Assembly: GCA_016866975.1 (NCBI GenBank) | Contig: VGKP01000022.1 | Span: 1-10,744 of the forward strand | Source: Candidatus Pacearchaeota archaeon | GTDB lineage: Archaea; Nanobdellota; Nanobdellia; Pacearchaeales; GW2011-AR1 | Length of the DNA stretch: 10,744 nt | Direction of reading: 5' to 3' | Part shown: positions 1 to 10,744 of the stretch, in pieces | How the letters are laid out: each line of letters opens with the position of its first letter | Position numbering within the stretch: position 1 is the stretch's first letter | Translations under genes and position numbers: made by a program | The notes under the pieces: model-generated | The model's input: the letters and a program-made list of their open reading frames with translations, nothing else | What the model was told of the DNA's origin: nothing | Databases searched by the model: none

Positions 1-5
1 TTTTT

Positions 6-620
6 ATGTCAAGGAACTTGACTAAAACTCCAGCTTTTAAGCTGGAGTTGTTCCTTGAGCATCCAAAAAACGAGCGCCTGCATCAAACTGCGGCTTTTAA
101 GCCGCAGTGGCGCATCGTTTTTTTGATTTCAATTGTACCTTACCCTACAGGAAAAGTCATCGAAGATACTGGCAGAGCTGTTGCAGATGTCAAAGGCAAC
201 TATGTACAAGGAGAGCCTGTTACAGGAAAATTAAAATTGCAATTTACGGCCGGGGAGTTTGTACCAAGAGATTCACAGATTTTTGTTAAACTTGGAAGTC
301 AAGAGAAAGTGTTTCTTCTTTCTGAAGTATTTGCTGAACCTGCTCAAGAGGGAGTGTTTTTTGCAGAAGGCGTGGAGCTTGTAGGGACAGGAAAAGGCTA
401 TGGCGTTGCAGGTGTTAAGACTATATATCCAGATGTGAGCTTTGAACTACATATAGGGAAAGAAGCAAAGCCTGTCGATGAATCCTCTTCTACTCCAACT
501 AAAGAAGTCTCCAGGGGAGGCGGCGGAGGTGGTGAGAGGAAAGAAGACAAGAGAGCTGAAGAGAAGAAAGATGACAAAAATGAAAGTGACACTATCGTTT
601 TTCGAATAAATAATCGATAG
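6..620 (+). CDS. Hypothetical secreted or membrane-anchored protein, probably 5'-truncated by the window edge; first 40 codons mostly come from an in-frame copy of the double-hairpin element
   Basis: Open frame 6-620. After the repeat comes a hydrophobic stretch and PTGKVI, a beta-rich-looking region, then a Gly6 plus charged low-complexity tail. The ATG at 6-8 straddles the repeat junction, so the true start may lie upstream. Confidence 0.55.
   Translation: MSRNLTKTPAFKLELFLEHPKNERLHQTAAFKPQWRIVFLISIVPYPTGKVIEDTGRAVADVKGNYVQGEPVTGKLKLQFTAGEFVPRDSQIFVKLGSQEKVFLLSEVFAEPAQEGVFFAEGVELVGTGKGYGVAGVKTIYPDVSFELHIGKEAKPVDESSSTPTKEVSRGGGGGGERKEDKRAEEKKDDKNESDTIVFRINNR
8..124. mobile_element. Double-hairpin dispersed element, copy 1 (117 nt, full length); putative non-autonomous MITE/REP-like element
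   Basis: Hairpin A: TCAAGGAAC(9-17)/GTTCCTTGA(50-58), 8-nt bulge, AACTCCAGC(26-34)-TTTTAA-GCTGGAGTT(41-49). Hairpin B: AAAAAACGA(65-73)/TCGTTTTTT(115-123), GCGCC/GGCGC, 8-nt bulge TGCATCAA, ACTGCGGC(87-94)-TTTTAA-GCCGCAGT(101-108). Homologous to 6682-6796 and 2553-2613. Confidence 0.8.
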
Positions 621-722
621 ATTGTGTACCTGATTGTCAATTACGCAGTGTTTGTACTTTCCCAGTGACTCGGTATATAACCTTAATTGTTTCCAATCAT
701 ATTAATCTGTAATTGTGATTTA

Positions 723-730
723 TATATAAA
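723..730 (+). promoter_or_regulatory. TATA box of the small zinc-ribbon gene
   Basis: TATATAAA ending 21 nt before ATG 752, the same spacing as other genes in the window. Confidence 0.65.
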
Positions 731-751
731 GAAAAGGCATCTCAATCATTT

Positions 752-928
752 ATGAACGCACAAACGACCTTGATGACTGCAATGGCCGTATCTTGCAAGA
801 AGTGTGGAGAGCTGTTTGATCTCTCCTATGACCTTGAGCAAGGTGGCGACTCAGGCGATGTGATGAGCGTGTTGCGAAGCAAGCTGACGCGACGTGCAGC
901 ACTGTGCTGGAAGTGCAGGAACACCTAA
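752..928 (+). CDS. Small CxxC...CxxC zinc-ribbon-like protein (58 aa), absent from the ORF track
   Basis: Manual translation: MNAQTTLMTAMAVSCKKCGELFDLSYDLEQGGDSGDVMSVLRSKLTRRAALCWKCRNT*. Two CxxC pairs, a TATA box 21 nt upstream and a T-tract immediately downstream. Confidence 0.75.
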   Translation: MNAQTTLMTAMAVSCKKCGELFDLSYDLEQGGDSGDVMSVLRSKLTRRAALCWKCRNT

Positions 929-932
929 AAAC

Positions 933-952
933 TTTTTTCTTTTTTCTTTTTT
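933..952 (+). terminator. Archaeal oligo-T terminator (T6-C-T6-C-T6)
   Basis: TTTTTTCTTTTTTCTTTTTT, 4 nt after the stop at 926-928. Confidence 0.65.
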
Positions 953-985
953 CGTTCCAGTGAAAAGAGAGGTGCATTTGAAAGA

Positions 986-993
986 TTTATAAA
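986..993 (+). promoter_or_regulatory. TATA box for CDS 1015-1413
   Basis: AAAGA-TTTATAAA ending 21 nt before ATG 1015. Confidence 0.65.
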
Positions 994-1014
994 TTCTTTA
1001 TTACTTTCAGAATT

Positions 1015-1413
1015 ATGACTTGGAGTTATACTGCTGTAGAAGTGATAGCAAGTCTGATTGTGATTTTAGGCCTTATAAAGCTAGTTATTGTGCTGTTCTC
1101 TAAAAAGACTTGGTATTCCAAGGTTGTTGTCCTTATATATAAGAATCCCAAGATTGCAGGATTCGTTTATGCAATCTTTACAGCAGTAGTTTTTTATTAT
1201 CTGATACTTGAATTAACTTTGGTTCAAATAATGGCAGTAATGGGATTTGCAAGTCTTATGTTTGGGATGGCATTATTGCTCTATGCAAAGGATATTCTTC
1301 CAGCAATCACAAAAGGCGTTAATAAACCATTGAGCTTTTGGAGAATTGTATATATCTTGATATGGGTATTATTATTTGTTCTTACAGGGAAAGAGTTGCT
1401 TGGTGCTTTATAG
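1015..1413 (+). CDS. Hypothetical integral membrane protein (132 aa, about 4 TM segments)
   Basis: Four long hydrophobic segments and its own TATA box; family not recognised. Confidence 0.85.
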   Translation: MTWSYTAVEVIASLIVILGLIKLVIVLFSKKTWYSKVVVLIYKNPKIAGFVYAIFTAVVFYYLILELTLVQIMAVMGFASLMFGMALLLYAKDILPAITKGVNKPLSFWRIVYILIWVLLFVLTGKELLGAL

Positions 1414-1454
1414 AGTTCAATAATCTTTATTAATGCTGTTTTGCGGCTCATTTA

Positions 1455-2222
1455 ATGATTTTCTTGGAGGTACTGGTTTATGCTTTGATACAAGGATTAC
1501 TAGAATGGTTTCCTGTCTCTAGTTCTGGACATCTCACGATGGTCCAAATGTTCCTTAAATCCGAACCAGGGGTTTTATTCTTCGTTGCATTGCACTTTGG
1601 GACATTAATGGCTGTTTTTGTCTATTTTGGAAAAGATCTTGTAGATATAATGAGAGAGATGGTTTCGCTTAGGTTTAATACTGAAAATGGCAAATTGGGA
1701 TTATATTTGTTAATTGGGGCTATACCAGCTGTAATAGCCGGAGGATTAATATATACATTCATGGAGAAAATTTCTGATACTTGGTTATTACTTGCCGTAG
1801 GATTTGGCATTACAAGCATATTACTTTTTATGGGATCTATGGCTCCAAAAAGAAATGTGAAGATAACCTGGAAAATAGCCTTATTTATAGGGATTGCACA
1901 AATACTTTCACTATTTAGAGGAGTATCAAGGAGCGGAAGCACAATAGCTACAGGCTTGTTACTTGGATTAAGAGAAAGAGAAGCAATAAAGTTTTCGTAC
2001 CTTCTTTCAATTCCTCTAATTTTTGGAGCGAATCTTGTCCTTGCAGGAAATAAACCGTTGCCGTCTGAGCTTATATGGGCCACATTTGTGGCTTTTGGAG
2101 TAAGCCTGATAGTGATGCATTTCTCTTTCAATTATGTGCTAAACGATCGGAAAAACTTGAGATGGCTGGGATGGTATATGCTTCTGCTTTCTTGTGGTGT
2201 AGGAACATATGCTTTGCTCTGA
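1455..2222 (+). CDS. uppP: Undecaprenyl/polyprenyl-diphosphate phosphatase (BacA/UppP family)
   Basis: Motifs QGLLEWFPVSSSGH, LHFGT, GVSRSGSTI and FSYLLSIP; multi-TM, 255 aa. TATA box TTTATTAA at 1426-1433, 21 nt upstream. Confidence 0.93.
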   Translation: MIFLEVLVYALIQGLLEWFPVSSSGHLTMVQMFLKSEPGVLFFVALHFGTLMAVFVYFGKDLVDIMREMVSLRFNTENGKLGLYLLIGAIPAVIAGGLIYTFMEKISDTWLLLAVGFGITSILLFMGSMAPKRNVKITWKIALFIGIAQILSLFRGVSRSGSTIATGLLLGLREREAIKFSYLLSIPLIFGANLVLAGNKPLPSELIWATFVAFGVSLIVMHFSFNYVLNDRKNLRWLGWYMLLLSCGVGTYALL

Positions 2223-2278
2223 TTTGTTACTGCAGAGTTTAACCTTACCTATTTAAGAAGCTTCTTTCTTGACTTTGA

Positions 2279-2596
2279 ATGAGAGGGAAACTTGAAAAGG
2301 AAATTGAGGCGTTGCTGGGAAGCGGGAAACATGATACAGCTCTTGTACCCCGCCATCGTCATGCAGATCCTCCTAAACAACTCGATCTTTTTGATCCGCA
2401 TCTGGAAAAACACCGACGCAAAAAGCTACAGATGGACCTGAACTTTCATCGTTTTGTCTCACGGGGTGTAGAGCCAATCTATTTTGCCGACAGTTTTACG
2501 GTTTCGACTTTCTATGAGACATTGAGCGCTGCTTTTTATGGAGGATTTTTATGTCAAGGAACTTGGCTAAAACTCCAGCTTTTAAGTCGAGGCTAA
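2279..2596 (+). CDS. Hypothetical protein (105 aa); last 14 codons read through element copy 2
   Basis: TATA-like TATTTAAG at 2250-2257, 21 nt upstream. Removing 2553-2613 restores a TGA right after ...FYGGFL. Confidence 0.6.
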   Translation: MRGKLEKEIEALLGSGKHDTALVPRHRHADPPKQLDLFDPHLEKHRRKKLQMDLNFHRFVSRGVEPIYFADSFTVSTFYETLSAAFYGGFLCQGTWLKLQLLSRG

Positions 2597-2613
2597 AACA
2601 CGAAGAGTTTTGT
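2553..2613. mobile_element. Double-hairpin element, copy 2 (61 nt, internally deleted/degenerate)
   Basis: 2546-2586 matches 1-41 at 40/41 nt. It then continues GTCGAGG (compare GCCGAGG, right arm of hairpin B in copy 3) and ends TTTTGT before GA, as copy 3 does. Confidence 0.7.
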
Positions 2614-2673
2614 GACACCAAAGATTTTTTCTGAAGAAGCAACATACTATTGAGTGTTTGTCTTCAGGTTTTA

Positions 2674-4467
2674 TCATTCAACGACTGCTTTAATCCTTCT
2701 TATTCCTGCAGCAGAAGCTTCTTCTTTTATTATCTTAAAATTTCCTAACTCGGAAGTGTTTGAGACATGAGGTCCAGTGCATATCTCTCTGCTGAACCAT
2801 CCTTTTTTGTCTGATGGATCTTCTATAGTGTATACAGAGACAAGTTCAGGATATTTTGCTCCAAACTCTGCTTGCGCCCCAGATGAGAGGGCATCTTTCA
2901 ATGGAATCTCAGACCTTGTGATTGCAAGAGCTGACTTTATTTTTTCGTTTACATAGTCTTCTATACTCTTAATTTCATCAGACGTAAGCTTTCTTGGGAA
3001 ATTGAAGTCAAACCTTAGCCTTTCTTGAGTTATGTTGGATCCTTTTTGCTTTACTTCTTTTGATAGTATCCTTCTTAACGCTTCATTTAATAGGTGCGTA
3101 GCTGTATGTAGCATTCTTGTGGCTTCTGAATTGTCTGCTAGACCGGATTTGAACATTCCTGAGCTAGCTGTCCTGCTGAGATCTTGATGTTTTTGGAATT
3201 CCTGATTGTATTCTTCTAAGTCTACCTTGAGACCTTTCTCTTCCGCCAATTCTTGTGTCATCTCTATAGGGAATCCATAGCTTTGAAAAAGCAAGAAGGC
3301 TTCTTTGCCGGGAATAATAGTCTTCAAGTCTTCTGAAATCTCTTCGAATTTCTTAAGACCCTTTTCAAGCGTTTGATTGAAACGCATCTCCTCTTCATCA
3401 AGTTGTTGAGTGATGAACTTGTGGTTTCTGTGCAACTCCTGGTAATCAGGGAAGATAGGAAGAATTGTCTTTACTATCTTAGATGCGAATGGAGAAGGGA
3501 TACTCAAGATACGGGCATATCTTATTGCTCTTCTTATCAACCTTCTTAAGACATATCCCTGTCCTAAGTTGCTTGGCTTTATCCCTCTTTCGTCTCCAAG
3601 GATAAAAGTTGCTGCACGAATATGGTCTGCAATAATTCTCATTGCTCTTGTCTCTTCTTCATTCTTGCCATACTTCTTATTAGAGAGAAGTTCTATCTCC
3701 TTGATTATTGGCTGGAAAATGGAAGTTTGATAGTTGTCTTCTAGACCATTTAGGACGGCGAGTGTACGCTCTACACCCATGCCCGTGTCTACGTTCTGCT
3801 GAGACAATGAGAAATATTTTCCAGATTTATCTTTATTGTATTGCATGAAGACATCATTCCATATCTCCACCCAGTTTTCATCTTCAGCATCGAATCTTCT
3901 TGGAGGCTTGGTCTTGGACTTCCAGTAAAACATCTCAGTGTCTGGACCGCAGGGACCGGTATTTCCTGCTGGTCCCCACCAATTATTCTTTTTTGGAAGA
4001 AATGCAATACGTTCTTTTGGAATGCCCAAGGAGAGCCAGATTTTCTCTGATTCTGTATCTTTTGGAGCATCAGAATCTCCTGCGAAGCAAGAGACTGCAA
4101 GCCTCTCTCTAGGTATATTTAATATCTCAGTTAGAAATTTAAAAGAGAACTTGATAGCATCTTCCTTGAAGTAGTCTCCTAGTGACCAGTTACCGAGCAT
4201 CTCAAAAAAGGTGTGGTGTGTAGTATCTCCTACTTCTTCAATATCTTGAGTGCGGATACATTTCTGGACGCTTACTAAGAGTTTTCCTAGAGGATGCTTC
4301 TGGCCAGTGAGATAGGGGACCAGAGGATGCATGCCTGCAGTTGTAAAAAGAACTGTTGGGTCGTTCTCAGGTATAAGGGATGAAGAAGGAATATGCTTAT
4401 GATGCTTGCTTTTGAAGAATTCAATGTACTCCTTTATCAAGTCTTGTCTTGTCTTTAACTTTATCAT
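2674..4467 (-). CDS. alaS: Alanine--tRNA ligase, short bacterial-type form (597 aa) lacking the C-Ala domain
   Basis: DPTVLFTTAGMHPL, QKCIRT, HHTFFEMLGNWSLGDYFK, GPCGPDTE, EIWNDVFMQY, DTGMGVER, IADHIR, editing motifs HTATH and CTGPH; ends at GIRRIKAVVE. TATA box (TTTATTAA on the - strand) at 4489-4496. Confidence 0.97.
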   Translation of the reverse strand: MIKLKTRQDLIKEYIEFFKSKHHKHIPSSSLIPENDPTVLFTTAGMHPLVPYLTGQKHPLGKLLVSVQKCIRTQDIEEVGDTTHHTFFEMLGNWSLGDYFKEDAIKFSFKFLTEILNIPRERLAVSCFAGDSDAPKDTESEKIWLSLGIPKERIAFLPKKNNWWGPAGNTGPCGPDTEMFYWKSKTKPPRRFDAEDENWVEIWNDVFMQYNKDKSGKYFSLSQQNVDTGMGVERTLAVLNGLEDNYQTSIFQPIIKEIELLSNKKYGKNEEETRAMRIIADHIRAATFILGDERGIKPSNLGQGYVLRRLIRRAIRYARILSIPSPFASKIVKTILPIFPDYQELHRNHKFITQQLDEEEMRFNQTLEKGLKKFEEISEDLKTIIPGKEAFLLFQSYGFPIEMTQELAEEKGLKVDLEEYNQEFQKHQDLSRTASSGMFKSGLADNSEATRMLHTATHLLNEALRRILSKEVKQKGSNITQERLRFDFNFPRKLTSDEIKSIEDYVNEKIKSALAITRSEIPLKDALSSGAQAEFGAKYPELVSVYTIEDPSDKKGWFSREICTGPHVSNTSELGNFKIIKEEASAAGIRRIKAVVE

Positions 4468-4510
4468 AAATGTAAAGGAAGAATAGGGTTAATAAAGATT
4501 TTTGCGTTGT

Positions 4511-4912
4511 TTAATTGACAACAGTTATTAAAGGCACACTGGCAAGGTCTTTATCAAATGTGGCTAGAACATTTGCAATATTTTTTCTTATCAAGGCGAT
4601 GATGGTGCAATCTGTAAAGCTTAATCTTAATCTTTCTTGATTTTTGAATATTAACCATCCTTCCTCAAAGACTTCTTCATCTACTTTGATGATTGGGAAT
4701 TCTTTTATTTTTCCGCAATGGGCTAAAGATTTCTCTTTATTCTTTATTCTAGCTGAAAGTACTGTCACACATTCATCAAAAATATAATCTGTGATGTGAG
4801 CGCTCCCATATTTGCCACTTTTAACCCTATCTAATAGTTCTGTCGCTTTTTGGTGATTTTGATCTTCAATATTATGATATGCAATTAGCACGCTTGAATC
4901 AATTATTATCAT
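4511..4912 (-). CDS. vapC: PIN-domain toxin, VapC family (133 aa from ATG 4912)
   Basis: MIIIDSSVLIA (first Asp), DECVT, LSFTDC and TFDKD give the acidic PIN tetrad. The start overlaps the antitoxin end by 14 nt. The track's extension to 5050 lies inside the antitoxin gene. Confidence 0.9.
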   Translation of the reverse strand: MIIIDSSVLIAYHNIEDQNHQKATELLDRVKSGKYGSAHITDYIFDECVTVLSARIKNKEKSLAHCGKIKEFPIIKVDEEVFEEGWLIFKNQERLRLSFTDCTIIALIRKNIANVLATFDKDLASVPLITVVN

Positions 4913-5174
4913 TCTCTTTTCCGTAAAGAATTTCATCAATTTTTTCACTAAGTCTTTCGTTTCCTGGCCCAAAATCGATGGGTCTGAAATCCAATGCTTT
5001 TTTAACTTTCTCAAGATTGTCTTGAAGAGATTTACTTTGTGTTTCTTCAAGGTATTTTTTCATGAGCATTGTCAAAAGATCCCCTATCTTCTTCCTTTCC
5101 GCTATAGCTCTCGCTCTTAGCTTTCTAAAAGTGTCTTCATCTACATCTCTTACTGCTATAAATGTCTTCCCCAT
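4899..5174 (-). CDS. vapB: Ribbon-helix-helix antitoxin, VapB/FitA-like (91 aa)
   Basis: N-terminal TFIAVRDVDEDTFRKLRARAIAERKKIGDLL fits an RHH fold; C-terminal LSEKIDEILYG is typical of archaeal VapB; directly upstream of and overlapping the PIN gene. Confidence 0.8.
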   Translation of the reverse strand: MGKTFIAVRDVDEDTFRKLRARAIAERKKIGDLLTMLMKKYLEETQSKSLQDNLEKVKKALDFRPIDFGPGNERLSEKIDEILYGKENDNN

Positions 5175-5196
5175 ATGTTAAACATGTTTAACATAT
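5173..5196. promoter_or_regulatory. Perfect 24-bp palindromic operator of the vapBC operon
   Basis: ATATGTTAAACATGTTTAACATAT is its own reverse complement. It fills the gap between the TATA box (5196-5203, TTTATATA on the - strand) and the antitoxin ATG. Confidence 0.8.
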
Positions 5197-5208
5197 ATAT
5201 AAATCTTA

Positions 5209-5823
5209 CTAAATTTCTATTATCTTGCCTTCTCTCCCTACATTGATAACTCTTGTCCCACCTATCTTATTTTCCATGCCTCCAGCTTCGTGGATGTGGC
5301 CATGAAGAAGGATATCTGGCTTGAACTGCTTTATAGCCTTGGTGATTGCCTTGCTTCCGGGAATGCCTGAGAATTCTGATGCACTACCTTTGGGGTGCAT
5401 ATGAGTGACCATTATTTTTTTCTCAATGCCTTGCAATCCAGAGTTTGCTTTCTTCAATGTATTAAAAAGTTCATCTTCGGATAGCGCCCCTGGGAAAAAC
5501 ATGATATCTGAAGAGCCTCCGGCACCAAAGAAGCCTATATTCTCGTATTTTACTGAATAACCGTGGATGTTTTTAACCCCATAAAGCTCGGCCAAGAAAT
5601 CTGCTGTGGCAAAAGATTCGTGATTACCCGGGATTATAAGGACTTTCCTCTTTTTCTGCCGGAAAGGCTTTATAAGGTCTTTCGTCTCAACATTGCCGAC
5701 TATATCTCCGCATAAAACTACAAGGTCGACATTCTCTTTCTCTGCTCTTTTTGCAAGCTCTTTTGTTAGTCTTGCGTCTCCGTGAATGTCTGCAGCTGCA
5801 AGTATCTTGAATCTTTTATGCAT
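5209..5823 (-). CDS. Calcineurin-like metallophosphoesterase (204 aa)
   Basis: Metal-binding motifs DIHG, CGD, GNHE, THMHP and HGHIH in canonical order. TATA-like CTTATAAT (5845-5852, - strand) 21 nt upstream. Confidence 0.92.
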   Translation of the reverse strand: MHKRFKILAAADIHGDARLTKELAKRAEKENVDLVVLCGDIVGNVETKDLIKPFRQKKRKVLIIPGNHESFATADFLAELYGVKNIHGYSVKYENIGFFGAGGSSDIMFFPGALSEDELFNTLKKANSGLQGIEKKIMVTHMHPKGSASEFSGIPGSKAITKAIKQFKPDILLHGHIHEAGGMENKIGGTRVINVGREGKIIEI

Positions 5824-5894
5824 AAATATGACTACAGTTTTATCATTATAAGTCTTGTGGAGAGGTTTAAAAATTAGTTAGCCTTCAATATTTC

Positions 5895-6455
5895 ATGAAC
5901 AAAAGAGGAACAAAGTGGCTTGGATTAGGAATATTGCTCACACTTTTGGTCTTGACAGGATTTTATATTTTCTCAGCGACAATTGGTCCTAGGTATGACC
6001 ATTATTATGATAGTAAGATGGCTACAGGGGAACTTGCAAATCCCATATCTGGGATGAGTATTAGCGAAGCGCATGAGAGATTTAATGAAGATCATGTACA
6101 TTATTTCTTGGCTTTGTTGAGAGTGTATAATCTTCATCCGGCTACTCCCGGGGGAGATTTTCCTCAATTTGAAATTATTGTAAATGAAGAGAGTTATAAG
6201 GTAGTTGTATTATCTGGATCTATAAGCGTCAAGAGAGGAAAACCTAACGAGAAGGACATTGTGATATATACTACACAATCGGAAATATTGAGCGCGTTAC
6301 AAAATCCAGATTCAGTGTCAGAATCTTTCAATTCAGGTGCATTAAGAATAGAGTATATTGCCGATAGGAGCACCTTGCTTTACAAAGGTTATGATTCTGT
6401 CTTTTCTCAATATAAGAGAGGAATAACAGGAAATATTATAAGGTCATTTACATAG
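5895..6455 (+). CDS. N-terminally anchored protein with a possible SCP2-like (sterol carrier protein 2) lipid-binding domain (186 aa)
   Basis: MNKRG followed by a TM helix. YKVVVLSGSISVKRGKPNEKDIVIYTTQSEILSAL...SFNSGALRIE follows the SCP2 pattern by eye. TATA box TTTAAAAA at 5866-5873. The CDS is solid; the domain call is tentative. Confidence 0.6.
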   Translation: MNKRGTKWLGLGILLTLLVLTGFYIFSATIGPRYDHYYDSKMATGELANPISGMSISEAHERFNEDHVHYFLALLRVYNLHPATPGGDFPQFEIIVNEESYKVVVLSGSISVKRGKPNEKDIVIYTTQSEILSALQNPDSVSESFNSGALRIEYIADRSTLLYKGYDSVFSQYKRGITGNIIRSFT

Positions 6456-6465
6456 AAAGTAAAAT

Positions 6466-6696
6466 ATGGGTTTGGAAGACATAGATGTGACCAAAGTTAT
6501 AGAAGAGTTGGAGAATATTTCAGGAGTAAGAGTGTTTGATGAGGATTTAAGAGCCGGAATCTTTTATATAGGGATGGAGTTGCCAGATGGAAAGAGCGAG
6601 CTGACTGCGCTGGTCGAGATATATGAAGATAGAGCCTATTTCTTAAAAGAAGGCGTACCTGAAACAACACCTCCTTCTTATGTCGGGAACCGATGA
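6466..6696 (+). CDS. Hypothetical acidic protein, probably truncated by element copy 3
   Basis: Starts 10 nt after the previous stop. The last codons (VGNR*) come from the repeat. Removing 6682-6796 joins the gene in frame to a 21-codon tail ending at TAA 6860-6862. Confidence 0.6.
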   Translation: MGLEDIDVTKVIEELENISGVRVFDEDLRAGIFYIGMELPDGKSELTALVEIYEDRAYFLKEGVPETTPPSYVGNR

Positions 6697-6796
6697 AAAC
6701 CACACCTTTCAAGGTGTGGTGGTTCCCGAGCATCTCCAAAAACGAGCGCCTGCAACAAACCTCGGCTTTTAAGCCGAGGTGGCGCATCGTTTTTGT
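6682..6796. mobile_element. Double-hairpin element, copy 3 (115 nt, full length)
   Basis: Hairpin A: TCGGGAACC(6683-91)/GGTTCCCGA(6721-29), 7-nt bulge, ACCACACC-TTTCAA-GGTGTGGT. Hairpin B: CAAAAACGA/TCGTTTTTG, GCGCC/GGCGC, bulge TGCAACAA, ACCTCGGC-TTTTAA-GCCGAGGT. Covaries with copy 1. Confidence 0.8.
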
Positions 6797-6855
6797 GATC
6801 TTAAAGTCAATCATGTATTGGCCAAGAACGATCTTCAGCCCATAAATGTCTTGAG

Positions 6856-7467
6856 TCAGTAAGATTCCTTGTATCTGCCTCTACTTTCAACAAGCTTAAA
6901 TCTCTGCAAGACCAAAGAATAGTTTTTTGAAATCTTGTATCCTTGCATCACTGCCTTGAAGCACTTCTTAAAATCCCTATGATGCCTAGCTTCTAGAGCT
7001 TCTTTAATCAGATGCAGGTCAACTGCTTTGTCCTCTATACGACTTGATTCGAAACCTAGGCCGAAGTCAATGAAGTAAACGGAATTGTTTGGAGAGAGAA
7101 TCATGTTACTTGTTGTCAAGTCTCCGTGAATTATGTTTGCATCGTGAAGTTTTGCAATCTGAGAGCCTATCTTTCTGCAAATCGCAATTTTATTCTTTAA
7201 TTTATCTAAACAATCCGAAATCTTCTTGCCATTTATGTACTCCAATTCTATCAAAGACTTATCTTCAGAGAATGAAATCAACTCTGGGACAGGCACAATT
7301 GAAGATGCTTTCCTTATCAATCTAACTTCTTTTCTCGTCCTACTCTTTCTTATCTTTTCATCTAACTGAGATAATCTGTAACCTTTTTTGATCCTATTTT
7401 TGACAACTCTGTCTCTTTCTTTAAAAATTATGGCCTCTGCTCCTTGAGATATTACTTCAGAAATCAT
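6856..7467 (-). CDS. bud32: KEOPS complex kinase Bud32 (stand-alone, 203 aa)
   Basis: QGAEAII, RIKKGYR, RTRKEVRL, IIHGDLTTSNMIL, IDFGLG, EDKAVDLH and VESRGRY. Confidence 0.95.
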   Translation of the reverse strand: MISEVISQGAEAIIFKERDRVVKNRIKKGYRLSQLDEKIRKSRTRKEVRLIRKASSIVPVPELISFSEDKSLIELEYINGKKISDCLDKLKNKIAICRKIGSQIAKLHDANIIHGDLTTSNMILSPNNSVYFIDFGLGFESSRIEDKAVDLHLIKEALEARHHRDFKKCFKAVMQGYKISKNYSLVLQRFKLVESRGRYKESY

Positions 7468-7468
7468 A

Positions 7469-7711
7469 TTAGTCTTCTTGCAGATAGTTTCTTATCCCTT
7501 GTAAGGTATATCCTCCACAATCATCGTTAAAGAACAGCATCAACTCTTCATATCCTTTCTCATCCGTAGTATCTATCCTGGACAGACCAACTTCTTTCTG
7601 TCTGCAAAATTGAGATATCAAGGGCAGATTATTGATAAATTCCCCATAAATATTCGGAGCTAGGTCTCTTGTAAATAATATATCTGCAGTCTCGAATCTT
7701 AATTCCAACAT
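7469..7711 (-). CDS. Hypothetical protein (80 aa), co-oriented between srp54 and bud32
   Basis: Its start overlaps the srp54 stop by 1 nt and its stop lies 1 nt before the bud32 start, which suggests translational coupling. Confidence 0.65.
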   Translation of the reverse strand: MLELRFETADILFTRDLAPNIYGEFINNLPLISQFCRQKEVGLSRIDTTDEKGYEELMLFFNDDCGGYTLQGIRNYLQED

Positions 7712-9084
7712 CAGAATTTTACCTTCCTAGCAAATTTCTTTGCAAACTTCATCATTGTCTTCTGGTCTAACGCTCCTGACTCAAGGCCTTTCATTGCGGA
7801 TCCTGAGTGCATCATTTCCTTGAGGAGCCTATATTGTTTGATGAGGGCGCGAATATCGGAAGTTGTTGTTCCTGAACCTTTTGCGATACGGGCAATGCGA
7901 GAGGTCTGCTTCTCTAATATCTCAGGGTTTTCTTTCTCTTCTCTTGTCATAGATTTAATTGCTGCTTTCCAGTGTTTCATCTGATTTTCCTGCTTACTGA
8001 CTGCTTCAGTAGGCACTTTATCCTTGAGATGCCCTAATCCAGGAATATGTGAAAGCAATTTGTCAAAAGAACCCATCCCTGCCATTGACTCTAATTGTGA
8101 TGCGAAGTCATCTAAAGAAAACTTGCCTTCTTCAAGCCTTTTTTGTTGGGCCTCAATAGCGCTTTTGTCCACTACTGAGTGTATCTTTTCAAGCAACGAT
8201 TTAAGATCTCCCATGCCTAAAAGACGAGAGAGGAATGAGTCTGGGTCGAATGACTCAAGGTCCGATGGTTTTTCTCCAGTGCCTATAAATACTATAGGGG
8301 CTTTCACTTCTGCACATGCAGTAAGTGCACCTCCTGCTTTTGCCGTAGAATCCATTTTGGTAATTATCACACCCGTTATATCAAGGGCTTCTTTAAATGT
8401 CTGAGCTTGTTTTTTTGCCGTCTGGCCTACATCTGCAGACATTACAAGAAATGTCTCTGTTGGCTTTGCCAATTTTGCTATATCTTTTATCTCTTTTATT
8501 AGGTCTGAGGAGAGAGCGTCTCGGCCCGCAGTGTCAATAATGACTAGAGAGTATTTCTTTAATTCTGGCTCGAATTTTTTCCATATTTTCTTGGGGTCTT
8601 TTTCTTCTGGGGAAATGAAGGCTGGTATGTTTAACTTGTCGCAGAGTTGTTTCAACTGATCTGATGCGGCGGGTCGATGGACATCCAGTCCAATCGCGCA
8701 GACCTTGTTGCCTCTCTTGGCATAATATGACGCAAGCTTACTAATTGTAGTGGTCTTTCCTTGCCCATAAAGGCCGAGCATCATAAAAATGTTTCCCCTC
8801 TCTTTTAGCATGATATCTTTCTTTTCCCCTAAAAGACGTACCAGCTCTTCATGAAGGAGTTTAATGATATGTTCTTTTTTCTCAAGGCCTTTTATACGTT
8901 CATCCAAAGCAGCCTGCTTTATCTTCTTAGTAATTTCTAACACCAAGGAAATATTGACATCTGCTTCAATCAATGCCCTTTGAAGGTCTTTGATAATTTG
9001 GTCAACTAGTGCCTTGTCAAGAAAGATAGCATTCGCTATTTTATCTGTTGCTTTTTGCAGGACTGAAGAGAGTTTTTCTAACAT
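7711..9084 (-). CDS. srp54: Signal recognition particle 54 kDa protein (archaeal SRP54)
   Basis: N-domain LIEADVN, G1 GLYGQGKTTT, DVHRPAA, DTAGR, TKMD, GGALT, GTGEK, LLGMGDL, and a Met-rich M domain with IKSMTREE and RIAKGSG. Confidence 0.97.
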   Translation of the reverse strand: MLEKLSSVLQKATDKIANAIFLDKALVDQIIKDLQRALIEADVNISLVLEITKKIKQAALDERIKGLEKKEHIIKLLHEELVRLLGEKKDIMLKERGNIFMMLGLYGQGKTTTISKLASYYAKRGNKVCAIGLDVHRPAASDQLKQLCDKLNIPAFISPEEKDPKKIWKKFEPELKKYSLVIIDTAGRDALSSDLIKEIKDIAKLAKPTETFLVMSADVGQTAKKQAQTFKEALDITGVIITKMDSTAKAGGALTACAEVKAPIVFIGTGEKPSDLESFDPDSFLSRLLGMGDLKSLLEKIHSVVDKSAIEAQQKRLEEGKFSLDDFASQLESMAGMGSFDKLLSHIPGLGHLKDKVPTEAVSKQENQMKHWKAAIKSMTREEKENPEILEKQTSRIARIAKGSGTTTSDIRALIKQYRLLKEMMHSGSAMKGLESGALDQKTMMKFAKKFARKVKF

Positions 9085-9893
9085 GATAATGTGTCTAATG
9101 GACTCCTTATATTCTTTATGGAATGTTGAGATATGTGGGTATATATCTGAGTTGTTTTTATATCACTATGTCCCAAGAGCTTTTGAATTACTTTTAAATC
9201 TGTTCCTTGCTCGAGCAAGTGAGTGGCGAAACTGTGGCGCAGAAGATGAGGATAGACCTCTTTAGTAATCCTTGCCCTTATTGCCGCTTTCTCAACAATT
9301 GCCTGAATTGTAGCAGTAGTAAGTTTTCCACCTCTTTGAGATTGAAATAAGACTGTTCCCTGCGTTAAAACAGAATAGTTTTTCAACTTCTCTTTAATTG
9401 ATTCCGGTATTTTTACAAACCTGTCTTTTTTTCCTTTTGCCATTCTTATATGAATCAGACCTTCTTCAAAATTCAAGTCGTTTTTGTTTAAAGAGACAAT
9501 TTCTGAAACGCGGAGACCGCATCCATAAAGCACCTTAAGAATTAATTCATGCTTTACATTGAGAGGAGCATTAATTAATTTTCCAGCTTCTTCTTTTGTC
9601 AATATATCGGGTAAGATTTTATTTCTTTTCGGGCGCGGAATATTTATTTTGATATTAAGAACTTTTTCAAAGAAAAACTGAATTGCGAAAATTTCATGTG
9701 CAATCGTAGAAGGGGCTTGTGTCTTTATCTGAATTTGAATATAATCCTTAACTTCTTGTTCGCTAAACTGCTTGTTCTTTAAATAGTTTAAGAATTTATT
9801 TAGCGAGTTCGTATAACTTTTGAGAGTTTTGTGTGAAAAATTACGGATTTCAATCTCTTGCTGAAGTTTTTGCAGAGCTTCTTCTTTGTTCAT
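9078..9893 (-). CDS. Tyrosine recombinase (Xer/IntI-related, 271 aa) lacking the IntI-specific insertion
   Basis: Catalytic set YGCGLRVSE (R), AKGKKDR (K), HLLRHSFATH (HxxR), LLGHSDIKTTQIYTH (H, Y). N-terminal SAM-like IRNFSHKTLKSY and C-terminal IRSPLD. TATA-like ATTTAAAA (9915-9922, - strand) 21 nt upstream. Confidence 0.92.
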   Translation of the reverse strand: MNKEEALQKLQQEIEIRNFSHKTLKSYTNSLNKFLNYLKNKQFSEQEVKDYIQIQIKTQAPSTIAHEIFAIQFFFEKVLNIKINIPRPKRNKILPDILTKEEAGKLINAPLNVKHELILKVLYGCGLRVSEIVSLNKNDLNFEEGLIHIRMAKGKKDRFVKIPESIKEKLKNYSVLTQGTVLFQSQRGGKLTTATIQAIVEKAAIRARITKEVYPHLLRHSFATHLLEQGTDLKVIQKLLGHSDIKTTQIYTHISQHSIKNIRSPLDTLSC

Positions 9894-9948
9894 TTCTGCA
9901 TCATAGACTTTATCTTTTAAATATTTATGCTTATACCCTTTATTAGCA

Positions 9949-9976
9949 TGGTATCATAAATGTAATTATGATGCCA
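9949..9976. other. dif-like recombinase site (11-6-11)
   Basis: TGGTATCATAA-ATGTAA-TTATGATGCCA. The arms are inverted repeats (10/11), with the CATAA-N6-TTATG core of Xer dif sites, 55 nt upstream of the recombinase ATG. Confidence 0.7.
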
Positions 9977-9980
9977 TAGT

Positions 9981-9989
9981 GTTATACGC
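9981..9989 (+). other. Putative cassette insertion point (attI/R'-like core, G|TTATACGC)
   Basis: GTTATACGC is the exact reverse complement of GCGTATAAC at 10543-10551, at the far end of the cassette. Confidence 0.65.
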
Positions 9990-9991
9990 AA

Positions 9992-10006
9992 TAAAAACGA
10001 AGCCCC
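9992..10006. repeat. Left 15-bp inverted repeat bracketing the cassette ORF
   Basis: TAAAAACGAAGCCCC, perfect reverse complement of 10481-10495. Confidence 0.85.
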
Positions 10007-10070
10007 ACCTCGCGCTATGCGCGAAGACAAAACACAAACTATTTAAACTAAAAGATTTTAAGTGAATGAT

Positions 10071-10478
10071 ATGAGAAAAGGAGAATCTTCATTTAACAAT
10101 CTCAACAAAGTTCTTATAGGATTACTCATAATTGGATTAATCTCAAAATTATACAATCTCTATTTGAATAGAGCTACCTTCGAAAACTTTAATTTCATGT
10201 TTTCTTGGACACTAATTTTGGCTTTTGTTCTTCCTTTAATTTTCATTTACGGAGCAATCAAGCAATCAAAGTTTTGGTATATTGTTATGGGCATCTGGGT
10301 TTTTAGAGAGTTTGATAATATGTGGACAAATTATGTGATTGCTCCTTTAATGTTGGGAACAAAAGACCAATACTTCTTGTATAATTTTGCAATAACATTA
10401 TTACTTCTTGGAATAGCAGTAATTGGAGTAATCCTATACTTAAAATCTTTTAAAACAATAAAAGAAGCAGTTGAATAG
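10071..10478 (+). CDS. Hypothetical 4-TM membrane protein (135 aa from ATG 10071), cassette cargo
   Basis: Four hydrophobic segments. TATA-like TTTAAACT (10042-10049) lies 21 nt before ATG 10071, which favours that start over GTG 10062. Confidence 0.8.
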   Translation: MRKGESSFNNLNKVLIGLLIIGLISKLYNLYLNRATFENFNFMFSWTLILAFVLPLIFIYGAIKQSKFWYIVMGIWVFREFDNMWTNYVIAPLMLGTKDQYFLYNFAITLLLLGIAVIGVILYLKSFKTIKEAVE

Positions 10479-10480
10479 TA

Positions 10481-10495
10481 GGGGCTTCGTTTTTA
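10481..10495. repeat. Right 15-bp inverted repeat bracketing the cassette ORF
   Basis: GGGGCTTCGTTTTTA, 2 nt after the stop codon. Confidence 0.85.
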
Positions 10496-10497
10496 CT

Positions 10498-10540
10498 TTC
10501 TCGCTACGCTCGAACCACATTGCATTCTCGCTTACGCTCG
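10498..10540. repeat. Short direct repeat TTCTCGC(T)TACGCTCG, two copies
   Basis: 10498-10512 and 10525-10540 differ by one inserted T. Confidence 0.75.
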
Positions 10541-10544
10541 GGGC

Positions 10545-10656
10545 GTATAACAGCGATTTAACGGCTCGGAGGTTGCACCTCCTCAACCCATATTTTTTGC
10601 TTATTGATTATTTTTTTAGATAGTGCAAAAAACATCGTTAAATCGCGATGTTATAT
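10545..10656 (+). other. attC-like folded recombination site (112 nt)
   Basis: R''-like GTATAAC (10545-51) and R'-like GTTATAT (10650-56). TATAACA pairs with TGTTATA; GCGATTTAACG (10553-63) pairs perfectly with CGTTAAATCGC (10636-46); 2-nt GA bulge at 10647-48. Inner stems GGAGGT/ACCTCC and TTTTTTGC/GCAAAAAA. Confidence 0.7.
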
Positions 10657-10744
10657 TCAATCGTCGTGTAGAATTATAGAAGGGGGAGCCGTCGCACGAG
10701 GTTCCTTCGGAACAGATAGTCTTCAGCTTCGCTTCAGAATTATT

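Follow-up and report, generated by a model that had tools for sequence, protein, structure and literature searches.

Three short, related repeats punctuate the window analyzed here, a stretch of 10,744 nt from a Pacearchaeota-type DPANN archaeon (contig VGKP01000022.1), each preceded by TTAT and followed by GA. An earlier, sequence-only reading had taken them for sequence-specific insertions into coding DNA at a TTAT^GA target, the in-silico excision of which repairs each interrupted gene. What kind of DNA are these repeats, where do they begin and end, and what have they done to the genes in which they lie? The three copies, their positions and the bases on either side were all confirmed, and deleting the copies in silico reproduced the sequences that had been quoted. 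In the 0.8-Mb genome (G000), the same element occurs at 64 places and is complete at 45 of them. The three window repeats are copies of a gene-less, two-hairpin mobile element present about 60 times per genome.

A two-hairpin element without genes

The family was found in 13 of the 16 genomes of the genus and also in several named Pacearchaeota, Woesearchaeota and Nanoarchaeota MAGs. The window copies measure 64–120 nt and copies at other loci as much as 221 nt, too short for a transposase gene. Copy 1 (type A) and copy 3 (type B) share one architecture, two subterminal hairpins of common build, with DNA folds of -41.9 kcal/mol (z = -10.9) and -42.8 kcal/mol (z = -11.6), respectively; the 117-nt core of the former (8–124) and the 115-nt core of the latter (6682–6796) recur with 100% identity at many other loci. 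Among 20 aligned members, drawn from many Pacearchaeota MAGs, 18 of the 37 predicted pairs are preserved by double changes, and the compensatory changes between types A and B affect hairpin 1 in both its stems and hairpin 2 in the inner one. The hairpin loops vary (TTTA, TTCA, TTGAAA and an inverted form, TTAAAA) and can hold 50-nt inserts, and the distance from TTAT to the inner hairpin is 18–20 nt. Terminal inverted repeats are absent, the 5' end (GTCAAGGAAC) and the 3' end (...CGTTTTTTTGAT) offering at most a TCA/TGA match.

Copy 2, which is unique within the genome, is a recombined, unfoldable remnant (-5.2 kcal/mol, z = +0.17) at the end of an orphan ORF. Its first 34 nt are the left end of type A (33/34 identical), the ~36 nt at its other end derive from the right end of a third element type, a short one (...AAAAC-N7-GTTTTGTGAC), and the two halves meet in a common CTTTTAAG loop.

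Table 1. Features of the window, with coordinates counted from its first base
Feature	Start	End	Strand	Basis or remark
TTAT target of copy 1 (left cleavage-site equivalent), flanking DNA	4	7	+	sequence; flank profile of 42 copies
Copy 1, type A, 120 nt	8	127	+	hairpin 1 ~9–58, linker GC, hairpin 2 ~61–127, TGAT 124–127
Guide-like TAAA, 5' of hairpin 1 inner stem	23	26	+	position by analogy with IS608 GL (PMC3201880); proposed TTAT partner; register uncertain
Guide-like TCAA, 5' of hairpin 2 inner stem	83	86	+	proposed partner of the element's own 3' TGAT
ORF remainder 3' of copy 1, C-terminal domain of giant surface-protein-type gene	128	620	+	homology
Orphan ORF of 105 aa in its present form, extending 14 codons into copy 2	2279	2596	+	ORF list
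TTAT 5' of copy 2	2549	2552	+	sequence
Copy 2, defunct 64-nt hybrid built from two element types	2553	2616	+	sequence comparison, fold
Orphan ORF of 76 aa in its present form, stopping 4 codons into copy 3	6466	6696	+	ORF list
TTAT target of copy 3	6678	6681	+	sequence
Copy 3, type B, 118 nt, TGAT at 6796–6799	6682	6799	+	sequence, fold, covariation
20 codons and stop joining the ORF 6466 frame once 6682–6799 is removed, putative coding	6800	6862	+	in-silico deletion

Element boundaries and target site

The GA behind each copy, previously taken for the right half of the target, turned out to belong to the element, which ends in its own conserved ...TGAT. The bases behind copies 1, 2 and 3 are GAT, GAC and GAT. 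At three independent mid-gene insertions elsewhere in the genome, orthologue alignments show genes cleanly broken by a 120-nt insert, and exactly the GAT codon is absent from the uninterrupted orthologues of other species: a Nudix gene (C25:5968; orthologues in G016 and G010) and two other genes (C1:116280, orthologue in G016; C3:34017, orthologue in G010). The empty sites at these loci match excision of exactly GTC...GAT. Moreover, in each of the 20 aligned family members GAT is paired with an ATC in the internal linker, as it is when copies 1 and 3 are folded as DNA. Because GAT is missing from the orthologues and paired within the element, the bounds become 8–127, 2553–2616 and 6682–6799 (120, 64 and 118 nt), each three bases longer than first drawn. 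The trailing GAT of the 45 complete copies was built into the search; nearly all of the 62 listed places have it too. Empty alleles were found in orthologues of three other insertions and for none of the window copies, and insertion into coding DNA at a specific sequence is real, but the target is not TTAT^GA.

On the left side, the TTAT preference suggested for the window extends to the other genomic copies far beyond chance. Among the 42 complete copies (of 45) with a readable 5' flank, TTAT is found in 35 and T-N-A-T, by summary, in all 42 (T 42 at -4, T 35 at -3, A 41 at -2 and T 42 at -1), seven copies carrying an off-consensus base at -3. The T-N-A-T target is seen in relatives' copies too. 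Conservation reaches four bases on the left side only: the sequence downstream of GAT is not conserved, and TTAT is not repeated on the right. Judged from these flanks, the target consists of TTAT (or, strictly, T-N-A-T) to the 5' side alone, and the tetranucleotide lies outside the element. Copies with a non-AT left flank, at C4:39731 (TTCT) and L096 (TGAG), still finish in GAT, which argues against duplication of AT. Target duplication thus appears to be absent, and a 2-bp AT duplication is unlikely, although sequence alone is not strictly decisive here.

Effects on the host genes

That excision repairs each gene was shown for none of the three window copies. Only 7 nt of the 5' flank of copy 1 are available because the contig begins there, and the upstream half of its host gene was absent from this contig and from every contig end. 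The downstream ORF matches, from about query residue 11, open frames of 256–12,153 aa that occur in 13 of the genus's 16 other genomes; a Pfam search returned no family above the cut-off. Since this ORF is homologous to the C-terminal domain of giant proteins of 450–12,000 aa, copy 1 probably sits within that domain of a giant-protein-type gene. The copy itself amounts to 40 codons, free of stops and in frame with the downstream ORF, so that no repair is needed to hold the frame.

The orphan ORFs at copies 2 and 3 gave no Pfam match and no homologue among 41 related genomes or 5.8 billion proteins. The natural stop proposed for the excised allele of copy 2 borrows the element's own GA; once the corrected bounds are used, the ORF continues for 25 more codons. 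Because copy 2 is a hybrid that no longer folds, host DNA may also have been lost there. For copy 3, we propose that a small orphan ORF lost its final ~20 codons to the insertion. An open tail of 20–25 codons is not beyond chance in 38% G+C DNA (chance ~0.2 by a rough estimate).

Genomic distribution

Orientation agrees with the sign of the contig GC skew in 54 of 62 copies (12/12 on C3 and 6/6 on C2), replication direction being read here from skew only, and is not linked to gene strand, co-oriented bases making up only 53% of neighboring ORFs. About 17 of the 45 complete copies lie mid-gene, versus 81.5% of TTAT sites in genes (p ~1e-10), a depletion indicating that intragenic copies are selected against. 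Those inside genes are predominantly sense-oriented (~13/17, p = 0.015), the antisense ones being at C2:34617, C3:47352, C9:22276 and C20:1814. In most cases an intragenic copy truncates its host gene; four type A copies, copy 1 among them, are in frame inside protein-coding genes. Of the type A frames a single one is open; type B has a length of 118 nt, and relatives and loop-inverted copies carry stops. A Rickettsia-type in-frame palindromic element was rejected, there being no family-wide in-frame read-through. Several copies lie just upstream of genes in the sense orientation, and their distance to the next start codon is not constant.

A single-strand transposition model and its alternatives

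We consider it probable, at roughly 0.8, that the repeats are a non-autonomous IS200/IS605-type element (PATE), that is, two transposon end hairpins with nothing between them. This reading fits the lack of terminal inverted repeats and of target duplication, the covarying subterminal hairpins, the 5'-only target, the guide-like tetranucleotide, the orientation by GC skew rather than gene strand, and the resident Y1 transposase genes. A TIR-type MITE was rejected, as there are neither terminal inverted repeats nor a target duplication of fixed length.

Movement would follow the "peel and paste" single-strand route, with a Y1 (HUH) transposase acting in trans. The top strand would be cut directly 3' of the flanking TTAT on the left and directly 3' of the element's own TGAT on the right, releasing a presumed single-stranded circle with the expected junction ...TTTTTGAT joined to GTCAAGG, which would reinsert, without duplication, 3' of another TTAT exposed on the lagging-strand template. 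The cleavage tetranucleotides are probably read by pairing with the four bases just 5' of each inner hairpin (xAAA with TTAT, xCAA with TGAT). At the right end, the guide C and the G of TGAT are both invariant in the family. At the left end, natural variants suggest that the second guide position tracks the flank base at -3. Counted back from the inner stem's first G/C pair, the fourth base is A when the flank carries T at -3, C in three variants with flank G (L112, L045, L096) and G in one variant, at two loci, with flank C (L084, L103). This co-variation holds at 5/6 non-A variant loci, in a register that is ambiguous because A:T pairs can lengthen the stems, and L077, L081 and L091 break the rule.

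We infer the guide pairing and the circle intermediate, and likewise which transposase moves the element; the helper is likely an IS200-type element with tnpA only. Y1_Tnp genes are located at C10:194–541, at the start of C6 and at the end of C12. The IS200 at C21/C10 has G/C-rich 7–8-bp hairpins with TTTA loops preceded by GAAAT or GGAAA and has 21 identical bases in common with the right end of the element (GTGGCGCATCGTTTTTTTGAT); a second copy of this IS200, at the end of C2, stands directly after ...GAATTAT. We found no TnpB/IS1341-type gene in the genome, nor any full-length element that carries these two ends on either side of a transposase gene. A Y1 gene is present in only 6/13 element-bearing genomes of the genus, these genomes being incomplete MAGs.

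AT stands on both sides of almost all copies, as would also be the case for a small transposon of another, non-Y1 class that duplicates AT, with GTC...TTTG as the element proper. The empty site this predicts is identical to that of the PATE model and to the empty site in the orthologues, which therefore do not separate the two. We nevertheless hold such a transposon to be very unlikely: the copies with non-AT left flanks still finish in GAT, copy 2 and the short type finish in GAC after a TTAT or a non-TTAT flank, every member pairs its GAT internally, a DDE enzyme would have no inverted termini to act on, the conserved flank is limited to four bases on the left, and strand bias by GC skew is a hallmark of single-strand transposition.

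The mostly sense orientation of intragenic copies, the strong structure and the type A length of a whole number of codons might suit an intron-like insert that is spliced out of the RNA, the archaeal splicing endonuclease acting at a bulge-helix-bulge being one possible route, so that the genes stay functional. This is highly improbable, because no bulge-helix-bulge is possible (the junction bases are U-rich, with UUAU and a U-run, and the downstream flank is variable), the element is consumed by its own two hairpins, with the junctions folded to the feet of separate hairpins, and an Rfam search gave no ribozyme or intron match at E <= 1. Orientation by GC skew rather than gene strand, the antisense intragenic copies, the strong depletion inside genes, the 118-nt type B and the loss of the type A open frame in relatives and loop-inverted copies all point the same way. 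Also very unlikely is a functional module that recombination has spread and that is not selfish; a gene for a small structured RNA, or a portable promoter/terminator, would be examples. The TTTTAA loop 24 nt before the 3' end has the usual archaeal TATA-to-start spacing, a T-run marks the end, several sense copies lie just upstream of genes, and the 3' junction (TTG or GTG plus AT) could stand in for a disrupted ATG; however, loops vary and can hold 50-nt inserts, the distance from element to start codon is not constant, and many copies occupy genes or run antisense. Hairpins of the resident IS200 carry this loop type too, so that the loop is explained by transposase recognition.

Relation to known elements

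Under the PATE reading, the closest counterparts are the PATEs of Haloquadratum walsbyi, IS605-type relatives that carry no transposase gene and no terminal inverted repeats, have palindromes near both termini, cause no target duplication and form homogeneous, high-identity bursts (PMC3119063), all of which the present element resembles. The likeness extends to "terminal-only" forms and deletions between the near-terminal palindromes, comparable to copy 2, and to being struck by other tiny repeats, comparable to the nested 50-nt modules here (PMC3119063). In contrast, the host here is a DPANN archaeon with a 0.8-Mb genome, the element is 118–120 nt long, almost wholly self-paired, with an extra outer stem around each hairpin, and the likely helper is a tnpA-only IS200-type element in a genome where no TnpB/IS1341-type gene was found.

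The insertion site of IS608 is likewise 3' of a constant tetranucleotide that is not part of the element, TTAC in its case and TTAT here, located 19 nt 5' of the left hairpin (PMC3201880) and at about that distance here. IS608 has its right cleavage site within the element, 3' of the right hairpin, and A-rich guide tetranucleotides 5' of the hairpin feet; a cleavage site and guides at corresponding places are predicted from sequence for our element. Orientation in IS608 and its relatives is tied to the lagging-strand template (PMC5027513), as GC skew suggests for our element. Unlike IS608, the element has no transposase gene, its predicted right cleavage site is farther from the inner hairpin (20 nt against 10 nt), its putative cleavage and guide pairing involve TTAT/TGAT rather than TTAC/TCAA, and its fully self-paired outer stems are no IS608 feature.

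REPs are ~20–40 nt long and mostly extragenic; within BIMEs their orientation alternates, and the RAYT gene they border is a single, domesticated one. The bacterial REP/BIME and RAYT system (PMC2817692) resembles ours in its short palindromes of high copy number, the movement of which is attributed to a Y1 HUH enzyme in trans. It differs in that our element has two hairpins per unit, one orientation, a defined TTAT target and frequent gene hits. Rickettsia palindromic elements (RPEs) are small palindromic repeats found in frame within protein-coding genes of a reduced genome. Copy 1 and the three other in-frame type A copies are similar in this respect, but here a single subtype has the open frame by accident, and truncation is the usual result of an intragenic insertion.

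The PATE model explains the sense excess of intragenic copies only in part. There is a slight chance that the element is more than a parasite, supplying a portable archaeal promoter and a replacement start codon, with the stop-free type A frame sparing some genes; promoter, start codon and 40-codon open frame together would explain that excess. If so, the hairpin-2 loop TTTTAA and the terminal TTG/GTG plus AT would constitute the portable promoter and start. In itself, the element is a known kind of selfish DNA, and what is new is another member of the family, in a DPANN host.

Boundaries and target of the element

The three related repeats that the sequence-only reading placed at 8-124, 2553-2613 and 6682-6796 of the window were found there, and the TTAT...GA pattern around them is real and far beyond chance. 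Across 42 5' flanks in the source genome (G000), T occupies position -4 in all 42, T position -3 in 35, A position -2 in 41 and T position -1 in all 42, with a mild T preference further out. GAT lies directly 3' of nearly every copy core in G000, but it belongs to the element, not to the flank. We established its origin by comparing three independent mid-gene insertions with uninterrupted orthologues from two other species of the genus (G010 and G016). In a Nudix gene (C25:5968), KPAKFN[D]FLVYIFEA stands against KPAKFN-FLVYIFEA in G016 and KPAKFN-FLVYVFEA in G010; at C1:116280, ...QYIY[D]LKHLHKLQ stands against ...QEDF-LHNLHKLQ in G016; and at C3:34017, GFYY[D]LTRDIG stands against GTYQ-LNRSVS in G010. 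The intact orthologues thus have no GAT codon at any of the three insertions compared. In addition, GAT pairs with the ATC of an internal linker, GCATCC, in 20 of 20 aligned family members, and the pairing recurs in the folds obtained for copies 1 and 3 as DNA. Together, these two observations set the elements at 8-127, 2553-2616 and 6682-6799, with TTAT alone as the target in place of the proposed TTAT^GA, and the element bounds as GTC...TGAT, placed after TTAT.

For type B, the orthologue comparison gave no boundary, since the gene junction region at C10:30517 is too variable and the gene at C6:34049 has no orthologue. At the three window sites, the corrected bounds predict empty alleles in which TTAT is joined to TTCAATTG, ACCAAAG and CTTAAAG, respectively. 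Two metagenome scans with flank words, in a collection that may withhold close relatives of this genome, recovered no empty alleles of the window copies, and protein look-ups returned occupied alleles only, the 76-aa form from 3 contigs and the 105-aa form from 6.

An abundant family with conserved DNA folds

G000, of which the window is contig C22, comprises 806 kb in 31 contigs at 38% G+C, and related records carry the names of Pacearchaeota, Woesearchaeota or Nanoarchaeota MAGs. A whole-genome search located the element at 64 places, with 45 complete copies, many of them 100% identical. Many contigs terminate within a copy, with overlaps of 127 nt, which makes the element a main cause of assembly fragmentation.

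Element types and related features in G000
Feature	Length	Complete copies	Coordinates
Type A	120 nt	21	
Type B	118 nt	18	
A/B chimeras	121 nt	2	
Longer copies with nested 50-51-nt modules		4	
Copies with nested modules			C2:40336-40556, C13:7454-7674, C24:4549-4717, C3:37452-37668, C8:1-126, C2:79280-79449
Third, short type	about 65 nt		C1:1590-1665, C2:62060-62125, C9:4620-4680, C9:22000-22076; right half of window 2553-2616
Loop flip			C1:39229, C1:46347, C6:34049, C7:12887
Element 3' junctions next to gene starts (examples)			C3:50404, C8:6418, C19:4465, window 123-128
IS200-type loci			C21:1-400 (reverse) joined to C10:1-900; end of C2; start of C6; end of C12
PIN-domain gene (PF01850, E = 7e-15) with small overlapping upstream ORF			window 4511-5174, minus strand

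As single-stranded DNA, types A and B each fold into two long hairpins (-41.9 kcal/mol, z = -10.9, and -42.8 kcal/mol, z = -11.6, respectively). Both hairpins share one build: an outer stem, a one-sided 8-10-nt internal loop ending in AAA(A), a G/C-rich inner stem of 7-8 bp, and a TTTTAA-type loop. Among 20 members drawn from G000 and numerous other MAGs, changes on both sides preserve 18 of 37 predicted pairs, including the A-run/T-run pairing, which extends to within four bases of the element 3' end. The element lacks terminal inverted repeats, and TTAT is not duplicated on the right.

Several variations on this anatomy were observed. Nested modules, each of two short hairpins, occupy the hairpin-2 loop or the space between the hairpins in some copies, recalling the small mobile repeats that target PATEs (palindrome-associated transposable elements) in Haloquadratum (PMC3119063); the right hairpin of one relative's IS200 (L127) has a similar loop insert. 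The third, short element type has inverted termini, GTCACAAAAC...GTTTTGTGAC, and no preceding TTAT, and at C9:4681 a type B copy directly follows the ...TGAT end of one such element. In some copies, the loop is flipped from TTTTAA to TTAAAA with the stems unchanged. Hairpin-loop flips are seen in DNA hairpins or cruciforms. Loop inversion introduces stop codons into the otherwise open type A frame.

Probable IS200/IS605-type transposition

Hairpins, a one-sided target and the lack of terminal inverted repeats and of duplication define IS200/IS605-type ends as well as the PATEs described in Haloquadratum, which are gene-less derivatives of such elements (PMC3119063); the present element is probably of this kind. 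IS608 has its left cleavage site, TTAC, outside the element, at 19 nt 5' of the left hairpin, and its right site, TCAA, within the element, 3' of the right hairpin; each site is read by four guide bases located 5' of the hairpin feet (PMC3201880). Correspondingly, TTAT precedes inner hairpin 1 by 18-20 nt, TGAT forms the element end 20 nt 3' of inner hairpin 2, and the bases before the inner stems are xAAA(A) for stem 1 and xCAA(A) for stem 2. By this mechanism, a circle or tandem junction would read ...TTTTTTTGAT joined directly to GTCAAGG....

Natural variants are suggestive, and only suggestive, of a guide/target code. If the candidate guide base is taken as the one four positions ahead of the first G/C pair in inner stem 1, C there accompanies flank -3 G in three variants (L112, L045 and L096), G there accompanies flank -3 C at two loci (L084 and L103), and at the right end a candidate guide with C accompanies an end with G. 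Three variants do not fit, 7 of 42 G000 copies lie at non-consensus -3 bases, and the register is ambiguous, automatic reading of the guide tetranucleotide being unstable because A:T pairs extend the stems.

Orientation provides independent support for an IS608-like mechanism. It follows the sign of contig GC skew in 54 of 62 copies (12/12 on C3 and 6/6 on C2), whereas the copies share their orientation with only 53% of the bases in neighbouring ORFs; the lagging-strand template is where IS608 and related elements insert (PMC5027513). A transposon that duplicates AT on insertion would predict the same empty sites, but this explanation leaves the strand bias unexplained and fails at copies with non-AT left flanks. 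A bulge-helix-bulge intron is ruled out by U-rich sequence at the junctions, variability of the downstream flank, the folds and the orientation of the copies, and an Rfam scan of the window matched no family at E <= 1. A selected, RPE-like in-frame insert was rejected because the open frame is confined to one subtype.

Y1 transposase genes that could act on the IS200/IS605-type ends in trans are present in G000. The IS200 spanning the join of C21 and C10, neighbours with a 127-nt overlap, has element-style hairpins (7-8-bp G/C stems and TTTA loops, preceded by GAAAT or GGAAA) and shares 21 identical bases with the element right end; C2 terminates in another copy of this IS200 (96751-96941), which directly follows ...GAATTAT. 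Because 70 related loci yielded no autonomous element in which both of these ends enclose a transposase gene, we infer the helper transposase. As to a TnpB/IS1341 helper, PF07282 had no match above cut-off in G000. The IS200-type loci fall into two subfamilies, the C10 type with TTTA-loop hairpins and the C6/C12 type with TCTTG-loop hairpins; the latter end in ...GGGGAGCTTCAC, as in relatives.

Effects on host genes

By a long-ORF proxy, 81.5% of 13,627 TTAT sites lie in genes, yet of the 45 complete copies only about 17 are mid-gene (p about 1e-10). Selection thus acts against intragenic copies, which would be expected of a disruptive transposon and not of an intron that does no harm. Roughly 13 of these 17 copies have the sense orientation (p = 0.015), and four of these sense copies are type A in its one stop-free frame, which may be tolerated; the stop-free frame is a property of this subtype, not of the family. 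Where a copy lies just before an ATN codon, its left junction makes ATG, and its right junction gives TTG (type A) or GTG (type B), a candidate in-frame alternative start directly before the ATN.

In-silico excision had been taken to repair all three window genes, a reading that the analysis supports for none of them. At copy 3, deleting 6682-6799 would extend ORF 6466 by 20 codons, so that it ends tail-to-tail with the gene for the Bud32-type kinase; neither 40 related genomes nor 5.8 billion proteins contain a homologue of the ORF, and the allele on record is the occupied one, on 3 contigs. At copy 1, 13 of the 16 other genomes in the genus have open frames, 256 to 12,153 aa long, whose C-terminal domain is matched by ORF 128-620, very probably placing the copy inside a giant-protein-type gene, about 165 codons before the stop. 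Repair is not shown here: the contig starts 7 nt upstream of the copy, at none of the contig ends does a long ORF run into an element and so provide the upstream half, and the 40-codon insert is already in frame and stop-free. The natural stop TTA TGA reconstructed at copy 2 borrows the element's GA; corrected bounds would extend the ORF by 25 codons, to an overlap of about 19 nt with the convergent alanyl-tRNA synthetase gene. Copy 2 is a 64-nt hybrid of 34 nt of type A left end and the right end of the short type, joined in their common CTTTTAAG loop, and shows no fold (z = +0.17). Since such a hybrid was made by recombination, host DNA may have been lost. ORF 2279, at this copy, has no orthologue in 16 related genomes and no homologue. 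Between the alanyl-tRNA synthetase and metallophosphoesterase genes, a PIN-domain gene and a small overlapping upstream ORF likely form a toxin-antitoxin pair.

The element is of a known kind and reveals no new mechanism; in library searches we found no report of this kind from Pacearchaeota. It accounts for nearly 1% of a symbiont-type genome of 0.8 Mb, interrupts or extends at least a dozen genes and is responsible for most contig breaks in the MAG. With its exact bounds, annotators can identify genes that it has split in Pacearchaeota, its strict strand bias makes it possible to orient contigs with respect to replication, and it offers a compact natural test case for the IS608 guide/target code in archaea.

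Follow-up and report, generated by a model that had tools for sequence, protein, structure and literature searches.

A double-hairpin repeat of a small DPANN genome, probably a PATE family of IS200/IS605 type with a readable DNA-guide rule

What kind of element are the double-hairpin repeats of this contig, and what moves them? The window, i.e. the whole stretch of 10,744 nucleotides analysed here (VGKP01000022.1:1-10744, Candidatus Pacearchaeota archaeon, GCA_016866975.1), holds two full copies and one shortened copy of a repeat that is the most abundant one in this DPANN (Pacearchaeota-type) genome and the source of many assembly breaks. A preliminary description made from the sequence alone had called it undescribed, had proposed that selection acts on a single-stranded DNA (ssDNA) or RNA fold, and had likened it to the HUH (Y1)-mobilised REP and PATE elements. 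Because the sequence rules that we find match the IS200/IS605 (“peel and paste”) type of transposase, we regard the repeats as a new family within a kind of genomic parasite that is already known: a PATE family, i.e. non-autonomous IS200/IS605-type derivatives moved as ssDNA by a Y1 (HUH) TnpA acting in trans (probability about 0.85). “Undescribed” thus holds at the level of the family, but not for the kind, which was defined in 2011 (PMC3119063).

Structure of the three copies and covariation of the fold

Copy 1 spans positions 8..127 of the + strand (120 nt, subfamily I, hairpins A1 + B1) and is preceded by TTAT at 4..7 (+), the left cleavage/target tetranucleotide, which belongs to the flank and lies outside the element. 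The assembly breaks within this repeat, which places copy 1 at the start of the contig; the genome has at least 10 further loci identical to it. Hairpin A (9..58, +) is made of an outer stem (9-17/50-58), a 5’ bulge (18-27), an inner stem (28-34/41-47) and a loop (35-40); A-T extensions of the inner stem are possible. The four nucleotides 5’ of the foot of the inner hairpin, AAAA at 24..27 (+), form the putative left guide, G_L. A single-stranded linker, GCATCC (59..64, +), whose columns are nearly invariant in the alignment, joins hairpin A to hairpin B (65..123, +), where an outer stem with one bulged A (65-78/109-123) encloses a 5’ bulge (79-87), an inner stem (88-94/101-107) and a loop (95-100). 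Here the putative right guide, G_R (CAAA, 84..87, +), predicts TG[A]T as the right cleavage site, and TGAT at 124..127 (+) makes up the final 4 nt of the element. Copy 2 (6682..6799, +, 118 nt, subfamily II, hairpins A2 + B2) has about 20 other loci at 97-100% identity. Its target TTAT (6678..6681, +) was read off the sequence together with the flank statistics given below, and its parts are G_L AAAA (6696-6699, +), G_R CAAA (6756-6759, +) and the terminal TGAT (6796-6799, +). As ssDNA, both copies fold into two bulged hairpins (dG -41.9 kcal/mol and z -10.9 for copy 1, dG -42.8 kcal/mol and z -11.6 for copy 2).

The two-hairpin design first noticed at 8 and 6682 and its compensated stems were found as described, and the two starts (G8 and G6682, the preceding TTAT being flank) stand; the ends move from 124 and 6796 to 127 and 6799. 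The one-sided bulge is present but measures 8-9 nt, not 7-8, and the apex is TTTTAA or TTTCAA as proposed, flipped to TTAAAA in some copies. The third, shortened copy reported at 2553 was confirmed and is internally deleted (2549..2616, +): a TTAT (2549-2552) is followed by the first 34 nt of the element (2553-2586), through the loop of hairpin A, and by a degenerate right end (...TTTTGTGAC; in the feature listing, ...AAAACACGAAGAGTTTTGTGAC) which stops at about 2616. Over its first 41 nt it shares 98% identity with positions 1-41 of the window, and its fold is lost (z 0.17).

The preliminary description had named covariation in a larger alignment as the measure of a selected structure. We aligned 46 distinct copies from 11 genomes: 97.3% of the cells are paired, and 22 of the 39 pairs have changed on both sides, 5 and 6 of them in helices 1 and 2 (hairpin A) and 6 and 5 in helices 3 and 4 (hairpin B). 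None of 500 shuffles reached the observed pairing and slid controls were 36-47% paired; the repeat pattern is far beyond chance. Covariation in all four helices thus bears out selection on a fold. As to which nucleic acid folds, 96% of the pairs are strictly Watson-Crick, and among the mismatches G.T is not favoured over A.C (20 vs 21), which argues that the selected fold is DNA and not RNA, the other option offered at the outset.

The same observation weighs on the idea that the repeat encodes a structured small RNA, or serves as a portable transcription terminator, and that its RNA fold is under selection. This idea would account for the strength of the fold (z about -11), for the run of 5-7 T in which the element ends, as archaeal terminators do, and for the many copies placed directly downstream of a gene in the same orientation (the upstream ORF is on the same strand in ~30/44). 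We consider it very improbable: besides the lack of preference for G.U-type pairs, both strands fold equally well, the Rfam comparison suggested earlier returned 0 matches (E <= 1, whole window), copies occur inside ORFs and upstream of genes, element orientation tracks GC skew more than gene direction (12 vs 2 in discordant cases), and 98-100% identity at ~60 unrelated sites is a signature of transposition. A secondary terminator effect of the element is possible.

Ends, target and DNA guides

Flank statistics compiled over 93 distinct insertion sites show a strong bias on the 5’ side, with T(-4) in 87, T(-3) in 70, A(-2) in 87 and T(-1) in 89 sites, so that TTAT is found in 65/93 and T-N-A-T in 83/93; the 3’ flank is free of constraint, and the element itself ends in TGAT in 81/93. 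The defining features of PATEs (PMC3119063 Table 4) are all present. Firstly, there are no terminal inverted repeats, the 5’ end (GTCAAGGAAC) showing no match to the reverse complement of the 3’ end (ATCAAAAAAACG). Secondly, no target duplication is seen across the 93 sites, where TTAT stands on the 5’ side, the 3’ side is free, and the internal TGAT differs from the flank in 70% of sites; a 2-nt AT duplication is formally possible but would leave the asymmetry unaccounted for. Thirdly, IS-related palindromes lie near both termini, hairpin A running from nt 2 and hairpin B stopping 4 nt before the 3’ end. Finally, the element is too short for a transposase gene.

In IS608, guide and cleavage site pair as G1:C-3, G2:C-4 and G4:C-1, with A at G3 (PMC3201880, PMC5934647). 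Applied to the repeats, this rule predicts a TT[A]T target from G_L AAAA and a TG[A]T end from G_R CAAA; the single base by which the two guides differ (A vs C) is complementary to the single base by which the two cleavage sites differ (T vs G). Natural variation follows the same rule. Where the left guide carries A, T is found at -3 in 109/126 sites; with C in the guide, G is found at -3 in 7/8 (TGAT/TGAG), from 6 genomes (Fisher 3e-5 to 3e-8); with T, A or G is found in 5/6. Of 150 right ends, 139 combine CAAA with TGAT. We take this agreement, read from sequence variation, as the decisive evidence for mobilisation of IS200/IS605 type.

The likeness to IS608/ISDra2 (PMC3201880, PMC5934647) extends to the layout of the ends: the left cleavage site belongs to the flank, with insertion 3’ of it and no duplication, the right cleavage site is the last four bases of the element, each guide occupies the 4 nt that precede the hairpin foot on its 5’ side and makes the same three pairings, A occupies guide position 3 and cleavage position -2, and 19-20 nt separate the left cleavage site from the hairpin foot. 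Unlike IS608/ISDra2, the element has no tnpA, no tnpB and extra outer stems; its cleavage sites are TTAT/TGAT instead of TTAC/TCAA, and the distance between the foot and the right cleavage site is 16 nt rather than 10.

As an IS200/IS605 derivative, the element would be a left end fused to a right end. The inner 7-8-bp hairpin with its T-rich loop would serve as the transposase-binding palindrome, and the four bases 5’ of its foot would act as a DNA guide pairing with the cleavage site. On the left, the guide AAAA would pick the target TTAT, with insertion 3’ of it and no duplication, and the right guide CAAA would specify the element’s own terminal TGAT. By analogy, a Y1 HUH TnpA would catalyse these reactions on the top strand as ssDNA, via a circular ssDNA intermediate; we infer both the catalysis by TnpA and a coupling of transposition to replication. 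An additional outer stem closes off the bulge that contains each guide, an arrangement peculiar to this family. The outer stem, if formed, would keep the left cleavage site apart from the guide, which counts against the model.

A candidate transposase and competing mobilisers

No transposase is encoded within the window, as had been noted. A search of the genome for a mobiliser, also suggested then, found an intact Y1 TnpA of 155 aa (C10:122-589) in a resident element, IS-a, which is of IS200 type (NCBIfam IS200 77.8 bits, cut-off 55; REP_Tyr_transpos 31.2 bits, cut-off 80). The autonomous elements of the lineage obey the guide rule too: IS-a in 5 genomes does so (G_L AAAT with a TTAA flank, G_R GAAA with a TCAT end); in the IS-a of genome G009, G_L is ATAT with an ATAA flank and G_R is GAAG with a TCAC end, and a second element, IS-b, combines a guide GATG with TCAC. 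The end hairpins of IS-a from 5 genomes align to element hairpins A and B with scores of 17-24 (shuffled null maxima 13-17), one match being 23/23 identical, and the covariance model of the element matches the left and right IS-a hairpins at E 0.06 and 0.24. The geometry differs, with 12 nt from cleavage site to hairpin foot in IS-a and 20 nt in the element, and IS-a lacks outer stems. Together with the absence of terminal inverted repeats and target duplication and the IS608-type rule at both ends, this homology to IS200-type ends supports the HUH/Y1 mobilisation proposed earlier. The odds are about even that the enzyme is this resident TnpA or a close relative.

A PF01797 match is found in 10/29 carrier genomes of the order sample and an IS-a-type TnpA in 5/29 (no significant association, p about 0.15, in MAGs that are 62-96% complete). 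No Y1 gene was detected in the high-copy carriers G005, G055 and G135, nor in G008, an assembly of 10 contigs. No full-length element with these exact ends was found around any tnpA gene, element copies do not flank Y1 genes, and neither an empty site nor a circle junction was seen among the contigs of public runs. As most carrier MAGs have no detectable Y1 gene, the TnpA of IS-a is a candidate for the cognate transposase; we assume that the absent genes may reflect MAG incompleteness or past activity, as in Haloquadratum.

A related enzyme could be at work if the repeats were of REP/BIME type, spread by a domesticated single-copy RAYT (TnpA-REP). The repeats do resemble REP/BIME with RAYT (PMC3333891, PMC8266576) in their Y1-type enzyme logic, in hairpins recognised by shape and in high copy number; they are often paired, and relatives have single-hairpin forms. 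The resident TnpA, however, falls far below the cut-off of the REP-transposase model (31 bits against 80) and exceeds that of the IS200 model (78 against 55), no inverted copies of the element lie on either side of it, a 5’ motif of GTAG type is lacking, and exact transposon ends with a target rule are features of an IS end. We therefore give a RAYT little credence.

A tyrosine recombinase was considered as well, with the repeats as attC-like folded sites or “empty cassettes” of an integron-like system using a Xer-type enzyme. As in attC, stem sequence varies while structure is kept, XerA occurs in every genome (here at window 9078-9893, NCBIfam XerA_Arch 234 bits), some regions resemble arrays in which a single ORF separates co-oriented elements (C3:46.6-53 kb), and contigs of two other samples lack a 669-nt unit found at window 9980-10648. 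That cassette, however, recombines at a TGTTATA core which the element does not contain. The attC core boxes (RYYYAAC / GTTRRRY; AAC/GTT) are not conserved in the element, whose copies are dispersed over 23 contigs and mostly solitary, with flanks unrelated right up to TTAT|G and TGAT|, and the model has no place for guide-target covariation or for homology to IS200-type ends; its chances are slim. The repeat could instead be a conventional MITE for which a DDE transposase duplicates 2 bp (AT) of the target, but this is scarcely credible: AT does stand on both sides (..AT|GTC...TTG|AT..), so that excision of the element plus one AT would leave the same empty site as in the Y1 model, but terminal inverted repeats are lacking, a 2-nt AT duplication does not explain why T(-4) and T(-3) are conserved on the 5’ side only, the TG of the 3’ TGAT is constant whereas the 5’ flank has TT, and guide covariation is not expected.

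Spread, relatives and genomic setting

The host is a tiny freshwater archaeon with an 806-kb genome, in which BLAST found 77 loci, 50 of them full length. The genome holds about 63 element loci, which upholds the early guess of many copies genome-wide; most are 98-100% identical within the two subfamilies, they are scattered across 23 contigs between flanks that are unrelated, and they amount to about 0.9% of the genome. The modal length is exactly 120 nt (118-120 nt), modules A1/A2 and B1/B2/B3 are reshuffled among copies, and in tandem elements the next copy begins directly after TGAT. Long forms (170-240 nt) gain extra hairpins only, a 50-nt module being placed directly after the GCATCC linker. 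These 50-nt hairpin-pair modules sit in loops of the elements and of other hairpin repeats, and may be a separate class of loop-invading mini-element, by analogy with haloarchaeal SMR-A. The family is carried by 29 of the 151 genomes sampled in the order and is confined to Nanoarchaeota/Pacearchaeota/Woesearchaeota-type MAGs; single-hairpin forms occur in relatives.

Among known PATEs, those of Haloquadratum walsbyi (e.g. HqIRS46/HqIRS56; Dyall-Smith et al. 2011, PMC3119063) share with the repeats the lack of inverted terminal repeats and target duplication, near-terminal palindromes that resemble those of IS605-type transposons, a length too short for a transposase, homogeneous bursts of copies >90% identical, mobility where intact tnpA genes are few or absent, and small foreign repeats inside palindromes (SMR-A there, the 50-nt modules here). 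Unlike them, our family has a DPANN host with a genome <1 Mb, a second, outer stem that encloses each end hairpin and places the guide in a bulge, a modal length of exactly 120 nt and reshuffled modules, and there is no sequence similarity. It is possible, if rather doubtful, that the family is a naturally programmable, self-contained IS200/IS605 end, in which the outer stem cages the guide, modules A1/A2 and B1/B2/B3 shuffle freely, guide variants redirect insertion (TTAT, TGAT, TAAT) across species, spread proceeds without a resident transposase in most hosts, and the 50-nt modules form a loop-invading class of their own. If so, the enzyme for spread could be encoded by a virus or plasmid, or by the organism that hosts these symbionts.

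With the PATE reading, the commonest repeat of this genome acquires a mechanism, and the DNA-guide rule of IS608, known from bacteria, becomes readable from natural variation in uncultured archaea, single-base retargeting included. For annotators, a covariance model combined with the T-N-A-T / TGAT rule provides a way of masking the elements.

Copies are found inside ORFs, upstream of genes and next to genes. Three are read through in frame as a 40-residue insert in predicted proteins, and the same rule makes such inserts recognisable as insertions. Rickettsia palindromic elements (RPEs) are likewise palindromic repeats of ~100-150 nt in a reduced genome, some of them in frame in protein genes; no mobiliser and no target rule are known for RPEs. 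The present family resembles them in these respects but has no homology to them, and an IS200/IS605 rule can be read in it.

Orientation also shows a pattern. In 48-51 of 63 loci (p 4e-5) the top strand of the element coincides with the strand that is locally G-rich, a measure confounded by the G-rich coding strand (skew 0.11). Within contigs, orientation is uniform (0/12 in C3, 7/0 in C2), even where coding is balanced, and in discordant cases it follows GC skew more often than gene direction, as given above. The IS200/IS605 family is reported to insert into the lagging-strand template (PMC3201880), and the orientation pattern fits such insertion, within the limits that the coding strand sets on GC skew.

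Copies of the element in the window, the genome and the order

Folded as single-stranded DNA, the two full copies of the element in the window (copy 1, 120 nt, at 8-127; copy 2, 118 nt, at 6682-6799) form two hairpins, A and B, of a common design. In each hairpin, an outer stem of 9-14 bp leads into a 5'-side bulge of 8-9 nt and a 7-8-bp inner stem, capped by a T-rich loop that reads TTTTAA or TTTCAA. Copies 1 and 2 have fold energies of -41.9 and -42.8 kcal/mol (z -10.9 and -11.6 against shuffles), and the complementary strand folds equally strongly. A third copy, at 2553-2616, is internally deleted: nt 1-34 remain, together with a right end that has decayed. These observations confirm the repeats reported in the preliminary description, which had also quoted the differences between their stems correctly. 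Comparison with Rfam, as had been proposed there, left the whole window without a match at E ≤ 1, and a tRNA scan of the window found none. The proteins of the window include XerA_Arch (234 bits) and a RIO-type kinase, and its genes thus fit an archaeal origin. Inside alaS, a stretch of 21 nt (4189-4209) resembles the linker region of copy 2 (GTTCCCGAGCATCTCCAAAAA) at 90% identity, probably by chance; contig depth rises at 3950-4308, in what looks like conserved alaS sequence from other organisms.

The source genome (806 kb in 31 contigs, 89% complete) yielded 77 loci by BLAST, 50 of them full length. After merging of fragments, about 63 loci remain, representing about 0.9% of its DNA, so that the many copies predicted from the window are indeed present genome-wide. 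Many contigs, including that of the window (C22), start or stop inside a copy, indicating that the repeat breaks the assembly. In contigs from four lake-water metagenome runs, summed depth over the two repeat bins is 1179 and 493 versus about 20 in the rest of the window, which agrees with a high copy number. Two subfamilies dominate, each 98-100% identical internally: type I, with hairpins A1 and B1 (for example 8-127), and type II, with A2 and B2 (for example 6682-6799). Further forms are mosaics (A1-B2, A2-B1 and A1-B3), copies with only one hairpin, long forms (170-240 nt), hybrids in which the loop of hairpin B is the exact point of change between subfamilies (at C29:2224, C3:33559 and C12:13542, C numbers being contigs of this genome) and copies with inverted loops and unchanged stems (TTTTAA to TTAAAA, TTTCAA to TTGAAA). 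The latter are found at L021:1504-1623 (an extracted locus, at C1:46341), L027:1503-1625 (C1:39227), C6:34045 and C1:38737. Loop flips and subfamily switches together suggest template switching or recombination within palindromes.

The element is present in 13 of 16 genomes of the same genus and, by covariance model, in 29 of 151 sampled genomes of the order, i.e. in 17 of 84 genera and three families. In some of these (G168, G135, G138, G055 and G005), nearly identical copies have multiplied in separate bursts. When 185,579 species representatives were scanned for an exact pattern, at least 98 stretches were returned, and among the matches listed every one lies in a MAG that bears the label Nanoarchaeota, Candidatus Pacearchaeota or Candidatus Woesearchaeota.

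Ends, guides and the selected fold

End and flank statistics were computed over 93 distinct insertion sites. The 5' flank carries T at -4 (87 sites), T at -3 (70, the rest being G in 10, A in 9 and C in 4), A at -2 (87) and T at -1 (89), with an extra preference for T upstream at -6 and -7, while the 3' flank has no conserved bases. The element itself ends in TGAT at 81 of the 93 sites, is most commonly exactly 120 nt long (47/93) and has no terminal inverted repeats; in tandem elements, the following copy starts straight after the TGAT of the preceding one. Asymmetric ends, a specific tetranucleotide confined to the left side, insertion that duplicates nothing and a hairpin close within each end are together the signature of the IS200/IS605 family. 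For copy 2, the expected empty site is ...CCTCCTTCTTAT joined straight to CTTAAAGTC.... A DDE-type MITE with an AT duplication predicts the same empty site, but leaves the lack of inverted repeats and the one-sided target unexplained. Contigs of the four lake-water runs, which break at repeats, contained no joint across 6682-6799 or 8-127, nor was a circle junction seen in the sequences examined, and the same-genus genomes are too distant for base-level empty sites, the RIO-kinase gene beside the element being only 69-74% identical in them.

In IS608, the cleavage sites are not read by the transposase but are paired by guides, the four bases 5' of the hairpin foot: guide base 1 pairs with position -3 of the site, base 2 with -4 and base 4 with -1, while base 3, an A, enters the protein (PMC3201880, PMC5934647). 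The left site lies in the flank, 19 nt from the hairpin foot, and is also the target; the right site is the element's end (PMC3201880, PMC5934647). We applied this rule to the element with the inner hairpin feet at its nucleotides C21 and C81, a one-pair shift of the foot that fits both ends; a guide register at nt 16-19 misfits the right end and was rejected. The left guide, AAAA (window 24-27), then predicts T-T-[A]-T, and this is the target observed; from the right guide, CAAA (window 84-87), the expected site is T-G-[A]-T, as found at the right end. Thus, the sole difference between the two guides (A versus C) is complementary to the sole difference between the two cleavage sites (T versus G).

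Natural variation follows the same rule. At the right end, CAAA occurs with TGAT in 139 of 150 copies. On the left, sites with A as guide base 1 have T at -3 in 109 of 126 cases, whereas those with C have G in 7 of 8, spread over 6 genomes; the 5' end of the lone C-guide exception is decayed, and five of the seven fitting C-guide sites are non-tandem insertions. This guide-flank association gives Fisher p values of 3e-5 to 3e-8. With T as guide base 1 (6 sites), position -3 is A three times and G twice, and G as guide base 1 is found with T in the one clear case (L050), a G.T wobble. The natural guide variants of the element thus act like the guide mutants of IS608 that have been studied experimentally.

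Guide covariation also bears on whether the element is an integron-like site of a Xer-type recombinase. The window itself contains a 669-nt unit that is absent from contigs of two other samples. We disfavour this reading: such covariation has no place in Xer-type chemistry, copies of the element stand singly between unrelated flanks, and the 669-nt unit recombines at another core, TGTTATA. The unit occupies 9980-10648; contigs of two lake-water runs, X4 and X6, join 9979 to 10649, and the joint shares the 7 bases of that core. This small-gene unit, beside an xerA-like gene, shows presence/absence polymorphism and is separate from the element.

Selection on the fold was examined in an alignment of 46 distinct full copies from 11 genomes, scored against the four-helix structure. 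Standard pairs occupy 97.3% of alignment cells versus 36-47% in slid controls, and both sides have changed in 22 of 39 pairs. Double-change cells number 218, versus 60 +/- 6 in shuffles, none of 500 of which reached the observed value. Each of the four helices contains 5-6 covarying pairs, so that selection on a fold, as had been proposed, is borne out in every helix. Watson-Crick pairs make up 1714 of 1782 cells, and the exceptions include 20 G.T and 21 A.C. As G.T is no commoner than A.C, whereas a selected RNA would favour G.U, this points to DNA as the fold under selection: from the original wording, "ssDNA or RNA", the first term stands and the second falls away. The hairpins are polar, the 5' arms of the inner stems being C-rich (51% C). 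The same lack of bias towards wobble pairs disfavours the reading as a small RNA or a terminator, as do the equally good folds of the two strands, insertions within ORFs and the identity of copies to each other; some secondary effect on transcription is possible.

Within a contig, copies share one orientation (plus/minus 0/12 on C3, 7/0 on C2, 4/0 on C7 and 4/0 on C9), and this persists where coding is strand-balanced. At 48 of the 63 loci, the top strand of the element is the locally G-rich one (p 4e-5; odds ratio 10), and where GC skew and coding majority conflict, skew is followed 12 times and the coding strand twice, counts in which the coding strand is G-rich too (skew 0.11), neighbouring copies are not independent and the origin is unplaced. 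The orientation is consistent with, but does not prove, insertion into the lagging-strand template, a pattern reported in the IS200/IS605 family.

Resident Y1 transposases and mobilisation

The genome carries Y1 transposase genes, for which the preliminary description had suggested a search. An intact IS200/IS605-type element, IS-a, encodes at C10:122-589 a TnpA of 155 aa with an HUH motif and a catalytic tyrosine region, which scores 77.8 bits on the NCBIfam IS200 model (cut-off 55). For the REP-transposase model, with its cut-off of 80, the same protein's score is only 31 bits, which speaks against a REP/RAYT repeat. The ends of IS-a were defined by comparison with orthologues in four other genomes (proteins 55-64% identical). 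On the left stands the flank TTAA, from which 12 nt lead to a C-rich hairpin, with guide AAAT and the boundary TTAA|TTGAGAAG; at the right end, GAAA precedes the hairpin and the terminus is TCAT. An alternative left boundary, at TCTAAAG after TGAT, is contradicted by the four orthologous copies, the difference between contigs C21 and C2 being internal. In the IS-a of another genome, G009, both guides and both cleavage sites are altered together (ATAT with ATAA, GAAG with TCAC). A second such element, IS-b, is present only at two contig ends (L032:1-230 at the start of C6, and L033 at the end of C12) as the last 63 tnpA codons and the right end, CCCCACGG TCTT GCCGTGGGG AGCTTCAC; the remainder is absent from the assembly, probably collapsed as a repeat. 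Its guide and site are GATG with TCAC. Since the ends of both IS-a and IS-b follow the guide rule, the rule holds for the lineage's autonomous elements too.

The end hairpins of IS-a align locally with those of the element at scores of 17-24 (shuffled maxima 13-17), one match being identical at 23 of 23 positions, and the left end aligns with element positions 7-49, over 43 nt. In G009, the covariance model of the element finds exactly the left and right hairpins of IS-a (E 0.06 and 0.24). A BLAST comparison with 38 Y1-gene loci gave no match for the element, the similarity being seen only by covariance model and local alignment. Given this homology, the element amounts to a fused pair of IS-a-like ends, each in an extra outer stem. 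Guide covariation and homology to IS-a ends make PATEs, non-autonomous derivatives of IS200/IS605, its closest known kind, and both support the original interpretation of a PATE-like element mobilised by an HUH (Y1) enzyme. The element is a new family of this known kind, and as far as the literature searched shows, no family with a readable mechanism precedes it among DPANN archaea. That literature yielded, for MITEs or PATEs of DPANN, only one general survey, which describes a Woesearchaeal genome with a high MITE density (PMC11602168). Nothing in the genome matched PF07282 (TnpB) above cut-off; the element is therefore neither an omega-RNA nor TnpB-linked.

Several results do not fit a Y1-mobilised element. 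In the order sample, these genes do not track the element: any PF01797 match occurs in 10 of 29 carriers versus 26 of 122 non-carriers (p ~0.15), and an IS-a-type TnpA in 5 of 29 versus 9 of 122 (p ~0.15), neither association being significant. No Y1 gene was found in three high-copy carriers (G005, G055 and G135) nor in the 10-contig genome G008. Repeated IS copies are often missing from MAGs. The PATEs of Haloquadratum move though nearly all tnpA genes are broken (PMC3119063). No full-length case of a tnpA between ends of exactly the element type was found, and a search of all DNA examined for left end, cargo and right end returned only one long form of 325 nt. The outer stem, if formed, would keep the left cleavage site apart from its guide. 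In many subfamilies, though not universally, nt 1-15 of the element can form an alternative mini-hairpin of 6 bp (GTCAAG-GAA-CTTGAC), which would bring the two together instead.

Nested modules, other repeats and in-frame insertions

The long forms at C13:7488-7614, C2:40396-40522, C24:4583-4631 and C3:37482-37608 contain 50-nt modules, each a pair of small hairpins of which the first (TCAAGAAT..ATTCTTGA) is separated by TGGCA from the second. The modules occupy two set positions, one following CATCCAAA and one within the loop of hairpin B, and similar modules occur in the loops of other hairpin repeats (C4:43281, C8:36362 and C2:56594). Their ends disobey the T-N-A-T rule; in behaviour they resemble the SMR-A repeats of Haloquadratum, which invade PATE palindromes. 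Other repeat families, at C12:1-163, C5:47557-47700, C10:23310-23538, C7:4845-5064 and C9:7968-8246, are perfect tandem arrays of 33-90-nt units with a small hairpin per unit (e.g. GTTGACCCACAAGAACCGTAGGTTCTTAGGAAGGGA); lacking spacers, they are not CRISPR arrays.

At L199:828-939, on contig C42 of G168, a copy of the element lies within a Y1 transposase gene that is now two ORFs. Type I elements are open in frame +1, the starting ATG being composed of the AT of the flank and the G of the element. In-frame inserts of 120 nt at L015:1508-1627 (C8:6418-6537) and C19:4465-4584 lie in ORFs of 1118 and 1566 aa, within the N-terminal signal/TM part, and add the residues MSRNLTKTPAFKLELFLEHPKNERLHQTAAFKPQWRIVFLI. 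The window ORF at 6-620 has the same ATG start, with the G provided by copy 1 (8-127).

Follow-up and report, generated by a model that had tools for sequence, protein, structure and literature searches.

The locus raises the question of whether gene cassettes can be captured by a tyrosine recombinase that lacks the insertion specific to integron integrases. The window, meaning the whole stretch of DNA that was analyzed, is the forward strand of contig VGKP01000022.1 (C22) at positions 1 to 10,744, from the Candidatus Pacearchaeota genome labeled G000. A preliminary description reported a recombinase gene divergent from a GTTATAC core (9981 to 9987), followed by a single-gene cassette, an attC-like hairpin, and a second core, GTTATAT (10650 to 10656), and read these as an integron-like cassette system. 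Every element described is confirmed to be present, the interpretation is supported, and most of its predictions were borne out. The locus probably represents one end, next to the recombinase, of an integron-like platform of gene cassettes on the chromosome of a DPANN (Pacearchaeota-type) archaeon. Its features are as follows.

7711 to 9084, minus strand: srp54, the conserved flank, from the open reading frame (ORF) list and the Pfam SRP54 domains of the identical gene in L055.
9078 to 9893, minus strand: tyrosine recombinase P0001, 271 amino acids (aa), XerA family, clade A (the array-associated paralogue), from profiles, structure alignment, and tree.
9948 to 9977, no strand assigned: attI-like stem, palindrome ATGGTATCATAA-ATGTAA-TTATGATGCCAT (12+6+12, one mismatch), from sequence and fold.
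9978 to 9989, plus strand: attI core AGT-GTT-ATACGC, directly after the palindrome and marked by the L056 and L057 junctions.
9984 to 10652, plus strand: cassette 1, a mobile unit of 669 bp that starts after the attI GTT and ends with the attC GTT, delimited by occupied and empty alleles.
9992 to 10006, plus strand: outer stem 5' half, TAAAAACGAAGCCCC, a perfect 15-nt inverted repeat with 10481 to 10495.
10040 to 10047, plus strand: TATA-like box, TATTTAAA, 24 nt before the ATG, read from the sequence.
10071 to 10478, plus strand: cassette ORF, 135 aa from the ATG (138 aa from the GTG at 10062); a 135-aa gene is called on L055.
10481 to 10495, plus strand: outer stem 3' half, GGGGCTTCGTTTTTA; the inverted repeat brackets the cassette ORF.
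10543 to 10652, plus strand: attC-like site, from its fold, a covariance-model match of 106 bits, and covariation across 20 sites.
10543 to 10600, 5' parts of that site: R'' GCGTATAAC at 10543 to 10551, A at 10552, L'' at 10553 to 10563, inner hairpin at 10568 to 10582, and CCCATATTTTTTGC at 10587 to 10600.
10636 to 10652, 3' parts of that site: L' at 10636 to 10646, bulge GA at 10647 to 10648, T at 10649, and GTT at 10650 to 10652.
10653 to 10744, plus strand: start of cassette 2, truncated at the contig end and continued on L056.

The recombinase stop overlaps the srp54 start by 7 nt, and the two genes are therefore probably cotranscribed. The same srp54-recombinase synteny occurs in G018, where the recombinase and an array of ~20 kb lie between srp54 and ftsY; in G022 and G030, srp54 adjoins ftsY. 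In G000, srp54 and ftsY are placed at the ends of C22 and C16, and this synteny, the sole support for the link given that no bridging contig was found, suggests that the two contigs are the two ends of one array. The TATA-like box may be cassette 1's own promoter, and the product of the cassette is probably a small hydrophobic membrane protein, for which an exact-protein look-up returned known context only. The cassette ORFs of C22, C16, and C7 have no family assignment in Pfam or NCBIfam. On L056, cassette 2 carries a B12-binding radical SAM gene and an Lrp/AsnC-like gene, as read by eye.

All P0001-type orthologues have a palindrome and N3-GTT upstream, followed by unrelated genes. The palindrome is kept and covaries among the orthologous loci, with a spacer of 4 to 58 nt; among related contigs, L008 ends at ...AATGTT and L012 at ...AATGTTAT. 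The integron arrangement of an attI next to the integrase gene, with cassettes inserted there, is thereby present.

At the far end of cassette 1, GCGTATAAC-A-GCGATTTAACG (10543 to 10563) pairs with CGTTAAATCGC-GA-T-GTTATA (10636 to 10655) to form an 18-bp stem with a 2-nt bulge. The single-stranded site has folding energies of -20.9 kcal/mol for the top strand (z, -4.7) and -23.1 kcal/mol for the bottom strand (z, -5.1), and none of 200 shuffles is as stable; Rfam gave no family matches over 9850 to 10744. Further units of an ORF and an AAC...GTT hairpin, as had been predicted, occur on C16 and C7 of G000 and on the extending contigs L056 and L068, and G000 holds five full and at least three half sites. 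Across 20 further sites, 86% of cells are paired, versus 31 to 38% with the partner slid, and double-sided changes occur in 16 of the 18 stem pairs, values reached by none of 500 shuffles. The locus shares with integrons a cassette array with structured attC sites, AAC/GTT cores, and covarying arms, and the sites of an array share one orientation whatever the orientation of the genes. A hairpin at C17 8321 to 8384 (TATAAC...GTTAT) was not counted, as it gives no match to the site model. The sites also show T-rich tracts after the small hairpin (CCCAAATTTTT), which look like terminators. In L055, the attC is a hybrid with the same 5' half and a different loop, L' arm, and downstream cassette, and array ends carry 5'-half sites broken just after CCCAAATT; neither is explained by the simple model.

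P0001 has a tyrosine recombinase fold (PF00589, 146 bits) that aligns with XerA and IntIA, with the catalytic residues located at R128, H216, R219, H242, and Y251. P. abyssi XerA (4a8e) is its best structural and sequence relative, with an end-to-end alignment (E value, 4e-43). The claim that the enzyme has no room for the IntI insertion holds: 57 residues separate KDR from HLLRH, and in the alignment with V. cholerae IntIA (PDB 2a3v), query residues 177 to 192 cover chain residues 184 to 243, so that ~44 residues are missing at the IntI-specific insertion. The additional domain specific to IntI (I2 helix, around patch III) is thus not found in P0001. All 44 related enzymes are 268 to 303 aa long, versus 323 to 346 aa in three IntI references. 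The profiles agree with the earlier view that the enzyme is not an IntI, as P0001 falls below the cut-offs of the IntI model TIGR02249 (202.6; cut-off, 265) and of NF011946 (135.8; cut-off, 435), as do six other clade A and clade H proteins, and it passes the XerA model NF040815 (234.3; cut-off, 220), for which two other clade A enzymes score below the cut-off (206 to 207). The "IntI-like" termini of the preliminary description (PF13495 N-terminal domain and SPLD-type C terminus) are indeed there but are not specific to IntI; they were rejected as evidence because housekeeping XerA paralogues have them, and the paralogue P0003 ends in ...KNPLD and has the same IntI-model score as P0001.

G000 encodes only two tyrosine recombinases, both Xer sized. 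In a tree including three bacterial IntI sequences and E. coli XerC/D, P0001 belongs to clade A (15 rows; array adjacent and paralogous), which has moderate support (SH-aLRT, 80 to 83), and P0003 belongs to the housekeeping XerA clade H (26 rows; SH-aLRT, 95), indicating that P0001 is not an orthologue of the housekeeping copy. The grouping within clade H largely follows genus and family, and clade A is patchily distributed, occurring in 16 of 41 genomes. The preliminary description had envisaged an ancestral or parallel system; clade A does stand apart from clade H and from the three bacterial IntI sequences, but the order of branching among IntI, clade A, and clade H collapses to a polytomy, which is compatible with either an ancestral or a parallel origin. 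Among full-length enzymes adjacent to arrays, 7/7 are in clade A and none is in clade H. Eight genomes spanning several genera and families (G000, G011, G018, G022, G023, G026, G030, and G035) have an array beside a clade A recombinase, and same-strand arrays begin within ~0.2 to 1.5 kb of the 5' end of the recombinase gene, from which they extend outward. For seven further clade A genes, the contig ends no more than 650 nt from the 5' side of the gene, compared with 2/26 clade H genes. Whole-genome matches to the site model were obtained in 11 of 16 genomes with a clade A gene and 5 of 25 without one, related genomes not being independent.

These data bear on the possibility, which we consider unlikely, that the cassettes are real but that the housekeeping XerA (clade H; P0003 here) acts on them in trans, as IMEX exploit XerCD/dif, with the clade A neighbor serving as a passenger, as a regulator, or as integrase for the platform as such. 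The five genomes with attC-like matches and no clade A gene would fit such movement, as would the C7 array, which lies 20 kb from P0003 and has no recombinase adjoining it. The two paralogues score alike on the IntI model and reach or come near the XerA cut-off, and for P. abyssi XerA, lower-affinity binding to stem-loop att sites has been reported (PMC8371274). However, no site was found in the ~3-kb flanks of clade H genes searched at an E value of <1e-3, the palindrome and GTT of attI are specific to the regions upstream of clade A genes, and G018, which has arrays, has a single recombinase of clade A type. The dedicated paralogue is, from this last genome, not universal. No housekeeping dif site was identified; a palindrome at C2 33699 to 33726 (TATATCCAAAT-N6-CTTTGGATATA) was considered as a candidate and dropped because it is not conserved, being absent from 40 relatives save for one 3-mismatch match in G026.

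It is highly unlikely that the locus is an ordinary integron remnant (CALIN), in which the attC sites are canonical, a true IntI is unassembled, lost, or exogenous, and the Xer-type neighbor is coincidental. Published archaeal integrons were, as the preliminary description stated, identified through IntI and attC models; from 75 archaeal genomes, Nanoarchaeota among them, Ghaly et al. 2022 report six IntIs against 539 attC sites, and most of the arrays are CALINs (PMC9668308). G000 is itself only 89% complete. However, a search of 301 genomes from the phylum, almost all of which have a completeness of 90% or more, gave no IntI above the TIGR02249 cut-off, and the association of clade A recombinases with arrays extends over the eight genomes mentioned above, with the attI-like junction fixed beside the clade A gene. 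The stem, almost fully paired with a single 2- to 3-nt bulge, is by eye also unlike the canonical attC, as had been noted.

The integron-like reading is carried by the evidence for movement. In the metagenome contigs L056 (JGI 3300020198) and L057 (SRR7985589), positions 9894 to 9986 are joined directly to 10649 to 10744 with the 7-nt overlap TGTTATA, and the recombinase protein, the attI, and the upstream DNA are 100% identical to those of the window. The 669-bp cassette 1 is present in G000 and L055 and precisely absent in L056 and L057, and the crossover lies within TGTTATA at 9980 to 9986. The identical locus with cassette 1 cleanly missing in other samples indicates that the units really move. 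As predicted, the content after the recombinase varies among orthologous loci, with divergence beginning exactly at GTT, and cassette 1 is present or absent within one population. The six bases after GTT fit the cassette's own R'' flank at 45/60 positions versus 28/60 for the next cassette in five genomes, and an extra junction in L068 gives 6/6 versus 1/6; this complementarity rule is broken in 3 of 11 junctions. Own-start junctions fold 11 to 18 kcal/mol more stably than array-context folds in three genomes, and that of cassette 1, in which the outer stem pairs, folds at -49.5 versus -31.9 kcal/mol. Metagenome scans with the 5' end of cassette 1 (GTTATACGCAATAAAAACGAAGCCCC, in any context, including a circle junction) and with attI (TAATTATGATGCCATAGTGTT), in a collection that may leave out near-identical records, gave no matches and are evidence neither way. 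The empty allele could in principle have arisen instead by a 7-nt microhomology deletion, but the wider proposal that the hairpins are terminator- or REP-like repeats and that the cassette 1 polymorphism reflects slippage or microhomology deletion between TGTTATA copies, although compatible with the T-rich tracts and with the 7-nt direct repeat common to both cores, is barely plausible against deletion end points that are exactly the conserved attI and attC cores, post-GTT bases that match the cassette's own 5' flank, a single site orientation per array, and the linkage of arrays to one recombinase clade.

The anatomy and covariation of the sites, the crossover footprint, the precise presence or absence of cassette 1, and the linkage to the recombinase clade are observed, whereas the acting enzyme, the folded single-stranded DNA substrate, and the strand used are inferred. 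In the resulting scheme, the mobile unit is a gene, often with its own promoter, and a terminal structured site of the form [N6-AAC]-A-[11-nt L'']...[L']-N2-3-T-GTT. The attI is a hairpin or palindrome followed by N3-GTT directly upstream of the XerA-family recombinase gene. Cassettes would be inserted and excised by site-specific recombination at or beside GTT, the DNA 3' of GTT moving with the downstream cassette, as in integrons. The catalyst, judging from linkage, is probably the adjacent clade A recombinase without the I2 insertion. Its substrate may be a nearly fully paired folded site resembling an Xer core, with an 11-bp arm, a 6- to 7-nt center (GATGTT), and a second arm whose formation would require pairing of the cassette's 5' end with its own R'' flank. 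Whether I2-less, Xer-sized DPANN recombinases are the working integrases of integron-type arrays, acting on such sites, is in our view evenly balanced.

The I2 helix of IntI is held to be the innovation that permits recombination of folded single-stranded attC sites (PMC7790495). If the scheme is correct, cassette capture would be possible with an Xer-sized enzyme and without that innovation, and the system would represent living single-stranded hairpin capture of cassettes, either as a pre-IntI stage or as an independent invention of integrons. It would also explain many "integrase-less" archaeal arrays (CALINs) among the 539 attC sites with six IntIs (PMC9668308), and a DPANN pool of mobile accessory genes would escape IntI-based tools. 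No paper describing such a system was found in the literature, and candidate attI and attC substrates are now defined to the nucleotide.

The locus resembles integrons in that a divergent tyrosine recombinase gene adjoins a chromosomal docking site, the cassettes form a one-orientation array with gene functions that are mostly unknown, and the cassette ends are imperfect palindromes with AAC...GTT cores and covarying, structure-conserved arms. The crossover lies at or next to GTT, which assigns the bases after GTT to the following cassette. IntI is the defining feature of integrons, whereas the enzyme here has no I2 insertion and scores below the IntI family model. The stem, paired almost throughout, has one 2- to 3-nt bulge in place of the spaced extrahelical bases, and the fold continues beyond the crossover as a 12- to 15-bp outer stem whose two halves are set apart in the cassette. 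The attI, too, is a hairpin or palindrome, and the cassettes, which seem to lie in either orientation, seem to have TATA-type promoters of their own rather than to depend on a common Pc promoter. In Thermococcales, dif does not lie beside xerA (PMC2958812). Archaeal XerA/dif systems (4a8e; T. acidophilum XerA, 5hxy) provide the closest relative of P0001, which passes NF040815, and the ~11+6+11 geometry of the palindrome at 9948 to 9977 and the arm-N6-arm logic of the folded site are alike. P0001, however, belongs to a patchy paralogous clade outside the one that tracks the species tree, and the palindrome here has a spacer of 4 to 58 nt and an exchange point outside it. IMEX such as CTX phage use XerCD at dif, and XerC integrates the folded single-stranded attP hairpin. 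The resemblance would lie in an I2-less Xer-type enzyme, a folded single-stranded hairpin mimicking a paired core, and tandem arrays at one site, but the units here are small one- or two-gene cassettes rather than phages or plasmids, a dedicated paralogue is linked to them, and the docking site lies by the recombinase gene rather than at the replication terminus. In the pdif modules of Acinetobacter plasmids, genes are bracketed by XerC/XerD-binding sites, giving, as here, discrete accessory-gene modules bounded by Xer-type sites; these modules differ in being plasmid borne, with double-stranded dif-like sites in alternating orientation and without a hairpin, an attI platform, or an adjacent dedicated recombinase.

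The G000 genome comprises 806 kb in 31 contigs, with a GC content of 38% and a completeness of 89%, and the window covers its contig C22 from end to end. This contig stops 92 nt past the second core, and thus the array is truncated by an assembly break. The recombinase, GTTATAC core, cassette, hairpin, and second core of the preliminary description are all present and correctly described, and its reading of them as a cassette system is supported. The elements are as follows:

9078-9893, minus strand: recombinase P0001, 271 aa (ORF call)
9981-9987, plus strand: first core, GTTATAC (sequence)
Between the cores, plus strand: cassette 1 ORF, 135/138 aa, belonging to no family (ORF call)
Plus strand: attC-like hairpin GCGTATAAC-A-GCGATTTAACG ... 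CGTTAAATCGC-GA-T-GTTATA, followed by the second core (sequence)

The fold of the attC-like site is far more stable than those of shuffled sequences on both strands (z of -4.7 and -5.1). The srp54 start and the recombinase stop share 7 nt (9078-9084), and the two genes are separated by 4 nt in the related genome G018; the candidate cassette integrase is therefore apparently cotranscribed with an essential gene.

Other repeats also occur in G000. Positions 24-51 of the window hold a copy of a hairpin repeat, AAAACTCCAGC-TTTTAA-GCTGGAGTTGT, with about 40 copies in the genome (e.g., C1 39245, C2 34633, and C3 12517), and GCTGGAGTT occurs 81 times, both strands summed. An identical 29-nt palindrome, TACAATGAGCT-AGATGTT-AGCTCACTGTA, is located at three contig ends (C2 96830-96858, C10 16-44, and C21 84-112); it includes GATGTT and is part of a collapsed repeat.

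The exact P0001 protein was also found on other assemblies. Cassette 1 is present on contig L055, whereas in the metagenome contigs L056 (JGI 3300020198) and L057 (SRR7985589) the upstream DNA is 100% identical up to 9986 and then continues with 10649-10744, with an overlap of TGTTATA at the empty junction (...CCATAGTGTTATATTCAATCG...). Cassette 1 thus forms a unit of 669 bp, delimited by the attI (docking site) and attC (cassette end) cores, which is either there in full or precisely missing. Identical gene content in relatives would have spoken against a mobile cassette; the opposite was seen, and the occupied and empty alleles are contig-level evidence of movement. The excised circle would carry the predicted junction ...TTAAATCGCGATGTT-ATACGCAATAAAAACG.... 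The attC1 site of L055 is a hybrid (L055 128-274, minus strand, versus window 10541-10660), sharing the R'' arm, L'' arm, and inner hairpin but having an unrelated 51-nt apical loop and two changes in L', for which the proposed model gives no account. The cassette that follows this hybrid also differs, starting with GTTAAGTTCAATTGAG, and one G018 cassette shares its 16-nt start.

P0001 matches PF00589 and PF13495 and scores above the cutoff of the archaeal XerA model NF040815 (234.3 versus 220) but below that of the integron-integrase model TIGR02249 (202.6 versus 265), with the latter match split into two stretches. Its closest solved structure is Pyrococcus abyssi XerA (4a8e), to which it aligns end to end. 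Residues 177-192 of P0001 correspond to chain residues 184-243 of Vibrio cholerae IntIA (2a3v), so about 44 residues, the I2 region, are missing, and the claim that the enzyme lacks the IntI-specific insertion is borne out. The N-terminal domain and SPLD ending, proposed as IntI-like, are indeed present, but they do not discriminate, since the housekeeping paralogue P0003 on C7 also has both. These two, sharing 39% identity, are the only tyrosine recombinases of G000, and neither carries the IntI insertion.

A tree was built from 44 enzymes of 41 searched genomes, including that of the window. The clade containing P0003 (clade H) has 26 rows (SH-aLRT, 95) grouping largely by genus and family, and no attC-like site at an E value of <1e-3 was found in the ~3-kb flank searched around its genes. 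P0001 falls in clade A (15 rows; SH-aLRT, 80-83), which takes in all seven full-length enzymes adjacent to arrays (from G000, G011, G018, G022, G023, G026, and G030); a recombinase fragment in G035 also adjoins an array. For seven other clade A genes, the contig breaks off 75 to 634 nt away on the 5' side; the comparable count for clade H is 2 of 26. Whole-genome site matches occurred in 11 of 16 genomes with a clade A gene and 5 of 25 without, a comparison that is descriptive because the genomes are related and not independent. G018 has a single, array-adjacent recombinase, which indicates that a dedicated paralogue is usual, not universal. When three bacterial IntIs and Escherichia coli XerC/D were added, IntI, clade A, and clade H formed separate groups in a polytomy; this phylogeny, of the kind proposed earlier, places the array enzymes apart from both the housekeeping XerA clade and the three bacterial IntIs. 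None of 301 sampled genomes of the phylum had a TIGR02249 match above the cutoff. In G006 and G003, a conserved ~98-aa gene (MNKTIALHDKKHSIPRC...) replaces srp54 after the clade A recombinase (L008 1196-1495, minus strand; L011 2310-2603, plus strand), and therefore the platform occupies differing chromosomal places within the genus.

Further ORF-plus-hairpin units, as predicted, were found on C16 and C7. The C16 end begins within a near-identical site and carries two full sites and one 5'-half site with small ORFs in between, to which L068, from another assembly, adds two more cassettes. On L056, cassette 2 of the window goes on to include two genes, one for a B12-binding radical SAM protein and one that is Lrp/AsnC-like as judged by eye. 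In G022 and G030, srp54 is directly beside ftsY; in G018, the recombinase and ~20 kb of same-strand sites lie between them; and in G000, the two genes are split between C22 (srp54) and C16 (ftsY). A single array probably has C22 at one end and C16 at the other. A second small array is located on C7 at 36.5-40.6 kb. This 4.1-kb array is flanked by a 15-nt direct repeat, AAACCCATAGAGAGG (C7 40625-40639 and 36514-36528, minus strand; L005 10626-10640 and 6515-6529), whose only copies in G000 are these two, and by an inverted 10-mer (TTACTCAGTG / CACTGAGTAA); its junctions are GTTATGC (proximal) and GTTATAC (distal). Its borders resemble a secondary docking site of the hairpin type that lacks a neighboring recombinase. 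The distal ends of the arrays (C16, L003 14370-14445, minus strand; C7, L005 about 6780-6860, minus strand) hold 5'-half sites, AAC-A-L''-small hairpin-CCCAAATT, without the L'/GTT half; the break is always directly 3' of CCCAAATT, which the proposed model also leaves without account.

Five aligned sites share RYNYAAC-A-[L'' 11 nt]-small hairpin-CCCAAATTT...AAACTT-[L']-GA-T-GTT, and their arms differ in sequence yet remain complementary. A covariance model of these five recovered them and one half site in G000. Among 20 further model matches from relatives, 86% of cells pair, versus 31 to 38% with the partner column slid; both-sided changes occur in 16 of 18 stem pairs, pairing in the 11-bp L helix reaches 93%, and none of 500 shuffles attained the observed values. 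Because the alignment was fitted to the model, it is biased toward the structure. Even so, the controls with slid partners and the unrelated arms of the five sites argue that the signal is real.

The outermost two stem pairs are mostly unpaired in the array context. When the six bases 3' of GTT were compared with the six bases 5' of AAC, a cassette's own start matched at 45/60 positions and the next cassette's start at 28/60. Seven of ten junctions matched at ≥5/6, and three break the complementarity rule. For cassette 1 of the window, 9/9 positions of its own start GTTATACGC match GCGTATAAC, compared with 7/9 for the next start GTTATATTC; an extra L068 junction, read off the sequence, gave 6/6 versus 1/6. 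This footprint means that the DNA 3' of GTT moves with the downstream cassette. The ORF is enclosed by a perfect inverted repeat of 15 nt (9992-10006 / 10481-10495), a further, outer stem of the attC-like site that integration has divided. In three genomes, junctions with the own start fold more stably than those in the array context (-49.5 versus -31.9, -39.3 versus -24.6, and -46.1 versus -34.9 kcal/mol). Near-duplicate sites in one array (L068 1231-1403; L003 15142-15262, minus strand) have halves that are 93 to 100% identical and different R'' flanks, which explains one rule-breaking junction and suggests exchange between sites.

Every P0001-type orthologue has, in its upstream region, a palindrome that runs into N3-GTT; the genes beyond are unrelated (aspartate-racemase-like, peptidase-like, possibly radical-SAM-type, and others; these identities are guesses by eye). 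The ends of two related contigs fall exactly at ...AATGTT and ...AATGTTAT. The window palindrome (9948-9977) is 12+6+12, which is the dif geometry (PMC8371274). The arms of the orthologous palindromes covary around a spacer of 4 to 58 nt, as would be expected of a hairpin stem more than of a dif core with fixed spacing.

We infer that a single-stranded or circular cassette would fold into a long hairpin consisting of an outer stem, an R stem (N6+AAC with GTT+N6), a 2- to 3-nt bulge, an 11-bp L stem, and an apical domain, and that a clade A recombinase, as the putative catalyst, would bind this Xer-core-like fold together with attI and exchange strands at or beside GTT. Site anatomy, footprint, alleles, and linkage to clade A are shown by the data, whereas the identity of the catalyst, the single-stranded state of the substrate, and the strand used belong to the proposal. 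The nearly complete stem pairing suits an enzyme without I2, since there are no spaced extrahelical bases to read. Cassettes occur in both orientations and, judging from sequence, seem to be equipped with TATA-type promoters of their own (TATTTAAA, located 24 nt 5' of ATG).

Archaeal integrons and CALINs were identified with IntI and attC models, and 539 archaeal attC sites versus six IntIs have been reported (PMC9668308); the same study assayed recombination of archaeal attC sites by IntI1 through suicide conjugation. A link between XerA-type enzymes and attC-like arrays was not found in the literature outside subscription journals. The attI ([stem]-AGT-GTT) and attC ([L']-GAT-GTT) sites described here have a common geometry, that is, an arm, a 6- to 7-nt "central region" ending in GTT, and cassette-specific DNA; in integrons, the DNA 3' of GTT likewise moves with the downstream cassette.

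Follow-up and report, generated by a model that had tools for sequence, protein, structure and literature searches.

A probable mobile cassette of an integron-like system, first in an array beside a XerA-type recombinase gene of a Pacearchaeota-type archaeon

The window, by which we mean the whole 10,744-nt stretch of DNA analyzed, is the entire contig C22 of a 0.8-Mb genome in 31 contigs that is 89% complete. The gene content, which includes SRP54, a RIO-type kinase, and a short AlaRS together with a XerA-type recombinase, fits a Pacearchaeota-type DPANN archaeon. The recombinase, a XerA-type tyrosine recombinase of 271 residues recognized with Pfam and NCBIfam profiles, is encoded on the minus strand (9078-9893) and is divergent from a cassette array on the plus strand, the first cassette of which starts 88 nt from the recombinase start codon. 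Reading the plus strand directly, we found a palindrome in the attI region at 9950-9975 (GGTATCATAA-ATGTAA-TTATGATGCC), with 10-bp arms and a 6-nt spacer, that ends 5 nt before the attI/cassette junction. At this junction (9981-9989), attI gives the G and cassette 1 opens with TTATACGC, the nine bases being an exact complement of the R'' box described below. The leader arm of an outer stem (TAAAAACGAAGCCCC, 9992-10006) precedes a cargo gene for a 135-residue hydrophobic orphan protein (10071-10478, taken from the ORF list, with an alternative GTG start at 10062), and the trailer arm (GGGGCTTCGTTTTTA, 10481-10495) lies 2 nt past the stop codon, so that the two arms form a perfect 15-nt inverted repeat bracketing the only ORF. 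Next on the plus strand come a one-sided internal loop (10496-10542) that is unpaired in the circle fold and holds two copies of the family-conserved TTCTCGCT(T)ACGCTCGGG motif, and R'' itself (GCGTATAAC, 10543-10551), recognized by direct reading and site alignment. DNA folds of both strands and covariation divide the adjoining stretch (10552-10649) into A10552, L'' (10553-10563), a 72-nt variable loop with a hairpin (10568-10582) and CCCATAT (10587-10593), L' (10636-10646), and GAT (10647-10649), with the GA of this GAT bulged and its T paired with A10552 in the DNA fold. In the hybrid R' that follows (10650-10658), G ends cassette 1 and TTATATTC opens cassette 2, the start of which (10651-10744) is cut by the contig end after 94 nt and has a leader that recurs in other genomes. 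Scanning the window against Rfam and for tRNAs gave no match. The genome has five such folded modules, at ends of contigs C22, C7, and C16.

The cargo protein had no Pfam or NCBIfam match and no homologue in 400 genomes of the family. A TATA-like TATTTAAA (10040-10047) lies 24 to 30 nt upstream of the cargo ATG and suggests that the gene has its own promoter, and the cassette probably drives its own expression through a near-leaderless mRNA.

We also observed that a family of double-hairpin mini-elements of about 56 copies shares its opening bases with the leader of this cassette. The mini-element (ATCA[AC]-AAAAACGATGCGCC-hairpin-...GGCGCTCGTTTTT...) occurs in the window at about 8-124 and on the minus strand at 6682-6796, and in 56 copies genome-wide; it always follows ATCA, is often at contig ends, in some copies has an insert containing CTGATGAG, and gave no Rfam match. 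The cassette leader at 9993-10024 (AAAAACGAAGCCCC-ACCTCGCGC-TAT-GCGCGA) resembles the mini-element opening AAAAACGATGCGCC-ACCTCGGC..., the first block of each pairing with a GG(G/C)GC(T)TCGTTTTT farther along. This likeness may be coincidence or may reflect a shared building block.

A sequence-only reading of this DNA had centered on R'', proposing that GCGTATAAC at 10543-10551 is a 9/9 reverse complement of GTTATACGC at 9981-9989 and complements GTTATATTC at 10650-10658 over GTTATA only. Direct reading gave both matches at these positions. The observation was nevertheless incomplete, as the 15-nt inverted repeat prolongs the same complementarity to a total of 9 + 15 nt.

A crude pattern scan for AAC...GTT palindromes was too noisy and was replaced by a covariance model (R1), built from four of the genome's modules (alignment A1), which scores 126 bits at the window site. 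Of 121 genomes from the taxonomic family searched with R1, 52 contained the site family, and the loci examined held 109 sites. The window site folds about equally on both strands (-20.9 and -23.1 kcal/mol; z = -4.9 and -5.6). Over the 109 sites, AAC is kept in 105 to 108 and GTT in 101 to 108, AAC-A preceding L'' and GAT-GTT following L' show almost no variation, and the loop region containing the conserved motif is likewise conserved (columns 0-16 of alignment A2). The L stem showed compensatory changes at 10 of its 11 pairs, with 89% of cells paired, and the outer R positions, taken as they stand in arrays, were paired in 53% of cells, as a hybrid R' predicts. The family thus consists of imperfect palindromes with R''/L''/L'/R' boxes and AAC...GTT ends, in which structure is conserved over sequence. 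The canonical attC fold has an unpaired central spacer, extrahelical bases, and a variable terminal structure (PMC8946536). Relative to this fold, the variable loop is present and the R and L stems are parted only by the 2-nt GA bulge on the R' arm; we found no unpaired central spacer in the site fold and no Rfam match. Separately, we noted "collapsed" sites (e.g., TTAAC-AGCG-ATTATATTC) directly before the GTTATATTC leader at loci L149, L151, L152, L155, and L156, in which the gap from R'' to R' is only 4 nt and the L boxes and loop are gone; they look like hairpin deletions of full sites.

That R'' is the partner of its own cassette's 5' end, as the sequence-only reading had it, proved to be a rule in this family. 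We compared the reverse complement of R'' with its possible partners in 59 consecutive-site pairs from 29 loci, nearly all in different genera. Because GTT/AAC and the base after it hardly vary among family sites, information is confined to about five to six variable positions, and the six variable bases compared were R'' positions 4-9. R'' matched its own cassette's 5' end at all six in 19 of 59 pairs (mean, 3.76), compared with 4 of 59 for the downstream R' (mean, 2.59) and 2.8% for a random site of another genome (mean, 2.40). A Wilcoxon test gave p = 3.6e-4, and 19 perfect matches were reached in none of 5,000 permutations; these p values are generous because the relatives share ancestry and may have cassettes in common, but the effect size is large nonetheless. 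In the perfect cases, the match ends exactly at nt 9, and the AAT of the leader then faces CCC, the complement of a conserved GGG. The rule was perfect in only about one-third of neighboring pairs, with many of the failures being a single mismatch and some cassettes misfitting entirely. Part of this shortfall came from missed sites, with 6 of the 40 nonperfect pairs hiding an undetected site that carries the predicted R''. Single-mismatch wobble on the top versus the bottom strand, read by eye with no scripted tally, gave mixed cases, and the strand inference was dropped. The L'' box covaried with the R'' 6-mer, L'' boxes being near-identical in 18.5% of pairs against a baseline of 5%, and did not covary with the downstream start (6%). 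The folded core thus travels with the upstream gene. A complementarity rule of this kind belongs to textbook integron biology; the partnership of a cassette start with its own R'' is reportedly the rule by which Hall, Brookes and Stokes mapped the integron crossover in 1991.

The outer stem extends this pattern. Exact leader-trailer complementarity of at least 10 nt (10 to 17 nt) occurred in 39 of 59 cassettes compared with 6% of 400 non-own pairs, none of which exceeded 15 nt. The leader arm usually begins at cassette nt 12, and the trailer arm lies 32 to 85 nt upstream of R''. We then folded as DNA the circle junction that would join 10476-10650 to 9982-10012. Its top strand folded at -42.5 kcal/mol versus -24.8 kcal/mol in the array, and its bottom strand at -45.4 versus -29.2 kcal/mol, while joining 105 non-own leaders gave a mean of -27.0 kcal/mol (standard deviation, 1.9) and a best value of -33.9 kcal/mol. 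A circle of 9982-10650 would fold about 17 kcal/mol better than the array site because the leader also pairs with the trailer. By these folds, the recombination module is predicted to be a three-stem structure with the crossover inside it.

Homology to other genomes breaks off at both ends of the proposed cassette. On the attI side, homology with two relatives ends at GTT (9981-9983), where the contigs of both relatives also end. These contigs, which stop exactly at the attI GTT, are those of locus L158 (end of G328:C38) and locus L159 (end of G374:C45); their ends suggest that strains in these samples differ in the first cassette, so that the assembly graph branches at the junction. On the other side, folded-core homology ends at about 10646-10663, with 5 of 9 matches ending by 10654, and homology to the next leader begins at 10648-10651. 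Segments shared between genomes run from the trailer into the folded core and stop 2 to 3 nt past the junction G, or else start at G; one such segment, at 96% identity over 350 nt, ends 2 nt after G. These breakpoints indicate that the core belongs to the upstream gene and that the exchange point lies past L' but ahead of the first variable base in R', within GATGTT (10647-10652). The claim that crossover occurs between G and TT was thus upheld in its location, in that the breakpoints fall inside this invariant GATGTT, and not to the exact bond, which they do not single out; from the own-5'-end rule together with breakpoints at GTT, we infer exchange between G and TT. Neither DNA nor protein searches found the window's cassette elsewhere in 400 genomes of the family, and because the same cassette is absent from relatives, its breakpoints were mapped only via the flanking site and leader. 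So far as sequence can show, these GTT breaks on either flank make 9982-10650 a single unit, in agreement with the earlier proposal that it entered as a circle, and we infer the circle itself.

We also detected signs that a different cassette starts at 10651. The leader from this point onward is 92 to 95% identical in at least 9 other genomes, where it stands behind different sequences. The sequence-only reading had predicted that the next site in such a cassette should open with GAATATAAC, and among 14 other genomes with the leader GTTATATTCAATCGTCGTGTAG..., the next site opens with GAATATAAC in 5, followed by A/G and the L'' box, and with another R'' in 3, with no next site detected in the rest; GAATATAAC also opens the next site at loci L045 and L060. 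A search for a site opening with GAATATAAC in the window's own genome returned chance matches only and no module, the contig ending at 10744. Contig C16 begins inside a module with its R'' cut off, and for this reason C16 and C22 cannot be linked. A hairpin-ACAGATAG-hairpin motif at about 10693-10740 in cassette 2 is also conserved in short ORF-less first cassettes next to attI at loci L057, L059, and L039. In addition, a second array (locus L003) lies on contig C7 of the window's genome (G000) at about 40360-41140, beside a short N-terminal recombinase-like reading frame (MDAREEDFLNKLHEHLKLRNYS...) at the contig end. A tblastn search with the window's recombinase did not pick up this C7 frame, which is therefore probably a stump.

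The position of attI relative to the recombinase gene is fixed across relatives. The window's gene belongs to a 31-row subclade in which 23 members could be tested, and 20 of these have a GTT-N6-AAT junction 78 to 95 nt (mostly 85 to 88 nt) upstream of the start codon. Homologous attI regions carry different first cassettes in different genomes. As in integrons, attI adjoins the integrase-like gene, and the cassettes share one orientation leading away from it. About 20 loci of the recombinase clade described below (clade I) have homologous palindromes with covarying 10- to 12-bp arms and a 6-nt spacer located 3 to 5 nt before the junction; loci L158, L159, L160, and L161 exemplify this covariation. 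The palindrome is upstream of the TATA-like box of the recombinase gene and therefore could act as a recombinase site or an operator or could form a hairpin.

The recombinase has the catalytic residues R128, H216, R219, H242, and Y251, with the motifs GLRVSE, HLLRHSFAT, LGHS, and IYTH read by eye in an alignment with XerA. It matches Pfam Phage_integrase (146 bits) along with a SAM-like N domain, and it scores 234 bits on the NCBIfam model XerA_Arch (NF040815; cutoff, 220), which places it in the XerA family. The integron-integrase model TIGR02249 gave 202 bits, below its cutoff of 265 and split in two stretches. The best relative of solved structure is XerA (4a8e). In comparison with VchIntIA (2a3v), residues 177-192 of the query face residues 184-243 of the chain, such that about 44 residues are missing at the site of the IntI-specific domain; the additional domain near patch III that marks IntI is absent. 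A C-terminal RSPLD motif was considered as an IntI hallmark and rejected, since SPLD, SPID, or NPLD occurs in both recombinase clades.

The genome's second XerA copy, on contig C7 (16846-17646), is 39% identical to the window's enzyme and scores 254 bits on NF040815. Recombinase matches were bimodal over the 121 genomes, and a tree of 68 copies, made by a quick search without an outgroup (no IntI or bacterial Xer included), split them into clade I and clade II with an SH-aLRT value of 99. The window's gene is in clade I, which is present in some 30 of the 121 genomes, whereas nearly all have clade II. An attI-type junction accompanied 23 of the 34 clade-I rows, with 8 having no room at a contig end and 3 having none, versus 32 of the 34 clade-II rows without one. 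All clade-I proteins are 266 to 281 residues long, and many clade-I genes are at contig ends with the 5' end outward, as is the window's gene. Rather than a single housekeeping copy acting at dif, we found two copies in the genome, with the array linked to clade I. In this tree, the window's enzyme is a member of a dedicated paralogue clade separate from the second XerA. One genome, G113, shows a clade-I copy only, and given this case, a clade-I enzyme may have a dual role in array and housekeeping recombination.

These analyses lead us to regard 9982-10650 as probably one mobile cassette of an integron-like system, the first in an array beside its recombinase gene. Support for this cassette model is comparative throughout, drawn from genome sequences. 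In the proposed mechanism, the module would consist, in order, of the outer stem, the one-sided loop, a 9-bp R stem plus an A-T pair, the 2-nt bulge, an 11-bp L stem, and the variable loop, and strand exchange would occur inside this module, within the invariant GATGTT. A cassette circle would recombine with attI or with the site of another cassette, splitting the module; most of it would stay at the 3' end of the cassette, and the last approximately 25 nt (TTATACGC-AA-TAAAAACGAAGCCCC) would become the 5' end. Because insertion would split the module in this way, R'' and the trailer complement the start of their own cassette and not that of the next one. The circle junction would read ...AAATCGCGATG joined to TTATACGCAAT... 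(in longer form, ...CGTTAAATCGCGATG joined to TTATACGCAATAAAAACG...), and the empty junction would read ...GATGCCATAGTG joined to TTATATTCAATCG.... Sequence comparison shows that R'' complements its own cassette's start, that this complementarity is general in the family, where the cassette unit begins and ends, and that the arrays are linked to a recombinase clade of their own in which the position of attI is fixed. The neighboring recombinase probably catalyzes the exchange, and by analogy with integrons, the substrate would be the folded single strand of the excised circle. The folded-strand mechanism is an analogy because the enzyme is without the IntI domain, the site is without a central spacer, and the bulge is on the R' arm.

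We weighed this cassette model against three other explanations of the same features. The 9/9 match is not chance, and the idea that it merely reflects a small repertoire of preferred R''/R' 9-mers is hardly credible. The repertoire is indeed limited, with GTTAGTTTC found in 15 of 108 starts, and the R'' consensus is complementary to the R' consensus, but own pairs were perfect in 32% of cases versus 2.8% at random, a count that permutation never reproduced (0 of 5,000), and neither the 15-nt outer stem nor the fold energy came anywhere near the control values. Only slightly less remote is a transposon-like unit of 9981-10551 with 9-bp terminal and 15-bp subterminal inverted repeats, for which the hairpin at 10552-10649 would be a fixed platform. 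In its favor, GTTATACGC and GCGTATAAC are perfect inverted repeats at the two ends, and another inverted pair lies immediately internal to them. However, homology between genomes spans the trailer, R'', L'', and L' and breaks off at GTT (the 96% identity over 350 nt noted above), the L'' box correlates with R'', and the first cassette abuts the attI junction without a platform hairpin of that type.

Double-strand recombination of the Xer/dif type, IMEX-like or dif-module-like, is the most serious of the three, although we consider it unlikely. Here the core sites would be duplexes, the palindromes accessory or incidental, and no single strand would fold. Such recombination would suit an enzyme that passes the XerA model, is without the extra IntI domain, and is closest to solved XerA structures, and it would suit a conserved dif-like palindrome with 10-bp arms and a 6-nt spacer only 5 nt from the attI junction. 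The junction, however, is outside this palindrome rather than in its 6-nt spacer. Moreover, the arms of the cassette sites, 70 to 150 nt apart, stay paired through compensatory substitutions (at 10 of 11 L-stem pairs), and the complementarity of R'' and the outer stem to the cassette's own start would be useful only if strands fold.

The cassette model has consequences for how integrons are recognized. The definition of an integron calls for an integrase with a special domain; here the rule that reveals cassette circles holds beside a short Xer-type recombinase. The system works like an integron, but its recombinase falls outside the integron integrases. If this recombinase is the integrase, gene capture of the integron type would not require the extra domain, a whole lineage would escape integron searches that take the domain as a requirement, and the step from chromosome-resolving Xer to gene-capturing integrase would be open to test. 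The crossover-spanning outer stem offers a specific feature to mutate. We put forward more tentatively, at rather less than even chances, that these loci represent a distinct DPANN integron lineage, with a dedicated XerA paralogue without the IntI domain and a three-stem site fully paired only in the excised circle. In such a lineage, the fold would mark free cassettes as better substrates, providing built-in directionality. The lineage might also explain archaeal attC clusters without an integrase, and it could be an ancestral or a convergent form of integron.

Archaeal clusters of this kind have been described, most of them with no integrase. Ghaly et al. 2022 found Pacearchaeales genomes with two to three attC sites and no IntI (PMC9668308), in a survey with six IntIs for 539 attC sites in 75 archaeal genomes, and treated the IntI-specific domain as defining (PMC9668308). 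As that paper relates the work of Messier and Roy 2001, IntI needs the extra domain for activity (PMC9668308). In the literature searched, we found no description of a link to a domain-less dedicated Xer-type recombinase, of a fixed attI position, of a 9-bp R stem, or of an outer stem in such arrays.

Among known systems, IS200/IS605-type elements are similar in their use of folded DNA hairpins, but the window's system has no Y1 transposase and instead forms an ordered, one-directional array beside a tyrosine recombinase, with boundaries at GTT. The archaeal XerA-dif system shares the enzyme family and a short palindrome with a 6-nt spacer at the insertion locus. Xer/dif recombination is exploited by bacterial IMEX and by the dif modules of Acinetobacter plasmids. 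Unlike in Xer/dif systems, the window's recombinase belongs to a dedicated paralogue clade distinct from that of the widespread second copy, the cassette sites fold as long palindromes instead of being 28-bp duplexes, and the junction is outside the palindrome spacer. Sedentary chromosomal integrons and archaeal CALINs are the closest parallels, as the window likewise has an array of cassettes with one gene each and a recombinase gene pointing away from it, though CALINs are without the integrase. Further likenesses to integrons are an insertion site that adjoins the recombinase gene, cassettes that end in an imperfect palindrome with AAC...GTT and R''/L''/L'/R' boxes, a cargo of orphan genes, and a cassette start that partners its own R''. 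In contrast to integrons, the window's recombinase is a XerA paralogue without the IntI-specific domain, the R stem is 9 bp with six free positions, and a conserved 2-nt bulge on the R' arm takes the place of an unpaired central spacer. An extra outer stem of 12 to 17 bp spans the crossover, attI contains a dif-like palindrome, and cassettes of the window's type seem to carry their own promoters.
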